The notes under the pieces are model-generated. The model was not told the DNA's origin and did no database searches. It was given only the letters and a program-made list of their open reading frames with translations. This document shows, one piece after another, positions 1 to 64,000 of a DNA stretch of 64,000 nucleotides (positions within the stretch are counted from its first letter, which is position 1; every line of letters starts with the position of its first letter). Both the position numbers and the translations under genes were made by a program. The DNA lies in contig CAWEHK010000021.1 of NCBI GenBank assembly GCA_963808625.1, forward strand, positions 64,001 through 128,000, read 5' to 3'. The stretch is from an uncultured delta proteobacterium (GTDB taxonomy: Bacteria; Desulfobacterota; Syntrophobacteria; Syntrophobacterales; Syntrophobacteraceae).

Positions 1-3000
1 GTGATTCCCAGGAGTTTCAGCAGGCGCTCAAGAGCAGCAGCCTGCCGTCCCTGCCGCAGAAAATCATGCTGGTTTTCATCGCGGCTCGTATCCCGAGCAT
101 GATTCACCGCTGCCCCCTCTCCCATCACGCACCATTCGGGGAAGCAAAACTCGGGCATCACCGCCTTGCCTTTTTCCACCAGCGCCTCTTCCAGCCATGC
201 CTGCCAGTTGCTTTTGGTCCGGATGAGATGATGACCGGTGGCGCGGTAATTCAGGTAGCCATCCAGCAGGTCCGCAACCAGCAGGCCTTCCCGAGCGGCG
301 GCGGCATTCAAGACGGCCTGGAGCACAAAGGCATCCAGGATGTGCTCATCCTGGCCGGCCGTCACCCATTCCAGGGCCGGGATGGGTTCCTCTCCCCGAA
401 GGACCCGCCCAAACAAGCCATGATAGCGCACCAGGAGAATCGCGAGGCCTCCCACCTGAGGGTCAATATGGTGCTGCTCCAAAATGTTGGTCTGTTCGAG
501 GAACATGGCTCCCCGTTCCGCGCTGGTCCTCAGCCTATCAGATTCAGGGAGACGCGCGGCGTATTGATCAACTTCACCGATCTCCTGGAACAGCAGCGCC
601 GCCATCAGCGCCTGCAGAAGCATGGGTCGCTGCTGCATCGATTCAACGAGATGTTCAAGAATGTCCAGTTGGAAGTGGGTTACGCCGGTGCCCTCCTCGG
701 CGAGCGGCCCGAACTCCTCTTTCGCCAGTTGATAGAAGATGTTGCGATCCTGAAAGGCGTTGCGATCCTTCCTCACTAATGCCTGAAACTTGAGAAGACC
801 TCGCATGACACCGTCGGCAAGGGATTCCTGGTGCGGAGCACGGCGTTCGTCCCCGAGATTTCCCAGAGCATGCAGCTCGGGCAGGACAAACCGAAAGATC
901 TCCGGACAGTGCATGGCGAGACTGTTCACGGTATCGTAAATTTCTTCCGGGACCAAAATGTGGTTTTGCATGATCCTCTTCAGCCGGCACTCGATCTCGT
1001 CAATGCTTGATCCCGCCGTGTCCGGCCGGCCGGCCATGCCGTGAGGCCCTGCCGATGGTTCCTCCTCGCGGCCGGCATGCCGCTGAAGGTAGCGGTTGAA
1101 GCTTTCCAGTTCCGAGAAGAGCCTTTCCAATTCCTTCAGGTGCCTCAGGGAAATGGTGCTCAGTTTTTGCCGTTCGAAGTGCCCCAGCAGCCCTTCAAGT
1201 TGCTGGATATCCTCCTCCACATCCACAAAGGAGAGATCGACCGCTCGGGTCACGGCATTGTTGGTAAGGCGTAACCCCGTGCCCGGGACAAATGCCGGGA
1301 GGCCCTCGGCCAGCGTCCTTCTGATGCGATCAAGATGCGTTGGGGCAAGCTTCTCCTGAGGAATTTGCAGAAGGGTTGCCTTGATCTTGGCAATACGCGC
1401 CTCGAGACGATCTTGAGGCATCCCTGCCAGCATGGGATTGAAATTAACAAGGCGCCGCTCCGAGGCAATGACGGCGATCCAAAGCAGCAGGAACCCGGCT
1501 TTTGCTCCAAGCGCCGGAAACAGCTTGCCGGTCCCATGAAATTCAGTCTCGAGAAACTGCCGGAAAAAATTTGCTTGCCCAAACAGGTCACCGCGCAAGA
1601 ACCGGCGGTTGAAATCGGCGGCCCAACCCGAAAGCTCAAGGGCTTCTTCGAGCTGCTGGAGCTTCTCCGGTTCATAGTCGCAAGCCACCTCTCTCGCGAA
1701 CTGGTCCTTGCGCATGAGGTCCTGCCAGTCGTCGAGAAATTCAAAGAGATTGAAAAACTTCATCATCTCCCTGATGGCCATGTTCTGCACACCACCGAGC
1801 GCGCTGATCTGAAGATCGTGCAGGTTCTCCCAACCCAGCCAGGGATCAGTCGCCACCGCCACGGCGGCATTGTAGAGGTGAAACAGCTCCCGAGAGTGTT
1901 CCGGAGTGAATGAGTCTCTCAGGGAGGCGACGATTTCCGCGATGCTCATCAGGCGGCAGAACCGAAGCAGCTCGAGGACCTTTTGGGGCGTTCCCTCCTT
2001 TGCTTTATCGGTGATGGGCGTCAAGGTCTTTGCCGGGATCTTGCCGAAGACAACCCTGCTCATGGTTGTGTGGCCGACGACAATGAGCAGGATCTCCTGC
2101 AGTTGCTCCCGCGAAAAGTCGTAGAGAGACAGCTTCGGCAGGTTCTCCAGAACCGGAGTGGTCCGGCCTTCGATGTTTTCCGGGTTGAGAATATCCCGGA
2201 TTCTTTCAAGTTTTGGAATTTGACCGAGGAGTTGCGCGACGGTGCGGAAGCTCTCATTTTTGGTCAGGAACGGATTACTGAGGCGGGCCTGCTCCAATTC
2301 CGGCAGTTTGGTCAAGCGGTGATCGCGGATTTGGAGCAGCGCTCTCAGCACATCCAGGAGATATTGAAACGAATTGCGGTATTCGGCGACCAGCGAAAGC
2401 GCACAACCCTGCATCCCCGTCGGGTGGAGTTCCCTTTCCAGGTCCGGGACCGAGACTGCCGGCTGACGGCGCTCGCCGACGAAAACCAGGATGCTTTCGG
2501 GAAGCTCGCCTTCCAGTTCAAGGCGTTCCTTCCATTGCTCGTGGGGATGCTTGGAAACCCTGCGCCGTAAATACCTCGCCGCAAAGTAGGGCCCAAAAAG
2601 CAGTTTCCATTGCTTTTCAGGATCTTTCATCTGGGTTCGGTGCCATCTCCGGTTGAGATGAGGCAGGGCGTTGATGGCCTCGAGGGAGAGCTGATCGGGG
2701 CTCTCACGGCCGAGCAACCGCTTCCGGTGAGGTTCAAAAAGAGCAAATTTATTCAGGTAATAATGCAAGTCTGAGAGATAGATTTCAAGTTCCGGTTGTC
2801 CGGGATCTCCGTAATAGCGTTTCCTCGTTTTGAAAATGTGGGAAAACAGGAGAAAGCTCCTGAGTTCCTCGTCGGATTTGAAGCGGACGGGGCAGGGGCG
2901 GTCTTCCAGGGGATCAAAGGCGTGCGAGAGGAGCAGCAGCCGGCCGCCCGGTTTCAAGAGATCGTGGATTTTCCCTGCCAGGTAGGCTGAAAAAGCCGGC

Positions 3001-3683
3001 AGCCGCTGCCGATGTGCCGGTTGCCTGACCCGCCTGGGAAGCTTCTGTTCCAGGAGATATTCAAAAGGGTCCTTGGGAAGGATGACCACATCGAGCGGAA
3101 TCCGCCAGGAGCTGAGACTGTCGAGGGACTCAAACAGAAACATCCGGTGCGCCGACAGTCGCGCCGTCAGTTCATGGACCAGCAAATCGTGGCTTCTTGT
3201 GAGCAGGCCGATGTCGAGTCGCTCCGTCCGGGTTTCGAAAATGAACTGGATGATCAGCCTTTCAATCTCGTCGGCGGTGCTCGTGATCTCCCGGAGGGAT
3301 TGCGCCACCAGATTGATCGGGATGAGGTAATAGCTCTTCCCGGTGTGGCTAAAGCGGATGAGCAGCCCAAGCTTTTGAAAAATCGCGTTCAGTCTTCTGG
3401 CCTGCCGACCAACGACTTGCGCATCCTGAAGGTCCAGGCCTTCCAAAAAGGCCGTGTCAGAAGCACTCAACGCCCCCTGTTCGACCACGCCGAGGCCATA
3501 GGCGTTGCCTCCAAAACGACTGGGGAGGAAGGTGGGGTGGTCCTCAGCAGCGAAGGTCCCCATGGGCACATCCTCGGGATCGATCCCCAGGCGCGCATAG
3601 TCCTCAGGATCGAGCAACCGGAAGTTCGTTCGATGCCGGTCGAACGGCGGCCTTTGTTGAGAAAGCAACTTGTCTGGCATCAT
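1..3683 (-). CDS. Large hypothetical protein (>1,227 aa, 3' end beyond window edge)
   Basis: Manual translation from ATG at 3683 (MMPDKLLSQQRPPFDRHRTNF...). The segments read stay in one frame to position 1, which fits its absence from the ORF track (no stop inside the window). Contains IHDLLKPGGRLLL (SAM-MTase-like) and ALLFQEIG...LLVRYHG (degenerate HD-like) segments. Confidence 0.85.
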   Translation of the reverse strand, partial: MMPDKLLSQQRPPFDRHRTNFRLLDPEDYARLGIDPEDVPMGTFAAEDHPTFLPSRFGGNAYGLGVVEQGALSASDTAFLEGLDLQDAQVVGRQARRLNAIFQKLGLLIRFSHTGKSYYLIPINLVAQSLREITSTADEIERLIIQFIFETRTERLDIGLLTRSHDLLVHELTARLSAHRMFLFESLDSLSSWRIPLDVVILPKDPFEYLLEQKLPRRVRQPAHRQRLPAFSAYLAGKIHDLLKPGGRLLLLSHAFDPLEDRPCPVRFKSDEELRSFLLFSHIFKTRKRYYGDPGQPELEIYLSDLHYYLNKFALFEPHRKRLLGRESPDQLSLEAINALPHLNRRWHRTQMKDPEKQWKLLFGPYFAARYLRRRVSKHPHEQWKERLELEGELPESILVFVGERRQPAVSVPDLERELHPTGMQGCALSLVAEYRNSFQYLLDVLRALLQIRDHRLTKLPELEQARLSNPFLTKNESFRTVAQLLGQIPKLERIRDILNPENIEGRTTPVLENLPKLSLYDFSREQLQEILLIVVGHTTMSRVVFGKIPAKTLTPITDKAKEGTPQKVLELLRFCRLMSIAEIVASLRDSFTPEHSRELFHLYNAAVAVATDPWLGWENLHDLQISALGGVQNMAIREMMKFFNLFEFLDDWQDLMRKDQFAREVACDYEPEKLQQLEEALELSGWAADFNRRFLRGDLFGQANFFRQFLETEFHGTGKLFPALGAKAGFLLLWIAVIASERRLVNFNPMLAGMPQDRLEARIAKIKATLLQIPQEKLAPTHLDRIRRTLAEGLPAFVPGTGLRLTNNAVTRAVDLSFVDVEEDIQQLEGLLGHFERQKLSTISLRHLKELERLFSELESFNRYLQRHAGREEEPSAGPHGMAGRPDTAGSSIDEIECRLKRIMQNHILVPEEIYDTVNSLAMHCPEIFRFVLPELHALGNLGDERRAPHQESLADGVMRGLLKFQALVRKDRNAFQDRNIFYQLAKEEFGPLAEEGTGVTHFQLDILEHLVESMQQRPMLLQALMAALLFQEIGEVDQYAARLPESDRLRTSAERGAMFLEQTNILEQHHIDPQVGGLAILLVRYHGLFGRVLRGEEPIPALEWVTAGQDEHILDAFVLQAVLNAAAAREGLLVADLLDGYLNYRATGHHLIRTKSNWQAWLEEALVEKGKAVMPEFCFPEWCVMGEGAAVNHARDTSRDENQHDFLRQGRQAAALERLLKLLGI

Positions 3684-3739
3684 CTCAATCCAAAAAACTC
3701 TTTGGCAGAAAGCTTCTGTCAGCTTATAAGGGGAGTGCT

Positions 3740-3793
3740 GAAGTCAGAAGTCAGAAGACGGAAGTGGGAAGCCGGAGGTCTGGAAGTCGGAAG
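3740..3793. repeat. Degenerate heptamer tandem array (GAAGTCA-like)
   Basis: gaagtca gaagtca gaagacg gaagtgg gaagccg gaggtct ggaagtcg gaag, between divergent genes. Confidence 0.7.
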
Positions 3794-3850
3794 AACCGAT
3801 TAGCCGGGCATCCGATCCCGCCAGAGCGGGACCCGCTGATCTCTGACCCC

Positions 3851-4354
3851 ATGTTGCACCCCATCACATCATCCAAGGAACGCTCCGTCATGGCCGGCGC
3901 TTCATTCTCTTTACTTATAGCGCAACTGGGAGGATTGGGTAAGGCCCCATTTGCCCCGGGCACGGTCGCAACGATTGTTGCGGGAATCCCGTCGGCCTGC
4001 CTGTTGAGCCTGGTCAGCAAACCGTGGGCACTCCTGCTGCTGGCGCTTCTTTTCGTTTCCAGCTGCTATGCGGCAGACGCGGCGGAGCGCGAACTGCAGA
4101 AAACCGATCCGGGAGAAGTGGTTATCGATGAGCTCGTTGGGTTCCTGATTACCCTGTTCGGGTTCCCGCTCACTCCCCAGGCCCTCCTGTTGGGGATTGT
4201 GAGCTTTCGCCTGTTGGACATTTGGAAACCATGGCCCGTCAAAATTTTTCAGGAACGACTCAAAGGCGGCGTGGCCATCGTCATGGATGACGTGGCGGCG
4301 GGCATCATGGCGCACGCACTCGTCTGGGTCGGGCTCAAAATATGGGTTAGATGA
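3851..4354 (+). CDS. pgpA: Phosphatidylglycerophosphatase A
   Basis: Motifs G.APFAPGT, DPGEVVIDE, FRLLDIWKPWP, MDDVAAG; start could be 3851 or 3890. Confidence 0.92.
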   Translation: MLHPITSSKERSVMAGASFSLLIAQLGGLGKAPFAPGTVATIVAGIPSACLLSLVSKPWALLLLALLFVSSCYAADAAERELQKTDPGEVVIDELVGFLITLFGFPLTPQALLLGIVSFRLLDIWKPWPVKIFQERLKGGVAIVMDDVAAGIMAHALVWVGLKIWVR

Positions 4355-4615
4355 GGCAAATGCCGATGTGGAGTATCTGCGCACAGCCGCTAGCCAGATA
4401 ACCGAAGCTAAACCCAAAAAACCACAAGAAAGAAACACCCCAAACCTTAACCAAGGAAAAACGGGGTCAGCGGGTCTGTCAGAGCTCTCCGAGTGCCTTG
4501 AAGCATAGGGAGATCCGTCTTCTGCCAAAACCATCTTCTTGCATGATAGAATGGTCTTGGTTACAAGTGGATTTTACCGGTCGGAATCGAATGATTTCAG
4601 CAATGAGGTGAATCG

Positions 4616-5704
4616 ATGCGGCAGTTGAGGAGATGGGTTTCTATTGGTTTGGTTGTCTTCCTTGGATGCAGCTTTGGGGCTGGTGCGGCCTGCGGGCTGA
4701 CCGAGGACGAGCGGAACAACATCGACATTTATCAGAAGCTGGCGCCGGGGGTGGTGAACATCACCAGCACCACGCTCGAGCATGACTTCTTTTTCAACGC
4801 CGTCCCCCGGCAAGGGGCCGGGTCCGGGTCCATCATCGACCCTCGGGGCTACATCCTGACGAATCATCATGTCATCGAAGACGCTCGCAAGCTTGAGGTG
4901 ACGCTTGCAAACGGCAAGAAATACAGTGCGAAACTGATCGGCTCCGATCCCGACACGGATGTTGCGGTCATCAAGATCGAGGCCCGCAGGGAAGACTTGA
5001 CGTTGATCCCGATGGGATCCTCCGACAATCTCAAAGTGGGACAGAAGGTCATCGCCATCGGCAATCCCTTCGGCCTGGGGCAGACCCTCACCACGGGAAT
5101 CATCAGCATGGTGGGGCGGACCCTCCGCGCCTCGAGCGGGACCCTGGTTGAAGACATGATTCAAACCGACGCTTCCATTAATCCCGGCAATTCCGGCGGG
5201 CCCCTGATCGATTCCGGCGGCAAGATGATCGGCATCAACACCGCCATTTTCAGCCCCACGGGTGCGAGTGTCGGCATTGGCTTCGCGATCCCCGTCGATG
5301 TCGCAAAACGAGTCATCAATGAACTGATCGATAAGGGCTATTACAGCTATCCGTGGCTGGGGGCCACCTTGCTGACGCTCTCTGCGAACCTTGCCGAGGC
5401 CCTCAAGCTGCCGGTGCGAGAGGGCGCCATGGTCATCGAAGTTGCCCCCCGAAGCCCCGCTGCCAAGGCCGGCCTTAAGGAAGGGACCTCACGGGCGCAG
5501 ATCGGCAACTACATTGTGATCGTCGGCGGAGATATCATTACCAAAATCGATGACCAGCCGGTTTCGGATGCCGATTCGGTGATCCGCAGGATTCGTAAGT
5601 CTCGCCCGGGGGATCGGGTGCAAATGGAAATCCTGCATTGGGAAGGCGGCCGGAGCAAGGTTACCGTGGTGCTGGGAGAACAGCCGAGGAGCGGGCGTAA
5701 GTAG
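4616..5704 (+). CDS. HtrA/DegP-family trypsin-like serine protease with PDZ domain
   Basis: Signal peptide, LTNHHV, IQTDASINPGNSGGPL, C-terminal PDZ; RBS GAGG. Confidence 0.95.
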   Translation: MRQLRRWVSIGLVVFLGCSFGAGAACGLTEDERNNIDIYQKLAPGVVNITSTTLEHDFFFNAVPRQGAGSGSIIDPRGYILTNHHVIEDARKLEVTLANGKKYSAKLIGSDPDTDVAVIKIEARREDLTLIPMGSSDNLKVGQKVIAIGNPFGLGQTLTTGIISMVGRTLRASSGTLVEDMIQTDASINPGNSGGPLIDSGGKMIGINTAIFSPTGASVGIGFAIPVDVAKRVINELIDKGYYSYPWLGATLLTLSANLAEALKLPVREGAMVIEVAPRSPAAKAGLKEGTSRAQIGNYIVIVGGDIITKIDDQPVSDADSVIRRIRKSRPGDRVQMEILHWEGGRSKVTVVLGEQPRSGRK

Positions 5705-5894
5705 TGGCCAGTGGTGAGTGGTGAGTGATGAGTGACGAGTGGTGAGTAATCACTGGTCAGTAAAGAAAGCCGAGAATAGCAGCGAGGGAGTGTGTTCACT
5801 GATGGCGAACTGCATGCGGAGCATAGGACCGAGTCGACCTTGTGGGTTCCTGACCACTCATCACTCATTACTGACCACTGATCACTGACCACTC
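5702..5894. repeat. Inverted pair of heptamer tandem arrays (AGTGGTG / CTGACCA) between convergent genes
   Basis: 5702-5762 agtggccagtggtgagtggtgagtgatgagtgacgagtggtgagt; 5850-5894 ctgaccactcatcactcattactgaccactgatcactgaccact is its approximate reverse complement. Confidence 0.8.
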
Positions 5895-5915
5895 CTCAAG
5901 ACCCACCGCGGGCCT

Positions 5916-7332
5916 TCAGCGGGCGATACCACCCGCATTTCGGTCATTCTTCAGAGTAATCAGAAGGACTTCTCCCTGGGTCCAGAAGCGGACGGGCGCC
6001 CCGGAGACGCCCGCACCGCAACTGGTGTAGCCAAGCATGCCGTCATATTTCCACGGCCCGTAGAGAAAGCGCCGAGGGGCCGAGCTGTGAGTGAAGACGG
6101 CACCCAGGAAAGGGAGCTTGAATCTGCCCCCCATGAGTGTGCCCGCAAAGATAGAGATGGGGATGGTACGGGGCAGCTTCCCGATAGATTTCGTTGGAGT
6201 GGGCGACAAAGATGCTGAACGATCCTTTCGGCACATCAGCAAAGGCCGATTCCAAGTCATGGCATTTAAAATAGTGCGGATCATCCACCCCGGCGATCCA
6301 GATCTTCTCGCCATCGCGCTCGATTGCCGTTGAATCATTAATGAGCACCGTGATCCCGAGTTTCTCGAGCGGTTCCATCATCTCGAGGCAATCGTGATTC
6401 CCCATTACCGCGACCATACCGTCCCGGGCCTGAATTTCCGGGAGCAGGCGGCGGAGTCGGGCGAGCGCTTCGGTAAAAGGTCCATGATGGTCCATCCGGA
6501 GATCGCCACCGAGAATGCAGAGGTCCACGGAGTGCCTTCGCACCAGGGCCTGCAGCCGTTCCGTGAGGCCATCCAGACCATCGAGGTGAAGGTCCGAGAG
6601 GAAGAGAATGGTATAGTTGTTAAAGCCGGCCGGCAAATCTGAGAAGTGGAAAGCGATATGTGTGGTTTTCAGCTCGAGCGCATTGCGCTTGCCCTTTTCG
6701 TAAACGCCCATCAAACGCAGAACGGTTTTCATCACCACATGGTAATAGAAGGCATCTTCGAAGTTTAGGAAGTAGCGTAAGGGCGCCGACGTGATCTGGC
6801 AGGACCGAAACTCCTTCAACCGCACCCGAGGCCGAAGCAGGCGTGGATAATTGGGGAATGGAATCGCCAGCAGGACCCGGTTCAGAAAGAGCGATCCAAA
6901 AAACGCCCCGAGACTGAATAGTAGAACCAGGACCAGGACATCAGCGGCACTCAGTGAGCAATAAGGGGCGAGCACCACGAATGGAAGCAGGCCTTCGAAG
7001 CCCTGGTCCAGGACGGGCACAATATCACCACTGGCGATCCCCAACCGCCGCTTGATGAAGCTCGAGATGAGGTCCCCGGCCATCGCCAGAAGACCTGCTC
7101 CCAAACCCAGCCACCATGGAAACCCAAAGCACAATCCTGCCAGCGCTCCGGCCCCCACCCCCCCCAAAAGGCCGCGAAAGGTTTTGTGAGATCCGAAAAG
7201 GGGTTTGCCGTCACGCAGGCGATAACCCAGATCGACAGGGGTATTCCCTTTGTCCTCGAAGAAAAAGGTCAGGAGAGGTGGGGCAAAATTAACCGCCCAC
7301 AGCAGGATCAGTATTTTCACTAAGAGCCACAT
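5916..7332 (-). CDS. CarS-like (DUF46, CDP-archaeol synthase family) domain fused to a calcineurin-like metallophosphoesterase; apparent frameshift near 6120
   Basis: N-term N.APPL...PVD.G....DGKPLFGSHKT.RG...GDLISSFIKRR...DQ; C-term SDLH, GD, GNHD, CGHTHGGQI. The expected C-terminus (LPFLGAVF...TSCGAGVSGAPVRF) continues in another frame to the stop at 5916. Confidence 0.85.
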
Positions 7333-7363
7333 GAACAGAAAAGGAGTGGCAGGGCGCCGGGGA

Positions 7364-8677
7364 TCACTCCATAAACGTCCTCAGGCAGGCCTGTCGGTTA
7401 GGGTTGCGGAGTTTCCTCAGAGCTTTTTTTTCAATCTGACGAATGCGCTCTTTGGAGACCTTAAAGGTCCTGCCGATCTTTTCCAGAGTTTCGGCCGGCT
7501 GCCCGTCAATACCAAAACGAGCCCGCAGGATCTTCTCTTCCCGTGGTTGGAGGGTGGACAAGAGCTCGCGAGTCAGCTCGGCAAGTTCTCTGCCGGAGCA
7601 CTCTTCAAGAGGGGATACCGCCTTTTCATCCTCGATAAAGTCCCCCAACCGCTGTTCATCATCGCCGATGGGAGTCTCGAGCGAGATGGGCTGAGCCGCC
7701 AGGGTCAATACCATCTGCACTTTTTCCAGCGGCAGGTTGGCCCGCTCGGCAATTTCCTGCGGTGTCGCTTCCCTTCCCAGCTCTTTCAGAAGCTCATAAA
7801 AGACCTTAAAGAAAAGGTTCTTCAGCTCAATAAAATGCACCGGCAACCGGATCGTGCGGGTCTTGTCATAAATCCCCCTGATAATGCTCTGTCTCACCCA
7901 CCAGGTTGCATAGGTGCTAAACCGGTTACCCTTGGTGTGGTCAAAGCGCCCCACGGCCTTGAGCAAACCCAGGTTGCCTTCCTGAATCAGGTCGTCAAAA
8001 CTCATGCCGCGGCCCCGGTAGCGCTTGGCGATGCTTAAAACCAGGCGCAGATTGGCCTTGACCATCTCCTGCTTCGCCCCATCGACGGCATTCAAGATCG
8101 CCCTGATGCGAGCCAGCAGCTGCCCATAATAGTCGTGGTCCGGCTGCTCCTGGACCGCTCGTTCCAAGGTGCGCAAAATTACCTTGAGAATCTTGTCCCT
8201 CACGCCGGGAAAGGTTTTCTCGTGACTGACCAGTTTCCTTACTTTGGACAACAGTTCTCGAATGAGTTCATCGTGGGGAGCAAATTCCTCGATGAGCTGC
8301 ACCAGTTGTTCCTGGCCTCGACGAATGGTCTGTGCCAGCACCACTTCGCGCTCTTGCGTCAAAAGCGGATAGCCGGCAACCTCTCTCAGGTAGCAGGTAA
8401 CGTGGTCCTCGTCGAAATCTTCGGCAACTGCCGGCTCGCCATTGGACACGTCGGGCTCAAAACCTTCCGCCGCTGCGGATCGCAGCCGATCCAAGACATC
8501 TTCAAATTCCGTTTGTTCCTGGTCTTCATCAAGCGGACGGCCAAGCGCCAGCTCCGTTTCCGTACAGGCCTCTTCCAAATCCTCCTCCTCGCCTGGATCT
8601 CTGTACTTTTTTCGTGATTCCCTTCGGCCAAAATGGTAATCGAAAGGAACGCACTGTTCAGATCCGTATGCCTTCAT
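7364..8677 (-). CDS. Sigma-70 factor, RpoD/SigA-family paralog
   Basis: YLREVAGYPLLT (region 1.2), ANLRLVLSIAKRY, DLIQEGNLGL, RFSTYATWW, TLEKIG...SKERIRQIE (region 4); no typical region 1.1. Confidence 0.93.
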   Translation of the reverse strand: MKAYGSEQCVPFDYHFGRRESRKKYRDPGEEEDLEEACTETELALGRPLDEDQEQTEFEDVLDRLRSAAAEGFEPDVSNGEPAVAEDFDEDHVTCYLREVAGYPLLTQEREVVLAQTIRRGQEQLVQLIEEFAPHDELIRELLSKVRKLVSHEKTFPGVRDKILKVILRTLERAVQEQPDHDYYGQLLARIRAILNAVDGAKQEMVKANLRLVLSIAKRYRGRGMSFDDLIQEGNLGLLKAVGRFDHTKGNRFSTYATWWVRQSIIRGIYDKTRTIRLPVHFIELKNLFFKVFYELLKELGREATPQEIAERANLPLEKVQMVLTLAAQPISLETPIGDDEQRLGDFIEDEKAVSPLEECSGRELAELTRELLSTLQPREEKILRARFGIDGQPAETLEKIGRTFKVSKERIRQIEKKALRKLRNPNRQACLRTFME

Positions 8678-9030
8678 CAGAGTTTCCTCCGGTCAGAGCC
8701 CCCATTGCGTGCCTAATGCTACGCACGGCATGAGCCCCCACCAACAAAACTTTCCCCCGATGCTCTTCAGCCAACTCGTAAAGTTTGCTAAAAAGGGTTT
8801 TTTATATCACAGTCACAACAGGAAAATAAGCATATATGTGGTCGCGGTCAATTCTTTCTACCGACTCCACCAGCAGCCCACTCCGGACACCGCTCCCACG
8901 CTGTCCTTTGCCGGGGCAGTACCCGCACAGCACCTGGCTGCGCGCCAACTGCCACGGGCGTTACCCTGCTCTCCCTATCTGCTATACTCGTTAGCCATCG
9001 AAAAGGTTACATTCTCACTGAAAAATTTCA

Positions 9031-10017
9031 TCAAATGTGCATCTCCACCACGTCGCCATCCTGGAGCAGGTAATCTTTTTGCACCATTTGACCATCAAAG
9101 ACCGATGTCCCCCAGATCTTTGCAAATTTTAGTTTGCTCACAAAATCCTTATGAATCTTGCCGGCCAATTCTTCCAGCGTTGTCCTTTTCGGTAAAACAA
9201 AGGGCGCCGCCCTGTTGGGCTCTTTACCAGGGACCTTGGTATAGACGCGAATGATTGCCGAAAGCTCGTAGAGCAATTGCAGCAAACCCTTGAGATTGCT
9301 TCCCGCACGCAAGGAGACCCCAATGCTGGGCAACGGCACGTCCGCAAGCTCCAGGAAAGCCTGGTAGTCCTCCAAATGGTTTTCGTTGTCCACTTTATTT
9401 ACCACAACGAGGACTTTCTTGATGAACGGCGGTTTCTTGAGATCTGCCGGCACCGGAAATCCTTCCGGGAAAATGCGCAATTCCTGGAGTACTGCCAGGG
9501 TTTCCTCGAGCTGCTGCAGGGGATCATCGTGGAGGTCAACCATCACCAGTAGCATATCCGCACGCCGCATCAGGTCAGCCATCCAGGGGTCCAGGTAATC
9601 CCTGGTGATGGGAGGCGTGTCCACCAGTTGGAATTGGATATTTTCATACGGTGCCATGCCGGGCGTGGGTTTCCACGTAGTATGAGGGAACTCGGCCACC
9701 TCCGGGCTGGCATTGGTCAGAGCTCTAACCAGAGCGGATTTACCCGTATTGGGCGCACCGATCACGGCGATTTGAGCCGCACCTTCTTTTTCGATCACGT
9801 AAGCGGCGTCGCGCCGCGCCCCGCCCTTCTTTTGTTGGGCCTCTTCTTTGAGCTTCGCGATACGGCGCCGGAGGTCCGCCCGCAGCTTATCCGTGCCCTT
9901 ATGTTTGGGCATGATGGTCAGCATTTCCTCCAAAGCCTCGATCTTGGATTCCGGGGTCTTCGCTTCACGAAAGCGCTTTTCAGCATCAAAATACATGGGC
10001 GGCAAATTAGCCGGCAT
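9031..10017 (-). CDS. DRG/Obg-family GTPase with C-terminal TGS domain
   Basis: MPANLPP...PKHKGTDKL, GAPNTGKS, DTPP, NKVD, IRVYTK...LQDGDVVEMH; RBS GGAG upstream of ATG 10017. Confidence 0.9.
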   Translation of the reverse strand: MPANLPPMYFDAEKRFREAKTPESKIEALEEMLTIMPKHKGTDKLRADLRRRIAKLKEEAQQKKGGARRDAAYVIEKEGAAQIAVIGAPNTGKSALVRALTNASPEVAEFPHTTWKPTPGMAPYENIQFQLVDTPPITRDYLDPWMADLMRRADMLLVMVDLHDDPLQQLEETLAVLQELRIFPEGFPVPADLKKPPFIKKVLVVVNKVDNENHLEDYQAFLELADVPLPSIGVSLRAGSNLKGLLQLLYELSAIIRVYTKVPGKEPNRAAPFVLPKRTTLEELAGKIHKDFVSKLKFAKIWGTSVFDGQMVQKDYLLQDGDVVEMHI

Positions 10018-10183
10018 CGCTTTTTCTCCCGCAGCCAAGAACCTTTACCATCAAGCTCGTACCCTTCATGAAAGATGAATGGTGTCGGAATTATTGCCAA
10101 CCATCGGCAGAACTATTATAAGGCTTTACCAGGTAAAATTTTTCAGAAAAGAAAATCACCGGGACCCAAGGGAAGAAAAATCT

Positions 10184-10354
10184 ATGAAATGTCTCCAGTG
10201 CGAGGAAGATCTGCAGCTGCTCCGGACCTGACGCGAAGTCTACTGGCACTGCCGGGCATGCAGCGCCAACTACCGGCTCAAGGACTTGTGGGAAACCCTT
10301 GGCGACGACCTGGAGGAGTCGCTCGCCCGGTGCCGGGTAGACCTTTTGGGTTAG
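10184..10354 (+). CDS. Small dual-CXXC selenoprotein (56 aa; Sec at codon 16, TGA 10229-10231)
   Basis: MKCLQCEEDLQLLRT-U-REVYWHCRACSANYRLKDLWETLGDDLEESLARCRVDLLG; in-frame TGA between two CxxC motifs, followed by a SECIS-like hairpin; resembles (from memory) the deltaproteobacterial 'dual CXXC motif small (seleno)protein' family. Confidence 0.8.
10244..10268 (+). promoter_or_regulatory. Putative bacterial SECIS hairpin
   Basis: TGGC-A-CTGC / loop CGGGCAT / GCAG-C-GCCA; loop starts 21 nt after UGA. Confidence 0.6.
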
Positions 10355-10439
10355 GAACCGTCGAAGACAAGTATTACAGAACCTGCGGATCATGGGCCGG
10401 CGCATAAAGGCCCACATAGTAGATATTCGAATGTTAGTG

Positions 10440-10490
10440 CTCGACTCCCCAGGGTGGCGTAGCGCTGACCCTGGGATAATTTATATCGAG
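10440..10490. repeat. REP-like palindrome between convergent genes
   Basis: CCCAGGGT...ACCCTGGG core with outer CTCGA...TCGAG. Confidence 0.5.
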
Positions 10491-10602
10491 TTCCTTCAGG
10501 GCAGTGAAGTTAGCTTGATACATATGGGGTTAAACCCCTCCCAAATGTCCAACGATTAGTTATTGGACAATTGCTTGGGAAAGCAGAGAATCTCCAGGTC
10601 TG

Positions 10603-13267
10603 TTATTGCTCAAGCCCTCGCTGCACCAGCCTCCGGGCAAGCTTCAAGGCGTCTGCAAGTTTCTCCGGGCGGGTGCCGCCGGCCTGGGCCATATCGGGCC
10701 GGCCGCCGCCGCTGCCGCCGACTTCCTTGGCGATCTCACCGATCAAACGACCGGCGTGGACTCGTTCCGTCAGGTCCGGAGTGACACCGACGAGCAAGAA
10801 TACCTTTTCTTCTCTAGCGGCGCCAAGAACGATGACACCGCTCTTCAGCCGCTCTTTGAACTGATCGTTCATCTCCCGGAGGACCTTCGGGCTGTCGGCG
10901 TCCACCTCGACAACGAGCACCTTCGCTCCGGCAATCTCTTCCGCCTGTTCCAAAAGGTCTGCCGAGCGCTTGGTCGTCAGTGAAGCCTTGAGCGCTTCGA
11001 GCTCCCGTTCGTGTTCCTTTTGCTGAGCCAGCAGTTTTTCGACCCGTTCGACGACTTCCGCAGGGGCGGCTTTGAGCAGGTTGGCGGTCTGTTGCAGGAG
11101 GCCCTGTTGTTTGCGCAGATAACTCAAGGCGTGGCGGCCCGAGAGCGCTTCGATCCGGCGCACCCCCGCCGCGACGCTGGCCTCCTGAACGATTACAAAC
11201 AAGCCAATGTCTCCGGTCCGATGGGTGTGCGTGCCGCCACACAGCTCTCGACTGAAACCCGGGATTTCGACCAACCGCACCCGATCTCCGTACTTCTCCT
11301 CAAACAGCGCCATGGCCCCGGTCTTCAGCGCCTCTTCGAGATCCATGACCCGCACCGTGAGATCGCGGTTGTTGCGAATCTCGTCATTGACCAGGCGTTC
11401 GATTTCGGCAATTTCGTCCGCGGGTCAGCCCGACAAAATGGGTAAAATCGAACCGTAACCGGTCCGGCGCCACCAGCGACCCCGCCTGCTTGACATGATC
11501 TCCCAGGACCTTGCGCAGCACCGCGTGGAGGATATGGGTTGCGGTATGGTTGAGTTGCGTATCGCGACGAAGCTCCTCATCGACCTTGAGGTGCACCGGA
11601 TCGCCGACGGTGAGCTTGCCTTCCGTCACGATACCCACATGAACAAACAGGTCTCCCGGGAGTTTCAACGTGTCCGAAACCAGCAGCTTCCCGGACGGTC
11701 CGCTGATTTCCCCGCGGTCGCCAACCTGCCCCCCTGCGGCACCATAGAGCGGCGTTTCGGCGGTGATCACCTCAACCTCGGTTCCCGCCTCCGCCCCCGT
11801 CACCAGTTCCCCCTCGCGAACCAGGGCGAGAATGGAAGAATCCGTCTCGAGGCTTTCATATCCGCGAAAAACCGTGGCAATCCCCTGGGCCGAAAGCTGC
11901 CGGTAGGCTTCCGAAATTTCCCGTTCACCGCTCCCTTTCCAGAACATCCGGGATTGCTCTCGCTGCTTGTCCATCAATTCGTTGAAACCGGGTTCATCGA
12001 CCATCAAAGTGAGGTCTCTTGCCATATCGGTGACGATATCAATGGGAAAACCGTAGGTGTCGTAGAGCTTGAAAATAAGGCTGCCCGGGATGGTTTTCGA
12101 GTTTTCATCCTGGAGGCGCTTGATTTCGTTTTGCAGGAGCTTCAGGCCAAAATCGAGGGTGTCGTTGAAGCGTTCTTCCTCGTGCAGGATCACCCGGGTG
12201 ATATAATTCCGGTTTTCCAGGAGCTCCGGGTAGGCATCCTCCATGGCATGCATCACGGCCACGGCAACTTCATTGAGGAAGGGGCGATGCAACCCCAGGA
12301 AGCGCCCATGGCGCAGCGCACGGCGAATCACCCGCCGCAGCACGTAGCCTCGCCCTTCGTTGCTGGGCAGGGCGCCGTCGCCGATCAGAAACGCCGCCGC
12401 CCGGCTGTGGTCGGCGATCACTTTGACCGAAACGTCCTTCTCGGCATGATTGCCGTAGTGGTATCCGCTCAGCTCAGCGATTTTGGCCATCATCGGCACA
12501 AACAGGTCGGTGTCGTAGTTGGACGGGACTTTTTGGATTACGGCTGCGGTCCTTTCGAGGCCCATCCCGGTATCGATGCTCGGCTTGGGCAGAGGCTCCA
12601 TCACCCCGCTCGGCTGCCGATTGAACTGCATGAACACCAGGTTCCACAGTTCGAGATAGCGGTCGCAGTCGCAGCCCGGCCGGCAATCGGGCTGCCCACA
12701 GCCCATCTCCGGCCCCTGATCGATAAGGATTTCAGAGCAAGGGCCGCAGGGGCCGGTGTCGCCCATGGCCCAGAAGTTGTCCTTGGTGGGGAATTGCAGG
12801 ATTCGGTCCGAGGGCAGATAGCGGGCCCAATAGCCTCCCGCCTCTTCATCCGGCCCCAGGTTCATGCCCGCGTCCCCTTCGTGAATGGTGGCATACAGTT
12901 TATCTTTGGGAAGCCCCATGACCTCGGTGAGGAAATCCCAGGCGTACTCGACCGCGTCCTTCTTGAAGTAGTCGCCAAAGGAGAAATTCCCCAGCATCTC
13001 GAAGAACGTGTGGTGCCTGGCGGTGCGTCCCACATTCTCGAGATCGTTATGCTTGCCGCCGGCCCGCATGCATTTTTGACTGGTCGTGGCGCGGTTGTAG
13101 GGACGCCGCTCTTCGCCCAGAAAGGTGCGCTTGAATTGGACCATCCCGGCGTTGGTGAAGAGCAGGCTGGGATCATCGTGAGGAATGACGGAGGAACTCT
13201 TCACGATGGTGTGACCGCGGTCCTGAAAGAAGTCTAAGAATGCTTTGCGGATTTCTCTGGCTTTCAT
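10603..13267 (-). CDS. alaS: Alanine--tRNA ligase (frameshift near 11423, probably a sequencing error)
   Basis: LLFTNAGMVQFK, HHTFFEMLGNFSFGDYFK, NHTATHILH, ELCGGTH, GGGGRPDMAQAGG; an extra base at CTG ACC C GCG GAC splits the ORF. Confidence 0.97.
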
Positions 13268-13295
13268 CAAGCAGGCCTCCTCGAGGTTCTGGAAA

Positions 13296-14333
13296 TCATG
13301 ACTCGCCCGCAACCGCTTGCCCAGAAATTGCGGCGGTTTTCAGGTCGTGAAGCTGGCGGATCTTTTGCTCAATTTCATTAAGGATTTCAGGATGCTCCCG
13401 CATGAAGGTTTTGGCATTTTCACGCCCCTGTCCCAATCTTTCGCCATTATAGGAATACCAGGTCCCGGCCTTATCCACCAGGCTGGCATCCACGGCCAGA
13501 TCCAGGACATCGCCCTCCTTTGAAATGCCGCGACCATAGACAATATCAAACTCCACTTCTCTAAACGGGGGAGCAATCTTATTCTTGACCACTTTCACGC
13601 GGGTTCGATTCCCGATGATATCCTGCCCCTCTTTGATCGGCCCGATGCGGCGAATATCCAGACGCATGGTGGCATAAAATTTGAGCGCATTCCCCCCGGT
13701 CGTGGTTTCCGGCGAGCCATACATTACCCCTATTTTCATCCGGATTTGGTTGATGAAGACGACGCAGGTTTTGGACTTGGAGATGGCGGAGACGAGCTTG
13801 CGCAAGGCCTGGCTCATCAGCCTCGCCTGGAGGCCCACATGGGGATCGCCCATTTCTCCTTCAATTTCCGCCTTCGGGACCAGGGCGGCCACCGAATCGA
13901 TCACGATGACATCAATGGCGTTGCTGCGCACCAGGATTTCGGCAATCTCGAGGGCCTGTTCGCCATAATCCGGCTGGCTGATCAGCAGGTCCTCCGCAAG
14001 CACGCCCACCTTGCGAGCGTAATTCAGATCGAGAGCGTGTTCCGCATCCACAAACGCCGCCAGGCCGCCGCGCTTCTGCGCTTCGGCGATGATATGCAGG
14101 GCGAGCGTGGTCTTCCCCGAAGACTCCGGCCCGAAAATCTCGACGATGCGCCCTCGCGCTACCCCCCCGATCCCCAACGCCAGGTCCAGAGAGAGACATC
14201 CGGTCGAAATGACCGGGATTTCTACCGGCTGGGCGCCTTCTCCCAGGCGCATGATAGCGCCTTTTCCGCACAATCGCTCAATCTGTGATACCGCTACATC
14301 GATGGCCTTTTGACGTTCATCTACGGATGCCAT
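13296..14333 (-). CDS. recA: Recombinase RecA
   Basis: [32 protein letters not shown]. Confidence 0.99.
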
Positions 14334-14380
14334 AGCTAATTTCCAATCTCTCCCGGCGACCACTAAACGGGGTGCACCGA

Positions 14381-14947
14381 TCATTCGCGGTTAAGGGTTT
14401 TCCGAAAAAGAGGAGTGTAACGGGCGCCTTCCGGTCTCAGCTCACTCTTATACAACACCAGTTCCGTGACGTCAAAAGCTTCCGCTTCGAAGGCCTGACG
14501 AGCGATAAGCAGCTCCTGCAACGACCGCAGATGCTGCCTGCCTCTTACTCGCCCTACGGTAAGATGCGGCCTGAAGGGTCGGTCCTCCCCTTTGAAACCC
14601 AGCTCAGCCATGGCCTCTTCCACAGCCTGCTGCAACTGGTTCAGTACCCCTTCATCGCTCTTCAGCCCGACCCAGATGACCCGCATCTGTTTTACCGACG
14701 GAAAGGCGCCACAGCCCGAGGGCTGGAGCTGAAAGGGCGACGCCGTCGCGGCAGCTCTGGCGAGGTTTTTCTGGATTTCAGAAATCCGTTCCGGGGCGAC
14801 ATCTCCGAGGAACTTCAGGGTAAGATGAATGCGCTCGGGTTTCACCCAGGTAACAGGGGCCTGCGCTTTTTGAAGCTCTTGTTCAAAGCTCGCCAGTGCT
14901 TCCTGGATAGCAGGCGGAAGATCTATGGCAACGAAGGTCCGAAGCAT
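14381..14947 (-). CDS. thpR: RNA 2',3'-cyclic phosphodiesterase (2H family)
   Basis: [18 protein letters not shown] and PHLTVGR motifs; position between cinA and recA. Confidence 0.95.
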
Positions 14948-14948
14948 C

Positions 14949-16196
14949 TTATAAGTGCCTCCAGAGCATGATGAGCGCCGCCTGGGCAGCACGTTCCTGC
15001 ACCAGCTCACGATCTCCGGTGAAGTGATGCTTTGCGACTTCGATCCGGTTTGGGGTTGCGCAAGCGATAAAAACCGTACCCACCGGTTTTTCTTCCGTAC
15101 CGCCCGTGGGCCCGGCAATTCCGGTTATGGCCAGCGCGGTTTCGACGCCGGCCCCCTCGCGAAGGCCCCGAACCATGGCCAGCGCCACCTCTTCGCTGAC
15201 CGCCCCGAAAGCGGCGATCTGATCCGGCGGGACCTGCAGTAATTCTTCTTTAGCCGCATTGCTGTAGGTGACCAAACCCCGGTCAAAATAGTCCGAAGCC
15301 CCTGAAATGGCGGTTATTTTCCTCGCCACCAGGCCCCCGGTGCACGACTCGGCAACGGCCAGCCGCCAGCCCCTTGCCCTCAGGTTTTCACCAATGACCT
15401 TTTCCAGCGTTTCCTGGTTTCGTCCGATTACATGCTCGGGGCCAATCAGGGCGATGATTTTCGCTTCGAGCTCTGCGATGCGCGTTCGAGCTATCTGCTC
15501 ACTTTCCGCAGTGGCCAGGAACGTCAATCTGACCTCGGCATCATGAGGCAGATAGCCGATCTCGACCCCGGCACTTTCGGTCCTGAGGGCCACCAGGAGC
15601 CGGTTCAGATCAGACTCGTAATAGCCATGGAGGCGGAGGATTTGTTTTACCGCCACGAGACGTTCTGGAAACCACTTTTCCAGACCCGGAATGACCAATT
15701 CTCTGAGCAGGGTTTTCATCTCATGGGGCACGCCGGGGAGAAAATAGCAGGGCACCTTTTCATGCTCGAGGAAGTATCCGGCCATCCCAAGTCCGAGCTT
15801 AACCGCCCCCTGGGGCACCTGAGCCATTTTTGCAATGGGTTCGGTCCATGGCCGCCCCTGCTTTGCCAGGCGTTCTTTAAGCCATTGCGTATAACCGGGT
15901 TCAGGGACCAAGTTCCGCTCGAATGCGCGCGAGACAGCGGCATTGGTGCGATCATCGTCGGTCGGGCCGAGGCCCCCCGTTACGATCAGAAACTGCGACT
16001 CCCGATGGCACTGGGAGAGGGCCTTGACGATCTCCTCCTCGTCATCCCCGATGGTCAGCATCCGCTCCAGCCGGAAACCTTTTGCGCGGAGCTCGACGGC
16101 GATATGGTGGGCATTGCCGTTGGCTATGTCCCCGAAGAGAATTTCATCTCCAATCGTTACGAGTGAACCCGCAACGGTTCTCAGTCGTTCTGTCAT
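14949..16196 (-). CDS. cinA: CinA family competence/damage-inducible protein (NMN deamidase)
   Basis: IGDEIL.G, TGGLGPTDDD, AESCTGG, TGIAGPTGG. Confidence 0.95.
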   Translation of the reverse strand: MTERLRTVAGSLVTIGDEILFGDIANGNAHHIAVELRAKGFRLERMLTIGDDEEEIVKALSQCHRESQFLIVTGGLGPTDDDRTNAAVSRAFERNLVPEPGYTQWLKERLAKQGRPWTEPIAKMAQVPQGAVKLGLGMAGYFLEHEKVPCYFLPGVPHEMKTLLRELVIPGLEKWFPERLVAVKQILRLHGYYESDLNRLLVALRTESAGVEIGYLPHDAEVRLTFLATAESEQIARTRIAELEAKIIALIGPEHVIGRNQETLEKVIGENLRARGWRLAVAESCTGGLVARKITAISGASDYFDRGLVTYSNAAKEELLQVPPDQIAAFGAVSEEVALAMVRGLREGAGVETALAITGIAGPTGGTEEKPVGTVFIACATPNRIEVAKHHFTGDRELVQERAAQAALIMLWRHL

Positions 16197-16221
16197 AAGG
16201 TTTCCTCGCGGTCCTCGCTTC

Positions 16222-17388
16222 CTATGCCTGCCTCACTGAAAAGAGGATTTCCTCATATACTTTGCGAATCGGCATCCGCTGATCCCTGGCAATCCGTCGG
16301 CAGGCCTCGTACTCAGGGATCATGCGCTGCTCTCCGCCCGGCAAAGAAACGCATTTGACCTGACATGGTCCATAAGGCGTCTCGATCACCTCCAGTTTGC
16401 GGTTGAGTTCAGCGCGCCTGACCTCCTGGATGCGCACTCCCAGGGTCGTCGTTTCGCGGAAGATCAGTTCGAGCACACTCGTTTGCAGTGCCGGCTCGAT
16501 CAGGACACTAAGCAATACCCCGGGACGATTCTTTTTCATCTGAATGGACGCAAGGCTGACGTCCAACGCTCCGAGCGCGAATAATTGCTCCAGAACATAC
16601 CCGTAGAATTCCGGATTCATGTCATCGATGTTCGTTTCCAGAAAAGAGGAGGGATTTATAGCGAAAAGCATTCCCTGATCTCCCGATAAGCACTCGGAGC
16701 AGGTTCGGGGGATCTGAGGCCGGGTCGCTGCCGACGCCGTACCCTGATCCAAGGAGCGTCATTTCCGGTACGGCACCGTAGCCGTCAGCCAGGGAAGCCA
16801 GAATTGCCGCTCCCGTCGGCGTCACCAGTTCCCGTTCGAGATCAGTCCCATAAACGGGGATTGATTCCAAAAGCGCTACCGTCGCAGGAGCAGGAAGGGG
16901 AAGCAAACCGTGATGAGTCTTCACGAACCCTCGCCCGAGGGGAAGAGGCGACGCGACTATCTTGGCAATACCTAGATAGTCAAGGCCGATAACGGTGCCG
17001 GCCACATCCAGGATGGAATCGACTGCTCCTACCTCGTGAAAATGAACTTCCGCAACCGGCACGTTGTGGACGCGGGACTCCGCCCGTGGCGAGTTTCTCG
17101 AAAATGCGCAGAATTTTGTCCTGAATCTTCTCCTCCAGCTTGCTCTGCCGGATCATCTCCTGAATGTCCCCAAAATGGCGGTGGGGCTGCTCGTCGATCT
17201 CAATGACGACGCGCGTCCCGCTAATAAGCCCCCGCTGTTCTTTCGCGCTCACGGATCGTATACCCGGAAACGGGGATCTTCCTCAATTCATGCAGCAGCA
17301 CCTCACCGGGCACCCCAAGATCCAGCAAAGCTCCCAACACCATATCCCCACTGATGCCGGAAAAACAGTCAAAGTAAGCTATTTTCAT
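16222..17388 (-). CDS. larC: Nickel-pincer cofactor biosynthesis protein LarC (three apparent frameshifts, near 17250, 17085 and 16660)
   Basis: [62 protein letters not shown] spread over four ORF fragments. Confidence 0.9.
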
Positions 17389-17399
17389 AACTTCTTCAC

Positions 17400-18063
17400 T
17401 CATGGCCTAACCTCCAACATATCAATCAGATCCATGGGCCGACCAGTCAGGGCCCTCGCCCCACCCGCAAGGAGCTCCTCGCCAGTTCGAAAACCCCAAA
17501 GCGCTCCTGCGGGAAACATTCCCGCTGCTACAGCGGTCTTCATATCCACCGCACTATCTCCCAGATAGATGAACTCGCCAGCGGGAAGATGTAGCCGGTC
17601 GGCAATCTCCAGGGCCGCCGCCGGGTCGGGTTTTGCCGGGACCTCGTCACGCTGGCCGATAACCACATCAAATTTCCACCTCGACAGCAACTCCCTCACG
17701 GACTTCTTGGTCAGGTCATCCCGCTTGTTCGACAGGACCGCCAACTTGAGACCTCGCTCGGCAAGCGCATCCAGCATGGCGGGAACCCCCTCATACGGCT
17801 TCGTCTTTACCATCCAATTTTGCCCATAGTCACGGAGAAATGCTTCCAGGCAGGAGCGAACCGTCCCTGTCATCCCGCCGGTTTTCGGGCAACGCACGCA
17901 TCACGAGCATCAAGGACCCATTGCCGACAAAATAACGATAGGCATCCAGATCATGCGTGGGAAAATCGTTTGCCCTGAGAACGCGGTTCACGGCGTCGGC
18001 CAGGTCATCCAAAGTATTGAGCAGCGTACCATCAAGATCAAAGAGAACAGCTTTGGCGGACAT
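17400..18063 (-). CDS. HAD-family hydrolase, phosphoglycolate phosphatase-like (frameshift near 17865)
   Basis: FDLDGTL, SNK, KPDP, GDSAVDM motifs. Confidence 0.88.
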
Positions 18064-18099
18064 GTTCGGGGTCCCTGATTGATTAAAACCGGATATGTT

Positions 18100-18270
18100 C
18101 CTGTCGATAGGTTGTGCACATCTTGTCGGCAAGAGCACCAGATCTTTGCAGGTGTCTCGGATTTGGTAGCTTAATGTGCGCCGACTGTTACAGTTTATCC
18201 ATAAAAAAAACAACTATTTGACATTTTTTTTGACATTTGAACAGGCCTTTATTATGATTTTTATCTTTAA
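18100..18270. promoter_or_regulatory. AT-rich divergent promoter region upstream of dnaN with imperfect DnaA boxes
   Basis: TTATCCATA (18195-18203) and TTGTGCACA (18112-18120), each one mismatch from TTWTNCACA; repeated TTGACA; T/A runs. Confidence 0.4.
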
Positions 18271-18317
18271 TGAGAATGATCTTAATAAAACATTCCTTTC
18301 AACCAGGGACTCCGACT

Positions 18318-19427
18318 ATGAAAATCTCGGTGGAAACCGCGCTGCTCACCGGCGTACTGCAAAAAGTACTCAATATCACTGACAAAAGGACCAACATCCC
18401 GATCCTCTCGAATACCCTGATCAGGGCCACCGACCACAATGCGATCGAAGTTTTCGCAACAGACCTGGAAATCAGCCTTCGAACGGAAGTTGGCGCACAG
18501 ATAGAGTCCACGGGCACGACCACCGTTTCTGCGCGAAAGCTTTTGGAAGTGGTCCGTGAGCTGCCATACGAACGCATCATCCTCGAAGACCTTCCGGCCA
18601 GCAGGCTCCAGGTACTTGCCGGCCGTGCCCGGTTTGAGCTGCAAACCATCCCGGCCGAGGATTTCCCGCATCTGAATTTTCACGAAGGAACGGAGTTCGC
18701 CCGGTGCGATGCGTCCCTGCTGCGGAAATCCTTGAGCAAGACGCTCTATGGCGTGCCCACGGAAGAAGATCATTTCAGCGTTGCCGGTCTTTATTGGCAC
18801 TCTGTGGCGCCCAATCAACTGCGTTTTGTGTCCTGCGACGGACACCGGTTGGCCTATTTCCAGGTCCCGGAAGAATCCTTTCCCGGTCTGGAACTTACGA
18901 AGGGGATAATCATTCCTCGTAAAGGAGTTCAGGAAATCATCCGGGTCCTGGAGAAAGAAAACGACGCCGCTCTTTCCATTGACGAAAACTGCCTGATCCT
19001 TAAAACCCCCGGAACGGTCCTAAGCGTCCAGTTGCTGGATGCCGAGTTTCCAGAATATCAAGTAATCATACCCGAAGAAAGACCTTTCTCCCTGGAGCTT
19101 GATAAGGAGGCCTTTTTCTCTGCCCTCAAACGCATGGCAGTGCTGACCGATGTTCGTTGGCGTCATGTACGCTTCGGCGTTCGGGAAAACATGTTGCAGT
19201 TGGAGGCGGGAAACCCGGACATCGGTAATGCCGATGACGCACTCGATGTTGCCTATCAGGGTGAGGACTTCACGGTCGCCTTCAATGTCAGGTATGTCAT
19301 GGACAGCATGCAGAGCATCGACAGTGAGAAGATTCGTTTCGAATGGTTGGATGCCTTTCATGGAGGCGTTTTTGTCGGCCAGGATGATCCCAATTACTTC
19401 AGTTTGGTCATGCCCATGATCGTCTGA
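18318..19427 (+). CDS. dnaN: DNA polymerase III beta clamp
   Basis: PILSN, ATDLEI, SCDGHRL, FPEYQVIIP, AFNVRY, VMPM C-terminus. Confidence 0.97.
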   Translation: MKISVETALLTGVLQKVLNITDKRTNIPILSNTLIRATDHNAIEVFATDLEISLRTEVGAQIESTGTTTVSARKLLEVVRELPYERIILEDLPASRLQVLAGRARFELQTIPAEDFPHLNFHEGTEFARCDASLLRKSLSKTLYGVPTEEDHFSVAGLYWHSVAPNQLRFVSCDGHRLAYFQVPEESFPGLELTKGIIIPRKGVQEIIRVLEKENDAALSIDENCLILKTPGTVLSVQLLDAEFPEYQVIIPEERPFSLELDKEAFFSALKRMAVLTDVRWRHVRFGVRENMLQLEAGNPDIGNADDALDVAYQGEDFTVAFNVRYVMDSMQSIDSEKIRFEWLDAFHGGVFVGQDDPNYFSLVMPMIV

Positions 19428-19761
19428 TCAGGCTTTTCAAAGAGTCATCTTGGTAATCCCTGATTGTTGTTTGGGTATTTTGGCCCATGGCTCCTCCCCT
19501 AAAATGCCTGTCGAAGATGATTGCGGCCGGTATCCCGTCCCCATCCCCCATCCAAAGTGGTTTTGCCAGCGCCGGTAACGGAGCTGGTTGAACAATGCTT
19601 CGGGAGAACTTGGCGAGTCGCCTGAAAAGCGATTGAAAAACCGACAAAAATAGACTATATTGGCGTTTTAAAAGACAAATTTGGAAATTTCCATGGCCGA
19701 AAGGGTCCTTCTTTTGACACCAGTTCATAACGGAAAGCCAAGTATAGTGAGTTCAGCATAG

Positions 19762-22203
<2,442 letters not shown>

Positions 22204-22251
22204 TCGCATCTCTAATAATTTTTCAGACAATAAATTTCAGAAAATTGCTCA

Positions 22252-22311
22252 TGTGTGGCAGGCTTTCCAGCCTGCCTGAGCGTAGTGGCAGGCTGGAAAG
22301 CCTGCCACACA
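22252..22311. repeat. REP-like 25-bp perfect inverted repeat (GTGGCAGGCTTTCCAGCCTGCC family)
   Basis: TGTGTGGCAGGCTTTCCAGCCTGCC - 10 nt - GGCAGGCTGGAAAGCCTGCCACACA; the same core recurs at 55253-55323. Confidence 0.85.
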
Positions 22312-22358
22312 GATTTTGAAACTATTTTTCTGAACATCTATAACTTCCTCTGAGGAAC

Positions 22359-24794
22359 ATGGTAATGGACCAGAAAACGATCAATATCGAAGATGAGATC
22401 AAGCTTTCTTATCTCGATTACGCAATGAGCGTCATCATTGGAAGGGCTATTCCCGACGTGCGGGATGGTTTGAAACCGGTACACCGGCGCATCCTTTTTG
22501 CGATGCATGAACTGCGCAATGATTTCAATAAGCCTTACAAAAAATCCGCGCGCATCGTCGGGGATGTCATCGGTAAGTATCATCCTCATGGCGATATCGC
22601 TGTGTATGACGCTCTGGTGCGCATGGCTCAAAGTTTTTCGATGCGCTATCCCCTGATTGATGGGCAGGGGAATTTTGGGTCAGTGGACGGGGACCCTCCT
22701 GCGGCCATGCGTTACACTGAAATCCGCATGCATCGGCTCGGGCACGAATTCATGCGGGACATCGAAAAGGAAACCGTTGCTTTTCAGCCCAATTACGACA
22801 ACACTATTTTAGAACCGCTGGTGCTGCCGACAAGGGTCCCCAACCTCCTCTTGAACGGCTCTTCCGGAATCGCTGTCGGCATGGCGACCAACATTCCTCC
22901 TCACAATCTACGGGAACTGTGCGAAGGTCTTCTCGCCCTTCTCGACCAGCCCGAAATCACGATAACCGGGCTCATGCGCTACATTCTGGGACCTGACTTT
23001 CCCACCGCCGGCTTCATCTGCGGATGTGGAGGAATCAGAGACGCTTATCAGACGGGTCGTGGCATCATCAAGATGCGGGCTCGCGTTGAAGTCGAGGAAT
23101 CCGGGCGGAAAAGCCACCTGATCGTCACCGAACTTCCTTACCAGGTGAATAAAGCGAGACTTCTGGAACGCATCGCCGAGCTCGTCAAGCAGAAGAAGAT
23201 CGAAGGCATCCAGGACATTCGCGACGAATCCGACCGGGAGGGCATGAGAATCGTCCTGACCCTGCGCCAAGGGGATGAGCCCAAGGTGGTTGAGAACCAG
23301 CTTTACAAGCATACCCCATTGGAGACCAGCTTCGGGGTCATCTTGCTCGCCGTGGTGGACAACCGGCCCGAAGTTCTCAATCTCAAGGATGTGCTTCAGA
23401 AGTTTCTTGACTTCAGGCGTCAGGTGGTCGTCAAACGCACCCAGTTTGAACTCAGCCAGGCGGAAAAACGGGCGCACATTTTGGAAGGCCTGAAGCGAGC
23501 GCTGGATCATCTGGATGAAGTGATCCAGTTGATCCGTGCTGCGACAAGTCCTCAGGAAGCCAAAGCGCAACTTGTGCAACGGTTCGAATTCAGCGAAGAA
23601 CAGGCGCAAGCGATCCTGGAGATGCGTTTGCAGCGTTTGACGGGTCTCGAACGGGATAAAATCGTCGAGGAATACTACCAAATTCTAAAAGAGATCGAAC
23701 GGCTGCGCCAGATCCTGGGATCTGCAGCCATGGTGGATCAGGTCATTCGCGAGGAGATCCAGGAATTAACGGCTCAATACGGGGATGTGCGGAAGACGGA
23801 AATCATCGCGGAAGCGGAAGATATCTGTATCCAGGACCTGATTGCCAACGAAGAAATGGTTGTGACCATCTCTCAGGCAGGTTATGTGAAGCGCACCCCT
23901 CTCGTCATTTATCGCAGTCAGAAAAGAGGCGGCAGGGGAAGGAGCGGGATGAGCACCCGCGAAGAGGATGTGGTCACGACAGTTTTTACGGCTTCCGCCC
24001 ATGACTACCTGCTGGTGTTTACCAATCGAGGACAGGTCTTCTGGCTGAAAGTATATGAGATTCCCGAGGTGGGTCCGTCAGCTCTGGGAAAGGCGATCGT
24101 CAATCTGCTGGCACTGCAGCCGGGTGAAAAAGTTGAAGCAATCCTGCCGGTGAAAGATTTTACAGATGGGCAATACATCATCATGGTGACGAGAAATGGC
24201 GTCGTCAAGAAAACGGAGCTGACCGCTTATGCCAATCCACGCTCAAACGGCATTCGAGCGATTGTGCTGGATGATGACGATGAACTGATTGCGGTGCGGA
24301 TCACCGATGGGGACCGAGACCTTTTCCTGATGAGCAAGTTCGGGAAGTGCATCCGTGTTTCTGAAAAAGAATTCCGACCGCTGGGACGAGTGAGTCGCGG
24401 TATCCGTGGGATGCGCCTTGATGGCAGCGAACTGGTGGGGATGGATGTCATCGATGCCGGCAAATGCATTCTGGTTATCACCGAAAAGGGCTTTGGAAAG
24501 CGCACTCCCGAAGACGCCTACCGATGTCAAAGTCGGGGTGGGAAAGGGGTATTGAATATTCGGGTTACCGAAAGGAATGGTCACGTTGTGGGTTTTCGCC
24601 AGGTCGGCGAAGAGGAGGAGGTCCTGATTATCACCAACCGGGGCCGCCTGATCCGTATCCCCGCGGCACAGGTGAGTAAAATCGGGCGGGTTACGCAGGG
24701 TGTGAAACTGATGGGCTTGGATGAGGACGAGCAGGTAGTGGATTTGACGGTCTCAGCGGAACCCGAGGACGTGAAGGAGGAGGCCGAGAACTAA
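22359..24794 (+). CDS. gyrA: DNA gyrase subunit A
   Basis: [22 protein letters not shown], GyrA-box QKRGGRG. Confidence 0.99.
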
Positions 24795-25813
24795 TGGAAG
24801 CGGTCGGTCCCATCGGAGTCGTCGGAGCAGGAAGCTGGGGAACCACGCTGGGTCAACTCCTGGCCGCAAACGGCTATAAGGTTGACTTATGGGTATATGA
24901 AGACGAGCTATGCCGGACTATTCGAGAAACTCGAGAAAACACGTATTATTTGCCGGGATTCCTGCTCCATGAGAACATCGTTGCCCACCACGAATTAAGA
25001 CAGGTGGTGGAAGGCCATGACCTGGTGGTGATGGTGGTTCCCTCCCATGTCTATCGCCGGACTGCCGGGCAGATGCTCCCCTTCCTGAAGCGCAACGCCG
25101 TCATTGTGAGTGCGACCAAGGGCATTGAAAACGGCACCTTGCGCATCATGTCGGAGGTCTGGAAGGACGTTTTGACCGCGCCCGATTTCGTTCACGTTCT
25201 TGCCCTGTCCGGGCCCTCCTTTGCACGTGAGGTCATCCGCCGGATCCCAACAGCCATTGTCGTTGCCGGCGAGGACCTTGAGCTCGCGCGATGGGTTCAA
25301 CGGATCTTCTCGACAAACTATTTTCGAGTCTATACGAGTTCCGACAAAAAGGGTGTGGAGCTGGCTGGGGCGCTAAAGAATGTCATTGCCATCGCGGCCG
25401 GGATCAGCGACGGTTTGAATTTTGGACACAATACCCGCGCCGCCTTGATTACCAGAGGGCTTGCTGAAATCTCCCGTCTGGGTCTTAAAATGGGGGCAAA
25501 TGTTTTGACCTTTTCAGGGCTGTCTGGTATTGGGGACCTCCTTTTGACCTGCACCGGTGATTTAAGCCGCAATCGGCAAGTCGGTCTGCAGTTGGGACAG
25601 GGCCGAAGGATTGAAGAAATTCTCGGGGAGATGCGCATGGTGGCGGAAGGAGTGAAAACGGCTCAATCCGTGCATTTCCTGGCGCAACGGATGAATGTTG
25701 AAATGCCGATTTGCGAGCAGGTTTACCAGGTGGTGCACGAAGCCAAGCCGCCGCAAAGGGCGGTGCAGGAGCTGATGGAGAGAAGTCTTAAGCACGAACT
25801 GGAAATCCCCTGA
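24794..25813 (+). CDS. gpsA: NAD(P)H-dependent glycerol-3-phosphate dehydrogenase
   Basis: GAGSWGT, LSGPSFA, ALKNVIAI, GDLLLTC...SRN. Confidence 0.97.
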   Translation: MEAVGPIGVVGAGSWGTTLGQLLAANGYKVDLWVYEDELCRTIRETRENTYYLPGFLLHENIVAHHELRQVVEGHDLVVMVVPSHVYRRTAGQMLPFLKRNAVIVSATKGIENGTLRIMSEVWKDVLTAPDFVHVLALSGPSFAREVIRRIPTAIVVAGEDLELARWVQRIFSTNYFRVYTSSDKKGVELAGALKNVIAIAAGISDGLNFGHNTRAALITRGLAEISRLGLKMGANVLTFSGLSGIGDLLLTCTGDLSRNRQVGLQLGQGRRIEEILGEMRMVAEGVKTAQSVHFLAQRMNVEMPICEQVYQVVHEAKPPQRAVQELMERSLKHELEIP

Positions 25814-25834
25814 AAACCGGAACGTAAGGGAACT

Positions 25835-27222
25835 ATGCCGCCACTTTTGATGTCAAACATTTATGAACGGGTGAGAGAAAAAAAAGAAAGCTACCGGCGC
25901 TATAACTTCGAACGGCTTCAGGAGGAGGCGTTTGCCGCTTTTTTTGATCTCGCTCAAGAATATACCACGCATCGATTACCTCTATCAGATCTGCGTGGCG
26001 GTCCCCAAAGAGTTTTTTGGACTGGAAAGCCGGCTTTATGTGATCGATCCCAAAACGTCCCGGCTGGAAAGCGTATGCAGCAGCGAGAGCGGCTTGCTTC
26101 CGGTTGAAGAGCGCACCCATTCTGATTTGCGGCTTGCCGAAGCCATTTACGAGACGGACGAGGCGTGGGTTTTTCCCATCCGGGGAAACCAGGCCCTCAC
26201 CAAGTGGATTCCTTTCCTCGATCAAAGTCAGGTATTGGGCCTGTTCGAAGTCTCTCCGAAGGAAAAGGTGGATGAAAAAGAACACTTCTTCTTAGAGAAG
26301 TTCACCAATCGGATTGGCTACAATCTTCACCAGAAGCTTCTCATCCAGCACAACATCAACCACCTTAAATTCATCAACCAACTGGTTTCGGACATCGAAC
26401 ACAATGTTATCTCACCGAACATGTATTACAAGCTCTTCCTGCTCCGTCTGAGAAAGGCCATTTCCGAGTACCACCGAATTCAGGGAGAGATTCAAGAGGT
26501 TATCCTTGCTTCTCGAGACGCCAACGAAGCCTTGTCAGGAACAACTGAACGAAATCGCTCATGCCCTGAGTCGGAACAACGCGAACCTGGAGCAGGAAGG
26601 CACAGCTTTTTCAAAGCATTACGAACATACCAGTCTCTTTCTTGAGACCCTGCTCCGTCGAGACCATTTCCTGAAGGGCACGTATGTCCTGAGAAAACAG
26701 CCCTGCAACTTTAGAACGGAAATCATCCAACCGCTCCTGGAGCGATACTTACCACTCTTCGATAAAAAAGGAATAGTGGTGGAGAACAGCCTCGAGGACG
26801 TGCCCGACGAACAAATTACACTCTATGTTGACAAGGGGCTCATTTCGCAGGTCTTCGACAATCTTTTTTCCAATGCGTTGAAGTACACGGAGACGGTGGA
26901 GGACCAACTGGGCAACCAGATCAAACTGGTCTCCTACCATCGCCGGATCTTAAAGAACGTTTTTGGTGAGGAGATCAGCGGAGTACGGTTCAATTTCTTC
27001 ACCACGGGCAGACCCCTGTCCGAGAAAGAAGCGCGCCGGGTGTTTGATGAGGGGTACCGGGCGTCCTCGACGGCATCGGAGCAGGGCACGGGACACGGCC
27101 TTCATTTTGTCCGGAATGTGGTGGAAATTCATGGTGGTACGGTGGGGTTCGAACCCCAGCCCTATGGTAACCTGATCTACTTCATTTTGCCCCTGAAACA
27201 CGAAGAGACCATTAGTGCATGA
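25835..27222 (+). CDS. Cytoplasmic sensor histidine kinase (frameshifts near 25968 and 26545)
   Basis: H-box-like SDIEHNVISP; HATPase N-box QVFDNLFSNALKY and GTGHGL..VRNVVEIHGG; three overlapping ORF pieces. Confidence 0.85.
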
Positions 27223-27355
27223 GCATCGGTGATCTACATGTCTCGCCGATAATTACGGTGATCCCTGGAAGAGAATACGGGATTCACCCCATTTCAATGA
27301 GCTCGAGAATCTCGTAGAAAACATCCTCAGAAGCCACGCCTCTCACCCTTTTTGG

Positions 27356-27397
27356 AAAGCCGGGCGGCATGAAAATGCCGCCCGGCTTTTCTTTTCT
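27356..27397 (+). terminator. Rho-independent terminator
   Basis: AAAGCCGGGCGGCAT-GAAA-ATGCCGCCCGGCTTT followed by TCTTTTCT. Confidence 0.85.
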
Positions 27398-27627
27398 GGG
27401 TGCGTCGTAAAGCGCTCTCAATTCATGCTTCAGCAAAGCATCCTGGCGCGTCCCATACGCACTCGAGAAACCAACCCGATGGTCTCATGCTGTTTCTCCT
27501 TTATCATCGAGATCAGGAAAATCTTCGCATACTGGCCTTCGGTTCGAGTAAACAGGAAATAGGCGATGGCGATTCCGATCACTGCCCCAGGTACAGCACC
27601 GCAAAAATATGTGTCCGAATTCAGTTC

Positions 27628-27689
27628 GTCATACCGGCGAAAGCCGGTATCCGGGCAGTTTTTCCAGATTCCGGTTGCCACCGGAATGA
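27628..27689. repeat. GTCATACCGGCGAAAGCCGG-type palindromic repeat element
   Basis: GTCATACCGGCGAAAGCCGGTATCC...GATTCCGGTTGCCACCGGAATGA; a related half copy lies at 46965-46988. Confidence 0.65.
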
Positions 27690-27781
27690 GGTGTAAGGAT
27701 CTTGATCACTTTATTCTGCGGAGCTGTATAAAGCGTATCCAGAGCCCGGTGCAGACCGATCTTAGGATCTACCGGCAGAGC

Positions 27782-28810
27782 TCACCTTTGCCAGAACGGC
27801 CGCGCCTTTTCGGCGGTCAGCTCCGGCGCCGAGAACGTGGCCATGTCGCCCAGCATCACCTCGAAACCGGTAATATCGCTGCGCACCCAGGGAGCGTAGT
27901 TGCTGCGCACGGTGAGGACCACTCGCAGCTCCAGGTCGTCCGAGCCATCTTCCAGGAGAAGCAGCCCGAGATTGTAACCATTGCGGCCGAGGCTGCGGTA
28001 GAACTGTTGGGCGTTCAGCACGCCTTGCGCCAGGGCCTGCCAGTGATCGTCGGTAGCCTGGCGCAGGGAGGTAACTCCTGGCAGAATGCCCCAGATTTCA
28101 AAAAAGCCCTCGGGTGCAAAAGCGGCCAGCCATTGCCAGGAACCGGTAGCGCCGATGGTGCGCTGCCCTGACTGTTTTTCAGATTGCAGATAAGCGGAGA
28201 AAAGACGTACGCTGGATTGACGGTGATACTCGGCGGCACGGCCTTGCAGGAAACGTTGGAAATTGGCGGGTGTACGGTCGGCCTGCGCCTGCAGGTGGGG
28301 ATGGAGCAAAGATCCGCCGGCCGAGGGCAGGTGATTCTGGGTGATGGCCATGAAGACCGCTGCAGGATCATGGGACAAGACCCGTAAAAGATAGTCCCGG
28401 CAGTTGAGGAAACTGTCCGTGTAGGATTGCAGAGCTGCCGTGCCGATCTCCACGAAGTGGCCATCGTCGAAAAGGCTTACCGCCGAGTAGCGCCCGTAGG
28501 GAAACAGGTTGGGAAAAAGCGTGGAGGTCCCTCGGGTCATGCGACCTTGCGGACACAGCTCAGGCGGAAACTGCGGGGTGCACGTGGCGATCCGGGCACG
28601 GCAAAACGGGCACTTGTCCCGGTCAGCGGCAAAGGGCGGCGGTGCGGGCAGAGCTTCCATGCCGGGCTCGCACTCTTCGCCGCGGCTGTAAGTAATCCGG
28701 CAGGTGCGCCCCGTGATGGGATGGGTGCGGATCTCGATGGGGCGATCGGCAGGAACGCCGGTGGGCAGCACAATCCGGGAATGAAATCTTTCCTGTTTAA
28801 ACTGCAACAT
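27782..28810 (-). CDS. GalT-like nucleotidyltransferase (HIT superfamily)
   Basis: R..PITG, CPFC, FPNLFPY, AGGSLLHPHLQ (HPHxQ). Confidence 0.85.
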   Translation of the reverse strand: MLQFKQERFHSRIVLPTGVPADRPIEIRTHPITGRTCRITYSRGEECEPGMEALPAPPPFAADRDKCPFCRARIATCTPQFPPELCPQGRMTRGTSTLFPNLFPYGRYSAVSLFDDGHFVEIGTAALQSYTDSFLNCRDYLLRVLSHDPAAVFMAITQNHLPSAGGSLLHPHLQAQADRTPANFQRFLQGRAAEYHRQSSVRLFSAYLQSEKQSGQRTIGATGSWQWLAAFAPEGFFEIWGILPGVTSLRQATDDHWQALAQGVLNAQQFYRSLGRNGYNLGLLLLEDGSDDLELRVVLTVRSNYAPWVRSDITGFEVMLGDMATFSAPELTAEKARPFWQR

Positions 28811-28964
28811 TGGCGTTTTCCTCTGATTCCATGCACAAAAAAACTGCCCCAGTTTTCCTGGTATACTTGTTTAGCTTGAGAAGTCACGTTCTTGGATTCA
28901 CGCGGAGGCGCGGAGAACGCAGAGAAGGCCCCTTGAGATGAATCTCCACGCGAAATGGGCTCCA

Positions 28965-29372
28965 TCACTGTGATCGCACTTCCAGCCTCAGCCCCTCGAT
29001 CTTCTCGAAATCGCGCCGGTTAGCCGTGATAACCGAATAGTCAAGGGAAATGGCCGTGGCTGCGATGATCAGGTCGTGGGCGCCGATGGTCAATCCCTTC
29101 TTTGCCAGGGAGGCCCAGATGCGTGCATAAATGCGCGCCACCGTGGTGTCGAAGGGAAAGATGGGGAATGACTCCAACACCTTTTCAACGAAGGACTGGC
29201 GCTTCAGCCGACGGGCCTCGGTATCGGCGCGTTCCACTCCATGCAGCAGTTCCGCAACGGTAACCACACTGATGCCGAATGGTTCATCCTCGCGACCAGA
29301 CACGAGGATTTGCACCTGTGCTCGGTTCCGTTCAAGGGAGATGATTTCGCTGGAATCAAAGATTACCCCCAT
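28965..29372 (-). CDS. vapC: VapC PIN-domain toxin
   Basis: DSS, SVVTVAEL..G, GAHDLIIAATA, TANRRDF. Confidence 0.93.
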   Translation of the reverse strand: MGVIFDSSEIISLERNRAQVQILVSGREDEPFGISVVTVAELLHGVERADTEARRLKRQSFVEKVLESFPIFPFDTTVARIYARIWASLAKKGLTIGAHDLIIAATAISLDYSVITANRRDFEKIEGLRLEVRSQ

Positions 29373-29644
29373 ACCGTATCCTCCGGCAGAGGGGGTTGGG
29401 CTTTGACTGCCCCAAGAACGTCATCGGCAAAGTTGATGTCATCGGGATCGAGCTTCGGTAAGGTCTGAAAAATGCCTTTCAAATCGCCCATATGTCGGGG
29501 AGAACCGGCTTCATCAACCGGGACAAGGGCCGCCGCCGGTTTTCCCCCGCGAATGATCGTATAGCGGTCCCCACGGTATTTGATGTTGTTCAACAGTTCG
29601 GAAAAATGTCTGACCGCCTCGGTAGCGCTTATGTCTGGTCGCAT
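29363..29644 (-). CDS. Phd/YefM-family antitoxin
   Basis: ISATEAVRHFSELL...IIRGGKPAAALVP; overlaps the vapC start. Confidence 0.9.
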   Translation of the reverse strand: MRPDISATEAVRHFSELLNNIKYRGDRYTIIRGGKPAAALVPVDEAGSPRHMGDLKGIFQTLPKLDPDDINFADDVLGAVKAQPPLPEDTVWG

Positions 29645-29733
29645 GGTTTCCTCCTCGTAAAATATTATTATCATATTTTACACAAACAATGCGTGACCGG
29701 CAAGAGGACTCTGCCCCAATCGGGATAAATCGA

Positions 29734-29905
29734 CATCGCCTCATGCAGCCCGAAGCCCCAGCCTCGACCCATCTCCAGAGTGACGTGGGAGAGCATGGCA
29801 TTGCACACGGGATTTTCAAATCACCTTTCCCATCCGCTCTGCGATAATGAGCAATACTGCAATTTCCCAGCGACCCGCGAGAGCCAGAAGAGGCAGCGCC
29901 AGGAC
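29734..29905 (-). pseudogene. MFS transporter remnant
   Basis: LPLLALAGRWEIAVLLIIAERMGKVI / (frameshift) NAMLSHVTLEMGRGWGFGLHEAM resembles the MFS pattern ER.GK..R.P.RDAML...RG.GFG.H.AMD; lacks both ends. Confidence 0.7.
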
Positions 29906-30178
29906 ATCGCGCACGATGCGACGCAGGGGGATAACCTGGCTGCTGACGATCAGGTTGTGACATGCCTCAGAAGAGGATTTCGCGATCTTACCTTGACTTG
30001 ATTTCTTATTCGTTGAGTACCGTGCCATTCAATGACTGTCTGACGATTTCCATTTCCACTCGAATGCTCCTTCTTCCTGTCTGGGCCGGCCCTGACCCGG
30101 AATGCTTGGTGATGGTGTTCTAAATTCTCGCGCCTTCCCACCGTAGAGCGTTTCCGTGGCGGGTCTCCAATTTGGATA

Positions 30179-30227
30179 TTGACATTCTGAATTATACGCA
30201 TATAAACGTATAGTAATATATTGCTAT
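30179..30227 (+). promoter_or_regulatory. Sigma-70 promoter with overlapping palindromes (candidate ArsR operator)
   Basis: TTGACA (30179) - 16 nt - TATAAA (30201); TATACG-N8-CGTATA (30193-30212) and ATAGTAATATATTGCTAT (30210-30227). Confidence 0.6.
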
Positions 30228-30444
30228 ACCAATTTGGAATGTTTTAAGGCCTTGTTTGAGATCAGTCGAAAGGGCCTCAGCAGGGCTTCCAGTGACCGGA
30301 CAATAGGGAGGAGTGTCTCTGATGAAAAAGGCGAGCGCTGTCATCTTCGGAACTGCCGCAGAAGTGCCTGCCGGCTCGGCATAAAACAGGATGGATGATT
30401 GTCTATGGAAAAGCCAGCCCGAGGAAAGCCGTTAAGGGGGCTCG

Positions 30445-30807
30445 ATGGAGCAAAAGAGAAGGAGGAACATCCTGTTGCCGCGGCGCAGGAGGCAATGGTG
30501 CTGCGCGAGCGAGCACTTCCAGACCGTCGCTTTTCTTGCAAAGAGCCTATCGGATGAGAACCGGCTGCGGATCATCCTCTGCGTGAGCAACGGCAAGAAG
30601 TCCGTCTCGAGCATCGTTGAGGAACTCGGTCTTTCGCAGCCCCTGGTTTCCCATCACCTGAAGGAGCTCAAGCGATCGCTGCTGGTCAAGATCGAGCGCA
30701 ACGGCCCTTTCATCTATTACGAACTGGTTGATGCGAGAATCCTCGATGTCTTTCGGACATTGAGCACCGTGGCAACGGATTTGCTGACCGCAAGGAAAAC
30801 CTTTTGA
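30445..30807 (+). CDS. ArsR/SmtB-family metalloregulator (TsoR-like)
   Basis: AKSLSDENRLRII...LSQPLVSHHLKELK...ERNGPFIYY; N-terminal start uncertain. Confidence 0.92.
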   Translation: MEQKRRRNILLPRRRRQWCCASEHFQTVAFLAKSLSDENRLRIILCVSNGKKSVSSIVEELGLSQPLVSHHLKELKRSLLVKIERNGPFIYYELVDARILDVFRTLSTVATDLLTARKTF

Positions 30808-30832
30808 GAGAGGCGGAGGTGATCTGATCCGT

Positions 30833-31282
30833 ATGGAAGAGATGCTGAAAATAGTTGGCCACATGGATCCGGAAGAAGCGCTCACCGAAATATCCCAAGT
30901 CCTGAAAGTGCTTTTCTCCGCTTTGGGTGAAGAGGCGCGTTCGCAATTCCTGTGGGACCTCATGGGAGAGTCCCGGGGCGACAAGGTGTCGAGCCTGGTC
31001 CATCTCTGACTGGCCGAATGCATGGGCGAAGGTGTCGACCCGACGCAAATGTGTCAGAGACTGGTGGATAAGGTTGCCCAATCCAAACAACTGATGGCGA
31101 TGACCGATCCGGATCTCCTGGTGCTGTTCGAAGACTGGTTTGAAGAACTGGAAGAGGAGATCATCTCGCTCGTCAGCGAGCATGGCCCTCTCAAAGCGGG
31201 AGAGCTTGCCGAAAAGACCGGGCTCTCCCTGCGGGGGGCAACCTTCCTCCTCTCAAAGCTCAAACGTGAGGGAAAATTGTAG
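30833..31282 (+). CDS. tsoA: LULAxC-motif selenoprotein (TsoA-like, 149 aa; Sec59, TGA 31007-31009) with C-terminal winged helix
   Basis: RBS GGAGGTGAT; MEEMLK...SSLVHL-U-LAECMGEG... reads in frame into ORF 31022..31282; SECIS-like hairpin; family name from memory. Confidence 0.8.
31024..31041 (+). promoter_or_regulatory. Putative SECIS hairpin of the tsoA-like gene
   Basis: GGGCGA / AGGTG / TCG-A-CCC; loop 20 nt after UGA. Confidence 0.55.
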
Positions 31283-31320
31283 AACCTGAGCAGTCTTCAT
31301 TCTGCAGGAAAGGTCTTCTA

Positions 31321-33153
31321 ATGCAGAACAAGAGAACGACCTTCACAGCCCTTGTGGCGGTACTGCTTACGGTTGGGGCCCTCTGGCTTACCAATCGCGC
31401 CGTTACTCCCAAGCAGGCTGCATGGGACGATGTTTTGGCCGAAGCGACAGCCGGAGGCTACAAGATTATCACCACCGACGAGCTTTCCGAGCGCTATCAA
31501 AACGATGCCAAAAGCCTTCTCCTGGTGGACACTCGCCAGGAATGGGAGTATCGGACAGGGCATCTCCCGGGAGCGGTAAACTTTCCCATGGAGCCGACCT
31601 CATGGTCGAGATGGCGCAAGGCATCGGCACTCGAAACCTTCCTCGGGCCGGATAAGGATCGCACCATCATCTTCTACTGAGCGGGCCTCACCTGAGTCCG
31701 CAGCGACTCGGCGGCCCGTGTGGCCGTAAAGCTCGGTTATCAGAACGTCTACCGCGACCCTTATGGCTATCCTGAATGGCAGGGGAGAGGGTTGCCCGTT
31801 GCGAGCGCCCCGGCAGGCCTAGCCCAAACAAGCGAAGAGCCCAAGGCGCCGGGACCTCTTTACGGCTGGGCCATGATCTGGACCCTGTTGGGCATCTTCG
31901 CCGGTGGCATGGCCTTGAACCTCACCCCTTGCGTCTACCCCCTGATTCCTATTACCGTCTCCTACTTTGGCGGCCAGGCCACAAAGGGAGGAGAAGGCCA
32001 GGGAAAGCTCGTGGCGCACGGTCTGTGTTATATGATGGGCCTGGCGGTTGCCAATTCGGTCCTTGGAGTGGCAGCCTCTCTCACCGGCGGTCTCATGGGA
32101 GGAATGCTCCAGAATCCCATTGTCCTTATTCTGGTAGCGGCGGTTCTGGTCTTTTTTGCAGCGAGCCTCTTCGGGCTGTGGGAAGTCCGTCTTCCGAGCG
32201 GCCTTACGCAGGCTGCCGCAAAATCGTATACGGGCTACTTCGGAAGCCTCTTCATGGGGCTGACCCTCGGAGTGGTCGCAGCTCCCTGTATCGGTCCTTT
32301 CGTGTTGGGGCTCCTCACCTGGGTTGCCAGCATGGGAAGCCCATGGCTCGGGTTTGTGATCTTTTTTACCTTGAGTCTGGGCCTGGGACTGCCGCTCTTC
32401 CTCCTTGCCATGTTTTCGGGGCAACTGGAAAAACTCCCCCGCTCGGGAGGTTGGATGATCTGGGTGAGAAAGCTCATGGGCTGGGTCCTGGTCGCAATGG
32501 CCGTCCATTTTATGAGGCCGGTTCTTCCCGGTCACTGGGGAACCATTCTGCTTGCCCTTGTCGCCCTGGCTGCAGGGTTGCACCTGGGGTGGATCGACAA
32601 AAGCCAGGCCAACTTCCGTGCTTTCCCCTGGCTTAAGGGCGGAGCGGGGGTGGCATGCCTGGTTCTGGCCGCCTTCCTCCTCGCGTCATGGGCGATGCAA
32701 GGCCCCGGCGTCACCTGGAAGCCCTACTCGGAGGAGACTCTGAAAGAGGCCCAAAACTTGAGGAAGCCGGTCATCATCGATTTCTATGCCACCTGGTGCA
32801 CGCCATGCCGTGAGCTTGAGGAAGTCACGTTTCACGATGCCTCGGTCGTAAAGCTGGCCGAGAGCGACTTTATCATGGTCAAAGTGGATGTGACCAAAGG
32901 CGGTAACCCCGTGCACGAACGCTTGCTGCAGCAATACGAGGTGAAGGGGGTCCCGACCATAGTGTTCCTGGATAGCAGCGGCAAGGAAAAGCGGGATCTG
33001 CGCCTGGTGGATTTCCTCCCGGCCGATCAGTTCCTTGGCCGCATGGCAGAGCTCAAGAAAGGCGCGCAGCTAAAGAAAAGGAGAAGAAGCGATGCTGAAG
33101 GTGAGATTTTTCCTGAACGAGCCCGGCGGCAAGCCCTGAAGGCATTTCGCTGA
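31321..33153 (+). CDS. tsoB: Rhodanese-DsbD(beta)-thioredoxin fusion selenoprotein (TsoB-like) with two Sec (TGA 31678-31680 and 31693-31695)
   Basis: ORFs 31321..31680 and 31720..33153 share a frame, joined by IIFY-U-AGLT-U-VRSDSAA (rhodanese loop FYCxGxxCxRS). Then LTPCVYP and AAPCIGP (DsbD/CcdA transmembrane cysteines) and FYATWCTPC (Trx). The true stop may be TAA 33071-33073 after a terminal indel. Family name from memory. Confidence 0.88.
31681..31727 (+). promoter_or_regulatory. Two overlapping SECIS-like hairpins serving tandem UGA codons
   Basis: HP1: GCGGGCC(31681-87)/GGCCCGT(31713-19) plus CTGAGTC(31692-98)-CGCAGC-GACTCGG(31705-11); HP2: GCGGCC(31711-16)-CGTGT-GGCCGT(31722-27). Confidence 0.65.
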
Positions 33154-33430
33154 AATCATCCCCAGGCTGGGGAAAAAGTACCAGGTGGAAATCGAGACCA
33201 CATCCAAACCCAACCAGGAGTATCGTACCGAAGAATACGCCGGACTGGGGCTGCCGATGGCCCCGGCGATCATGGTCGGAGATGAGCTCATCGTGCAGGG
33301 CTGTGACGTGGATGAAGACAAGCTTGAGGCTGCCATCTGCCGGCATCTTGGGTTGCCTGAACCGGAACCGCGGAAGAAGGGGATCTTTGACAGGTTTCTC
33401 GGGAGGGGAATAAGCAAAGAGGGCAGGTGA
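33092..33430 (+). CDS. tsoC: NEPxGxxU-motif thioredoxin-like selenoprotein (TsoC-like, 112 aa; Sec16, TGA 33137-33139)
   Basis: RBS AAGGAG; MLKVRFFLNEPGGKP-U-RHFAEIIP... in frame with ORF 33185..33430 (APAIMVGDE cis-Pro-like loop); family name from memory. Confidence 0.82.
33159..33173 (+). promoter_or_regulatory. Putative SECIS hairpin of the tsoC-like gene
   Basis: TCCCC / AGGCT / GGGGA; loop 24 nt after UGA. Confidence 0.5.
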
Positions 33431-33506
33431 AAGAGGCTACCGATGATGGGCAGCGCCAACCAGGCGTGTACAAGAATCAATAGAGAACTCTAGAGAACTC
33501 TCCACC

Positions 33507-34684
33507 ATGGAAACTGTTCGTGCTCATGACGTGCATCACGCCCCATTACTGCGCCAGTTGTTCGGTTCTTTCCTGAGGATGGGGATCACTGCTTTCGGCG
33601 GTCCCGCCATGATCGCCTACATCAGGAAGATGGCCGTCGGCGAGAAGCAATGGCTTGACAGCGAATCCTTTCAGGACGGCGTGGCCCTGTGTCAGACGAT
33701 ACCAGGGGCGACTGCCATGCAGATGGCGGCTTATGTCGGGTTGAAAACGCGGGGTGTGCGCGGAGCGATCTCCTGTTACTCGGCTTTGGCCTTCCGGCGT
33801 TCCTTCTGATGCTGGGGCTGTCCTTTGCCTACTCTCAGACGCACGAGCTTCCGGCTGTCATTTCCGTTTTTAGCGGGCTTCAGGCTGTGATCGTAGCCGT
33901 CGTGGCCAACGCCACGTTGTCCTTCGGAAAGACCTCCGTCAAGAGCTGGAAGAGCGTGGTGATCGCCCTTGTTGCGGCAGGGCTTTTCTGGTTCATGGTA
34001 AACCCGGTGCTCATCATTTTTCTGGCCGCCCTCCTCGGAATGTTGCTGAACAGCAGGCAACCCGTCGCTCAGAGAGCTACGCATCCAACCCGCATGCGGC
34101 ACACAACCATCCCACTGCTGTTTTTTCTCTTCGCTTCCGCGGCGGGCCTTGCCCTGCTCTTTTTCTTTCGAAAGGAGCTCTTTCAGCTTGCCGTGCTCAT
34201 GTCCAAGATCGATCTCATCGCATTTGGCGGAGGGTTTGTCTCGGTGCCCCTCATGTTCCATGAAATCGTAGATGCCCGCTCCTGGATGGATGGTCCGACT
34301 TTTCTCAATGGGATCGTTCTCGGCCAGTTTACTCCCGGCCCCATTGTGATCACGGCAACTTTTGTGGGCTACCTGGTCTATGGCCTTCCCGGCGCCCTCG
34401 TTGCCACCGTGGCCATCTTTCTTCCGTCGTTTCTCATCCTGGTAGGCGTCGCCCCCTGGTTTGACCGGGTGCGCTCATCGCCATGGTTCACCAGGGCTAT
34501 CGACGGTATCCTTTGCTCCTTTGTGGGGCTCCTCTTGACCGTCACCATCCGCTTTGCTTTGAACGTCCACTGGGACTGGCCTCACCTGGCTCTCGCGGCG
34601 GCGGCCTTCGCCGCTCTGATTTTCAAGCTGGATATCCTCTGGGTAGTTCTTGGGGGAACCGCGATTTCGGCATTTGTCTTTTAG
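33507..34684 (+). CDS. chrA: Long-chain chromate ion transporter, CHR family (frameshift near 33780)
   Basis: FLRMGITAFGGP...CQTIPG and AFGGG...GQFTPGP two-domain CHR signature. Confidence 0.92.
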
Positions 34685-34709
34685 ACGTATTTTCAGCAGG
34701 AAGTGAGCT

Positions 34710-34844
34710 ATGTGGATTGTCCAACTTGCCTTACGCCGGCCCTACACCTTCGTGGTGGCGGCGCTGGTGTTCTTGCTGCTGACTCCTTTCGTGCTGCTGC
34801 GTAAGCCAACGGATATCTTCCCGGAGATCGACATCCTCAAATAA
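34710..34844 (+). pseudogene. Truncated N-terminus of an RND efflux permease (AcrB/CzcA type)
   Basis: MWIVQLALRRPYTFVVAAL...PTDIFPEIDI then stop; typical RND permease start but only 44 aa. Confidence 0.75.
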
Positions 34845-35433
34845 ATCGGATGAGCAAGCTGACCCATAACAAGCCGATGAGATAGGATAACCCCACATCG
34901 CTTGGCCAGTGAGCCGCCAGGTCGACCCGGGCAACCCAGCCCACGATAAGAAGAGAGGTGCAGACGAGCAATGCTGCCCATCGCAGCTTTCCGGATGTTT
35001 TGAAGGCTGAAAGAACAGCGAGGAAGCCAACCGTTGATGCATAATTGAGAGCAAAAATGGATGGGAATGCGAAGCCTGAAAAAGAGCCTGCAACATGAAC
35101 CAGTTCCGGAGAGGGGCGAGGCCGGGCAATAACCGGACCCAGCCACTCTCCCAGCAACCACAAACCCATGAAGCTCGCAAGAGAAAGCAAGGCTGCACGC
35201 CGACCGGCAAGGAGCCAGGAAAGGCAAAACGTAACCGCCATCAGAATCAGGACCCAGGGCATCCCCCCTGTCAATGACAGCAATTGAGCCCAGCGTTTGG
35301 ATTCGGGCAGCAGAGACTGCACCAGCCGGGTGCCACTCACATCACCGGGAAGATAGGGAACATACTTGAGGGCAATCGTGAGCGAAACTGCCAAAATGAA
35401 TAGAGCCAGCCACACCAGATCTTTCGTTCTCAT
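34837..35433 (-). CDS. PAP2-family phosphatase-like membrane protein
   Basis: ARPRP, FAFPS, ARVDLAAHWPSDV. Confidence 0.85.
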   Translation of the reverse strand: MRTKDLVWLALFILAVSLTIALKYVPYLPGDVSGTRLVQSLLPESKRWAQLLSLTGGMPWVLILMAVTFCLSWLLAGRRAALLSLASFMGLWLLGEWLGPVIARPRPSPELVHVAGSFSGFAFPSIFALNYASTVGFLAVLSAFKTSGKLRWAALLVCTSLLIVGWVARVDLAAHWPSDVGLSYLIGLLWVSLLIRFI

Positions 35434-35568
35434 TGGTGACTCCTTCAATACGATAGTGAAGGTCGAGCCTCACGATCGAGACAGCCAAAAGGGCGGAGGA
35501 GCTTGGAGCTGATCAGTACTGCGTCAAACCCAGCGAAGTCGATGAGCTCGAACAAAGGGTGACCTCAT

Positions 35569-35700
35569 ACCGGGATTCTCGATTTCGATCCGGTCATCGA
35601 GCAACGAGGTCCGGATGGGTGCGCCCTTCTGGGAATAGTCCGCGTGAACCAACGCATTGACCACGGCTTCGCGCAGGATGGTCAGCGGAATGCTCCACAC
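35569..35700 (-). pseudogene. Remnant of an ATP-binding (RecG C-terminal-like / HATPase_c_4) protein
   Basis: LREAVVNALVHADYS...DDRIEIENPG motif with no intact ORF around it. Confidence 0.7.
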
Positions 35701-35771
35701 GGCTCGGCAAACTATTCAAGTCGTTCAAGGGTGAGAGCACAGGGAGTGAAATAGTCGGTAAAGATCGAGCT

Positions 35772-36167
35772 TCACGCCGGTTGCGTGACGTTCATGGCCA
35801 TCAGTTTTTTGCTGTTTTCGAAGATGACTTCCATCTTCCGATTTGAAATGACCTTGATCACCACCCCCAGGCCAAAAAGAGGATGATGGATCAAACTGCC
35901 TTCCCGATAGGTGTCGGACAAGTGGTAGGTCGGGACGCCCTCGCGGCTTGCTTCCATGAGCAGCTGGCGCCAGTCGTCGTCGGTTTTCGGCCGTGATACA
36001 CCCTTATAAAGGACGGAAGGAACAAGGTCTTCCTCCTCATCTCCTTCGTCGATCAAGAGGTCCTCGTCAGCAGTAAAATCGAGCTCATCCTGCTGATCAA
36101 ATTCCAGCCCCCCATCATCATCAAATTCTTCGATAATAGGGTCATCTCCGATGCTTTTCTTCACCAT
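35772..36167 (-). CDS. Hypothetical protein with acidic N-terminus
   Basis: 131-aa ORF with RBS GGAG; C-terminal HPLFGLGVV...MEVIF, a small beta-rich domain. Confidence 0.8.
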   Translation of the reverse strand: MVKKSIGDDPIIEEFDDDGGLEFDQQDELDFTADEDLLIDEGDEEEDLVPSVLYKGVSRPKTDDDWRQLLMEASREGVPTYHLSDTYREGSLIHHPLFGLGVVIKVISNRKMEVIFENSKKLMAMNVTQPA

Positions 36168-36318
36168 AATTCATCTCCACTCTTTTTTTCTTCATTTTGA
36201 CAAGGGTTTCGTGTATTAGAAGTCGGCGCGAAGGTCAAGACTTTTCGATCATTCAGATTTTGCGGACCGCTATGCCATCGCCGACCGCCACCTGCATAGG
36301 TGGCTGGAACCAAACACA

Positions 36319-37248
36319 ATGTTTCATATCCTTATAGACACGATTCTTCCCATTTTCAGTCTTATCCTCGTCGGTTTGTTCCTCCACCTGAAAGGCGTCA
36401 TCGATCCCCCCTTTGCCAAAACCGCTAACCAGATAGTCTACAACGTGGCGATTCCGGCGATGCTCTTTACGGAAATTTCGCAGGCCCCCTTTCGCGCCAA
36501 TTTCAGTTTCGAAGCCGTGGCGTGTATCCTTGCTGCGCTGGGAACCATTGTCCTTATTGGCCTGGTCCTCACCTGGGCGCTGCGGATTCCGGGATCTCGT
36601 CGCGGGACCTTCCTTCACAGCAGCTTTCACGGAAACATCGGCTACATGTCTTATGCTATTGCCTACTATGCTCTCGGGGAAAGTCACTTTGCGCGGATGG
36701 CCATCCTCGGCAGTTTTCTCATGCTGGCTCAGAATATTCTGGCGGTGTGGGCGCTTGCCAGTTTCAGCAACAATCCTCCTCGGGAGAATCAGAAATGGGT
36801 GCTCGGAAAGCTCATTTTCCAGAACCCGATTATTCTGACGGTTGCAGTCGGTATCGGCTATTCAGCATTGGCTTTGCCGCTGCCTCTCCCCGTCAAAAAA
36901 AGTCTTGAAATCCTTTCCGGGATGGCCTTTCCGACAGCGCTCCTGCTGGTTGGAGCAAGTCTGTCGTTTGGGGCCTTTCGACTGATGATCAAAGAGCTCA
37001 TCGGCATCGGGCTGCTCAAGCTGGTGGGGCTGCCGCTCCTTGGTTATGCCCTCATGAGCTGGCGCCACCTTCCACCCGCCCTGGTGCTGCCGGCGATCAT
37101 CCTGCTGGCGGCCCCCCCTGCGACCGTGACTTACGTCATGGCCACAGAACTTGGTGGTGACCCCGAGTTGGCCGCGACCAGCATCTCCTTCCACACCCTG
37201 CTTTCGGCCTTCACCTACACGATCATTCTCGCAGCCTTCTCGGCATAA
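36319..37248 (+). CDS. AEC (auxin efflux carrier) family transporter
   Basis: About 10 TM; VAIPAMLF, FHGNIGYM, NPII, GGDPELA. Confidence 0.9.
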   Translation: MFHILIDTILPIFSLILVGLFLHLKGVIDPPFAKTANQIVYNVAIPAMLFTEISQAPFRANFSFEAVACILAALGTIVLIGLVLTWALRIPGSRRGTFLHSSFHGNIGYMSYAIAYYALGESHFARMAILGSFLMLAQNILAVWALASFSNNPPRENQKWVLGKLIFQNPIILTVAVGIGYSALALPLPLPVKKSLEILSGMAFPTALLLVGASLSFGAFRLMIKELIGIGLLKLVGLPLLGYALMSWRHLPPALVLPAIILLAAPPATVTYVMATELGGDPELAATSISFHTLLSAFTYTIILAAFSA

Positions 37249-37294
37249 CTGTACTTGTTTATGCTGCGAATCTTCATTCTCTTGGACTGAGGAA

Positions 37295-37377
37295 TTAACC
37301 GCAGAGCTCGCTGAGATCGCAGAGAAACCTGTTTAAGAGCGAACTCTCTCTGCGCACTCTGCGGTCTCCGCGGTGAA
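37295..37377. repeat. ACCGCAGAG-type nonamer palindromic element
   Basis: ttaaccgcagagctcgctgagatcgcagag...ctctgcgcactctgcggtctccgcggtgaa; related half copies near 28897-28927 and 46546-46578. Confidence 0.7.
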
Positions 37378-37420
37378 AAAAGAAACATTTCATCCTTAAC
37401 GGGCATAACGGTGGCGGGAA

Positions 37421-38821
37421 TCAGGCCTCATCTTCCGAAGCCAGGCCGTATTTGATCAGGCGGTAGCGGAAGGAGCGGAAACTTATGCCGAGGAGCTCGG
37501 CCGCCTTGAGCTTCACGCCCTGGGCCTGCTGCAAACCTTGTTGAAGCAATCGCTTCTCGATATCGGCAAGGTGTTCGTCGAGATCAAAACCGCGGTGGGG
37601 AAGGGTCGTGGGCGCGGCGCCGGGAGCCTGGTTTTGGGCTCTCCGGTAAGTTGAGAGCGTGAGACTGTCCGGCAGGATGATGCTCGATGATTCCATGGCG
37701 ACGCCTCTTTCGATGATATGCTCGAGCTCTCTCACATTTCCGGGGAAATCATAATCATTCAAGATATCCATAGCGTAGGAGGAAATTTTGCGAATGTCCT
37801 TATTGAAATTTTTACGAAACTTGGACAGGAAGTACTGAGCGAGAAGCGGGATATCCTCGCGCCGCTCTCTCAGGGGAGGAATCCGGATGGGGAGCACATT
37901 CAGACGATAGTAAAGGTCTTCGCGAAAGGTCTTTTCAATGACCATCTTTTCCAGGTTCTGATTGGTGGCCGAGACAATCCTTACGTCGACCGGGATATCT
38001 TCCGTGTCACCGATCTGCCTGATGGTCTTTTCCTGAACCAGCCGCAGCAGCTTTACCTGCAGGCCGGGAGAGAGCTCGCCAATCTCATCAAGAAAAAGGG
38101 TCCCGCCCTGAGCGGCCTCGACCAGCCCTTTACGATTGGCGGTAGCACCCGTAAAGGACCCTTTTTTATAACCGAACAGCTCGCTCTCAATGAGGGACTC
38201 AGGCACGCCACCGCAGTTCACGACCACAAAAGGGAGCTCGCTTCGCGGACTTTCCCGATGGATCGCCTTTGCCACCAGTTCTTTTCCCGTACCGCTTTCG
38301 CCCGTGATGAGAACATTGCTGCTGGTGACCGCTACCCGCTTAATGAGGTCATAGATCTTGCGCATTGCAGCACTGTCGCCGATGAGACAGCCGTAGTACA
38401 GTGGTCCTTCCCGGATTTCGCGCGCGGGCTCCTCGTCTCTCCTGCTGAGCAGGGCGTTGGCGATTGCCGTCCGCATTTCGTCAATCTTGAATGGTTTAGG
38501 AAGGTAGTCGTAAGCCCCCTCTTTCATCGCCACCACCGCTGTTTCGGCGCTGGCATAGGCCGAGATGATGATGACCGCGGTGCTGGGTGAGATGGTTTTG
38601 CACTGTCTCAGGACCTCAAGGCCATCAATGGGTTTCATCCGGATGTCCGTAATGAGGAGATCGAATTTTTCCCGCTGCAGGGCTTGCAGTGCTTCCTCTC
38701 CGCTTTCAGCACAGCCTACCTGGTAGCCATCCTTCTCGAGCATCATTTCGAGAAACTCCCGCATGCTCTTTTCATCATCGACTACCAAAATTTTTTCTGA
38801 CTCTGCTTGCTGTGCATTCAT
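37421..38821 (-). CDS. Sigma-54-dependent response regulator (PilR/NtrC family)
   Basis: REC domain, GESGTGKE, GSFTGA, FPGNVRELE, Fis HTH (GISFRSFRYRL, PilR-like). Confidence 0.93.
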   Translation of the reverse strand: MNAQQAESEKILVVDDEKSMREFLEMMLEKDGYQVGCAESGEEALQALQREKFDLLITDIRMKPIDGLEVLRQCKTISPSTAVIIISAYASAETAVVAMKEGAYDYLPKPFKIDEMRTAIANALLSRRDEEPAREIREGPLYYGCLIGDSAAMRKIYDLIKRVAVTSSNVLITGESGTGKELVAKAIHRESPRSELPFVVVNCGGVPESLIESELFGYKKGSFTGATANRKGLVEAAQGGTLFLDEIGELSPGLQVKLLRLVQEKTIRQIGDTEDIPVDVRIVSATNQNLEKMVIEKTFREDLYYRLNVLPIRIPPLRERREDIPLLAQYFLSKFRKNFNKDIRKISSYAMDILNDYDFPGNVRELEHIIERGVAMESSSIILPDSLTLSTYRRAQNQAPGAAPTTLPHRGFDLDEHLADIEKRLLQQGLQQAQGVKLKAAELLGISFRSFRYRLIKYGLASEDEA

Positions 38822-38870
38822 AGTTGTTTAGGCAGAAAGAGAGAGTTTATCTGAGTCGAAAGGCGATCCG

Positions 38871-40175
38871 TCATCGGCTAAACGCGACCCGTCCGTCGAC
38901 GATGGTCATGATCACACGTCCTTGCATGTGGTGACCGTGAAAGGGGCAGTTACGGCTCTTGGAGCGAAAGGTGCTGCAGTCCAGGACATAGGTTTCTTCG
39001 GGATCAATGATGGTCAGATCGGCCGGCGTACCGGGCGGCATGGCACCAAGAGGCACACCAAGAATGGCGGCCGGATTACAGGTCACCGTGGCGATCGCTT
39101 CCATGGGGCTCAACACGCCTTCTCGAACAAGGCCTAAAATTAGCGGGACCGCAGATTCGAGGCCAATCATCCCGTTCGCCGCAAACTCAAATTCCGTATC
39201 CTTTTCGAGAGCGGTGTGCGGGGCATGATCGGTGGCAATCGCATCCAGCGTACCGTCAGCCAGCCCCTCTTTGATGGCCTCAACATCTCCGGCACGGCGA
39301 AGCGGCGGATTGACCTTGTAAACCGTATCGAAGGTCATGACGGCATCATCCGTAAGAGAGAAATACTGCGGGGCCGTTTCTCCCGTAACGCGAACACCGC
39401 GTTGCTTGGCCTGGCGAATCAACTGCACGGACCCTGCCGTGCTGACATGAGCAATGTGGAGGCGACTTTGAGTCAATTCCGCGAGCAGCAGATCACGGGC
39501 GACCATCGCCTCTTCGGCGGCGTTGGGAATGCCCCGAAGCCCGAGCATCGTGGATACCGGCCCTTCATTCATCAGGCCTCCGCGGGAGAGGTTGAGGTCC
39601 TCGGCGTGGCTGATCACGGGCAGGTCAAAAATCCTTGCGTACTCGAGCGCTCTGCGCATCAGCATGCTGTTCATCACCGGGCGCCCATCGTCGGAAACGG
39701 CGACCGCTCCTGATTCCCGCAACTCTCCGAATTCGGCCAGGTGCTCTCCGGCGAGCCCCCTGCTGATTGCCCCCACGGGGAAGACCCGGCAGGACCCCTG
39801 CTCGCGGGCCCGTTCCATGATAAATTCCGTAACTGCGGCGCAGTCGTTCACCGGGTGCGTGTTGGGCATGCAGGCAACAGCGACATACCCGCCGGCAGTC
39901 GCCGACGCGGTGCCCGATGCGATGGTTTCTTTATATTCCTCGCCGGGCTCGCGCAAATGAACGTGCATATCAAGCAAGCCAGGAACAATCCATTTGCCGC
40001 TGAGATCTATTTCCTGCACCGCTGACGCCCAATCCGCGGATATCTCGAGGCGCGCCCCGATCTCCATCAACCGGCCGTCAACGATCAGGACGTCAGCCTT
40101 GCCATCCATTCCCTGGGCGGGATCGATGATGCGCGCGTTACGCAAAAGTAGATTCGCGGCCTTTCCCCTCTCCAT
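38871..40175 (-). CDS. pyrC: Dihydroorotase
   Basis: DMHVHLREPG, MPNT.P, KVNPPLR, ATDHAPH. Confidence 0.96.
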   Translation of the reverse strand: MERGKAANLLLRNARIIDPAQGMDGKADVLIVDGRLMEIGARLEISADWASAVQEIDLSGKWIVPGLLDMHVHLREPGEEYKETIASGTASATAGGYVAVACMPNTHPVNDCAAVTEFIMERAREQGSCRVFPVGAISRGLAGEHLAEFGELRESGAVAVSDDGRPVMNSMLMRRALEYARIFDLPVISHAEDLNLSRGGLMNEGPVSTMLGLRGIPNAAEEAMVARDLLLAELTQSRLHIAHVSTAGSVQLIRQAKQRGVRVTGETAPQYFSLTDDAVMTFDTVYKVNPPLRRAGDVEAIKEGLADGTLDAIATDHAPHTALEKDTEFEFAANGMIGLESAVPLILGLVREGVLSPMEAIATVTCNPAAILGVPLGAMPPGTPADLTIIDPEETYVLDCSTFRSKSRNCPFHGHHMQGRVIMTIVDGRVAFSR

Positions 40176-40240
40176 CAGTCGTGCTCCCTGGGTCCTGACT
40201 CATCCGTCGCGGTTCTCTTCGCGTCTCGAGTCGTCAAATT

Positions 40241-41158
40241 TTACCTCTGAGCCAAAAGGTAAAGCAGTGCCATACGCACGGCAACGCCATTGGTCACCTG
40301 ATCCAAAATGAGCGAATGAGGCCCATCAGCTACCTCGGGACTGATTTCAACCCCCCGGTTGATCGGTCCCGGATGCATGATCACCACATCTTTTTTGGCC
40401 TTCTTGAGTTTTTCCGCGTCCAATCCGTAATAGGTCGCGTATTCGCGCAGAGAGGGGAGGAGCATCTGCTGCTGACGTTCTGTCTGCAACCGAAGCATCA
40501 TGATCACATCGGCTTCCGGAACCGCCTCTCGGAGATGCAGCGAAACCGCTGCCCCCATCGCTTCCAGCCCGGGCGGGATAAGCGTTGCCGGACCACAGGC
40601 GATAACGCGGGCCCCCATCCTGGTCAGGCCCCAAATATTGGAGCGGGCGACGCGGCTGTGGGTGATGTCGCCGACAATAAGCACCGTCAAGCCGTCCAGG
40701 TTGCTTTTGTGCTCCCTTATGGTCATCATATCCAGGAGTGCCTGGGTGGGATGTTCGTGGCACCCGTCGCCGGCATTGACGACGGACGCCGTGGTGTGTT
40801 GTGCAAGACGCTGCAGCGTGCCCGAGGCCGAGTGGCGAATGATGAAAATATCCGGTTTCATCGCTTCGAGGTTCTTGAGGGTATCGAGGGTCGTCTCACC
40901 TTTGACGATGGAACTGGTTGATGCCGTTATGCTGTAAGTGTCGGCACTCAGGCGTTTGGCGGCAATATCAAACGAAGTCCTGGTGCGCGTGCTCGGTTCG
41001 TAGAACAGGTGGATCACCGTCTTGCCGCGCAGCGTGGGTACTTTCTTGATGGTCCTGGTGTTGATTTCTTTGAGGGAAGAAGCCACCTCCAGGATATGCT
41101 CGATTTCATGCACTTCAAGATCGCGAATGCCCAAAAGGTCCTTTCGCTTAAACGGCAT
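40241..41158 (-). CDS. pyrB: Aspartate carbamoyltransferase catalytic subunit
   Basis: [29 protein letters not shown]. Confidence 0.97.
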
Positions 41159-41368
41159 GGGATTCCTCGTCGTTTGGTTGGAAAAAGAACTTCACTAATC
41201 GAAATAATCTAACATGAAATCGGCCAAAACTACCAGGAAAATTCCCACACCGGGGTGCTTGCCGTGCCCAATTGCTCGGGTGCATGGGCTCAAATGCCTC
41301 ACAGACCTTGACAGAAACGCTGAATATCATACAATGGAAAAAGTTAGACTGAACGAAAGGGGTGCTGG

Positions 41369-41839
41369 ATGCAGAGGAATCCAATTACTAAAGAAGGCTT
41401 TGAACGCCTCAAAAACGAACTGCAGCGTCTGCAGAAGGAAGAGCGACCGGAGGTCATTCGAGCCATCGAAGAGGCTCGTGCTCATGGGGATATTTCGGAA
41501 AATGCGGAATTCGAGGCGGCGAAAGATAAACAGGGACTGCTCGAAGGCCGGATCATGGACTTGACACAAAAGCTCGGACGTTGTGAGATTATTGAGCCTT
41601 CCGTGGAGGAAAACGGGCGCATCACGTTCGGCAGCACGGTTGTCATGGAAGATCTCGAAACCGGAGAAATCACTTCTTACCGACTGGTGGGTCCTTACGA
41701 GGCTGATGTTCAGGCCGGGACCATATCGGTGACATCCCCTCTGGGAAAGGCTTTAATCGGCAAAGAAGAGGGTGAAGAGGTGCGGGTCCAGACGCCAAAA
41801 GGAATCCGGAACGTGGAGATTCTTGAGATTCAGCACTGA
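41369..41839 (+). CDS. greA: Transcription elongation factor GreA
   Basis: ARAHGDISENAEF, ISVTSPLGKAL. Confidence 0.97.
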   Translation: MQRNPITKEGFERLKNELQRLQKEERPEVIRAIEEARAHGDISENAEFEAAKDKQGLLEGRIMDLTQKLGRCEIIEPSVEENGRITFGSTVVMEDLETGEITSYRLVGPYEADVQAGTISVTSPLGKALIGKEEGEEVRVQTPKGIRNVEILEIQH

Positions 41840-41842
41840 GGT

Positions 41843-41890
41843 CCTCGACCGCTCAGGCTAAAATCAACTTGACACATCGAGCGGTCGAGG
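41843..41890. repeat. 12-bp perfect inverted repeat after greA, enclosing a TTGACA
   Basis: CCTCGACCGCTC ... GAGCGGTCGAGG. Confidence 0.6.
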
Positions 41891-41912
41891 AAATATAAAA
41901 GATCTTTTTACC

Positions 41913-41988
41913 ATCCACGAAGGACACGAAGAGACACTAAGAAAATGACAAGAGCTTACTTTCGTGTGTCTTCGTGTCCTTCGTGGAT
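41913..41988. repeat. CACGAAG-type palindromic element
   Basis: atccacgaaggacacgaagagacac...gtgtcttcgtgtccttcgtggat; 24-bp arm identical to the copy at 43889. Confidence 0.8.
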
Positions 41989-42020
41989 AAAGATTAAATT
42001 TCATCAGGAGGTGCCATCCT

Positions 42021-42293
42021 TTGGCCAATCACAAGTCAGCTATCAAACGCGCAAAGCAGAGTGAACTGCGCCGAGTTCGCAACCGTTCGCGAAGAACCCG
42101 CATGAAACATGTTATCAAGGGCCTCGAAGAAGCGCTTGCTGCCCGCAATCCCGAAATGGCGGAGAGTCGTTTGCGAGAGGCCGTCTCCGTGATCGACAAA
42201 ACCGCAGGCAAAGGTGTTATCCACAGAAACCATGCGGCGCGCAAGATCTCACGATTGACCCACAAGGTGAATGCCCTGGTGCCATCCGCTTAA
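42021..42293 (+). CDS. rpsT: 30S ribosomal protein S20
   Basis: ANHKSAIKR...KGVIHRNHAARKISRL; TTG start with RBS GGAGG. Confidence 0.97.
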   Translation: MANHKSAIKRAKQSELRRVRNRSRRTRMKHVIKGLEEALAARNPEMAESRLREAVSVIDKTAGKGVIHRNHAARKISRLTHKVNALVPSA

Positions 42294-42309
42294 CCACCGC
42301 GCTTCTCTC

Positions 42310-43317
42310 TCAGAAGTTGTGTTGTTCGCGCCGGCACAAGTCCAGCACGAGTGCCTCCAGGTGCCGTTGAGGGCTCGTGCTCGTGCTCTTGAGGGCGAGG
42401 TCCGCCTCGCGGATGGCGCGATGGACCCGGTAGAGCTCTGCTTCCGGGAACAAATCCGCCTGCTGCAGGTAGTTCCGAAGCACTGCGGGGTAGAGGTTTA
42501 AACTCCGGCCTAGTTCCGCCATGGGCATTTTTCGCTTTGCCCCGTCCTTGGCCTGCCACAGAATCCGAATCTGCCTCGCCAGCAGGGCCAAAATTACCAA
42601 GGGCTGTTCTCCGGCAAGGAGCAGCTTCCGCAAAGCCGCGATCGCCTCTTTCGTCTGGCCCTGCCCCACGTATCGCAGAAGTTCAAATACGGTAAAGGAC
42701 CGCTGCGAAGAGATCGCCTCTCTCGCATCCTCCAATTCGATTTCTTCACGATCACCGACATAAGCCCCGAGCTTTTCCAATTCGCTCTGAAGGCGATAGA
42801 GCTCCACCCCCACCTGCTCAACCAGAAAAGAGGCCGCCTGCGGCGACAGCACTTTCCGGAGCTGCCGGGCCCTCATTTGCAGCCAACGGGGTGCGTCCCT
42901 TTCCGTGGGAGGACTGAAATGCACCACCTCGCCCACTGCCTCCACCGCAGCCTGAAGCTTCTCCAGGCCTTTTTTCTGGGTGCTGCTGAGGACCAGGCAA
43001 GCAGAAGGAAAGGGATGGGTCAAATAGGATTCGATCGCCCGGAACTGCTCCTTCGGCCACCCTTCAATATGCTGGACCAGGAGCAGCCGTTTGCTCCCAA
43101 ACATGGGCATGGCACTCAATCGCCCCAATACCTCCGGGGCCGGATGCTCCTTCGCCAACAACCGTTCGCCGTTGAACTGCCGGGCCTTGGCCGGGACGAT
43201 TTTATCGAGCAAAAGGTCCCACGCTTCCTCCTTCAGCAAATCCCCTTCCCCCAGGAAGAGGTAGACGGGAGCGACGGCACCGGCGTCAAGATGATGGGTG
43301 AATTCGTCCGGATACAC
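42310..43317 (-). CDS. holA: DNA polymerase III delta subunit
   Basis: PVYLFLGE, PMFGSKRL, ELEKL; leuS-lptE-holA synteny. Confidence 0.92.
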   Translation of the reverse strand: MYPDEFTHHLDAGAVAPVYLFLGEGDLLKEEAWDLLLDKIVPAKARQFNGERLLAKEHPAPEVLGRLSAMPMFGSKRLLLVQHIEGWPKEQFRAIESYLTHPFPSACLVLSSTQKKGLEKLQAAVEAVGEVVHFSPPTERDAPRWLQMRARQLRKVLSPQAASFLVEQVGVELYRLQSELEKLGAYVGDREEIELEDAREAISSQRSFTVFELLRYVGQGQTKEAIAALRKLLLAGEQPLVILALLARQIRILWQAKDGAKRKMPMAELGRSLNLYPAVLRNYLQQADLFPEAELYRVHRAIREADLALKSTSTSPQRHLEALVLDLCRREQHNF

Positions 43318-43318
43318 G

Positions 43319-43837
43319 CTAAAAATTACTCAAAAAGCGGTCATGAATGCGGACCGACATTTCTCTCGCGAGATAATCGAGGGTCGCGCGCCGGTTGTCG
43401 AAGCTGATGTTGGGATCAGCATTCTGGAGGAAGACCTGATGGTAGGTGAACTGGGGGTCCTGCCACAGGACCTTACCGTCCCGTGAGTCCACACAGCGGA
43501 TCTCGAGGGTTACATAGAGGCGGCTTTGAATCGTTTCTTCGGCTTCACGGTGAGCGACGGCCGAGGAATAGATGGTGGTGATGCGCCCGCGAAAAACGGC
43601 CTCGGCCTGGTCCACCGGCACCACTTGAAGCTGGCCTTTCGTGATAAACTGCCTCCGCAAAGCACCCGCAAAAATGCTTCCCAGATCGGGTTCGGAGGTG
43701 TTGTTCTCAAAGACCGGGATGGCCACACTGCGCAGACCGGGACGAGGCCCCGGTCCTTCCCCGGAAAAATGATAGCCGCACGAAATGGGAAGGACAGCCA
43801 GCATCAGCAGGAGGATGGCAATGCCCCTGTGCATCAT
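43319..43837 (-). CDS. lptE: LptE-family lipoprotein
   Basis: Lipobox ..ISCGYHF, IPVFENNTSEP; synteny. Confidence 0.85.
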   Translation of the reverse strand: MMHRGIAILLLMLAVLPISCGYHFSGEGPGPRPGLRSVAIPVFENNTSEPDLGSIFAGALRRQFITKGQLQVVPVDQAEAVFRGRITTIYSSAVAHREAEETIQSRLYVTLEIRCVDSRDGKVLWQDPQFTYHQVFLQNADPNISFDNRRATLDYLAREMSVRIHDRFLSNF

Positions 43838-43888
43838 CTTCTTATGCTCGTTCGGTTTACGCTTTATCACAGCCGAAATTCTCTCTTT

Positions 43889-43963
43889 TCCACGAAGGAC
43901 ACGAAGAGACACGAAGTAGTTGTCGTTGTCATTCTTTCGTGTCTATTCGTGCTCATTCGTGGA
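43889..43963. repeat. CACGAAG-type palindromic element (second copy)
   Basis: tccacgaaggacacgaagagacacgaag...ttcgtgtctattcgtgctcattcgtgga. Confidence 0.8.
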
Positions 43964-43984
43964 TGAAGAAGCCGACAGCCTTTT

Positions 43985-46474
43985 TCACACCACGATGTTG
44001 ACGAGCTTGTCCGGCACCACCACGATCTTCCTGATCGTCTTGCCGGCAATAAAATCCTGCGTCCGACCATCCTGGAGGGCCGCCTGCTCCACTTGCTCGC
44101 GGGTCGCCTCCGCCGAGACCATGATGCGGCTTCGCAGTTTGCCGTTCACCTGGACTACAATCAGCACTTCTTCAGCCTGCAGGGCTTCTTCGCTCCACTC
44201 GGGCCAGGGCGTCTTCACCACGCTTCCCGAATGTCCCAGAGCCTGCCAGAGCTCTTCCGCGATGTGGGGGACAATGGGCGAGACGAGTAAGATCATGGCC
44301 TCGACCGCGGCTTTCATGACCGGCCAGAAAGGGCCGTCCCGGGAAGGGAGCTCCAGCACCTGGTACATCTGGTTGACCAGTTCCATCACCGCGGCGATAG
44401 CGGTATTGAAGTGAAAGCGGTCGCCAATGTCCTCGGTTACTTTCTTGATGGTCTGATGGGTTTTGCGATGCAGATCGGCCAGGGGTTTTGGAAGCTCGGG
44501 GCCGTCCCGATAGCTCTTTGCCGCCTGCAGGGGCTCCTGATTTTCCGCCACCAGCCGCCACATTCGAGACAGGAACCGGGAGGCCCCCTCCACGCCCTGA
44601 TCGCTCCACTCGAGGTCCTTTTCCGGAGGGGCCGCAAAGAGGCAGAAGAGGCGCACGGTATCGGCGCCGTAAGTCTCAATCATTTCATCCGGATCAACCA
44701 CATTTCCCTTGGATTTGCTCATCTTGGCGCCGTCCTTGATGACCATGCCCTGCGTGAGCAAATTCAGGAAGGGTTCGTCGGCATCCAGGTAGCCCAGATC
44801 GCGCAGGACCTTGGTGAAAAACCGGGCATACAGCAGGTGCAGCACGGCGTGCTCGATCCCGCCAATGTATTGATTGACCGGCATCCAGTAAGCGACTTTT
44901 CGGCGGTCGAGGGGGGCCTCATGAGACGAAGCGCAGGCAAAGCGGGCAAAATACCAGGACGATTCGACAAAGGTATCCATGGTGTCCGTTTCGCGCCGTG
45001 CCGGACCGCCGCATTGGGGGCAGGCGGTCTTGACAAAAGGTTCATAGACCGGAAGCGGCGACGCCCCGTTGGGGAGCAATTCCACGTCCGTCGGGAGGAC
45101 CACGGGAAGGTCCTGTTCCGGGACCGGCACGACCCCGCAACGGTCGCAATAGATGATGGGAATGGGGGCGCCCCAGTAGCGCTGTCGCGAGATCCCCCAA
45201 TCGCGAAGGCGGTACTGGATGGTCTCTTCGCCCTGGTTTCGCGCGGCCAGCGCCGCGGTGATCGCTTCGCGCCCCTGCGCCGAGGTCATCCCGTTGAAGG
45301 CGCCGGAATTGACGAGAACGCCGTCTTCTTCGTTGGCGGCGGCAAGCGGTTCGGCATGGGGTGAGGAGGCTTCGCCCTCGGGTACGATGACCACTTTGAT
45401 TGGCAAGCCATATTTCGTGGCGAATTCGAAGTCGCGCTGGTCGTGGGCCGGAACGGCCATGACCGCCCCGGTCCCATAGGCCATGAGGACAAAATTGGCC
45501 ACATAGATCGGCATCTTCTCATTGGTCACCGGGTTGATGCAATAACTCCCGGTGAAGACCCCTTCCTTTTCCAACAGTTCCGCCTCGCGATCGCTGCGCT
45601 TGGCCTGCTTGGCTCTTTCCACAAAACGCCGCACCGCGTCTTCCTGAGGGGTCCCGCGGCAGAGTTTCTCGACCAAGGGGTGCTCGGGAGCCAGGCTCAT
45701 GAACGTCGCCCCGAAAAGCGTATCGGCGCGGGTCGTGAACACCGTGATCCGGCCGTCTCCTGATTCCAGAGGAAAGAGGATCTTGCTGCCGTAACTCTTG
45801 CCGATCCAGTTCTGCTGCATGGTCAGCACCCGTTCCGGCCAGCCCGGCAACTTGTACGTGTAATCAAGAAGCTCTTCCACATACGCGGTAATTTTGAAGA
45901 ACCACTGATCCATTTCCTTCTGAACGACCGGCTGGTCGCAGCGCCAGCAGACCCCCCCCTCGACCTGCTCGTTGGCGAGCACGGTATGGCAGGTATGACA
46001 CCAATTGACATAGGCACTGCGCCGGTAAGCCAGGCCCTGCTCGTACATCTTCAGAAAAAAAAGCTGCTCCCAGCGATAATAGGACACGTCACAGGTGGCG
46101 AATTCCCGCGACCAGTCATAGGAAAATCCCAGTTTCTGCAACTGACTGCGCATGTAGTCGATGTTGTCGTAGGTCCATCTGGCCGGATGGGTATTCGCCT
46201 TGATCGCGGCGTTTTCGGCGGGCATGCCGAAGGCATCCCAACCCATCGGGTGCAGGACGTTGTAGCCCCGCATCATCAAAAAGCGGGCCACGACGTCGCC
46301 AATCGAGTAGTTGCGGACGTGTCCCATATGAATGCGGCCGGAGGGATAGGGGAACATCTCGAGCAGGTAATATTTCTCGCGGGCAGGGTCCTCACCGACC
46401 CGGAAAAGCTGCTCTCGTGCCCAGTGATCCTGCCATTTCTTTTCCATGCTTTTTGGTATATAGCGAGCGTCCAT
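43985..46474 (-). CDS. leuS: Leucine--tRNA ligase
   Basis: [28 protein letters not shown]. Confidence 0.99.
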
Positions 46475-46911
46475 AGAACTCCTTAATGGTGGCGCGTCCC
46501 CTCACGCCTCCCGTTTGAACCGTAATGGATGAGAAGTTGCTTATTTTAACCGCGGAGAGCGCAGAGGTCACAGAGAGATTTCGCTCTGAAATTATCGCAA
46601 TCGTGCAACGGCATCGCCGCAAGCGAACCAAATACTCTGCCTGACAAAAGCCTCGCGCGGAAGCCTCGAATTTGTAGCACATGCCCCTCCCTTTAGCAAT
46701 ATCGAGGCGACGTTGCGTCAGGCATGGGCCGGCAACACGTTCGATTCCGTTGAAGCAGATCGGGGAAGCATCACGTCGGAGGGGTGAGTGTCGGGCGGAC
46801 TGGAACGCGCGGGGTGTTGGTGGGCACGATCAAGCTGTGCTCTCCGGAACCGAGCAGGGACTTATGCCGGCAGGTAACGTCCCAATTGAGTAATTCCTTT
46901 TGGAGAGCTTA

Positions 46912-46988
46912 CCATCGACTGCATACCGGCACCGGCCGGTATGCAGTCGATGGCTCTTCTTGTTGGATTCCGGCTTTCGCCGGTATGA
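46912..46988. repeat. Long hairpin plus half copy of the GTCATACCGG-type repeat
   Basis: CCATCGACTGCATACCGGC...GCCGGTATGCAGTCGATGG followed by GGATTCCGGCTTTCGCCGGTATGA. Confidence 0.65.
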
Positions 46989-47111
46989 GATTGAGTTAGC
47001 GGCGAAATCGCTTAGATGAGGTAACAGGGCCCTTGAGAAGGGATGCCCGCGAGGGAGGAGAACAATCCCCTCCCTCTTCATTCCAGGTTGGCCGGTGAAT
47101 CTATTTCATCG

Positions 47112-48314
47112 TTAACGTCTCGGCTTTTGATAGTACGGCTCGATTGGTATCCACCGGATATAGCCGTAGTCCGAAGTCTCCTTTCCGGAAGCTGTGCCCG
47201 CCGTTCCGTACATGTCCGTGCCGGTGCGCATTCTCCCGGAGAGCACGCCGAGGAGCGGGGTGCTCTCGGCAGCACCACCACAACTGGCGCTGGAAAAGGC
47301 CTGCACGCGAAAACGTCCGGACGAGGTATGAAGGGTTTTCATCTGGAAGAACTTCTGGTTCCTGGGGCTTTTCAGATTTCCGAGCCAACTCTCATAGGCA
47401 GAGTTGGCACACTGGTAAAGGCCTGAGTACTTGACCTCGTTTTCGCTCCAGATGGTGTAAACTACTTTCGTGTAAAGGTTGACGGTGTCATTGGTCAGGT
47501 CCTCTTTGCACGGCACCAGGGCGAGGTTGTTGAACGCCCACCCATCGGTCTTGGCTGGTCCGCTGGGTTCGGCAAGGAAGTCAAACGTCAGATATTTGGG
47601 GCAGGCATCGTAGGCCGCGTTGGACAGGCTGCAGTTATTGTCGCTGTAGTCTGGGCCGGGGCATTTAGATGGCGAAACTACAGTCGTTGGGCTGGCTTTC
47701 AGCCTCATCGTATTGTTGTCGTCTAATCCCTGGACCGTCCCCACCCAAAAACCGTCAGCAAAGGCGCCCGAGCTGTCGATCACATTGGCGGCGAAACGCC
47801 AGGCGCTGTATTCCCAGCCACTCGTGGGCGCCGTGGTTACGTCTGTCAACATACTGTCGCTATTGACAATCATGGCAAATCCGCTGAGATGGTTCCAGGA
47901 GATTTGCTTGCGCCCGGTCGGATCGACCGCCCAGCATTTGAGCGCTCCGGTCTCACCCGCGCCAATCGGTCCGGCAACCGCGCGATCATCCAGACCCGAG
48001 CCGTCGCTGGCCCTGAAGACCGCGGGAGTGTTGGCCAAAAGATACATGCCAAAGGGAACCAGAAGGCCCTGACTCAAGGGATTGCTGCGCACATCTTTGA
48101 TTTCCCAGTAACACTGTACCTGAACATTGCTTGCAGCATTGTTGGAGATGATGATGTAGGTCTCGTTACCGTCGTTGGTCTGGATTTTGGGCCAGATCAA
48201 GATACTCCCTTCCTTCGTGGTGTCGGCACGGCCGTTAATCTGGGCCAGGCTCTGAGAACTTCCCACAACCATCAGGAAGGCCATGAAGAGAGTCACAAGC
48301 ATACACTTTTTCAT
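47112..48314 (-). CDS. Secreted Cys-rich hypothetical protein (paralog 1)
   Basis: Signal peptide ending SLA-Q, RBS GAGGAGG; shares motifs with the upstream paralog. Confidence 0.85.
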   Translation of the reverse strand: MKKCMLVTLFMAFLMVVGSSQSLAQINGRADTTKEGSILIWPKIQTNDGNETYIIISNNAASNVQVQCYWEIKDVRSNPLSQGLLVPFGMYLLANTPAVFRASDGSGLDDRAVAGPIGAGETGALKCWAVDPTGRKQISWNHLSGFAMIVNSDSMLTDVTTAPTSGWEYSAWRFAANVIDSSGAFADGFWVGTVQGLDDNNTMRLKASPTTVVSPSKCPGPDYSDNNCSLSNAAYDACPKYLTFDFLAEPSGPAKTDGWAFNNLALVPCKEDLTNDTVNLYTKVVYTIWSENEVKYSGLYQCANSAYESWLGNLKSPRNQKFFQMKTLHTSSGRFRVQAFSSASCGGAAESTPLLGVLSGRMRTGTDMYGTAGTASGKETSDYGYIRWIPIEPYYQKPRR

Positions 48315-48466
48315 ATTCTTTACCTCCTCGGTAGAAAGCACCCTGTGGCAGAAAACATCGTCCTGTGTTGCCGATCATCAATTGCGTCCCACATTTTGAA
48401 ACCCGATTTCACCCCGAAACCCATCGAGAGAACGGGTCAGGTCACACCTTTCTGGCATGGTATGAG

Positions 48467-49561
48467 CTAATTCCAGGTAATCGAGACGGCCTCGGAGGTG
48501 TATACATCATTCGCATCTTTCAAATAAGCCTGACCAGGCCCGATAGCCGTCGGTGCTTCGCCGACATAAGGTCCGGTGGAGGAACCGAACTGTACGGACA
48601 TGACGCCCACCAGCGGCATCCCCACGCTTCCTGCGCACTTGGTGCTGTCTTGCTTGCCATGGATATAGATAGTGCCGCCCGGCGAGGCAAGATTGACGAA
48701 CGGGTTGCCGCTGGGAGGGTTGTGCAGCTTGGAGCTGGTCAGAGGTTCGGAGAACCACTGGGTGGCAGAGGTGCCACATCCCACGCATATCCACGTACCC
48801 GAACTCGAATTTCCATATTCATCACGGGTTTTCATTTCGGTGGAGACGATGTTGTTGGTGTTGCTTGCAAAGTTATCGCCACAAGTAACCAGGGTCAGAA
48901 CGTTATTGACCGTGCCTTTGGGATAGGGGTCCGAACCGCTTGGCGCCTGCTTCATGAAGTTGAACAAGAGCGCCGTCGGGCAGCTATCGTAGTTTCCTGA
49001 ATCCCCCGACAGCTGTAGCTTATACGCAGCGCCAGCATCAGCGCCGGTCGTCGATGAATTGACCGCAAACCGCCAGGCACTGTACTCCCACGCGGCGTTA
49101 TTCGGTTCGTAAACGATCGCTTCCCCCGCCAGCCAGTTCCAGGCGATGCCGTTGGTCTCCGCATCGTTTACGGCCCAGCACTTCAAGGTCGCCGACTTGC
49201 CCGAGGCGACTGCGGGAGGACTGCCCATGGCATTGAGAAAAGACTTACCGACACTTTTGCCGGTAGAAGCCACCCAGGATACCTGCTGGTTGGGCATGAG
49301 CGTAAAGACCCAGGAAGCATCTGAATACGGGAACGCGTAACGGTAGAAGCATTTTACTTTAACGCTCTGGTAGTAATCGTTGCTCAACTTTATGGTCGTG
49401 TTCGTGCTGGTTGCCGAGTTCACCTTGATCAGCGGCCAGACCAGCAGGCTCCCCTTCTTTGCGGTATCGGCGACGGTGCGATCAAGCTGGGCCAGACACG
49501 CAGTGCCAAATAGCGACACGGCAACGATCGCGATAAAAACAATGAGCATGCACCTTTTCAT
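48467..49561 (-). CDS. Secreted Cys-rich hypothetical protein (paralog 2)
   Basis: Signal peptide ending CLA-Q; KGSLLVWP, LKCWAV, WEYSAWRFA, YDSCP. Confidence 0.85.
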   Translation of the reverse strand: MKRCMLIVFIAIVAVSLFGTACLAQLDRTVADTAKKGSLLVWPLIKVNSATSTNTTIKLSNDYYQSVKVKCFYRYAFPYSDASWVFTLMPNQQVSWVASTGKSVGKSFLNAMGSPPAVASGKSATLKCWAVNDAETNGIAWNWLAGEAIVYEPNNAAWEYSAWRFAVNSSTTGADAGAAYKLQLSGDSGNYDSCPTALLFNFMKQAPSGSDPYPKGTVNNVLTLVTCGDNFASNTNNIVSTEMKTRDEYGNSSSGTWICVGCGTSATQWFSEPLTSSKLHNPPSGNPFVNLASPGGTIYIHGKQDSTKCAGSVGMPLVGVMSVQFGSSTGPYVGEAPTAIGPGQAYLKDANDVYTSEAVSITWN

Positions 49562-50404
49562 ACTCTCTTCTCCTTGGGTTACAGTTGTCCACAGCGACAG
49601 CACTTACCTCCAATCAATCCTGGTGACCCGAATGCATGAAAAGATCCTTTCGCGTCAGCGACTCCTTCACCCCTCCTTTCGGTGCCTGAACAAACACCTC
49701 TTGCCCTGATCAGGGTTCTCTCCAACATCACCTCGTTTCCGCATCTCTCAGCTGCCTGATACAAAGTACCTTACATAAGAGGGAACCCAGCAAACGGGGT
49801 CCCTTCGAAGCCGCTGATGGGAACCACGGGCCGATTAAAACCGCTTCAACCGGTACCGCAAGGGGCGGAACCCATAATGGTGAAGATTTTTGTCGTCAGG
49901 CGTGGGGTTCGAGGAGTTCTGCCAGGGTGGCAGTCGCTGCACGATGGGGGAGGCAAAGTCGCCAGGAGAGAGGGGGTCGTGCATTCGAACAGAAGAGTCA
50001 TTCTGTCAATCTCTGACAGATCCATAACACCAGCCCTCGACTGCATACAAGCCGAACAAAGAGCGGAACAGGTTAAGCATGTCCTTGGTTGAAAAAAATG
50101 TCGCCCCCCGTCGGGAGACGTTCGAACACGTCGCAACGGCGCACTCCGGCCCTAAGCTGCACCGCTTTTCAGCCGGTTACTCCTGCGTCCTCATTGACCA
50201 AAGCCGCTTGTGCTCAAGATAAAAGAGAAAGCTGTCTTTCAAAAAGCCGGGGACTCTTTTTATAGTTCACGAACCCCTACCACTATCTTGATGTTTTGTC
50301 AATATTTAGTGTGACGGCGTATAGATGTGTGCCCGAAGTCAGTTGGTCATGAAGGAGCACCGATCTGCCGGGTGCGAAGCCTCAGGGGCCTGGTCTGCAC
50401 CTCT

Positions 50405-51130
50405 TCACCAGAGCCGGTCCGCATTGATCCGGGGCAAACCGAGCGCGAGGATCTTTGCTGCCGTCCCGGCAATGTCGTAGGGGAGAGAACGGACGGTGAG
50501 ATGCCGGGATTGCGTGTCCCAGATGAGGTACTTGGCACGGTTGTCGCCGTCTCTGGGCTGTCCCACGCTGCCCGCGTTGATCAGATATTTCCAGCCGTCC
50601 TCGAGCATAAACTCCGCTTTGGCCAGGGGCATGTGCCCAATCCGTTGCCCGTCGAAGGCAACCAGTTCGAGATCGTGAGTATGGCCCACGAAACACAACT
50701 CTTGATCAAGTGATGACAGGACCCTCTTGACCTGCCTGTCCGAGACCTCGAAGAGGTACGTGGTGGCCGACTCGGGAGGGAAGCCGTGAACGAACAGGCA
50801 GCGCTCGATGGTTAGAGCAGGAGCCAGCTGATGGATGTAGGCAATGCTCTCAGGTGAAAGCAGTTCCCGATTGAGCTCGAGCGATCTCCGGGCGTGCCAG
50901 TTGAACCAGGAGCGGCAGGTAGGATCGATGATCCCCTGTTCGTGGTTTCCCCTAATCGAAAGGATGCAGCGTGCGCGAATGAGTTGGAGCACTTCCTCGG
51001 GTTCCGGGCCGTAGCCGATATTGTCGCCAAGGGAGACAATCTGGTCCACCTTGGAGCGATCAATATCCGCCAATACCTCGCGGAAGGCCTCGAGGTTGCT
51101 GTGAATATCGGAAACAATTGCGATGCGCAT
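50405..51130 (-). CDS. Metallophosphoesterase (calcineurin-like)
   Basis: SDIHSN, LGDNIGYG, GNHE, GHTH, NAGSVGQPRD. Confidence 0.92.
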   Translation of the reverse strand: MRIAIVSDIHSNLEAFREVLADIDRSKVDQIVSLGDNIGYGPEPEEVLQLIRARCILSIRGNHEQGIIDPTCRSWFNWHARRSLELNRELLSPESIAYIHQLAPALTIERCLFVHGFPPESATTYLFEVSDRQVKRVLSSLDQELCFVGHTHDLELVAFDGQRIGHMPLAKAEFMLEDGWKYLINAGSVGQPRDGDNRAKYLIWDTQSRHLTVRSLPYDIAGTAAKILALGLPRINADRLW

Positions 51131-51462
51131 GGGGCAATCCTGCATTGAGAAGAGGATTCGATCCCAAATTCTCTATTCCAATTTCTTGAAATGTCATCAT
51201 CGTAGTATAGTATTGAAGTGCAACTCTTGCCATCGCGAGATGGCAACCAGGGTGCGCCCTTCTCAGCCGGGCGATGAACTGCAGGCAGTCAGCCATTTCC
51301 TTGCTATACTCGCTAAGGTTAGAAACCTGCTTTCTGGAGGAGCGGCACTTTGCCGCAACCTTGACAAAATCGCGCCGAAGAGGCGCACCTACAAAAAGGT
51401 GGTGGTTCTGGCACAAGGAAAGGACCCTGCCTTAATCAGCATAAATCTCTTCCGGGTGAACC

Positions 51463-52023
51463 ATGAAACCTTTAACCCTATTGCTGGCTGGGTGGAAAGC
51501 CCGCGCCACCGGCGGGCGCCCCCGAGAGCCATCTGCAAAAGTCCGAAAGCTAAGGTTTTCCCTGGTTGTTGTGGCAGTCTTTCTCGCGGGTTCGAACACG
51601 GTCCATTCCGGAGCTTTGCCGCCGCCTCCGCTCGTGGTGAGCCCGGCCCAACCGTCTTCCCAGGAACAAGAAAAAGCTTATGACCTGTACCGTCTGGCTC
51701 ATGCTGTAAATGGTCGGCTGAAATGGGACGGATGCCTTGCCCGGAAAGCCTTCCGGCGGGCGAAGAACCTGGTGGATGGTGGCACCTTTGCCCATAAGGA
51801 TCCTCGAACCGGCAAGAACCCGGCCTGGGAAATGGTGGTTCAGTGTAAGAAATATCGATATGCAGGGGAGAACCTGGCAAAAGGGGACCAATCGGCGGAA
51901 GCGATCCATCGAGCCCTGATGCAGAGCCCTGCCCACCGTGCCAACATTATCAAACCAGCGTACCGATATCTCGGTGTTGGCTGCTGCCATAATGTATGCG
52001 TGCAGCTCTTTGCCGGGTTTTGA
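51463..52023 (+). CDS. CAP (SCP-like) domain protein
   Basis: FAH, GENLA, MQSPAHRANI, LGVG; start uncertain. Confidence 0.85.
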   Translation: MKPLTLLLAGWKARATGGRPREPSAKVRKLRFSLVVVAVFLAGSNTVHSGALPPPPLVVSPAQPSSQEQEKAYDLYRLAHAVNGRLKWDGCLARKAFRRAKNLVDGGTFAHKDPRTGKNPAWEMVVQCKKYRYAGENLAKGDQSAEAIHRALMQSPAHRANIIKPAYRYLGVGCCHNVCVQLFAGF

Positions 52024-52024
52024 G

Positions 52025-53344
52025 GGTGAGAGCTTACCGCGTACCGGTCGGATTCCTCGAGAGACCCCACCGTCGGCTTGCGCTCCGAAATGTCTTCCAA
52101 GATGCCGATGCCTCCCAGGCATGAGCCGTCATCGGCCTGGATCGGCCCGAAGTCGGCTTTCAGATTGGTGATCTTGCCGCCGGTTATCGAGAGGTAATGG
52201 CCTTCATAGCAGCCTGGGTTTCCGGCGAGGCAGGTCCCCACGGCGGCTTTCATTTTCTTGTTCTTTAAGGAATTCATCAGATTGAAGCCGATCAATTTCT
52301 CCCTGCAGGACCCCCAAATTTTCAAGATCGTGTCATTGCATGCCGTAATGTTCCCGTTTTGGTCAAAATGTAAGATGCCCAGGGGGGAATTTTCAAAAAT
52401 CATGCGGTACTTTTCTTCCGATTCTCGCAGCTTCTTTTCAGCCTGCTTGCGAATCGAGATGTCCGTTACGGTCCCGATTGCGCCCTTGTAGTTGCCGCTT
52501 TCATCCCGGAGAGGCGAAATGGAAATAATCACTGGAATCTTGCGGCCATCCTTGGCGAGCAGCTCAACTTCACAGGAGGTGTTTTCATCCCGTCTGTTTC
52601 TGACTATTTCCTTTTCGTGCCTGGCCAGGTTCGCCTGACCAAAGAACTCGGCCTCACTGCGTCCGATCAGCTCGTCCCTTGAATAGCCGAGCATCTCGCA
52701 GAGCTTGTCATTGGCATAAATGATCACGCCGTTTTCATCCTGGACCCCGAGCCCTTCATTCATGGTTTCAACCAACATTCGAAAGCGCTGCTCGCTTTTT
52801 TTCAGCGATTCCTCGGCAAGCTTGCGCTCGGTGATGTCCCGGATGGACTCGATGGCGCCCGTCAGCTTGCCGCTGTTATCATAGAGGGGCGCAGCCTTCC
52901 CCCAGAGATATGCTCCCCTGCCTCCGTAAAGCATGGGAGCATAGGTTTCGGCGTAAAAATCCCGTCCGTTTCTTTCAACAAAATGGTATCTTTTGCGGGT
53001 ATCGGCTTCGCCATGGATTACGAAGTCGATCAAAATCGGTCTGGATTCTCCATAGAACGGAACGGCATAGACGATAATCACCCTTCCCGAGAATATCTCG
53101 CTTTGCCACGCCCGTCATCTCTTCCACGGCATGATTCCAGGCGATGACTCTGCCCTCACAATCAATCACAAACGTGGCGTCGGGGAGGAATTCGATGATG
53201 TCGAGAGACTGCCGGTGGGGGATCAGGAGTTCTTTCCCGGCTTCTCTGATTTGCGCTTCCGAGTGTTGCCAGTTCACTGAGCTTCCGGCAAGTCAGCAGC
53301 AATTCATTGATCAGATCGTCTCGGGATTGCTTTTGATTTTCCAT
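52025..53344 (-). CDS. Multi-PAS (S-box) sensor protein with no visible output domain (frameshifts near 53295 and 53080; 3' end uncertain)
   Basis: Three PAS/PAC units (IEFLPDATF...ESIRDITERK; VETMNEG...TDISIRK; FENSPLG...EDISERK). Confidence 0.75.
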
Positions 53345-53496
53345 CTTTGAACCCTCAAGTTGAAAACAGCCCAGCTTGAAAATAGTCAGCACGTGCCTTA
53401 AGAAGAGGAACCTATCCGGATTCGATCGTGCCTTGAGAGTTACTTCAAGTTCGCAGCAAGTAAGCGCAATCTTGGGTTCTTTGTCAAACAGTTTTC

Positions 53497-53706
53497 TTAC
53501 TTTTCGGGTTTCTTATGAGGGTCTGACAACTCTGCCTTCAGCTGTTCCAGGTGTGCCAGGCAACGAGTGATCGAGCGGCCGCCGCGGCGCTTGAACTCGG
53601 AGCATTGGCTGCAGTTGAAGCGCTCGCTGAGCAGCTTCCTTAAGATCTGGTCCTGGCAAATCCTCTCCACCACATCGCCTTCTTCTTTTCTCTCATCGGT
53701 ACCCAT
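53497..53706 (-). CDS. Small hypothetical protein with CxxC
   Basis: 69-aa ORF with RBS GAGG; CSQC...C..H. Confidence 0.45.
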   Translation of the reverse strand: MGTDERKEEGDVVERICQDQILRKLLSERFNCSQCSEFKRRGGRSITRCLAHLEQLKAELSDPHKKPEK

Positions 53707-53764
53707 GGTGTGGTTCCTCGACTCGAGCCATCAAGGCTGTTTGTATGCCCAAACCAAAAAAGGG

Positions 53765-55149
53765 TCACGTTTCAAAACGGGCGTATGCTTCGCGCAGAAT
53801 CTCCACAGGGTGAAAAACCTGGTGAGGGATGAGCTGGTTGAACTGGATGCGGCAGCTCAGGCAGTCGCATACCAGCCGTTCGGGATCGAGCTCCTGGACT
53901 TTCGCCATGAGAGCGATTCCCCATCGCGACCGAAATATCGTGGAAATCTTGCTTGAATCCCATGATGCCGGCAATGCCGCAGCAGTAGGAAGGTCCGTCG
54001 ATCCTGACGAGGGTGGCGCCGGGAATGAGGCTGAGCAAATCGAAATAGGGCCGACCGATCTTTTGTTCCCGTAAGTGGCAGGGAGGGTAATAGGCCATGC
54101 GCGCCGGCACGCGGCCGAAGTTCCGGTCCAACTCCCCTCGGCCGTGCAGGCTCCACAGATATTCTCCCAGGTCGTAGGTGCGCCCGGCAACCTTCATCCT
54201 CTTTACCGGCGTCGATGGAGGAGAAATACCCTTCATCCTTAAACAGGTTCTCGGCGATAGTGTTACCGGGGAAGGACCATTGTCTGCGAACCGTTCGCAT
54301 ACCCGCTCGATAATTGGCCCAGCAGCTGCCTCCCCGGCTGATCGAGTCACGATAGGCATCGGTATGACAGGCGCCTTCACCCAGTACGCTTTTCAGCATG
54401 AAGCCACAGGTGGGGCAGGAGCAAAGGATTTCATAGCCGGCATCGACGGCTTCAGCGAGCCGGTCCACGTTGAACTTCGCAAACTCAAAGGTGAGCGGCC
54501 CGTCGCCCTCGATCATGCTTGGCATACCGCAGCATTTCTGCTCGGGCACGTATACTTCGACCCCGTTGCGTTCCAGCACCTCGATCACCGCCCGGGGCGT
54601 CTCGGGAAACAGGTATTGGCCCGTACATCCAGCGAAATAGGCTATTTTCCTGGTCGCCGCCGGCCGGCGCAGCGGAGCGCCACGCTTTGCCATCCATTGC
54701 GGAAAGCTCTCTTGAGGAAAGACGGGGAGCTTCCGCTCCGCATGAATCCCGGCAAGCTTTTTAAGGGCGCTTCCCGAGAAGGGGCCTTGGAGGAGGATAT
54801 TGGTCAGACGAGGATACGCGCCGCACACTCGGGCCACGCGCTCGACGTCTTCAAGCAGTCTGATCGCTGGTTTGAGCCCGTCTCGGCTGACAAAAGCATG
54901 CTTGGCCCTCATCACGTCAGAGCGGACGTTGGGGCAGGGGCAATGGCCGCAGAAATTGCACAAATCCAGGAGCCGGCGCAACTCTCCGGGCGTCGCTTTC
55001 TGTTTCTGCACTGCCTCCCGGTCGTAGAGCCGATACAATTGGGGGAAAAACATGCACGGGGTATGTTCCATGAGGTATCTGCAGACATCACACTCCGCGC
55101 ATCCATCAATTACGGCCTGAGCCATCTGTTCCGGGGAATCGCCGGCCAT
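53765..55149 (-). CDS. GlpC/HdrD-like Fe-S protein with two CCG domains (frameshifts near 54195 and 53912)
   Basis: CAECDVC, CNFCGHCPC, YFAGC, CCGMP, CPTC, PCH, CCGIAG, CLSCRIQ. Confidence 0.85.
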
Positions 55150-55252
55150 CCTTATCGCTCCACCTTCCTGAAAGCCTCTGGCAACACTGCGCTCCCATGC
55201 CAGGCAGGAGCAGGCAGGAGAACAGCCCTTTTGGGCACTGTCCACCCGCAAA

Positions 55253-55323
55253 GCAGGCTGGAAAGCCTGCTCTACCAGCTACACCCACGGCAAAGAGATG
55301 TGGGGCAGGCTTTCCAGCCTGCC
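55253..55323. repeat. REP-like pair (GCAGGCTGGAAAGCCTGC / GCAGGCTTTCCAGCCTGC)
   Basis: Same core as 22252-22311, in the opposite arrangement. Confidence 0.75.
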
Positions 55324-55632
55324 GGATTTCCAAACAGGTTCCGAGGGAACCAACTTTCAAGATGATTAAAACAGGAAATAAGAAAGAAGAATATCCCCCT
55401 CCGCGAATAGCGAGAGAGATTGTCCAGGGATGTTTTTGTTCAGCGGTTGAATGTGGCGGTAAAGATGCTTACTTAGAAAGGGACGAGTAGTATTGCCTGA
55501 ATATTTCTGCGCCAAGGTTCAGGTTTACAAGAATCATCAAGGTTTGTGGGCTGTTGGCTTTTGCACCCTGGTCATGGGTGTTTCCAACATGATCATTAAT
55601 CATTGAGTAAAGATTAGAGAAAAGGAGATTTT

Positions 55633-56227
55633 ATGGCTATCGTTCTTCCCGATCTACCCTACCCCAAAGATGCTTTGGAACCCCACATCAGTTCCAGGAC
55701 TCTGGAGTTTCACCACGACAAGCACCACAAAGCGTATGTTGACAATGCCAACAAGTTAATCGAGGGGACGGACCTTGCGAGCGAAACTTCTCGAGGCCAT
55801 CGTCAAGAAGACGGCCGGAGATGCATCCAAAGTCGGGCTTTTCAATAATGCCGCGCAAGTGTGGAACCATTCCTTTTACTGGAAGTGCCTGAAACCGAAC
55901 GGCGGCGGTCCCCCGACCGGGGCGATTGCCCAGAAGATTGATGCCGGCTTCGGAAGCTACGCCAAGTTCGTTGAAGAAATGAAAAACGCAGGGATTACTC
56001 AATTCGGCAGCGGTTGGGCCTGGCTGGTTTTGAATGGCAGCCAACTGCAGATTACGAAAACGCCCAACGCCGACACCCCTCTTGCCCATGGGCTCAAGCC
56101 CCTTTTGACCATCGATGTATGGGAGCATGCTTACTACCTGGACTACCAGAATCGACGGCCCGATTACCTGGCAACCGTTATCGACAAATTGATCAATTGG
56201 GATTTTGTTAATTCCTGTCTTGGCTGA
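55633..56227 (+). CDS. sodB: Fe/Mn superoxide dismutase, Fe-type signature (frameshift near 55788)
   Basis: [32 protein letters not shown]. Confidence 0.95.
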
Positions 56228-56231
56228 GCAG

Positions 56232-56263
56232 GAGTGGTCAGTGGCCAGTGATCAGTGGTCAGT
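56232..56263. repeat. Heptamer array (AGTGGTC), with a complementary-type array at 56477-56502
   Basis: gagtggtcagtggccagtgatcagtggtcagt ... cagccactcagcactcagcactcgcact. Confidence 0.65.
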
Positions 56264-56363
56264 AAAGGGGGCCATGATGGTCTCTGGCGCCCGGTTCCAT
56301 CGTCAGCGCATAGTGCCCGATCATGGATGAATGATTGATGTGAGAGACGGGCACCGGAAAAAC

Positions 56364-56391
56364 AAAAAAGGAGGGCTCAAAAAGCCCTCCT
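56364..56391 (-). terminator. Rho-independent terminator for the minus-strand gene
   Basis: GGAGGGCT-CAAAA-AGCCCTCC preceded by an A-run (U-tract on the minus strand). Confidence 0.65.
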
Positions 56392-56515
56392 ACTTCGAAA
56401 AGCGTTTATTCGGCCGAGGCATTTCCGGAACTTTCGCAACCCCACCAGCGCCAATGGTTCAATCCAGGCTCTCACCCAGCCACTCAGCACTCAGCACTCG
56501 CACTCTTCTTTTCCC

Positions 56516-57256
56516 TCATCCCGGGTAGACATTTCCCGTTTCGAGGATGCACCAGCCTTGGGGCGTTTTCCCCAAAAGCAGGTTGACCATCCAGCCATCT
56601 TTACAGTGATCGCTGATTTCCTGAGGTACTTTCACCTCAACCGGCCCCGACATGATTGTCCCTGAGAGAATCAATCTGCCGGGCTGAACCTCTTCTATAG
56701 TGAAATAGTCATCCAACTCATCCGTCCAATGGCGTGGAGCATAGTGCTGGGCAAAGTTATAGAGGAGCCGCGCCAGCCGTTCGGCGGCGGGCAGTTCTCT
56801 GGTGGCCTCGGATGCTACTTTATCGCCATTTAGGGCCTCTTCCTTGCCAATATGTCCATGCTCATCCAGCCAATTGACCAGCTTCCTCATCACCGTTCCC
56901 GCCGCCTGGAGGAGGGCCTCGGTAGCCATTACCTTGCGAATCATGAAATAGTTCAAAAAATTGTAAAGAGATGGCGGAATTTTATCCGGCCCGAAAATGG
57001 CGCAGAATTCGAGGTTCTTCTGAAAATAGAGCCGCTCATAAAGAGTGACTTCCGATGACCGGTCAAGGTCATGATGACCGTAACCGTTCAGGCAGTGCTG
57101 GAAAAGGTCGATAACTTCTTCGTAGCGATGAAAGGTCCGTGGTTTCAAGCGTTTTCGCTGATCTTTAAGAAACCGCTCGAGCACCTCTTCGATGCTTGGC
57201 TGAGCAACCGTTGGAAAATGCAGGACCTTCCCGGTGTCTCTTATCTTGTTAACCAA
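56516..57256 (-). CDS. Hypothetical protein
   Basis: 246-aa ORF, protein-like composition (FLNYFMIRKV...W.ILETGNVYP). Confidence 0.75.
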   Translation of the reverse strand: MVNKIRDTGKVLHFPTVAQPSIEEVLERFLKDQRKRLKPRTFHRYEEVIDLFQHCLNGYGHHDLDRSSEVTLYERLYFQKNLEFCAIFGPDKIPPSLYNFLNYFMIRKVMATEALLQAAGTVMRKLVNWLDEHGHIGKEEALNGDKVASEATRELPAAERLARLLYNFAQHYAPRHWTDELDDYFTIEEVQPGRLILSGTIMSGPVEVKVPQEISDHCKDGWMVNLLLGKTPQGWCILETGNVYPG

Positions 57257-57391
57257 CCTGAATCTCCATGCCTGTCAAAATGGCGGATCAAGAACCATGC
57301 CGGGACTTCACCAGCCTCTTCCCCAAATTACCGCTTTCAACCGTCGTTGCGATCCTGCTACACTTTTCACTAGCCACTAGCCACTGCTCCC

Positions 57392-57705
57392 CTAAACCCG
57401 GCTACCACAATGGGGGCAGTATTGAAAAGTGGCTCCAGGGAATGGTCGCATCGAGCGCACCTGGATTATATTCGGACGCCGGGGCGACGGGCCGAAACCC
57501 TGACCTGGGAAGAGACGGCACCACAGCGGTCACAGATCACCGCCGGCTCCCCTCGCTTTACCGGAAACAGCGGAATGAAAAAGAGGCTCAGGTAGTGATC
57601 AATCCGCTTTAGCCTGGCCTGTGCCAACCCGCAGGCCGGGCAAAGCCGAGGGGTATCGTCGAGAGTCATGGTTTTTGGTTGGACACCCCCGATAAAGAAA
57701 AACAT
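57392..57705 (-). CDS. Zinc-ribbon domain protein (3' part frameshifted)
   Basis: MFFFIGG...CPACG...YLSLFFIPLFP...CDRCG, with further CARC / YCPHCG motifs in shifted frames. Confidence 0.75.
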
Positions 57706-57976
57706 CGAATTTCCTCTTTGACGTTCAGGCGCGGCCCCGCTTCCGGTTGCGGTTCCGTCCATGAACGAGCCAAACGTTCAGGCCGATAAGCCTAAATCAT
57801 CTCTTGCCAACCATTCTTTACCACAATTGTGGAGGAAAGGCTATGCGGAAAGAGGGCACGGAAGATGGTAGTGAGCCCTCGCCTGAGTGAGGGATGGCAC
57901 CGAATTGCGAACAGTTCTGCACCATTTCGGTGGGCGCAAAAAGACGACGCCATGACTATCATGCCACTGTCCCATC

Positions 57977-58007
57977 GTAGGGTGGGCACAGCTTTACCGT
58001 GCCCACC
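57977..58007. repeat. GTAG-type REP palindrome downstream of trpA
   Basis: GTAG-GGTGGGCAC-agctttacc-GTGCCCACC. Confidence 0.65.
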
Positions 58008-58020
58008 AGATCTGCTGTCC

Positions 58021-58818
58021 TTAGCGGGTTGCTGATTTCAATGACCGCACCGCCTCTCCCATGCGAAGGACCAGGGCAGGGTCCTCAAGGTGTTCTTCAA
58101 TGAGTCGTTCGAAGGCTGAGCCTACCACCGCGCCATCCGCGAGCGCGCCGACTGCTCGAACGTGGTCCGGTGTGGAGATGCCAAACCCGACACAGATTGG
58201 TATGTTTTTGGAGCAAGCACGCAACGATCCGACGACCCCCGATACCTCGTCCAGATTCAAGCCGGCACTGCCGGTCACCCCGGTCATGGAAACCAGGTAC
58301 AGAAAACCGGAAGCTTTTTCGGCGATGCCGGCCATCCGTTCGGGCGGTGTCGTGGGTGCCACCAGCCGAATGAGAGCCAATTCGTTTCCGGCCCACGCCG
58401 AGGTCATTTCCGCCGATTCTTCGGGAGGCAGATCCACGACCAGCAGGCCATCCACGTCGACGGCTCGGGCATCGGTGTAGAAACGCTCGACCCCGTAAGC
58501 CAGGATGGGATTGTAGTAGCTGAAAAGAACGATGGGAATCTGCGTGGTATGGCGGAGCTCCCTTGCCATTTCCAGGACCCTGGTCAGAGTCACGCCAGCT
58601 TTCAGGGCTCGTCCGGAGGATCGCTGGATCACGGGACCGTCTGCGGTGGGGTCGGAAAAGGGCACCCCCAGCTCTAAAATGTCCAGTCCGGCCTCGCACA
58701 TGGTCTTGATGATATCCAGGGAAGTTTCCACGGTCGGGTCGCCGGCGGTGACAAATCCCACCAGGGCCTTTTCGCCTTTCCGACGCATTTCTTCAAACAC
58801 TTTAGCGATGCGATTCAT
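58021..58818 (-). CDS. trpA: Tryptophan synthase alpha chain
   Basis: [33 protein letters not shown]. Confidence 0.98.
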
Positions 58819-58833
58819 GCTCGTGCCTCTCCT

Positions 58834-60141
58834 TTAAGACTTCGGGCCAGCGCCCGTTAGACGGCCGGAGACGATCCCCAGGTCCTTGTCTCCTCGCCCC
58901 GAAAGACTGACAATGATGCTGTATGAGGATGGCCGCTCGGAAGCTTCCAGCAATGCCCGGGCGACGGCATGCGAGCTTTCGAGGGCGGGGATAATCCCCT
59001 CGAGGGCGCAGAGTTCCTGAAACGCGGCGAGCGCCTGGTGATCATCGATGGCCTCATAGCGGACGCGCCCGCAGTCCTTGAGCAGGGCGTGTTCCGGCCC
59101 CACCCCGGGATAGTCGAGCCCCGCGGAGATGGAATGCGCCTCCTCGATCTGGCCGTCACCATCCTGCAGCACATAGGACTTCGAGCCGTGGAGCACGCCA
59201 ACGGAACCGGCGCCCAGCGTGGCGGCGTGTTTTCCGGTGGCGACGCCAAGACCGGCGGCTTCCACGCCCACCATCTCGACCTCATCGTCCAGGAACGGGT
59301 AGAAAAGCCCCATGGCGTTGCTGCCTCCCCCCACACAGGCGATGAGCATATCCGGGAGGCGGTCCGCGACTTCGAGAAACTGCTTCCGGGTTTCATCACC
59401 GATGACGCGCTGGAAGTTTCTGACCATCATCGGGTAGGGATGCGGGCCGGCGACGGAACCGATGACGTAAAAGGTATCCCGCACCGCACCGACCCAATAG
59501 CGGATGGCTTCGCTCATGGCATCCTTGAGGGTGCCGGTGCCCGAGGCGACGGGCACGACCTCGGCTCCCAGCAACTCCATTCTCTGGACGTTGGCGGCCT
59601 GGCGCTGAATATCTTCGGTGCCCATGAACACCCGGCACTCCATGCCGAAGAGCGCCGCCACCGTGGCGGTCGCCACGCCATGCTGGCCCGCACCGGTCTC
59701 CGCAATGATTTTTTGCTTTCCCATCCACCTGGCCAGCAGCGCCTGCCCCAGGGTGTTGTTGATTTTATGGGCCCCGGTGTGGGCAAGATCTTCACGCTTG
59801 AGGTAAAGGGATGCCCCGCCCACTTTCGCGCTCAGCCGCCGGGCGAGGAACAGGGGCGTAGGGCGCCCGGCATAGTGTCGCAGGAGTTCTTGAAGCTCCT
59901 GTTGAAACCGCTCCTGGCCGCCGATCCGCCGGTATGCTTCCTCCAGTTCGAGGAGCGCCGGCATGAGGGTTTCCGCCACGTAGCGCCCGCCATAAGGGCC
60001 GAAATGGCCCATGGGATCGGGATATGGGGGGAGTGATGAGTGATGAGTGATGAGTGATGAGTGAGGAGTAGCGAGTGCTGAGTGCTGGGTGCTGGGTGCT
60101 GAGTGCTGAGTATTTGGTGCTGCGTGTTGGGGGTGCGTCAT
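58834..60141 (-). CDS. trpB: Tryptophan synthase beta chain with a repeat-derived N-terminal extension
   Basis: [36 protein letters not shown] overlap with the trpF stop. Confidence 0.98.
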
Positions 60142-60818
60142 TGAAAGATCCTCCTTGGCTTCCTCGAGCAGTCGGTGGATGCAACGGCGCCGAGCAAGCG
60201 TTTGACTTTGTCCATATCTTTTCTCCCGGGCGCCGACTCGACCCCGGAACTCACATCGATGGCGTCCGGTAATGCTTCTTGAAGCGCCAGAGAAACATTC
60301 TCCGGGCTGAGACCTCCCGCCAGGATCACCGGTTGTCTTTCAGAAATGCCCGCGGCACTGCTCCAATCCCAGGCCCGTGCGTTGCCGCCGGGAAGCCTCC
60401 CTCCGGCGCATTCGACGAGATAGGCCGAGGCGCCATACGAGCCGATGCGCGCGAGAGAGGGCGTGCCATTGACGAAAACAGCTTTAATGACCAGAAGGCC
60501 CTGTTCTTGGAGGTTATTTACCAGCTCAACGGATTCCTGACCGTGCAGTTGCACCGCTCGCAATCCGCATCGTTCGACTTTTGCCATAATCGTGGCGAAG
60601 GACTCGTTTACGAACACCCCCACACTCCAGGCGGAGGCCGGCAGCGCCCTGATAATCTCTCGGGCCTGCTCATCGCTGACATGCCGGGGACTTTGGGGGT
60701 AGAAGACGCAGCCGATGGCATCAGCTCCCAGCTCCACGCACGCCAGGGCTTCCTCCACCCGCGTGAGGCCGCAGATCTTTACCTGGGGTCTTGGGAACAT
60801 CTCTTTGGCGACGGCCAT
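60138..60818 (-). CDS. trpF: Phosphoribosylanthranilate isomerase
   Basis: VKICG, VQLHG, LAGGL, DVSSGVE; RBS GGAGG. Confidence 0.96.
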
Positions 60819-60895
60819 GCTTTCAGTCCTCCTGAAAAGAGCCTCCGGCAATCATAAGGGATAATGCAAGAGGCTCTCCCGCTTTGCTTACAAAA

Positions 60896-61070
60896 CAATA
60901 TTGAATATCGAATAACGAATTTCGAATCATGAAGTGTTCCTCGTCCCTGCTCTCCTTCGATATTCTGCGGTTCGAAAAGTTCAACTTTTCATGATGTCTT
61001 CGGGTGTCCCGAACGGACATGAGGGACTGCGGTTCAATATTCGATATTCAATATTCGCTGTTCGATATTG
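60896..61070. repeat. Inverted AT-rich heptamer arrays (AATATCG / ATATTCG)
   Basis: caatattgaatatcgaataacgaatttcgaat ... ttcaatattcgatattcaatattcgctgttcgatattg. Confidence 0.7.
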
Positions 61071-61139
61071 AACTCTGTGTACAATCTCCCTCGCCTTATC
61101 CCTGGAATTCTTGATCTGTGAACTGAAACAGCCTCCCGA

Positions 61140-61931
61140 TTAGCGTCCCAGAAGACCTCGGAGATGTGCTTCCGGATCTGGCGCTTTCACCAAACTCTCT
61201 CCGATCAGGAAATTCCAGATGCCTGCTGCAAGCAGGCTCTCGATGTCCCGGCGTTCGTGAATGCCGCTTTCGGCCACGGCGACCTGGCCGTCTTGAATCT
61301 CCCGGGCCAGGCGGATGGAAGTCCGGAGATCGGTCTGAAACGAACTGAGGTCGCGGTTGTTGATGCCGATCAGGCGGGCTCCTGCCTGCGTCGCTTCCTC
61401 CAACTCACTCTCCGAATGGACCTCCGTCAGCGCGTCCAGTTGCAGTTCCCGGCAAAGATCGAGAAGCTCTTTCAGCATTTCTCGGGAGAGCGCCCGCACG
61501 ATCAGCAGCACCGCATCCGCCCCCATGGCAACGGTCTCATAAAGCTGATAGGGCAGGATGATGAAGTCTTTCCTGAGTACGGGAAGGGTGACGGCACGCC
61601 TCACTCGTTGCAGATCATCCGGTCTTGCTCGAAAGAAAGCTTGCTCGGTGAGCACGGAAATGGCCGCCGCCCCCGCTCTTTCATAGGATTTTGCCTGGCG
61701 CTCCGCATCCAGATTGATGCGAATATCCCCACGCGAGGGAGAAGCGCGCTTGATCTCGGCGATAATGTTCGCTCCGAAGGGTCCGGGAGCAGCGAGCTTC
61801 GCCAAGAACGGCCGCCGGTCCCTGGCCTGCCCGGCTTCTTCTGCCAGGCGGCTCTCCGGGATCACTCCTCTTGCCTCTTCAACTTCCTGCTTTTTTCTTT
61901 CGATAATCTGGCTGAGAAAGTCCGGTTTCAT
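61140..61931 (-). CDS. trpC: Indole-3-glycerol phosphate synthase
   Basis: IAEIKRASPS, LRKDFI, GINNRDL, AESGI. Confidence 0.97.
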   Translation of the reverse strand: MKPDFLSQIIERKKQEVEEARGVIPESRLAEEAGQARDRRPFLAKLAAPGPFGANIIAEIKRASPSRGDIRINLDAERQAKSYERAGAAAISVLTEQAFFRARPDDLQRVRRAVTLPVLRKDFIILPYQLYETVAMGADAVLLIVRALSREMLKELLDLCRELQLDALTEVHSESELEEATQAGARLIGINNRDLSSFQTDLRTSIRLAREIQDGQVAVAESGIHERRDIESLLAAGIWNFLIGESLVKAPDPEAHLRGLLGR

Positions 61932-62032
61932 CGTTCCGCTAACCTGGTTTTCTTTCAATTTTTGCTGTTGGAAAATTGTACCCAATTTAAGCGAACCCAT
62001 CGGTGTTATCTCCGTAGGCAGTCGTCCCGGTT

Positions 62033-62117
62033 GTCATTTGGAGCGATAGCGAGAAATCTGTTGGGTATGTGTCCATCGTACAGGATTTGTCGTCGCCCGA
62101 AGGCTCCTCGAAATGAC
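62033..62117. repeat. GTCATTT...AAATGAC MITE-like palindromic element
   Basis: GTCATTTGGAGCGATAGCGAGAAATC ... GATTTGTCGTCGC..GCTCCTCGAAATGAC. Confidence 0.5.
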
Positions 62118-62135
62118 GGGTGAGGCGAACCGCTC

Positions 62136-62280
62136 AGTCTGGGTCGTGGTCAATGGTCAGTGCCCACTTCATTTGCCACCAGCCACCAGCCACTAGGAAG
62201 CCACTCGTCAGCTCGTCACTCGTCACTAACCACTAACCTTCGCCATTGTCAGTCACCTCCTAGCCACTAACCACTGGCCA
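62136..62280. repeat. Heptamer arrays between trpD and trpC
   Basis: ggtcgtggtcaatggtcagt ... ccaccagccaccagccactag, tcgtcactcgtcactaaccactaacc. Confidence 0.6.
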
Positions 62281-63289
62281 CTTCATTCGTAAACCGAATC
62301 AGCGCCTCCAGTTTGCCTGCTGCTTTCTTCTCATCGATCGAGGCTTCGGCGAGCCGAATGGCCTGGGGAAAATCTTCCGCAACCCCGGCGGCGATCAGGG
62401 CCGCCGCCGCATTGATCACCGTGACGTCCCGGCGCGGACCCTTTTCGCCGTCGAGAATGCTTCGGGTAATGTGCGCGTTGACGGTGGGATCGCCCCCTTC
62501 GATGTCCTCGCGCCGGGCCTGTCTTCCCAGAAGTTGCTCCGGCGTGAGATCGAAGGTGCGAATGGCGCCGTCTTTCAGTTCGGAAACCCGCGTCGGGGCG
62601 CACACCGAAATCTCGTCCAGGCCGTCATGGCCGTGGACGACGAGGGCGCGCCTGGCCCCCAGCAGGCGCAGAGCCTGAGCAAACATCTCGGTCAATTCCG
62701 GGGCGTACACTCCGAGGAGCTGGCAGTTTGCTCCGGCGGGGTTGGTGAGCGGGCCGAGCATGTTAAAAATGGAACGGATCCCCAGTTCCCGCCTCGGCTT
62801 GGCGGCGTGCCGCATGGCCCCGTGGTAGAGCGGGGCAAAGAGGAACCCGATCCCGATCTCCCGAATGGCCTCCTCGACCAGTTCCGGCGCTACATCGAGG
62901 CGCACCCCCAGAGCTTCGAGCAGATCGGCGCTGCCACACTTGCTGGAAACGGAACGGTTCCCGTGTTTGGCGACGGTCACTCCGCAGCCCGCAACCACCA
63001 GCGCTGCCGTCGTGGAAATGTTGAAAGTAAAGGCGTGGTCCCCTCCGGTGCCGCAGGTGTCGACCACGGTTTGGGCGGTGACCTGGATCCGGGTGGCTTT
63101 GCGGCGCATGGCTCGGGCGGCGCCCGCCAATTCCGAAAAGGTCTCCCCTTTGGTGGCAAGCCCCGCCATCAGGGCCCCGATCTGGGCCTCGGTCGCGTCA
63201 CCGGACATGACCTCGGTCATCACCTCAGCCATTTCCTGCTCATCCAGGTCCTGTTTTCGTACGATTTTCTTGAGGCTATCCTGAATCAT
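62267..63289 (-). CDS. trpD: Anthranilate phosphoribosyltransferase
   Basis: [26 protein letters not shown]. Confidence 0.98.
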
Positions 63290-63879
63290 GATCCATTCTC
63301 TCCTCTGCGTGCTTTGGCACAATCGAGAAAATTCCTTAACAGACGCTTGCCAACGGGGGTCATAATGGATTCCGGGTGGAACTGAATGCCTTCGGTGAAA
63401 TGTTCCCGATGGCGAATGCCCATGATTTCGCCATCTTCCGCTTCGGCGGTAATCGCCAGACAGGTTGGCAAATGCTCCCGCGAAACCGCCAGCGAATGGT
63501 AACGCATGGCCTGAAACGGGCTTTGAATCCCGCGAAAGACCGATTCGCCATCAGCCGTCACGGTGGATACTTTTCCATGCATCAGGAATTTCGCCCCGAT
63601 CACCTTGCCGCCAAAGGCCACGGCAATGGCCTGATGGCCGAGACATACGCCCAGGATGGGGACCTGACCGGAGAAAGCGCGAATGGCCTCGACGCAGATG
63701 CCGGCATCCTCCGGGCGGCAGGGGCCGGGAGAGATGACAATGCCTTCCGGTTTTTTCATTTGAATCTCGGCAAGCGAAATCCGGTCGTTCCGGGCGACGT
63801 CAACCTCGGCGCCAAGCATCCGCAGGTACTGCACCAGGTTGTAGGTAAAGGAATCGTAATTATCAATCATGAGAATCAT
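63286..63879 (-). CDS. trpG: Anthranilate synthase component II (glutamine amidotransferase)
   Basis: [28 protein letters not shown]; located in the trp operon. Confidence 0.95.
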
Positions 63880-63896
63880 GTCATTCCCCCATTGCT

Positions 63897-63960
63897 GCCG
63901 CAGCAGCCAGCAGCCAATAAGCAATAAGCAATAACGAATAACCAATTATCGAATAACGTA
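63897..63960. repeat. Heptamer array upstream of trpG
   Basis: cagcagc cagcagc caataag caataag caataac gaataac caattat cgaataac. Confidence 0.65.
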
Positions 63961-64000
63961 TCGAGCAATCAAGAGCCACGCCAATAGACAAGCTACTAAA

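Follow-up and report, generated by a model that had tools for sequence, protein, structure and literature searches.

The window, by which we mean the whole stretch of 64,000 nucleotides analysed here, carries a Tso operon in which tsoR, tsoA, tsoB and tsoC follow one another on one strand (+), each scoring over the cut-off of its NCBIfam profile. The first gene, tsoR (30445-30807), encodes an ArsR/SmtB-type regulator (NF045707, 172.7 bits against a cut-off of 115). It is followed by tsoA (30833-31282), the gene under study, which is assigned by its match to NF045695 and by conservation and structural models. The third gene, tsoB (31321-33153), encodes a rhodanese/DsbD fusion with two in-frame TGA codons (NF045694, 1024.5 bits, cut-off 805), and tsoC (33092-33430) encodes a NEPxGxxU selenoprotein (NF045708, 145.4 bits, cut-off 45). 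A gene pair for a Phd-type antitoxin and a VapC-like toxin lies upstream of the operon on the opposite strand (28965-29674).

When its TGA is read as selenocysteine, tsoA forms one frame of 149 codons with a single in-frame TGA. The predicted selenocysteine U59 lies within the sequence HL-U-LAEC, C63 (codon at 31019-31021) lies four residues beyond it, and C74 follows 11 residues past C63. An earlier, sequence-only reading of this DNA had described a UxxxC motif with a further cysteine about 11 residues on, and these residues, together with the C-terminal sequence that it quoted, were found where it had placed them. Its ribosome-binding site is present as well (GGAGGTGATC, 30815-30824, + strand), with the GGAGG core ending 13 nt before the ATG; a purine-rich site also precedes the gene in relatives, and the long spacing is common to the close ones. 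What did not hold was the implication that the protein was unrecognised. Residues 5-147 match the NCBIfam family NF045695 (LULAXC motif selenoprotein TsoA) at 225.8 bits against a cut-off of 170, and the LULAxC motif with its one selenocysteine corresponds to L58-U59-L60-A61-E62-C63. The gene is thus a member of a catalogued and already published selenoprotein family, and its finding here is a rediscovery. A 2026 review (PMC13188914) places TsoA among the selenoproteins predicted with high confidence, gives its LULAxC motif in Table 1, and names the Tso (three selenoprotein operon) system, citing Haft and Tolstoy 2025 as ref. 64. Our literature searches met TsoA only in that review, and 'Tso' does not occur in the main text of BSepDB (PMC13326102). 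In its motif, its single selenocysteine and its TsoR, TsoB and TsoC neighbours the gene is itself no different from other TsoA genes.

Conservation was assessed in a scan of one genome per species, which gave 209 relatives, of which the best 80 loci were used. Both C63 and C74 are present in 80/80 of these loci. Codon 59 (31007-31009, + strand) is TGA in 79/80, AGA in one, and never TAA or TAG. A second, phylum-wide set, some of whose members repeat loci of the first, has U at position 59 in 36/36 full-length matches. The frame is kept on both sides of the TGA: codons 1-58, on whose in-frame conservation in homologues the earlier reading had made itself depend, stay in frame and vary synonymously in the codon table, and codons 60-63, which lead from the TGA to the next ATG, show synonymous changes that leave their amino acids as they are. 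This pattern bears out the earlier claim of a selenoprotein gene. The one tsoA with AGA (Arg) in place of TGA (L032:2446-2898) has a second, TGA-bearing copy in the same genome (L025), and one other locus among the best 80, L036, carries one further stop in tsoA.

The codons just 3' of the TGA are constrained in another way. Codons 65-69 are nearly frozen at synonymous sites, and it is these codons that form a predicted SECIS hairpin (31024-31041, + strand) of 6 bp with one bulged A and a 5-nt loop, AGGUG, that begins 20 nt downstream of the UGA. This geometry falls within that of bacterial SECIS elements (loop of 3-9 nt, stem of 4-16 bp, G within the first two positions of the loop, distance of 16-37 nt to the UGA). 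In an alignment of 84 distinct sequences, 502/504 cells of the hairpin columns are paired, against 15-50% when the partners are slid by 1-3 columns, a comparison that favours the hairpin since its structure was derived from the same 84 sequences. One pair is G-C in 63 sequences, A-U in 20 and G-U in 1, and is therefore compensatory; in sequences where codon 65 encodes Asp in place of Gly, the silent base of codon 69 is altered to match. The G-C/A-U switch amounts to about 4-5 changes on a quick tree that is poorly resolved and has many open forks. Folding of the single sequence did not single out the hairpin: the 60-nt stretch folds at -16.7 kcal/mol (bSECIS threshold -7.5) but into another shape, and its shuffles fold just as well (z -0.56).

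The genome encodes SelA, SelB and SelD, all over cut-off, and selD itself contains one in-frame TGA. A tRNA-Sec was not found in the 84.6% complete assembly, in which tRNA-Tyr and tRNA-Ile are missing too; the top RF01852 match is a tRNA-Trp (150 of 734 candidates scored), and pattern searches likewise gave no convincing gene. A Cys in place of U59 was found in none of the 80 loci, none of the 36 further matches and none of the 15 full-length proteins read among the protein matches listed (120 of 1235 and 150 of 356), these 15 all having W there. These two absences, together with the many pieces of 58 and 86 residues in protein collections (among the matches listed), are what one would expect if the TGA were a true stop and the locus encoded separate proteins of 58 and 86 residues, which is how automatic gene callers treat it. 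We nevertheless consider a true stop very improbable, given that the codon is almost always TGA, with TAA and TAG absent, that the four codons leading on to the ATG are conserved as amino acids, that the hairpin covaries, and that in relatives with Met-rich N-termini (described below) one chain crosses the corresponding region. We predict that UGA 59 is decoded as selenocysteine by way of the hairpin 3' of it.

Although tsoA is intact in this assembly, the operon around it differs from other Tso operons by one-base insertions in tsoR and at the end of tsoB, by a single tsoC, and by a split chromate transporter gene behind it. In tsoR there is one extra base near 30508, in comparison with 17/17 aligned relatives and with one contig of sequencing run X2, so that the start ATGs of relatives (30405 and 30495) are no longer in frame. 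A TTG at 30475 is in frame and has a ribosome site, and a start there could give the TsoR core. The 'WCC' at the start of the longest tsoR frame was considered as an arsenic site and rejected as a product of the one-base insertion. In tsoB one extra base near 33065, relative to close relatives, removes their stop so that the frame extends into tsoC. A frame change near 33790 splits the chromate transporter gene chrA (33507-34684). These three frame changes may be assembly errors or decay. Among the sequencing runs searched none contained more than 0.18 of the words, and no run with this strain was found; two RNA libraries yielded contigs of relatives that span tsoR, tsoA and tsoB, and these are not informative on transcription.

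Two further local features were noted. Many relatives have two tandem tsoC-like genes, and the single copy here starts like the first and continues like the second, so that it is possibly a recombinant. Between the promoter and tsoR, a 20-codon frame behind a ribosome site (30323-30385) resembles the 3' end of a thioredoxin reductase gene, and relatives such as L002 have a thioredoxin reductase gene in just this position; the frame is likely, on this resemblance, to be the remnant of a deleted trxB.

Upstream of these genes is a predicted sigma-70 promoter (30179-30206, + strand) comprising TTGACA (30179-30184), a 16-nt spacer and TATAAA (30201-30206). The pattern has one exact match in the genome, and 0 for a reversed control, and a layout of TTGAC, spacer and operator is common to most of the related loci. 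A simple promoter scan did not list it. Overlapping the -10 box is a 22-bp imperfect palindrome, CATATAA-N8-TTATATG (30199-30220). With three or fewer mismatches the palindrome occurs in 72/78 upstream regions, against 4/78 shuffles and 1/73 downstream regions, counts that are favoured by AT-rich promoters and by the pattern having been taken from an alignment of 18 of the same 78 regions. It is the only high-scoring operator site in the window. A genome-wide scan gave one site scoring above it (26.5 against 23.7), which lies inside an AT-rich gene and was treated as chance.

The protein most plainly suited to this palindrome is TsoR, because the recognition helix of the ArsR partners of TsoA is near-invariant (SQPL(V/I)SHHL in 108/118) and the wing segment of TsoR is intact. 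The palindrome is therefore more likely, as far as sequence can tell, to be the operator of TsoR than a target of TsoA. How TsoR would sense a signal is less apparent. A scan for ArsR sensor motifs taken from a review (PMC11672702) found the alpha5 His motif, CxC, CC and CCx5C each in 0/118 partner ArsRs, counting core and tail and including a few fragments. Thirty-five of the 118 have no cysteine at all, 65 have one in the alpha2 region (placed by position), and only 1/118 has cysteines in both the alpha2 and alpha5 regions. TsoR is thus the obvious candidate for the operator, and it is without an evident sensor. Since the ArsR family is known to have gained sensor sites at new positions (PMC11672702), the alpha2-region cysteine of these 65 partners may be a sensor site of TsoR's own.

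The pairing of tsoR with tsoA is the most constant feature of the operon. TsoR is encoded directly upstream of tsoA in 78/78 loci with room for it, and an ArsR gene lies within 900 nt upstream in 115/117 distinct family genes, including three of the Met-rich type, to which both exceptions also belong. In the reverse direction, 40/42 TsoR places in 401 genomes adjoin a TsoA-like gene. These related genomes are not independent samples. At the two remaining places one tsoR has an internal stop and the other (L126) is intact and lies directly before a DsrE-like gene, in a genome (95% complete) where no TsoA was found. The genes downstream are more changeable. Among loci with room, a TsoB rhodanese is found in 56/74, DsbD in 55/67, TsoC in 57/67 and ChrA near tsoA in 7/59. 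In a survey of called frames (132 of 169 and 125 of 153 scanned), cargo in operons without tsoB included DsrE-like and arsenite-methyltransferase-like proteins with in-frame TGA, and also TauE, VTT, fatty-acid-hydroxylase-family, GDT1, DGC and MbdU-like proteins. Thioredoxin reductase is likewise among the varying cargo. Two genomes, G051 and G061, have four and two tsoA copies (L116, L117 and L118), with tandem tsoR-tsoA units that head different cargo; one tsoR of L117 is frameshifted.

The AlphaFold model of TsoA is all-helical, with a mean pLDDT of 79 and a pTM of 0.41. Its best-defined part is a three-helix HTH core at the C-terminus (residues 99-149; 31127-31279, + strand), formed by helices 93-117, 122-129 and 133-145, with pLDDT 93-95 from residue 101 and no strand. 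In fold comparisons this core matches winged-helix domains with a best Z of 7.4 (rmsd 1.0 over 49 residues), a score tied among many, and most of the top rows superpose with rmsd 1.0-2.2 over 46-54 residues. Foldseek gave no match to the core at E <= 0.001. Pfam HTH_24 is matched just over its cut-off (23.9 bits against 21.9). The sequence-only reading had assigned a winged helix to this region, and only half of this stood: the three-helix core that TsoA has in common with winged-helix DNA-binding domains (HTH_24; Lrp/AsnC, IclR, ROK, ArsR and Z-alpha) is modelled, but the wing strands are lacking, the protein is acidic, and none of these families stands out. The chain stops four residues past helix 3; among 110 Sec-bearing members (two short or broken rows were left out of the count), it ends 4-6 residues past helix 3 in 100, sooner in 3 and after at least 9 in 7. 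TsoA consequently does not follow the ArsR/SmtB layout of alpha1-alpha4, beta1-beta2 and alpha5, as its chain ends past the recognition helix. It scores 18.5 bits on NF033788 (cut-off 55), and a comparison of TsoA and TsoR profiles showed no likeness (probability 0.9%).

The same reading had taken TsoA for a second, switchable regulator of the operon. TsoA might bind DNA itself in that role, or as a subunit of a complex with TsoR, switched through U59, C63 and C74. The HTH_24 match over cut-off and the fit of the core to those of Lrp/AsnC, IclR, ROK and ArsR proteins are in keeping with this, and several HTH regulators have short or no wings. The third helix also keeps S132 and basic residues (R134 in 87, K142 in 105 and R145 in 96 of the 110 members), which could touch DNA. 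On the same helix, however, there is variation at positions 133 (2.9 bits) and 137 (2.1 bits), and position 138 is aromatic in 109/110. The net charge of TsoA is -13, with -8 on the first helix of the core, and +4 over residues 118-149. With the wing lacking, with no profile likeness to TsoR, and with the one operator type found in a scan for the known pattern being explained by TsoR, we judge DNA binding by TsoA to be unlikely.

The N-terminal part of TsoA is less well defined. In the models one helix carries both U59 and C63, at a spacing of four residues and on the same face, with C74 on the next helix; confidence in this region is low to moderate (pLDDT 56-66 in one model and 62-90 in another, pTM ~0.4). 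Residues 1-98 folded alone gave a best Z of 4.8 in fold searches and no Foldseek match at E <= 0.001, and so offered no support for a CsoR-like or Spy/ZraP-like N-terminus. A sequence search of solved structures returned one chance match (E 0.21). RNA or Z-DNA binding, suggested by matches to SelB and Z-alpha, was set aside because these are ties among many winged helices. Elsewhere in this genome, a different gene on contig C43 has a weak match to the three-helix core (15101-15238, E 0.16).

A profile search also brought up more distant relatives in which Met-rich N-termini, sometimes CC-bearing, replace the UxxxC stretch while C74 is kept. These uncharacterised Met-rich HTH proteins share with TsoA the PxxMC sequence containing C74, the LFEDW helix and the three-helix core, and differ from it in having no U59 or C63, a longer tail past helix 3, and scores of 57-80 bits, under the TsoA cut-off. 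In the tail they keep an extra alternating-hydrophobic segment past helix 3, a point in favour of DNA binding by TsoA. An ArsR gene lies upstream in three distinct loci (L081, L083 and L084) and is missing upstream in two, L112 and L121. The replacement of the UxxxC stretch by methionines points, by inference from these sequences, to the binding of soft metals. One Met-rich gene, L082 (L112:7747-8079), has a TGA four residues before the C74-equivalent cysteine, where L081 and L084 have Cys; it is possible that this is a second, independent selenocysteine position, or else a nonsense change in a decaying locus without an upstream ArsR. An intermediate subfamily, comprising L085 and protein P0150, keeps UxxxC, has Ser at the C74 position and has a longer tail past helix 3.

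The closest known system with a comparable division of labour is SrnR/SrnQ of Streptomyces griseus, in which the ArsR-family protein SrnR depends on the nickel-binding protein SrnQ, the two forming a 1:1 complex (PMC11672702, PMC7055735). By analogy, an ArsR-family DNA binder and a separate ligand-binding partner would divide the work between TsoR and TsoA. As with SrnR and SrnQ, TsoA adjoins an ArsR partner without a known sensor motif (adjacent in 115/117; 118 scanned). The differences are that SrnQ binds nickel and, according to a review, resembles no known protein (PMC11672702, PMC7055735), whereas TsoA carries Sec/Cys ligands and an HTH core, and that the SrnRQ complex has been shown by experiment, whereas a TsoR-TsoA complex is proposed here from sequences.

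We propose, with about even confidence, that TsoA is a Sec/Cys sensor partner of TsoR, as SrnQ is for SrnR. The sequences describe a fixed two-gene head, tsoR-tsoA, with one promoter and one palindrome over its -10 box, followed by a changing cargo rich in thiols and selenols. TsoR would bind the palindrome and so repress the operon. As the motif scan of TsoR came up empty for known ArsR sensor motifs, whether for metals, arsenic or persulfide, the operon is otherwise without an evident sensor, and this sensor would be supplied by TsoA. Here U59, C63 and C74 could either coordinate a thiophilic metal(loid), for example As(III), or undergo reaction with sulfane sulfur or selenium, and the conserved C-terminal part, with its acidic helix and wingless core, would contact TsoR and alter its grip on the operator. 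The data are compatible with TsoA acting either as a co-repressor or as an anti-repressor. A regulatory role of this kind fits the fixed pairing of TsoA with an ArsR gene, but the same pairing is also expected from a chaperone, or from a second regulator, inside an autoregulated operon, and the intact tsoR without TsoA at L126 speaks against the partner model.

The chaperone reading deserves separate consideration. TsoA could be a metal(loid) or sulfur/selenium chaperone or buffer, co-transcribed with the repressor, that passes its ligand to the cargo proteins, with its core serving as a docking or oligomerisation module; the role would be ArsD-like. Three chalcogen ligands in TsoA, its Met-rich relatives, and cargo that includes methyltransferases, DsrE, rhodanese and exporters all agree with this, as does the presence among its structural neighbours of winged helices that do not act as transcription factors (ESCRT-II and SelB). 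Against it, the cargo is exchanged completely while the ArsR neighbour remains, and, given the lack of known sensor motifs in TsoR, the operon would be left without an evident sensor. On balance we regard a chaperone role as rather unlikely.

If TsoA is instead the sensing partner of TsoR, the pair may be seen as a split one-component regulator with a selenoprotein as its sensor, derived from a Met/Cys-rich, Sec-free ArsR partner, a scenario that we hold tentatively and at somewhat less than even probability. Full-length TsoA is made only if UGA 59 is recoded, so that such a module would tie the expression of selenoprotein-rich cargo to the selenium supply. In the table of 119 families in PMC13188914 none is named a DNA-binding regulator or co-regulator, the nearest being a putative FmdB-family regulatory protein.

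The family is already catalogued, and for the function of TsoA the comparisons supply a named operator, a repressor without known sensor residues, and a fixed partner with three chalcogen ligands, together with Sec-free relatives whose expression needs no recoding. Should the partner model be true, TsoA would be a selenocysteine-dependent transcriptional sensor, and would indicate which stress the Tso operons of anaerobic Thermodesulfobacteriota respond to, be it arsenic, soft metals or reactive sulfur.

Follow-up and report, generated by a model that had tools for sequence, protein, structure and literature searches.

How can a bacterium, whose SECIS elements act in frame and at short range, insert two selenocysteines (Sec) only a few codons apart? 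The question is raised by a reading frame in the 64,000-nt stretch of DNA analysed here (the window, to which all positions refer), in which two in-frame UGA codons, UGA1 and UGA2, precede two predicted hairpins. The first-pass annotation had described a rhodanese-DsbD-thioredoxin fusion in which the two hairpins, being mutually exclusive, form a sequential SECIS switch. Comparison with relatives suggests instead a single recoding signal, read twice with the aid of a collapsible hairpin. Taken in all its parts, namely a TsoB protein with a DsbD-like electron path, a rhodanese acting on sulfur or selenium and a SECIS that is read twice, our account has, in our estimate, an even chance of holding.

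The tsoB gene and its operon

By profile search, the frame scores 1024.3 bits against the TsoB model NF045694 (cut-off 805) and spans model positions 2-571 of 572. Membership of this family is indicated by the full-length score above the cut-off, the UxxxxU motif with two Sec codons and the adjacent TsoA, TsoC and TsoR; the operon order is tsoR-tsoA-tsoB-tsoC, and all three adjacent neighbours exceed their curated cut-offs (Table 1). A table in a 2026 review (PMC13188914) lists TsoB as rhodanese form 5, with the motif UxxxxU and two Sec, and credits it to Haft & Tolstoy 2025 mSystems. The gene itself thus brings nothing new, since both the TsoB family and its operon are already curated. Its architecture, motif, two Sec and TsoR/TsoA/TsoC neighbours are those of the family, and the sole difference at the protein level is a 25-residue tail: the 3' end at 33153 results from a 1-nt insertion near 33065, and relatives terminate about 25 codons sooner. 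The insertion, located within 33060-33076, carries the frame beyond the TAA at 33071-33073 and produces a 62-nt overlap with tsoC; it is either an assembly error or a real mutation.

Table 1. Positions of the operon genes, UGA codons and RNA elements in the window, with protein features of TsoB
Feature	Position	Strand	Description
tsoR	30445..30807	+	ArsR/SmtB-type regulator, operon head; NF045707 172.7 bits, cut-off 115
tsoA	30833..31282	+	LULAEC selenoprotein; NF045695 225.8 bits, cut-off 170
tsoA UGA	31007-31009	+
tsoA SECIS	~31023-31042	+	loop AGGUG
tsoB	31321..33153	+	NF045694, Pfam; 610-residue frame with UGAs read through
UGA1	31678-31680	+	in-frame TGA; U120, rhodanese catalytic position
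Lower stem of long hairpin 1 (31681-31719)	31681-31687/31713-31719	+	in free RNA of this genome; not conserved
UGA2	31693-31695	+	in-frame TGA; U125
Hairpin 1, upper stem	31693-31710	+	GAGUC/GACUC, loop CGCAGC; buries UGA2; proposed collapsible spacer
Hairpin 2	31711-31727	+	predicted SECIS; GCGGCC/GGCCGU, loop CGUGU
TsoB protein features			N-terminal signal/anchor helix; 8-helix DsbD-type membrane domain (C204, C323); thioredoxin C493-T-P-C496
tsoC	33092..33430	+	NEPGGKPU thioredoxin-like selenoprotein; NF045708 145.4 bits, cut-off 45
tsoC UGA	33137-33139	+
tsoC SECIS	~33159-33173	+	loop AGGCU

The named relatives nearest to TsoB (top 83-88% identical) are from Desulfobacterota and related deltaproteobacterial genomes; sequencing runs share at most 18% of words with the query, their matches being contigs of relatives only. 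Where related loci leave room, tsoR lies upstream of tsoB in 49 of 64, tsoA is present in 46 of 64 and tsoC follows in 62 of 70, and the TGA is retained at 74/75 tsoA and 87/87 tsoC sites found. Promoter prediction called none upstream. A ChrA-like chromate-transporter gene at 33507-34684, split by a missing base near 33779, stands 3' of tsoC in only 2 of 70 related loci and therefore lies outside the core operon. Across the 76 loci of relatives (L018-L093), genes that recur downstream of tsoC encode a VTT/TVP38 membrane protein (about 30 loci), fatty-acid-hydroxylase-family proteins (14), glycine-cleavage H-like proteins (9) and thioredoxin reductase (8). On the minus strand at 28965-29674, two small genes resemble, by eye, a PIN-domain toxin and a Phd-type antitoxin.

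The stretch TAC TGA ... TGA GTC quoted in the first-pass annotation is present, with both TGAs in one frame in the rhodanese active-site loop. As the annotation had held, this is a single rhodanese(UxxxxU)-DsbD-thioredoxin gene: two TGAs 15 nt apart in one frame recur in 73 of 76 related loci, and the remaining three have a frameshift before the motif (L040) or reach contig ends (L048, L072). Two TGAs are also carried by 34 of the 35 matches with E < 1e-44 among 401 sampled genomes of the phylum, and matches further away are of the Cys-only or CxxxxU type (6 cases); UxxxxC variants, which could assign a hairpin to UGA1, were absent among the homologues compared. The annotation had also considered that homologues might divide into a gene stopping at 31678 and another starting at 31720. 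They keep one frame instead, and a separate start is unlikely, since codon 31720 has no ribosome-binding site and is a non-start codon in 15 of 147 homologues. The codon 5' of UGA1 (31675-31677) is TAC in 139 of 147 homologues and is among the most constrained two-fold sites, possibly through a 5' context effect.

This genome encodes SelA, SelD and a single copy of SelB. Its assembly, which is 84.6% complete, holds no tRNA-Sec, and a canonical tRNA-Sec is found in 23 of 27 other genomes carrying a double-UGA rhodanese. That SelC*/tRNA-ReC decodes one UGA or both as Cys, a caveat raised for UXXU proteins in the available text of PMC13582414, or that they are true stops, strikes us as extremely unlikely. 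Atypical long-arm tRNAs do occur in 5 of the 27 carrier genomes, three with a UCA and two with a GCA anticodon, but are missing from the other 22, and the prevalence of canonical tRNA-Sec and the lone SelB of this genome also speak against Cys; conservation of the frame through both codons excludes true stops. We are highly confident that the gene is TsoB, one reading frame through both UGAs, with Sec predicted at each. The five atypical tRNAs (L366-L368, L370, L371) are possibly SelC*/tRNA-ReC, a label that we infer.

Pairing downstream of the two UGA codons

Pairing was compared in 174 relatives filtered on the peptide motif, 169 of which have a folded hairpin 1, and changes were counted on a tree of 93 full-length genes built without the motif region (12 short, broken or stand-alone genes and 4 duplicates left out). 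A metagenome scan for divergent motifs returned 119 stretches, some by chance, with a pattern that preset part of the hairpin 2 5' arm and barred Ala after UGA1, a selection bias; of 80 pattern matches, 9 were left out (7 chance matches, 2 uninspected). Of the genes that it recovered, 38 form a monophyletic clade (the His clade), in which His replaces Asp and identity is 43-53%; the two members tested both score above the TsoB cut-off.

Hairpin 2, 15 nt past UGA2, folds as the first-pass annotation described (-9.5 kcal/mol, z -2.66, matched by 4 of 200 shuffles) and is conserved. Its loop opens with G[G/U] in all 174 relatives, loop base 31719 being only G or U, and 99.8% of its cells are paired. 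Two of its pairs vary on both sides: 31716/31722 changed four times on the tree, each time on both sides together, and 31713/31725 occurs as GC, AU, CG, UA and GU. Five synonymous sites in the hairpin change 4-9 times, fewer than all 119 four-fold background sites (median 29). Over the tandem structure, 99 distinct sequences contain 34 double-sided cells against 7.5 in shuffles (reached by 0 of 500), all of them within hairpin 2. Its position stays constant in the His clade while hairpin 1 shifts register. Judged from these compensatory changes and the G[G/U] loop, hairpin 2 is the predicted SECIS. Rfam returned no match, and a longer stem beneath hairpin 2 (31698-31704/31731-31736) was rejected as it does not covary, its variable pair being paired in 54 of 109 sequences against 56.5 expected.

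The published bSECIS rule, as given in the available text of PMC13188914, combines a loop of 3-9 nt, a G in the first two loop bases, a spacing of 16-37 nt and an energy of at most -7.5 kcal/mol. With respect to UGA2, hairpin 2 agrees with it in loop size, G[G/U], spacing and energy, and its pairing is conserved. Its loop G lies at +26 from UGA2, inside the range of the other SECIS of this genome, all 11 of which have loops opening with G[G/U] at +21 to +31; these are the elements of tsoA, tsoC, SelD and the 8 of 20 scan candidates confirmed by family. The hairpin 2 loop is similar to those of tsoA and tsoC, and a G[G/U] loop stands at +24/+25 in 4 of 6 single-Sec CxxxxU genes. The hairpin 2 loop is also like those of nine further selenoprotein genes of the genome: two MvhD-like genes, FdhA, DsrE, DsbA, HesB, HdrA, DUF1573 and SelD. 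A first de novo selenoprotein scan was flooded by shadow frames, and the 12 remaining candidates of the 20 were rejected as matching no selenoprotein family. One of these, an acyl-CoA dehydrogenase gene (L327, G000:C35:77959), has an in-frame TGA and a loop other than G[G/U], representing either a nonsense mutation or unlisted recoding. A search with NF041115 (UxxU) in 301 genomes recovered mostly ordinary heavy-metal domains and was discarded.

The short form of hairpin 1 is likewise kept in relatives. Its upper stem, placed by the first-pass annotation 11 nt past UGA1, lies 12-13 nt past it in the conserved register; the burial of UGA2 in the stem stands. The substitution pattern indicates that this stem is under selection: its synonymous sites 31698 and 31707 changed three times and once, always to a wobble-compatible U, which is less than at every background site (119 four-fold, 59 two-fold). 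Hairpin 1 occurs in at least four pairing registers: +17/+32 in most relatives, +14/+31 and +11/+29 in the His clade, and +11/+26 in the stand-alone rhodanese L134. The loops are unrelated between registers (CGNAGY, GNRA, GAGUACG, GAGU and AAAG, with an A-rich one in L133), +14/+31 having mostly GNRA. In His subclade B, the re-registered stem coincides with the rare codons ACG, GTG and CAC, each fixed in at least 85% of 33 sequences, as happens at 6 of 277 background sites. The 27 Cys-only homologues are without hairpin 1 (-3.5 to 0 kcal/mol).

The switch proposed in the first-pass annotation depends on the lower stem, through which a long hairpin 1 (-22.2 kcal/mol, z -2.98, matched by 2 of 200 shuffles) would conceal hairpin 2, including its loop G, until the ribosome clears UGA1. 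For free RNA of this genome the exclusivity is real: the two structures share 31713-31719, with pair probabilities of 0.99 for long hairpin 1 and 0.01 for hairpin 2. Of three conformers, the long form also ranks first in 40 of the 109 main-clade homologues. Nevertheless, the lower stem displays neither selection nor covariation. Its share of paired cells is 81.0%, compared with 80.5% in shuffles (reached by 97 of 500), its synonymous site 31686 changed 28 times (background median 29) and 31683 changed 17 times (8 of 119 as low), and it is missing from all 45 His-clade sequences, being dominant in none. The ribosome footprint covers the bases directly after the A-site codon, so that a stem there is melted before decoding. 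As the lower stem begins at the first base past UGA1, the ribosome should enclose it and keep it open during decoding of UGA1. Since its pairing is no better than in shuffles and the ribosome would cover it, there is no support for a conserved switch, and we consider mutual exclusion very unlikely as the mechanism. Without the lower stem, the two short hairpins lie side by side and fold jointly (-16.4 kcal/mol). They dominate together in 96 of 109 main-clade sequences in 54-nt windows and in only 33 of 129 in 75-nt windows with +1..+12 blocked; in the 75-nt window of this genome, hairpin 1 falls to 0.0 because of a competing longer stem that does not covary.

One signal or two

We favour, at roughly even confidence, the reading that hairpin 2 serves both UGAs and that hairpin 1 loops out the spacer between them. 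Hairpin 2 would then be the only SelB-binding SECIS and would act at both codons. While UGA1 occupies the A site, hairpin 1 would fold just outside the ribosome and loop out 16-21 nt including UGA2. The distance left to hairpin 2 would be some 12-14 unpaired nt and the width of one helix, near the 15 nt that separate UGA2 from it. The advancing ribosome would melt hairpin 1, and UGA2 would then be decoded with the same SECIS. Among the 169 relatives with folded hairpin 1, the unpaired nucleotides from UGA1 to hairpin 2 number 8-16, and 12 or 14 in 154 (15 for UGA2). Some observations count against this reading: hairpin 1 has no double-sided change inside the main clade, and 2 of the 6 single-Sec CxxxxU genes fold strongly in the hairpin-1 region. 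Compared with synonymous shuffles one sequence at a time, hairpin 1 shows weak stability (median fraction 0.12), and the hairpin itself is weak in 5 of the 174 relatives.

A serious rival, which we rate as less likely, is that two compatible SECIS stand in tandem, UGA1 being served by the upper stem of hairpin 1 as an atypical SECIS and UGA2 by hairpin 2, with the order set simply by ribosome unwinding and no switch. The joint folding of the two hairpins, the selection on hairpin 1 and its place 12-13 nt after UGA1 agree with this, and the rival is kept alive by the window-dependent folding, by the G at +23 of hairpin 1 in the main clade, the position of the essential G of the E. coli fdhF SECIS (PMC8659212, available text), and by conformity to the loose bSECIS rule, limited to the loop G and the spacing, in this genome and 152 of 169 relatives. 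On the other hand, the remaining 17 fail even the loose rule with both UGAs kept, and the hairpin 1 loop has the G[G/U] pattern in only 28 of 169 folded cases and is without it in 141. In this genome, the loop CGCAGC departs from that pattern, and the energy of -6.3 kcal/mol falls short of the -7.5 limit in the available text of PMC13188914. The +23 G is itself a base of an Arg codon, which comes to lie as the second loop base, inside GNRA, as the last loop base or in a pair (L134), and it is missing in L133.

The third possibility, that hairpin 2 acts on both UGAs from afar, its loop 36 and 21 nt away, with no collapse, and that hairpin 1 pauses the ribosome at UGA1 or spaces ribosomes for SECIS refolding, appears improbable. 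A distance of 36 nt is within the published range of 16-37 nt, and a single SECIS has been proposed for the hydrogenase UXXU in the available text of PMC13582414. But the loop G would stand at +41 from UGA1, beyond the +21 to +31 of the 11 other SECIS of the genome, and the looped-out length is kept across hairpin 1 registers.

We therefore return to the reading in which hairpin 2 is used twice. With somewhat less than even confidence, we propose that tsoB contains a two-part recoding element, apparently undescribed, in which a SECIS read twice is combined with a collapsible spacer that bears UGA2 and equalises both distances, and that this spacer, conserved in length and not in sequence, has been remade in no fewer than four pairing registers. 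Relative to the bacterial SECIS consensus and fdhF, as represented in the available texts, the element would have an extra conserved hairpin, bearing UGA2, between UGA1 and the SECIS, in a register that varies by clade. A close parallel is offered by the UXXU group 4 [NiFeSe] hydrogenases, which likewise have two close UGAs; the available text of PMC13582414 (2026) suggests a single downstream SECIS, cautions about UGA-to-Cys tRNAs and leaves the mechanism open. There the UGAs are spaced by 9 nt, as opposed to 15 in tsoB, and that text contains no spacer hairpin. This suggestion for UXXU was the only result of a literature search for tandem or read-twice bacterial SECIS; the double-Sec mechanism is not addressed in the available parts of PMC2398784 and PMC13326102. 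If true, the read-twice arrangement would provide a design rule for multi-Sec proteins in bacteria, and a SECIS finder that folds nothing beyond the first hairpin past a UGA would choose the wrong element here. The covariation data name the exact bases for mutation, and the three models are separable in one reporter series.

Protein architecture and putative function

According to Pfam, TsoB consists of a rhodanese domain (52-154), a DsbD transmembrane domain (186-402) and a thioredoxin domain (465-572), which bears out the earlier claim that the rhodanese sits in place of the Ig-like alpha domain of DsbD. With DsbD of the E. coli type (NF001419, PF02683) it shares the two-Cys membrane domain and the C-terminal thioredoxin gamma domain; it differs in the di-Sec rhodanese and scores 248 bits, below the DsbD cut-off of 330. 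In the motif F-Y-U120-A-G-L-T-U125-V-R-S, U120 takes the place of the catalytic Cys in an alignment with rhodaneses of solved structure, and U125 falls in a two-residue loop insertion. Positions C/U120, C/U125, C204, C323, C493 and C496 are invariant among 34 aligned sequences. An AlphaFold model from 34 sequences (pLDDT 76) has an N-terminal helix, the rhodanese and about 8 membrane helices, with a C-terminal thioredoxin domain whose top fold match is DsbD-gamma (1uc7); its pTM of 0.51 leaves the relative placement of the domains unfixed. TsoB has an N-terminal signal/anchor helix, and relatives have signal or lipoprotein peptides. Given these peptides, a periplasmic location is probable for the rhodanese, as for the gamma domain, and fits the 8 membrane helices.

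By analogy with DsbD, a cytoplasmic thioredoxin, for which TsoC is a candidate, may pass electrons to the membrane pair C204/C323, which would pass them to the periplasmic WCTPC domain (C493/C496); this in turn would reduce an Se-Se or Se-S state of U120/U125 in the rhodanese. The surroundings of related genes indicate sulfur or selenium carrier chemistry: of the 27 loci with Cys-only homologues, 24 have the membrane protein MauE alongside, and His-clade genes follow ArsR in 23 of 29 and stand beside DsrE in 25 of 29, with tsoA in none of the 29. The most likely role of the rhodanese is to process sulfane sulfur or selenium species, with regulation of the ArsR type.

Cys-only CGFTKC and single-Sec CxxxxU rhodaneses have the extended active-site loop in common with TsoB. 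Unlike TsoB, they are stand-alone or multi-rhodanese proteins, the Cys forms lying beside MauE and not being fused to DsbD. Among the single-Sec CxxxxU rhodaneses (L124-L129), two are part of multi-rhodanese proteins. The His clade (L164-L243) has the arrangement ArsR-DsrE-tsoB without tsoA, and some of its members have lipoprotein signal peptides. Finally, the double-UGA rhodaneses L130-L134 are stand-alone, with no DsbD nearby, and L131 has three different rhodanese genes and MauE within 10 kb.
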